Assembly: GCA_964615185.1 (NCBI GenBank)
Contig: CAZTOS010000069.1
Span: 1 to 11,176, forward strand
Source of the DNA: an uncultured Thermococci archaeon
Lineage (GTDB): Archaea; Methanobacteriota_B; Thermococci; Thermococcales; Thermococcaceae
Length of the DNA: 11,176 nucleotides
Direction of reading: 5' to 3'
The notes below the pieces were generated by a model, which was given only the letters and a program-made list of their open reading frames with translations, did not search any database and was not told the origin of the DNA. The first letter of the stretch is position 1. Every line of letters starts with the position of its first letter. A program made the translations under genes and the position numbers. Shown one piece after another: positions 1 through 11,176 of this stretch.

Positions 1-58
1 GTTAAACCTTATTCAGGTGATCAAAATGCAGAAAACTTAATGCTCCAATGTCGGTGTT

Positions 59-73
59 GAAAAAGATTAATAA
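59..73 (+). promoter_or_regulatory. Putative BRE/TATA promoter of scpB (GAAAAAGA-TTAATAA)
   Basis: A purine-rich BRE is followed by TTAATAA (67-73), about 35 nt upstream of the ATG at 107, with a GGTGAT ribosome-binding site in between. Confidence 0.55.
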
Positions 74-106
74 CGCTGAACTTCCAAAGATTCAAAGGTG
101 GTGATA

Positions 107-682
107 ATGGGATTAATTGAGGACAAGGCTTTGGTTGAGGCAGCTCTTTTCGTTGCGGGGAGACCTTTAAGCATAAAAGAGCTCTCAAAAGCTCTTGGAA
201 TAAGATCTCTTGATTACCTCGAAAAGTTGATCGAGCTGATTGCTGCGGAATATGCCGAAAGAAAAAGTGCAATCGAAATTGTCAGGGTTTTAGGGGATAA
301 GTATGTCATGCAGGTTAAGCAGGAATACTCTCAGAGGGTAATTCATCTTATGCCGAAGCCAGACCTAAGAACCGGTGAGTTGAAAACCCTTGCATTGATT
401 GCATATCTTCAGCCAATAGAGCAAAGCAAGATAATAAAACTCAGGGGAACTCAAGCATATGAGCACGTCAAGCATCTTCTTCAAATGGGCTTAATTTATG
501 CTGAGCCCTATGAGAGAACTAAACTTTTGGGAACAACTCCAAAGTTTGCTGAACTTTATGGATTTCCAGAAAATGATCCCCTACTAATTAAAGAAGCTTT
601 CAAAAAAGTTGTTCATGCTGAATATGCCGATTTAATTAAAAAACTTGAGAGAACTGAAAAGGATAAAAATCAGACTGAGTAA
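107..682 (+). CDS. scpB: SMC-Scp complex kite subunit ScpB
   Basis: Typical ScpB motifs: VEAALFVAGRPLS, LKTLALIAYLQPI..IIKLRG, LGTTPKFAELYG. Start moved from GTG 98 to ATG 107 because GGTGGTGAT (RBS) precedes it. Confidence 0.95.
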   Translation: MGLIEDKALVEAALFVAGRPLSIKELSKALGIRSLDYLEKLIELIAAEYAERKSAIEIVRVLGDKYVMQVKQEYSQRVIHLMPKPDLRTGELKTLALIAYLQPIEQSKIIKLRGTQAYEHVKHLLQMGLIYAEPYERTKLLGTTPKFAELYGFPENDPLLIKEAFKKVVHAEYADLIKKLERTEKDKNQTE

Positions 683-756
683 TTTCTTAAGGTCTTAGTT
701 TTCTTATTTCTGAGTAAAAAAGAAAATTTATGGTTATTTTGCAAAATCTGAAGCTT

Positions 757-771
757 CAAAAAGTTTAAATA
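757..771 (+). promoter_or_regulatory. Putative BRE/TATA promoter of the rpa operon (CAAAAAG-TTTAAATA)
   Basis: Canonical archaeal TTTAAATA at 764-771 with an A-rich BRE, about 35 nt upstream of ATG 806. Confidence 0.65.
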
Positions 772-805
772 CTCAAATTTAGAATTACTATTTAGGTGAG
801 TGTAT

Positions 806-1873
806 ATGACTGTGCTAACAAAAGAGCGGATTATTGAGCTTATTCAAAAGCAGAAAAGACTTAGCTTAAATGAAATTGAAAAACAGATACGAGAAATTGC
901 TCAAAGGGATAAAATATCTGAGCATGCTGCTGCTTTACTTTTGGCAGAGCAGTTAGGAGTAAATTTGGAAGAAACAGCACCTCTAATGTACATTACTGAT
1001 CTCGTACCTGGAATGAGAGACGTGAACATAGTTGGGAGAATACTGCGTAAGTATGGAGTTAGAGAATACACAAAAAGAGATGGTACAAGAGGGCAGGTTG
1101 CAAGCATCTTGATTTATGACAGCACTGGAAAGGCGAGAGTTGTTCTCTGGGATGGAAAAGTTAGTGAATATTACAACAAGCTCCAGATTGGAGACATAAT
1201 CAAGATAATTGATGCAAATGTTAGAGAAAGCTTAGCTGGACTTCCGGAGCTTCATGTGAACTTCAGAAGTAGGATAATCGTTAATCCAGAAGATCCAAGA
1301 GCCGAAGAGATACCTCCACTTGAAGAAGTTAGGACATACTCCTATTCAAGAAGGAAAATTGCCGAACTGATGGGTGGGGAAAAGTTCGTTGAACTTAGAG
1401 GAACTATTGCAAAGCTCTACAGGGTTATAGTATACGATGCATGTCCAGAGTGCAGGAGAAAAGTTGACTATGACCCAGGGATGGAAGTTTGGATTTGTCC
1501 GGAACATGGGGAGGTAACACCGCTAAAAATGACAGTGATTGACTTTGGGATTGACGATTCAACAGGTTATATCAGAGCTACACTATTTGGAGAAGATGCA
1601 GCTGAGCTTTTAGGTGTTGATCCAGAGGAGATAAGTGAAAAGCTAAAAGAGCTGGTGGAGATGGGAATGACAATCAAGGAAGCAGGAAGAAAATTGGCAG
1701 AGGAGGAGTTCTATCCACTGCTTGGAAGAGAAATAGTTATCAGAGGGAATGTTGTAGAAGACAGATTTCTTGGCATGCTTCTCAAGGCATCTTCTTGGGA
1801 AGATGTTGATTATAAAGCAGAAATTGAGAGAACTAAAAGGGAGATTAAAAGTACATTAGGGGAGGTGTTCTGA
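806..1873 (+). CDS. rpa1: Replication protein A large subunit (RPA41/Rpa1): OB folds plus Zn finger
   Basis: OB-fold motifs (DSTGKARVVLWD, DDSTGYIRATLFG) and a CPEC...CPEH zinc finger; first gene of the Thermococcales RPA41-14-32 operon. ATG 806 follows the AGGTGA RBS. Confidence 0.93.
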   Translation: MTVLTKERIIELIQKQKRLSLNEIEKQIREIAQRDKISEHAAALLLAEQLGVNLEETAPLMYITDLVPGMRDVNIVGRILRKYGVREYTKRDGTRGQVASILIYDSTGKARVVLWDGKVSEYYNKLQIGDIIKIIDANVRESLAGLPELHVNFRSRIIVNPEDPRAEEIPPLEEVRTYSYSRRKIAELMGGEKFVELRGTIAKLYRVIVYDACPECRRKVDYDPGMEVWICPEHGEVTPLKMTVIDFGIDDSTGYIRATLFGEDAAELLGVDPEEISEKLKELVEMGMTIKEAGRKLAEEEFYPLLGREIVIRGNVVEDRFLGMLLKASSWEDVDYKAEIERTKREIKSTLGEVF

Positions 1874-2244
1874 TGGAGGAGCTTCAACCACAAATTAGAC
1901 GTAGAAAACCAGCTGTGGAGAGAAAAATTGGCGAGATAAGTGAAGAAGATACAAGAGTTTCATTAATTGGGAAAGTTGTCAAAGTTGATAAACTTGACTA
2001 CTTATTCTGGCTTGATGATGGGACTGGTGTTGCCATAATCGAGACTGAGGAAAATGTTCTTCCCAAAGTTGGACAGATTGTTAGGGTAATTGGCAGGATA
2101 ATCAGGAATGAGGAAATGCACATCTATGCTGAAGTTGTCCAGGACTTTAGTGATGCAGACTTGGAAAGTTTGGAGGAGATTCAAGAGCTTGAGAGAAAAG
2201 TTTTGCCAAAAATTGAAAATGCCTTGGTGTGGTGGTCAGAATGA
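1873..2244 (+). CDS. rpa3: Replication protein A small subunit (RPA14/Rpa3)
   Basis: Single OB fold (RVSLIGKV, LDDGTG), 123 aa; TGATG overlap with rpa1 and a GGAGGTG RBS. Confidence 0.9.
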   Translation: MEELQPQIRRRKPAVERKIGEISEEDTRVSLIGKVVKVDKLDYLFWLDDGTGVAIIETEENVLPKVGQIVRVIGRIIRNEEMHIYAEVVQDFSDADLESLEEIQELERKVLPKIENALVWWSE

Positions 2245-3044
2245 AAAAGCGCTTACCTGCTACGAGGGTTTATATTAAAGACATCCTCGAAGGTTTCTAT
2301 GTTAAAAGTGAAGGTGACTTTGAACCCAATTATTTAATCACAAAAGATGCGAGAAAAGTTTACAGAGCTAAAATAGTCGCAACTGTTGTGAGAGACCCAG
2401 TAATAGCGGAAGATGAGACGTACGGAAAGTTCCAAGTTGATGACGGCACTGGTGTAATCTGGGTTTTGGGATTCAGGGACGATACAAAGTTTGCCAAGCT
2501 CGTTAAAAAAGGCGACTTGGTGCAGATTATTGGAAAGATTGCGGAGTGGAGAGGGGATAAGCAGATTTTGGTTGAGGGAGTTTCAAAAGTTCATCCCAAT
2601 ATGTGGATTCTCCACCGCTATGAAACGCTGAGAGATAAGGTGGAACACGTAAAGAAAGCCAGAACAGCATTTGAAATCTACAACACATATGGCATAACAG
2701 CTAAGGCAAAGGTAATTGCCAAAAACAAAGGGATAAGCGAAGATTTGCTTGAAACAATTGATGAGCTCTATGCGATAATGATTGAACAAAGAGCAGAGGA
2801 AGCCTTAGAGGAGGAAATGTTCGAGGAAGAAGAGAAGAAAGTCGATGAAACGCTTGAGGAAGCCAAAAAAGCTATACTTGAAATACTTAGGTCGAAAGGT
2901 GACAGGCCAGTTTCAAGAAAGTACATAGAACGAAAACTGCAGGAGAAATTTGATCAGGCAATAATTGATGATGCTCTCAGAGAACTTCTTGCAGAAGGAG
3001 AGATTTACGAACCGGAAATTGGTTATTACAAGATTCTAACCTGA
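2241..3044 (+). CDS. rpa2: Replication protein A middle subunit (RPA32/Rpa2): OB fold, acidic linker, C-terminal winged helix
   Basis: KRLPATRVYI N-terminus, VDDGTG OB motif and a C-terminal GEIYEPEIG winged helix. ATG 2241 overlaps the rpa3 stop (ATGA). Confidence 0.92.
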   Translation: MKKRLPATRVYIKDILEGFYVKSEGDFEPNYLITKDARKVYRAKIVATVVRDPVIAEDETYGKFQVDDGTGVIWVLGFRDDTKFAKLVKKGDLVQIIGKIAEWRGDKQILVEGVSKVHPNMWILHRYETLRDKVEHVKKARTAFEIYNTYGITAKAKVIAKNKGISEDLLETIDELYAIMIEQRAEEALEEEMFEEEEKKVDETLEEAKKAILEILRSKGDRPVSRKYIERKLQEKFDQAIIDDALRELLAEGEIYEPEIGYYKILT

Positions 3045-3048
3045 TATC

Positions 3049-3085
3049 TTTTTATTTATCCTTTTTTATGAAAAAATAAAAGAAA
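3049..3085. terminator. Bidirectional oligo-T terminator region between convergent genes
   Basis: T-tracts on + after the rpa2 stop (CTTTTTATTTATCCTTTTTT) and A-tracts (T on -) after the stop of the 126-aa gene. Confidence 0.55.
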
Positions 3086-3087
3086 GC

Positions 3088-3468
3088 TCAGTACTGCTCT
3101 CTCATGGTTCTTATAACCGGATCATAGATGAGTGTTGAGGTTATGCTGTCAACCATTCTGAAGAATTCTTCCTTTCCTTTTTCAATTTCTGCATTGTCTA
3201 CGTTGATAACCTTGCATTTATCTCCAAGAATCCATTTTCCAAGAATTATCTTCTCCTTTCCATTGTGTGTTGCATCAATCCTTATGAGTCCATAGGGAAC
3301 GTCTGCAGTCCACCAGTTGGCTTTAAATTTTATCTCCCATCCAAGTTTCTCAAGCTCCTTCACCATGAGGTCCATTGTTTCTCCAGGACCATAGGGAGTT
3401 TTGAAAGTGATTATGAGCCACAATTCTTTGTTCTCAAGGTTATTTTTGAATATCTCTTCAAAAATCAT
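3088..3468 (-). CDS. Hypothetical protein (126 aa) coupled to DGGGP synthase
   Basis: ATGA overlap with the upstream gene's stop, GGGGTGA RBS and protein-like composition; no family recognised. Confidence 0.8.
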   Translation of the reverse strand: MIFEEIFKNNLENKELWLIITFKTPYGPGETMDLMVKELEKLGWEIKFKANWWTADVPYGLIRIDATHNGKEKIILGKWILGDKCKVINVDNAEIEKGKEEFFRMVDSITSTLIYDPVIRTMREQY

Positions 3469-4307
3469 AATCTCACCCCCGTTGTAATTGAACCCAATAA
3501 AAAGCTAAACACAGCCAGATAAATTGCGGCTTTTAATTTTTTCTGAGCTTTTCCAGCAGCAGAGGCGGGATTTTTCAGAAGCTCAAAAACTGCCATTAGT
3601 ATCAATCCATCAACAATAATCATGGGTAGGTATCCTACCCCAATCCCTGCATTTACGGGTAGAAATGATGCCACTACAGTTGCGATTCCAAATAGCGATG
3701 CTAAATATGCCGATTTTTTTATCCCCCATATAATTGGCAAAGTTTTTGCCCCTTTTGCCCTGTCCCCTTCAATGTCCTCGATATCCTTCATGATTTCCCT
3801 TGCCAGATTCACCAGAAATGCGCATAATGCTAAATATCCGGCTAATCCAATTTTGCCTACTGCAATCGCACCATATAGGGGAGTTGCCCCAGTTAAGCTT
3901 GCAACCATTATATTTCCAATGATTGGCAATGGCTTAAGTTTCCATGCGTAGATAAACAGAACAAAGTACGCAGTTACCGCCAAGAGGAATGCGTATATGT
4001 TGAGTTGATAAGCCAGAACAAGACCAATAACAAATAAGAGTATTGCATACCAAAATGCGGTCTTTCTTGACATCGCTCCCCTTGGCAGAGGTCTTGTAGG
4101 GCGGTTGATTTTATCAATCTCATAGTCAAAGTAGTCATTTATTGTATTCCCGGCACTGCATCCAAAAAACACAACTGCAAAGATTAACACTGCTGTTTTT
4201 ATTTCGGGGAAATGCCCTAATGCCACAATAGAGCCTAATATGCCAACTAATCCAGCTACAAAACAGTTATGGGGTCGTAATATCTCGATAAAGGCTTTGG
4301 GGTCCAT
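3465..4307 (-). CDS. Digeranylgeranylglyceryl phosphate synthase (UbiA prenyltransferase family)
   Basis: RPHN, NDYFDYEIDKINRPTRPLPRG and REIMKDIEDIEGD motifs with multiple hydrophobic helices. ATG 4307 follows the AGGTG RBS. Confidence 0.93.
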   Translation of the reverse strand: MDPKAFIEILRPHNCFVAGLVGILGSIVALGHFPEIKTAVLIFAVVFFGCSAGNTINDYFDYEIDKINRPTRPLPRGAMSRKTAFWYAILLFVIGLVLAYQLNIYAFLLAVTAYFVLFIYAWKLKPLPIIGNIMVASLTGATPLYGAIAVGKIGLAGYLALCAFLVNLAREIMKDIEDIEGDRAKGAKTLPIIWGIKKSAYLASLFGIATVVASFLPVNAGIGVGYLPMIIVDGLILMAVFELLKNPASAAGKAQKKLKAAIYLAVFSFLLGSITTGVRL

Positions 4308-4339
4308 TAGGAGCACCTAATATAAAGAAAATTGTGGGG

Positions 4340-4354
4340 TATTAAAACCTTTTC
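4340..4354 (-). promoter_or_regulatory. Putative BRE/TATA promoter of the DGGGP synthase gene (GAAAAGG-TTTTAATA)
   Basis: The motif lies directly after the clp1 stop and about 33 nt upstream of ATG 4307. Confidence 0.55.
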
Positions 4355-5425
4355 CTAAAGCGCATTTCTGTCCAATAACCCGAGTTCCTCACCATCTTCT
4401 CGAACCCTAATCCTTCCAAATCTTATCTCCCTAACTTTTTCCATTGCCCTTTCATCCAAAGGTGTTAGAAGCTCAGCTTTCATCTCTTTGAAGTTTATGA
4501 ACTTAAGAATTCCCAGTCCAATACAAAAGCCCTCTTTATCAATCATACCAAGAATCAAATTGCTTAATTTCTCAAAATCAACGTACTGCAGAACGTTCTT
4601 GTCAACCTGTCTTGGGATATTGGCAATATCTGCCTTTACAATAAGGTATTTCCCACCAATCTTTCTTCCGTGAATGATTAACCATTTAAACAATGCCTCT
4701 AAGAGAGACTTTTCATTCTCATTGATCTCTTCACCTTGAAAAATCTGGGTTCCGCTTATAATAAAGTGACCCAGATTTACTGTGTATGACTTTGAGTCTC
4801 TGAAGTACTCCTTCCACTTCTCTTTTCGTATCTCCCTTCTCTCCTCTCTGCTGAATTTTCGAACTTTTTTACTAACTTCAAGACGGAAAATTTGAACTTT
4901 CTCTTCGAATGGCTTTAATATTGGCTCTAATTCATTTTCTTTCTGTAATGCAACTATTACATCAGGTTTAACAGTTTCAATTTTCATTCTCTTAAGCTCA
5001 ACACCTGCACCGCTGATCATGCCTGTGGTATCTATAATAATCACATCGGCTTTCTTCTCTGCTTCATCCGTGAGCAACTTAACCCCTGCAATCATCTCTC
5101 CAAAAAACTGATTTGGGGTGATGCTCCCCACAAAGTAATGTTTATATGCCTTTATATCTCCAAATGATTCAAACAATCCCTCTGGAAAACCAAGACTTAT
5201 TGTGGCCGGTGGAAGAATTCCTTTTTGTCCGATGTCACTGTCTACTATTGCGACCCTAAACCCTGATGACAGGAGTTCATTTGCTAAAAATGTTGCCAAT
5301 GTCGTTTTTCCGGTATCAACTCCACCCAGAATCATTATCTTAACTGGTTTTTCATGTCCATTTAGAACATTCAAAAGTTCCTTCCTGTCCTCTGGAACCT
5401 CTTGAGTATATCTTGCCTTATTCAT
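4355..5425 (-). CDS. clp1: Clp1-family polynucleotide 5'-hydroxyl kinase
   Basis: Walker A GGVDTGKTT, DSDIGQ, DTTG and the basic lid REERREIR, as in the Clp1/Nol9/Grc3 family. Confidence 0.9.
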   Translation of the reverse strand: MNKARYTQEVPEDRKELLNVLNGHEKPVKIMILGGVDTGKTTLATFLANELLSSGFRVAIVDSDIGQKGILPPATISLGFPEGLFESFGDIKAYKHYFVGSITPNQFFGEMIAGVKLLTDEAEKKADVIIIDTTGMISGAGVELKRMKIETVKPDVIVALQKENELEPILKPFEEKVQIFRLEVSKKVRKFSREERREIRKEKWKEYFRDSKSYTVNLGHFIISGTQIFQGEEINENEKSLLEALFKWLIIHGRKIGGKYLIVKADIANIPRQVDKNVLQYVDFEKLSNLILGMIDKEGFCIGLGILKFINFKEMKAELLTPLDERAMEKVREIRFGRIRVREDGEELGLLDRNAL

Positions 5426-5526
5426 GCTTATAACTTCTTCAACTTCAATAAAAAGTTAACTTCGGAAAAAATTTATATTTACGATTCAGTAAACAGATGA
5501 ACATATGGATTTCATTTTACAAAAAC

Positions 5527-5542
5527 CAAAAACTTTATTAAA
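5527..5542 (+). promoter_or_regulatory. Putative BRE/TATA promoter of the Lrp/AsnC gene (CAAAAAC-TTTATTAAA)
   Basis: An A-rich BRE plus TTTATTAA upstream of a GGAGG RBS and ATG 5594. Confidence 0.5.
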
Positions 5543-5593
5543 CTCTGAAAGTTTAACTTTATAATTGACAAGGAAAAAATTAAGGAGGGTTAA

Positions 5594-6061
5594 ATGATGG
5601 AGGAAAAAGTTTCACTTACCACTCGACAAATTGAGCTCTTGAGAAAGCTCTACAAAGAGGGCAAGACAATCGAGGTACACACAGTTGAAAAAACTCAGGA
5701 CGAACTTGCAGAGGAGCTTGGAATTACAAGACAGGCGCTGAGTAACCATCTTAAGGTTTTGAAGGAGCTTGGTTATATAAGGACCGGAAGGGGCTTTATA
5801 GACCTCACAGAAAAGGCATTAGAACTCCTTGGTGAAAGAAAAGGTGATGTTTTTGTTTTTGTCAAAATTGAGCCAACAAAGAGGAAGCAGGTCTATGATG
5901 CAATAAAGAAGCTTAAGGTCAAGAGAGTTTACAGAGTTACTGGAGACATTGATTTAATTGTGGAAGCTGACAAAACGAGACTTGATGAGATCCTTGAGGA
6001 AATTGCTTCATTGGATGGGGTAAAAGAGACAATTACTCACGTCGTTCTTGAAATGCTCTGA
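5594..6061 (+). CDS. Lrp/AsnC-family transcriptional regulator
   Basis: N-terminal HTH (TQDELAEELGITRQALSNHLKVLKELGYI) and C-terminal RAM domain (VYRVTGDIDLIV..IASLDGVKETIT). Confidence 0.9.
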   Translation: MMEEKVSLTTRQIELLRKLYKEGKTIEVHTVEKTQDELAEELGITRQALSNHLKVLKELGYIRTGRGFIDLTEKALELLGERKGDVFVFVKIEPTKRKQVYDAIKKLKVKRVYRVTGDIDLIVEADKTRLDEILEEIASLDGVKETITHVVLEML

Positions 6062-6605
6062 GCTTTTTATCTATAATTCTTTTCAATTCCTCTATGTTTG
6101 TTCCAAATTTAGCTGATACTGGAACAAAAGTATCTCTATAGTCCTCCCATGTGCCGTTTAGTCTAAATTTTTCTATCAGCTTGTTAATTGTTGAATTTAC
6201 ATTCCTTATTTTATCGAGCTTATTGACAGCCACTATTACGGGAATTTTGAGCTCCTGTAAGAATTGGAAGAATTCCACATCTATCGGGATTTCTCCTCTT
6301 TTTTCCCATCTTTCGATGATTTCTAAGGCGCTTTTACCATCAATAACTAATATCGCCAGCTCAATTTTGTTTGCATGCTCTTCAATAAAGCGCACAATTT
6401 CCGTTTTTATTTTCTCTTGGACGTGTTTTGGAAGCCCGCTCATGAAGCCAAATCCTGGCATATCAATTACTCGCTTATTTCTCCATACAATCTCAACTGG
6501 CTTTCTTGTGACTCCTGGTCTTTTTCCCCTTTTCACGTGCTTTCCTGTGAGCTTATAAATTAGCGTGCTTTTACCAACATTTGAACGTCCCACAAAGATT
6601 ATCAT
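6033..6605 (-). CDS. engB: GTP-binding protein EngB (YihA/YsxC family)
   Basis: G1 GRSNVGKS, G2 PGVT, G3 DMPGFG, G4 NKLD and G5 SAK. Confidence 0.93.
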   Translation of the reverse strand: MIIFVGRSNVGKSTLIYKLTGKHVKRGKRPGVTRKPVEIVWRNKRVIDMPGFGFMSGLPKHVQEKIKTEIVRFIEEHANKIELAILVIDGKSALEIIERWEKRGEIPIDVEFFQFLQELKIPVIVAVNKLDKIRNVNSTINKLIEKFRLNGTWEDYRDTFVPVSAKFGTNIEELKRIIDKKLRAFQERRE

Positions 6606-6702
6606 TTTATCCCACCATATGACCTGAATTTTCCTTTATTTAAAGCTTGAGAACCAGAAATACTTAAGTATAAAGGACTTCAAAAATATTTAGGTGGTTG
6701 TT

Positions 6703-7365
6703 ATGGCTGAGCAGCAGAGTCAAGTGAATCAGCTTATTAATAAGTTTGTTGTGTACCTGGTTGATGGGACAATACTTGGATACGTTACAGAGATCAACGT
6801 TGAAGTTGAAGGAGATCAATTCTATTTCATACTTCGAATGAAAACCTTAGAGAACCTTAGTAAAACAGGGGACTTCCATTCGGGGATGTTCTCTACAGAG
6901 AAGAAAATTAGGATCAAGCCTCATGATATAGTCAATGTTGGTAGGGATGTTATAATTCTTGGAAATGGCAAAGTTCCACCTCTCAGGGAAATCGAGCGTC
7001 TCCATCAGATAGCCACGGAATACAATAGCATTGTAAGGGAACTTGAGCAGAAAGATATGATAATAAAAGAGCTTAAAGAAGAAAATAAGCAGCTAAATAA
7101 GCAAATTGATGACCTTATGAAGGAACTTAGAAAACTCCAGGTAATAAAAGAGGATTTTGAGCATATGAAAGAGCAACTGATAAAGCAAGAGGGACAATTA
7201 GAAATGGCAAAAGAATACATTCGACTTCTTGAAGGACTCAGACATGATATTGACAAAATAAAAACTGATGTAGAAAAGTTGATCGGAGGTTATCTTGAGG
7301 ATGCAGTAAGAAGAATAGTTAATGAAGAGTTAAACGCGAGAGGATTAAAAAGAACTCTACTTTAG
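6703..7365 (+). CDS. PRC-barrel-like domain fused to a long C-terminal coiled coil
   Basis: LINKFVVYLVDGTILGYVTEI...IKPHDIVNVGRDVIILG fits the PRC-barrel pattern and is followed by about 100 aa of heptad-rich helix. ATG 6703 follows the AGGTGG RBS. Confidence 0.75.
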   Translation: MAEQQSQVNQLINKFVVYLVDGTILGYVTEINVEVEGDQFYFILRMKTLENLSKTGDFHSGMFSTEKKIRIKPHDIVNVGRDVIILGNGKVPPLREIERLHQIATEYNSIVRELEQKDMIIKELKEENKQLNKQIDDLMKELRKLQVIKEDFEHMKEQLIKQEGQLEMAKEYIRLLEGLRHDIDKIKTDVEKLIGGYLEDAVRRIVNEELNARGLKRTLL

Positions 7366-7532
7366 CCAAGGAGCTGGACTCCAAAGACATGTAAAAGTAT
7401 CTCAATTGCTATGAAAATCAGCACAAGGGCTATTGCTCCTCTTGGGCTTATCTTTATTGCCTTTGTATCTTCATCGAAGAATCTCATTAAACCTGCACCA
7501 GTTGGCGGAAGGGTTGTTTTTTCTTTTGCCAT
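7362..7532 (-). CDS. secG: Preprotein translocase subunit Sec61beta (archaeal SecG), 56 aa; absent from the ORF track
   Basis: Manual translation MAKEKTTLPPTGAGLMRFFDEDTKAIKISPRGAIALVLIFIAIEILLHVFGVQLLG*: AGLMRFFDED and KISP motifs, one transmembrane helix, GAGGTG RBS. Confidence 0.93.
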   Translation of the reverse strand: MAKEKTTLPPTGAGLMRFFDEDTKAIKISPRGAIALVLIFIAIEILLHVFGVQLLG

Positions 7533-7584
7533 GTTCCCACCTCTTGTGTGTTGCTAATCATTGGAATATAAAAAAGTTTTGTTA

Positions 7585-7599
7585 GAAACCTTTTTAAAT
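7585..7599 (+). promoter_or_regulatory. Putative BRE/TATA promoter of rps6e (GAAACC-TTTTTAAAT)
   Basis: Canonical motif; it implies a ~50-55 nt leader before ATG 7676. Confidence 0.6.
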
Positions 7600-7675
7600 G
7601 CACCAGCTCAATGGCATTCGGATAAGGGGGCAACCCAATGAATCCCGCTAATGAAGATTTGAGAGGTGGGAGGAA

Positions 7676-8053
7676 ATGGCTACATTTAAGCTTGTAATCT
7701 CAGATCCAAAGAGTGGAATTGCAAAGCAGGTTGAGATTAGTGGTGCAGAAGCAGAGAAGTTAATTGGTAAAAAGATAGGCGACCAGATTCCAGCAAAGGA
7801 GCTTGGGCTTGATTTAAGTGCAATCTTTGGAAAAGAGATTCCAGCAGATGCAAAGCTCCTTATTAAAGGAGGAACGGACAAAGATGGCTTCCCAATGAGA
7901 CCAGATGTTCACGGGCCAAGAAGGGTTAAGATTTTGCTGTCAAAGGGTCCGGGTTTCAGACCTAAGGAGAAAGGGGAGAGAAGAAAGAAGACCGTTAGGG
8001 GCAATACAATTAGTCCCGATATTGCCCAAATTAACGTCAAGCTTATTTACTGA
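7676..8053 (+). CDS. rps6e: 30S ribosomal protein S6e (eS6)
   Basis: [24 protein letters not shown] and [11 protein letters not shown] motifs. Confidence 0.97.
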
Positions 8054-8083
8054 TTTTCTCCACTTTTTGCTTTTAATTTCCCT
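8054..8083 (+). terminator. Pyrimidine-rich/oligo-T terminator after rps6e
   Basis: TTTTCTCCACTTTTTGCTTTTAATTTCCCT directly follows the stop codon. Confidence 0.5.
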
Positions 8084-8086
8084 TGG

Positions 8087-8232
8087 CATCTTTTGTGGTA
8101 AGGTTAGTGAGCTACTCCACACTGAAGTGCGGAGCTTCTCCCGTTTCACCCGCCTTTACGGCTAAGGCTTCATACGGGAGTTCGGGAGGCTCACATCTCC
8201 CCCATCCCGACGGACTCGTTATCCGTCGGGCT
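8087..8232 (-). ncRNA. Predicted TnpB omegaRNA (reRNA/sotRNA): scaffold ~8232..8107 plus guide ~8106..8087 (UAACCUUACCACAAAAGAUG)
   Basis: GC-rich stems at 8206-8230, 8184-8201, 8138-8180 and 8115-8134, plus a 6-bp pseudoknot GUGAGC/GCUCAC ending at the transposon end. The exact 5' and 3' ends are inferred. Confidence 0.8.
8107..8138 (-). repeat. IS right end: GAAG-CTCCGCAC-TTCA-GTGTGGAG-TAGC-TCAC
   Basis: 8-bp hairpin (one G-T pair) preceded by the guide tetranucleotide GAAG and followed by the cleavage motif TCAC. Confidence 0.88.
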
Positions 8233-9347
8233 AAATTGATTGCAGAGTTTAAATCTCGATTGTAAACTAAACTACACTTAGGACATCTAAACTCCCTACC
8301 TTCAACCTTTCGGGCAACATGCCCACATCTCTGACAAGTCTTGGAAGATTTAGCGGGATTAACATACACGACTGGAATACCCTCTAAATTTGCTTTGTAT
8401 TCGATATATTTTTGAATTTTCCTAAAGCTCCAAGCATGCAACCTTCTGTTTAGCTTAGCCGAGCCGTTCATATTTTCCCTAATGTTTTTCAGCTTCTCCA
8501 TGATTATTACAGGTTTTGGAAACTGTTTAGCGTATTCGACAACTTCTTTCGCAATTGTATGGAGTATTTGATTGACAATTTTCCCTTCTTTACTTCCAAT
8601 TCTCTTAACCAAATCTATTCTCTTTTTTCTCTGCAAATTTCTTCGGATATGAGCATATTTTCCTCGGATATATCTAATTCTTGCTCCGCCCCAGAACTGA
8701 CTCCTCATCGGCTTTGATGGATTGTGCTTAGAAATAGCAACCGCAACAGCTACATTCCATTCCCCTAAATTCACTCCAATGAAAGTTTCTGGCTCGTCGA
8801 TTAGTTCGACATCTTTCTTAAGCACGAAATGGACATACCACTCTCCGTTCTTCTTTACCATTTCAACCGTGCAGAACTTCCATTTTCCTTGCAAAGCTTC
8901 TTCGATGATTTTCTGCTGCCTCTTTCCAAACTTGATTGGCAACGAAATCCTTGTTCTTCTGTTTAAGCTAAGAGTGAGCCAATACGGAGTCAGGATGTTG
9001 GTTGTCTTTGCAAAAGAGTAACATCTCTTATCAAATCTAATTGAAATTCTTTTTAGCGTTGGTTTTTCAGACTTAACTTTACCATTCTTTTTCCTTTCGT
9101 TGAAGCTCTTTAGGATTTCTACTGCTTTGTCTCTCGCTGTTTGAATTAAGGCTGTGTTGAGATTAAATAACTGCTTCGCTTTTTCATAGCCATTCTTATG
9201 CAGAAAAGTCTTTGACGTTGAGTTAAAGTTCAGGAAGAATTCAACTGTTCTGAAATACTCCTTTAAACATTTATTCAAAGCTAAAATCTTCCCTTTATTG
9301 GCATTCCAAACTTTCCCAACTATTGTAATCTGAACTTCCTTCCTCAT
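8112..9347 (-). CDS. tnpB: TnpB (RNA-guided RuvC nuclease family) with a RuvC-I Asp->Asn substitution; predicted nuclease-dead
   Basis: RuvC-I FIGVNLG, RuvC-II VIIMEKL, WSF motif, SSKTCQRC...CPKC Zn finger and RuvC-III NRDLNSAINL. The start is either ATG 9356 or ATG 9347; 9347 has AGGGATG upstream. Confidence 0.93.
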   Translation of the reverse strand: MRKEVQITIVGKVWNANKGKILALNKCLKEYFRTVEFFLNFNSTSKTFLHKNGYEKAKQLFNLNTALIQTARDKAVEILKSFNERKKNGKVKSEKPTLKRISIRFDKRCYSFAKTTNILTPYWLTLSLNRRTRISLPIKFGKRQQKIIEEALQGKWKFCTVEMVKKNGEWYVHFVLKKDVELIDEPETFIGVNLGEWNVAVAVAISKHNPSKPMRSQFWGGARIRYIRGKYAHIRRNLQRKKRIDLVKRIGSKEGKIVNQILHTIAKEVVEYAKQFPKPVIIMEKLKNIRENMNGSAKLNRRLHAWSFRKIQKYIEYKANLEGIPVVYVNPAKSSKTCQRCGHVARKVEGREFRCPKCSLVYNRDLNSAINLARRITSPSGWGRCEPPELPYEALAVKAGETGEAPHFSVE

Positions 9348-9385
9348 GGGAAACATCCCTATTAAGGTTCAATTGGGTTTGGAGC

Positions 9386-9400
9386 ATTTAAACCTTCCTC
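9386..9400 (-). promoter_or_regulatory. Putative tnpB promoter inside the element (GAGGAAGG-TTTAAAT)
   Basis: A purine-rich BRE plus TTTAAAT, 30-40 nt upstream of the tnpB start. Confidence 0.6.
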
Positions 9401-9416
9401 ATCCTCCCCTCATCAT

Positions 9417-9464
9417 CTTGCGTATTCCTGCTTTAAAAAGCGAGATTTTGCAAGCAACAGTTTT
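9417..9464 (-). repeat. IS left end: AAAACTGTTGCTTGC-AAAA-TCTCGCTT-TTTA-AAGCAGGA-ATAC-GCAAG
   Basis: 8-bp imperfect stem with a 4-nt loop (9426-9445), mirroring the right-end geometry; AAAA lies at +16..+19 from TTAT; extra outer stem CTTGC/GCAAG. Confidence 0.72.
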
Positions 9465-9468
9465 ATAA
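9454..9468 (+). promoter_or_regulatory. Putative hybrid aIF2-gamma promoter (GCAACAG-TTTT|ATAA) spanning the IS/host junction
   Basis: TTTTATAA at 9461-9468, 35 nt upstream of ATG 9504, the same spacing as other promoters in this window. Confidence 0.65.
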
Positions 9469-9503
9469 GGGATTCTCCCATTTTATTTTTGGAGGCGAGA
9501 GCC

Positions 9504-10736
9504 ATGGCAAAGAAGAAGTTTAAACAATCTGAGGTTAATATAGGAATGGTTGGTCACGTTGATCACGGTAAAACGACACTAACTAAGGCTTTAACTGGAA
9601 TTTGGACAGATACGCACAGTGAGGAGTTAAGGAGAGGCATCACAATTAAGATAGGCTTTGCTGATGCTGAAATTAGGAAATGTCCAAGCTGTGGGAAGTA
9701 TTCAACTTCTCCACTCTGTCCATACTGTGGAGCCGAGACAGAATTTGAGAGAAGGGTTTCATTCATTGACTCCCCAGGTCACGAGGCTTTGATGACAACC
9801 ATGTTGGCGGGAGCTTCACTGATGGATGGAGCGATTCTCGTAATTGCCGCAAATGAGCCTTGTCCAAGACCACAGACAAGAGAGCATTTGATGGCTCTCC
9901 AAATTATAGGCAATAGGAACATAATAATCGCCCAGAACAAGATTGAGCTTGTTGATAAAGAGAAGGTCCTTGAGAACTACAGGCAGATTAAAGAGTTTAT
10001 TAAAGGAACAGTTGCTGAAAATGCTCCAATAATCCCAATTTCAGCTCTGCATGGAGCAAATATTGATGTTCTCATAAAGGCAATTGAAGATTTCATACCA
10101 ACTCCAGAGAGAGACCCTAACAAGCCTCCAAAGATGCTTGTTTTGAGAAGCTTTGATGTCAACAAGCCAGGAACTCCTCCAGAAAAGCTTGTTGGCGGTG
10201 TTATTGGAGGCTCAATAATCCAAGGAAAGCTCAAAGTTGGGGACGAAATTGAAATAAGACCTGGTGTGCCTTATGAAGAGCATGGAAGGATAAAATATGA
10301 GCCAATAACAACTGAGATTGTCTCTCTCCAGGCTGGAGGAAGGTTTGTTGAGGAAGCTTATCCTGGTGGATTAGTAGGAGTAGGGACAAAACTTGACCCA
10401 TTCTTAACTAAAGGTGACCTGATGGCAGGAAATGTCGTTGGAAAGCCTGGAAAATTGCCTCCAGTATGGGAGGAGCTTCGCTTAGAAGTTCACCTCTTAG
10501 AGAGAGTCGTGGGCACGGAGCAAGAGCTTAAAGTTGAGCCGATAAAGAAGCGGGAGGTTCTCCTCCTAAACGTTGGAACAGCGAGAACCATGGGTCTCGT
10601 CACTGGGCTTGGAAAAGATGAGATTGAGCTTAAACTCCAGATTCCAGTGTGTGCAGAAGTAGGAGAAAGAGTTGCAATAAGCAGACAGGTCGGCTCAAGA
10701 TGGCGTTTGATTGGTTATGGATTCATTAGAGGTTGA
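9504..10736 (+). CDS. eif2g: Translation initiation factor 2 subunit gamma (aIF2-gamma)
   Basis: [17 protein letters not shown], Zn ribbon CPSC..CPYC, DSPGHE, QNKIE and [11 protein letters not shown] 9504 follows GGAGG (the track's TTG 9489 start overlaps the RBS). Confidence 0.97.
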
Positions 10737-10766
10737 CTTTTCTATTTTTAATTTGCGGTGAGCTTA

Positions 10767-11176
10767 ATGAGAAAAGTATGGCTTGTCATTCCTGACACAA
10801 ATTTTCTTCTAATTCCTGGTCAGTTTGGAGTTGATATAATCGGGGAGCTTAATCGAATTCTTGATGTTAAGTTTGAGATTGTTGTTCCTAATATTGTTCT
10901 TGATGAGCTCAACATTATAGAGCGAAAAGCCAAAGGGAGAGACCTTATGGCCGTTAGAATGGCAAAAAAGCTTACTGAGAGGTTCAAGGTTATTGAAGTT
11001 GGAAAATTTGGGGAAAAAGCGACTGATGAACAGATTTATGAGTTTGCTGTGAGAACGCCTAATGTTATCATTTGTACAAATGATAAGCTCCTTAAAAAGA
11101 AGCTCAGGGAGAAAGGAATTCCCGTTGTCTATCTCAGGCAGAAGAAGATTCTTGAGCTTGAAGGTATGCTGGAATA
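10767..11176 (+). CDS. PIN-domain ribonuclease (archaeal Fcf1/Utp24-like), cut off at or near its stop codon by the window edge
   Basis: Manual translation MRKVWLVIPDTNFLL...VLDEL...TDEQI...CTNDKLLKKKLREKGIPVVYLRQKK..EGMLE; GGTGA RBS; usual position after aIF2-gamma. The window ends with an in-frame 'TA'. Confidence 0.9.
   Translation, partial: MRKVWLVIPDTNFLLIPGQFGVDIIGELNRILDVKFEIVVPNIVLDELNIIERKAKGRDLMAVRMAKKLTERFKVIEVGKFGEKATDEQIYEFAVRTPNVIICTNDKLLKKKLREKGIPVVYLRQKKILELEGMLE

Follow-up and report, generated by a model that had tools for sequence, protein, structure and literature searches.

How is a gene still transcribed when a transposon has landed in its core promoter, and has the transposon evolved to supply what it destroys? 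The question is raised by a locus on a contig from a draft archaeal genome (138 contigs, GC 0.41), which was analysed over its whole length of 11,176 nucleotides and is referred to here as the window. A transposon of the TnpB type lies there directly upstream of the gene for the translation factor aIF2-gamma. The original prediction, made from the letters of the window, held that the element interrupts the TATA box of this gene, that its left end rebuilds the box, and that this reflects a promoter-healing strategy by which insertion next to essential genes is made tolerable. The genes that set the scene are as follows, with positions counted along the window.

7676 to 8053, plus strand: rps6e, encoding ribosomal protein S6e, the upstream neighbour (Pfam PF01092, E 1.5e-38).
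8112 to 9356, minus strand: tnpB, 414 aa (Pfam PF07282, Cas12f1-like TNB domain, E 4.4e-23, 81.6 bits).
9504 to 10736, plus strand: aIF2-gamma (eif2g; Pfam eIF2_C and GTP_EFTU).

A PIN-domain gene comes next after aIF2-gamma, and the same order, S6e, IF-2 (gamma) and nucleic-acid-binding protein, is found in Thermococcus onnurineus, in which rps6e forms a transcription unit of its own (TU1069), separate from aIF2-gamma. In the window, oligo-T tracts are read downstream of rps6e at 8056-8082. The aIF2-gamma gene is present in a single copy, the second-best match in the genome being only 34% identical, and is presumably essential.

To find the locus in its uninterrupted form, 60 relatives were queried with the end of rps6e and the surrounding DNA was then compared. 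Six genomes of the same genus (G002-G007; loci L012-L017) carry an empty site, ...GTGGTAAGGTTA/ATAAAGG..., where the slash marks the point of insertion. The spacer between rps6e and eif2g is uninterrupted in all six and reads ...TTTGTGGTAAGGTTA/ATAAAG(G/A)..., and also ...TTTGTGGTAAGGTTAATAAAG(G/A).... Compared with these sites, the extra DNA in the window is exactly 8107-9464, placed between TTA and ATAA, and no target duplication is seen. The boundaries are fixed and unable to slide, with G at 8107 and T at 9464 where the empty site has A at each. The coordinates and the rebuilt empty site proposed earlier, obtained by joining 8106 to 9465, are therefore right as to position and junction in all six genomes; they miss by one base, 9469 being G in the window and A in the relatives.

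8107 to 9464, minus strand: TnpB-only element of the IS200/IS605 type (IS1341-like), 1358 bp, the exact extra DNA against six empty sites.
9465 to 9468, minus strand: target/TAM tetranucleotide TTAT, read as ATAA on the plus strand and adjoining the left end on its 5' side.
8087 to 8106, minus strand: distal half of the split aIF2-gamma promoter, with the BRE GGTAAGG plus TTA at 8097-8106, from the empty-site alignment.

On the strand of the element the layout is 5'-TTAT/AAAACTGTTGC ... GGAGTAGCTCAC/TAACCTTACC-3', which places the insertion 3' of a TTAT that is the antisense of ATAA within the TATA box, just as had been proposed. Read on the minus strand, 8087-8106 is also the flank at the right end and the presumed guide segment of the omega RNA (TAACCTTACC...). 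In a seventh genome of the genus (G001, locus L018), the spacer between rps6e and eif2g is about 700 nt long, against about 93 nt, and holds an extra small ORF; this genome also has CCTTAATAAG, 43 nt before the ATG, despite its longer and different spacer.

That the interrupted motif is the aIF2-gamma promoter follows from its conservation and its position. The N-terminus of aIF2-gamma was sought in the loci of 29 relatives (L012-L040), of which 16 matched and the other 13 gave no match. All 16, from four genera, have TTAATAA 42-46 nt upstream of the ATG within the motif (G/A)GTAA(G/C)(G/C/A)TTAATAA, and the intervening spacer diverges. Together with the six empty sites, this conservation bears out the claim that the element sits inside a conserved BRE/TATA of aIF2-gamma. 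Published transcript starts fit the same reading. The transcriptome supplement of T. onnurineus puts the primary start of TON_1944 (with TON_1943), a unit of its own, 14 nt before the ATG. In file 8 of the paper on T. kodakarensis, TK1946 has its primary start at 1758103 and its gene start at 1758091, a distance of 12 nt, and the two genes are paired as orthologs in the T. onnurineus table. The consensus in the P. furiosus dRNA-seq paper (PMC6640164) has a BRE (RRAAA) at -36 to -32, a TATA box (WTTTAAAW) at -30 to -23 and a median 5' UTR of 13 nt. Combined with 5' UTRs of 12 and 14 nt, this geometry puts the TATA box on the TTAATAA motif, at 35-44 nt from the ATG. The motif was thus read in the loci of 16 relatives and the starts were taken from published tables, and the two fit TTAATAA as the TATA box of aIF2-gamma.

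For scoring, 1261 SD-led gene starts of the window's own genome, crude and anchored on the SD, were used to train a BRE/TATA promoter matrix. Its consensus is (C/G)(A/G)AAAA(G/A)+(T/C)TTATAAA, and the start of the TATA part peaks 39-43 nt from the ATG. Both the matrix and the geometry of the intact and hybrid sites agree with the P. furiosus consensus (PMC6640164). The intact sites of the relatives, TGGTAAGG/TTAATAAAGG, score 10.6-10.7 bits at 42 nt from the ATG. The heptamer is also found upstream of scpB, as had been noted:

67 to 73, plus strand: TTAATAA heptamer 40 nt upstream of the scpB ATG at 107 (the ORF matches Pfam ScpB, PF04079, E 2e-37).

By itself the heptamer is not rare in the window, where it occurs 6 times with 3.4 expected; a count of 6 is attained in 28 of 200 shuffles.

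What the insertion leaves in front of aIF2-gamma is a box made of two halves. On the gene's strand the element ends in TTTT, which together with the ATAA left over from the target forms TTTATAAG in the register of the intact TATA box; aIF2-gamma therefore keeps a TATA octamer at the old distance, with a poor BRE derived from the element. Positions 9461-9468 of the window read TTTTATAA.

9454 to 9461, plus strand: element-derived bases at the BRE position (GCAACAGT), 1.1 bits against 4.8 for the original TGGTAAGG.
9462 to 9469, plus strand: hybrid TATA box TTT/ATAAG, 8.0 bits, with 9462-9464 contributed by the element's left end and 9465-9469 by the old TATA box.
9490 to 9492, plus strand: predicted aIF2-gamma start (T/G initiator), 23 nt past the last TATA position by the P. 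furiosus consensus; the SD GGAGG is at 9491-9495.

The best site upstream of aIF2-gamma under the genome's own matrix is the junction, GCAACAGT/TTTATAAGGG, with 9.1 bits at 42 nt from the ATG. Insertion raised the TATA part from 5.9 to 8.0 bits and lowered the BRE part from 4.8 to 1.1 bits. The claim that the left end rebuilds the TATA box thus holds, at an unchanged distance from the ATG. The further claim, of a good TATA box with a substitute BRE, stands for the TATA box, which is in the same register, and fails for the BRE, which is weak. Measured against the P. furiosus consensus (PMC6640164), likewise, the hybrid site has a near-consensus TATA box but is without an A-rich BRE.

A score of 9.1 bits lies at the 75th percentile among the best sites of real upstream regions and at the 98th among shuffled ones. 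When the element's end was replaced by a random 11-mer, at least 9.1 bits was reached in 0.7% of 200,000 trials. At 55-31 nt from 1264 starts of this genome, 13 occurrences of TTTTATAA were counted where 1.7 were expected, and 11 of TTAATAAA where 1.2 were expected, which for TTTTATAA is an enrichment of about 8-fold at promoter distance. Between 8500 and 9500, no plus-strand site of at least 5 bits was found besides the junction and one that overlaps it two bases upstream, and the junction is for this reason the only plausible promoter facing aIF2-gamma. The core promoter of the gene would then be the TTT of the element's end plus the ATAAG of the flank, at the spacing of the intact promoter. 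On this sequence evidence the hybrid site is most likely the working promoter of aIF2-gamma, with a start at about 9490-9492; the start at about 9490 that had been predicted agrees with the mapped 5' UTRs of 12 nt in T. kodakarensis and 14 nt in T. onnurineus. The junction is nearly palindromic and scores 7.7 bits in the inward direction as well. The BRE normally sets the strength and direction of a promoter.

At 9469, the window has G, and same-genus empty sites and the element-bearing alleles of sequencing runs X2, X5 and X7 have A; with A the hybrid box would read TTTATAAA, the full consensus, and the G of the window costs about 1 bit. An outward promoter in the loop of the left-end hairpin (CTTTAAAAAG, 9435-9444) was also considered and was rejected, as it scores below 5 bits on the matrix.

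The insertion persists in other sequencing data; among the runs recorded as RNA, none was found to contain the stretch. Contigs bridge both junctions in runs X1, X5 and X7, which come from three studies and include some labelled as single organism, with a depth of 60-90. X1 is maybe the window's own source sample, so the independent support for persistence comes from X5 and X7. These two carry the same insertion, with about 8 differences from the window in every 1.3 kb, and the insertion has therefore been tolerated. The joint of 8106 to 9465 that an empty site would give was absent from the contigs of X1, X2, X5 and X7, in which rare variants can be hidden.

The element itself has the anatomy of a known family. 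Its ends, AAAACTG... and ...GCTCAC, are not inverted copies of one another, and terminal inverted repeats are thus absent. Three features were located within it.

8107 to 8230, minus strand: right end, a structured region and putative omega-RNA scaffold, which ends in ...GTAGCTCAC and into which the 3' end of tnpB extends.
9385 to 9400, minus strand: tnpB's own BRE/TATA (GAGGAAGG/TTTAAATG), 11.7 bits, with a predicted start at about 9362.
9427 to 9444, minus strand: left-end subterminal hairpin (CTCGCTTT-TT-AAAGCAGG) that begins 20 nt in from the end and has a stem that co-varies between copies.

Folding of 14 copies with RNAalifold gave 52 pairs in the last ~125 nt, 17 of them with compensatory changes, including the stem at alignment columns 203-230 of the right end, and a long-range GTGAGC/GCTCAC pairing that extends to the last base of the element. 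The predicted structure, which is drawn from conserved folding, looks as an omega RNA scaffold should, and Rfam gave no match at E up to 0.1 over 7600-9700. The TnpB protein matches Cas12f and TnpB chains in PDB (best E 3.8e-21), and TTTAAAT/TTTCAAAT is conserved at the position of the tnpB promoter in the left-end alignment. The left-end hairpin is presumably the TnpA binding site, by analogy with IS608-type elements. We take the guide to be the flank TAACCTTACCACAAAAG..., following the known TnpB mechanism, in which case the nuclease would target the element-free aIF2-gamma promoter (TTAT plus flank).

Three further promoter-like BRE/TATA sites lie within the 3' part of tnpB on the minus strand, at 8485-8492, 8505-8512 and 8409-8416, with 10.0, 8.6 and 8.2 bits and predicted starts at about 8462, 8482 and 8386. 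They could drive a separate omega-RNA transcript, of the kind that a Halobacterium study reports for IS1341-type genes (PMC4615843).

Codon 196 of this TnpB (8769-8771, minus strand) is AAT, which places Asn (GVNLGE) at the position of the RuvC-I Asp. GVDLGE is found in all 8 related copies that were matched by pattern, and L084, L065, L069 and L087 gave no pattern match. The codon is polymorphic, since runs X2, X5 and X7 have C at 8771 (plus strand) and hence Asp, and X1 and the metagenome contig L072 have Asn. The nuclease of this strain's TnpB is probably inactive through one recent base change.

The element holds no tnpA. The genome's sole Y1 transposase gene (PF01797, C16:12302-12652) belongs to another element. 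That element, a tnpA+tnpB element at C16:12150-14050 of the same genome (G000), has hairpins (CCTCGCCC-TTTA-GGGCGGGG, and a similar one at the other end) that resemble those of the window's family, and it is a candidate trans-mobiliser of the window's element.

No further copy is found in the same genome by DNA, and other TnpB genes there are at most 30% identical, so the ends and targets of the element were learned from other genomes and from metagenomes. Among 96 other genomes of the family one close relative was found (G117, 82% aa). The related loci, 9 from genome contigs and 29 from metagenome contigs, belong to diverse archaeal MAGs. Related copies align end to end over 1361-1379 columns at 78-81% identity. 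The right end always reads ...GTAG(C/T)TCAC, its boundary being conserved in all copies, and 20 of 23 related junctions have TTAT directly before the left end (the exceptions being L065 with TGGT, L079 with ATAT and L099, which is unclear).

Miniature forms occur as well. At least nine copies of a 288-bp element (L092-L099, for example L094:2403-2690; two in L097) were seen in two metagenomes, each made of about 101 nt of left end and about 187 nt of right end (the omega-RNA part) of the L087 type, with TTAT/AAAAA junctions. Two of them, L098 and L092, share an identical 40-nt left flank and have different right flanks, which suggests rearrangement or recombination between copies.

The first four bases of the left end were compared at the 13 full-length left-end junctions that could be aligned; the left ends of L077, L078, L083, L081 and L090/L070 were unalignable. 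Exact TTAT/AAAA is found at 5 of the 13 (the window itself, L080, L084, L069 and L087), and 2 more start with AAAA after a flank other than TTAT. Of the 9 miniature copies, 7 read TTAT/AAAAA, and L095 becomes an eighth if its row is read with a shift. In the window's subclade and in the 61-62%-identical group that includes the miniatures, AAAA is kept and positions 5-7 vary; a related subclade of 4 copies has CTTC, CTTG, CATC or CTTT in place of AAAA. Because TTAT/AAAA is conserved, every such insertion forms TTTTATAA on the opposite strand. To judge from the alignments, pure survivorship does not explain the conservation of AAAA across fairly distant relatives.

Whether other copies of the family sit where their left ends would serve a promoter was addressed by a census of 21 non-redundant sites, of which 13 belong to full-length copies and 8 to miniature derivatives. 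It left out the partial-end rows L067/L086, L068, L082, L085, L088, L091, L100 and L071, the unalignable left ends, and L099, whose left junction could not be placed; duplicates were counted once (L072 with the window, L066 with L084, L089 with L069, L063 with L075, L070 with L090). L098 and L092, with their one left flank, are maybe not independent, and the flanks of L073 and L074 are too short to judge. A gene start on the opposite strand, 20-70 nt from the left end and faced by it, is found in the window at 39 nt and in L096 at 59 nt; L076, with a 50-aa open frame on a short flank, is a doubtful third, which gives 2-3 of 21. Right ends face gene starts at 10-70 nt at 5-6 of the 21 sites, at least as commonly as left ends do. 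Random non-coding TTAT sites would give 15.4% left-facing and 17.2% right-facing starts, or 3.2 and 3.6 of 21, where the background and the matrix come from the window's genome only, the copies from other archaea, the gene calls are crude and n is small. There is thus no excess of left-end-facing starts (2-3 of 21 against 3.2 expected). An excess of right-end-facing starts was entertained and set aside, as 5-6 of 21 against 17% expected is not significant (P about 0.14-0.29). The expected enrichment of other copies at TATA boxes with the left end facing the gene is accordingly not seen; the census is at chance and has no orientation bias.

Several individual copies have other settings. L080 occupies the final codons of a methyltransferase ORF, pieces of a permease gene surround L058, L075 separates the ends of two convergent genes, and L084 comes downstream of an IF-2B-family gene. 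Among the copies with the right end toward a gene start is L064:2381-3735, which has a TATA-like TTTTTAT on one side and, on the other, the start of an intein-containing DNA gyrase A gene (gyrA). The gyrA start is 12-30 nt past the right end, and TTTTTAT with an A-rich BRE scores 10.6 bits reading inward. The insertion has separated this gyrA from its apparent promoter, and the gene would need transcription that leaves the element.

Outward scores at the left end vary widely, with 9.1 bits for the window, 9.9 for L084, 4.8-7.2 for four others and below 3 or negative values for most of the remaining copies. The BRE position of the outward site is not conserved among related copies. In the miniature group the outward score is about -2 because GC-rich bases fill the BRE position, which is strongly unfavourable in the group of L087 and the miniatures. 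Across the family, then, the TATA half of an outward half-promoter (AAAA) is kept in one clade and absent from the 4 copies of the related subclade, and the BRE half is unconserved.

The explanation that we consider probable is a chance insertion at a TTAT that happened to lie in a TATA box, whose AAAA end restored the box and which was kept as little harm was done. A non-autonomous TnpB-only element of the IS200/IS605 type transposed 3' of the TTAT antisense to the ATAA of TTA/ATAA, splitting the aIF2-gamma promoter into BRE plus TTA on one side and ATAA on the other. In this orientation the left end AAAA, TTTT on the gene's strand, comes to lie next to the ATAA that remains, and the hybrid promoter would still drive the single-copy gene from about 9490-9492, so that the insertion could persist and spread in a lineage. 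The locus would then be a survivor of selection, one among many possible TTAT insertions that was retained. The strategy of promoter healing originally proposed goes further, taking the AAAA end as an outward half-TATA selected to make promoter insertion harmless, with safe harbours beside essential genes. It draws on the retention of TTAT/AAAA in the window's subclade and in the 61-62%-identical miniature group while positions 5-7 vary, on the formation of TTTTATAA (13 against 1.7 expected at promoter distance) by every such insertion, and on the rarity, under 1% of cases, with which a random end restores the promoter. The census speaks against it, with left-end-facing starts at 2-3 of 21 and right-end-facing ones at 5-6, as do copies in coding DNA and between convergent genes, the subclade without AAAA, and an outward BRE that is not conserved, with total outward scores of -2 to +7 bits in most copies and of at least 9 bits only in the window and L084. 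We regard such a strategy as very unlikely. Its one unexplained support is that AAAA is better conserved than the bases next to it, in a clade with a related subclade that does without it. A further reading is distinctly unlikely too: the invariant AAAA with the obligatory TTAT might be a selected, portable, near-palindromic TATA octamer that gives a low-cost landing, in one orientation, in archaeal TATA boxes, which are rich in non-coding TTAT, and that perhaps fires both outward and inward. If that were true, the window would be the first caught example at an essential gene.

There are two other accounts. The TATA box at the junction could be irrelevant, aIF2-gamma being transcribed by read-through from rps6e, from antisense starts in the element or from a cryptic start near the SD. 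The element-derived BRE is indeed poor (1.1 bits), weak sites on the plus strand occur deep within the element (8409 and 8485), and pervasive antisense and bidirectional starts are described for archaeal genomes in the P. furiosus paper (PMC6640164). However, no plus-strand site of at least 5 bits lies at 8500-9460 or downstream of the junction, rps6e is a unit separate from aIF2-gamma in T. onnurineus and is followed here by the oligo-T tracts at 8056-8082, and read-through would have to cross 1.36 kb against tnpB transcription, so that this account is unlikely. The insertion might also be unfixed in cells, with an intact allele in polyploid cells or in a mixed population supplying aIF2-gamma and only the element-bearing allele appearing in the assembly. 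Thermococcales are polyploid, the source is a draft of 138 contigs, and in X2 one contig ends at 8106 plus 15 unlike letters and another starts at 9465, which are maybe empty-site relatives. The contigs of X1, X2, X5 and X7 hold no joint of 8106 to 9465, which is weak evidence because contigs drop rare variants, and both junctions are bridged in X1, X5 and X7; a hidden intact allele is highly improbable.

Like other tnpB-only members of IS200/IS605 (IS1341-type), the window's element makes no target duplication, has no terminal inverted repeats, has a fixed TTAT at its left end and subterminal hairpins at both ends, and encodes a TnpB with a Cas12f-like region of RuvC and zinc finger (TNB); as in those with an omega RNA, a co-varying structured RNA appears to run over the 3' end of tnpB to the last base. 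Unlike IS200/IS605 elements with tnpA, it has no tnpA of its own, its TnpB has Asn at the RuvC-I Asp, and its putative omega RNA matches no Rfam family. A 2026 ISME J paper cites IS1 and IS30 for hybrid promoters, and for IS200/IS605 it stresses upstream terminator-like sequences rather than outward promoters. As in bacterial hybrid promoters, with the -35 in the end of the element and the -10 in the flank, the core promoter here is half element and half target at the right spacing; unlike them, an archaeal TATA box would have been rebuilt at an existing promoter and no silent gene activated. Hybrid promoters made by IS elements are textbook matter in bacteria. Full-text literature searches, judged largely from their result listings, turned up no archaeal counterpart in which a TnpB element had rebuilt a TATA box.

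TldR proteins are nuclease-dead relatives of TnpB that act as guided repressors. This copy resembles them in its RuvC catalytic substitution and in a guide-side flank that is promoter sequence; it differs in that the substitution is a strain-level polymorphism (Asp in X2, X5 and X7) and that the gene is still within an intact transposon. A guided repressor of the TldR kind (D196N TnpB) was considered and rejected, since the change is polymorphic between runs and the guide match has no TAM in this genome; the sequence that matches the guide is not preceded by TTAT here because the element itself separates the two.

The locus is a clean natural example of how an archaeal genome can live with a transposon inside the core promoter of a translation factor gene of which it has one copy: the half of the TATA box that was lost is made good, base for base, by the end of the element. 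It offers a simple template set for the need of an archaeal promoter for its BRE in vivo, and it raises the testable question of why AAAA is conserved at the left end. The case alone reveals no new strategy of the element.

Two minor observations concern the wider population of the family. A single low-depth contig of run X2 (5.8x) connects 8148 with 9446, leaving out 1297 bases, with a shorter side of 23 nt; it may be a miniature deletion derivative or a repeat of another organism. In X1 and X2, the summed contig depth is 350-820 at 8083-8204 and 8510-8631, where other bins have about 20-40 (X1) and 10-130 (X2); these vent metagenomes therefore hold many related right ends and a conserved tnpB segment.
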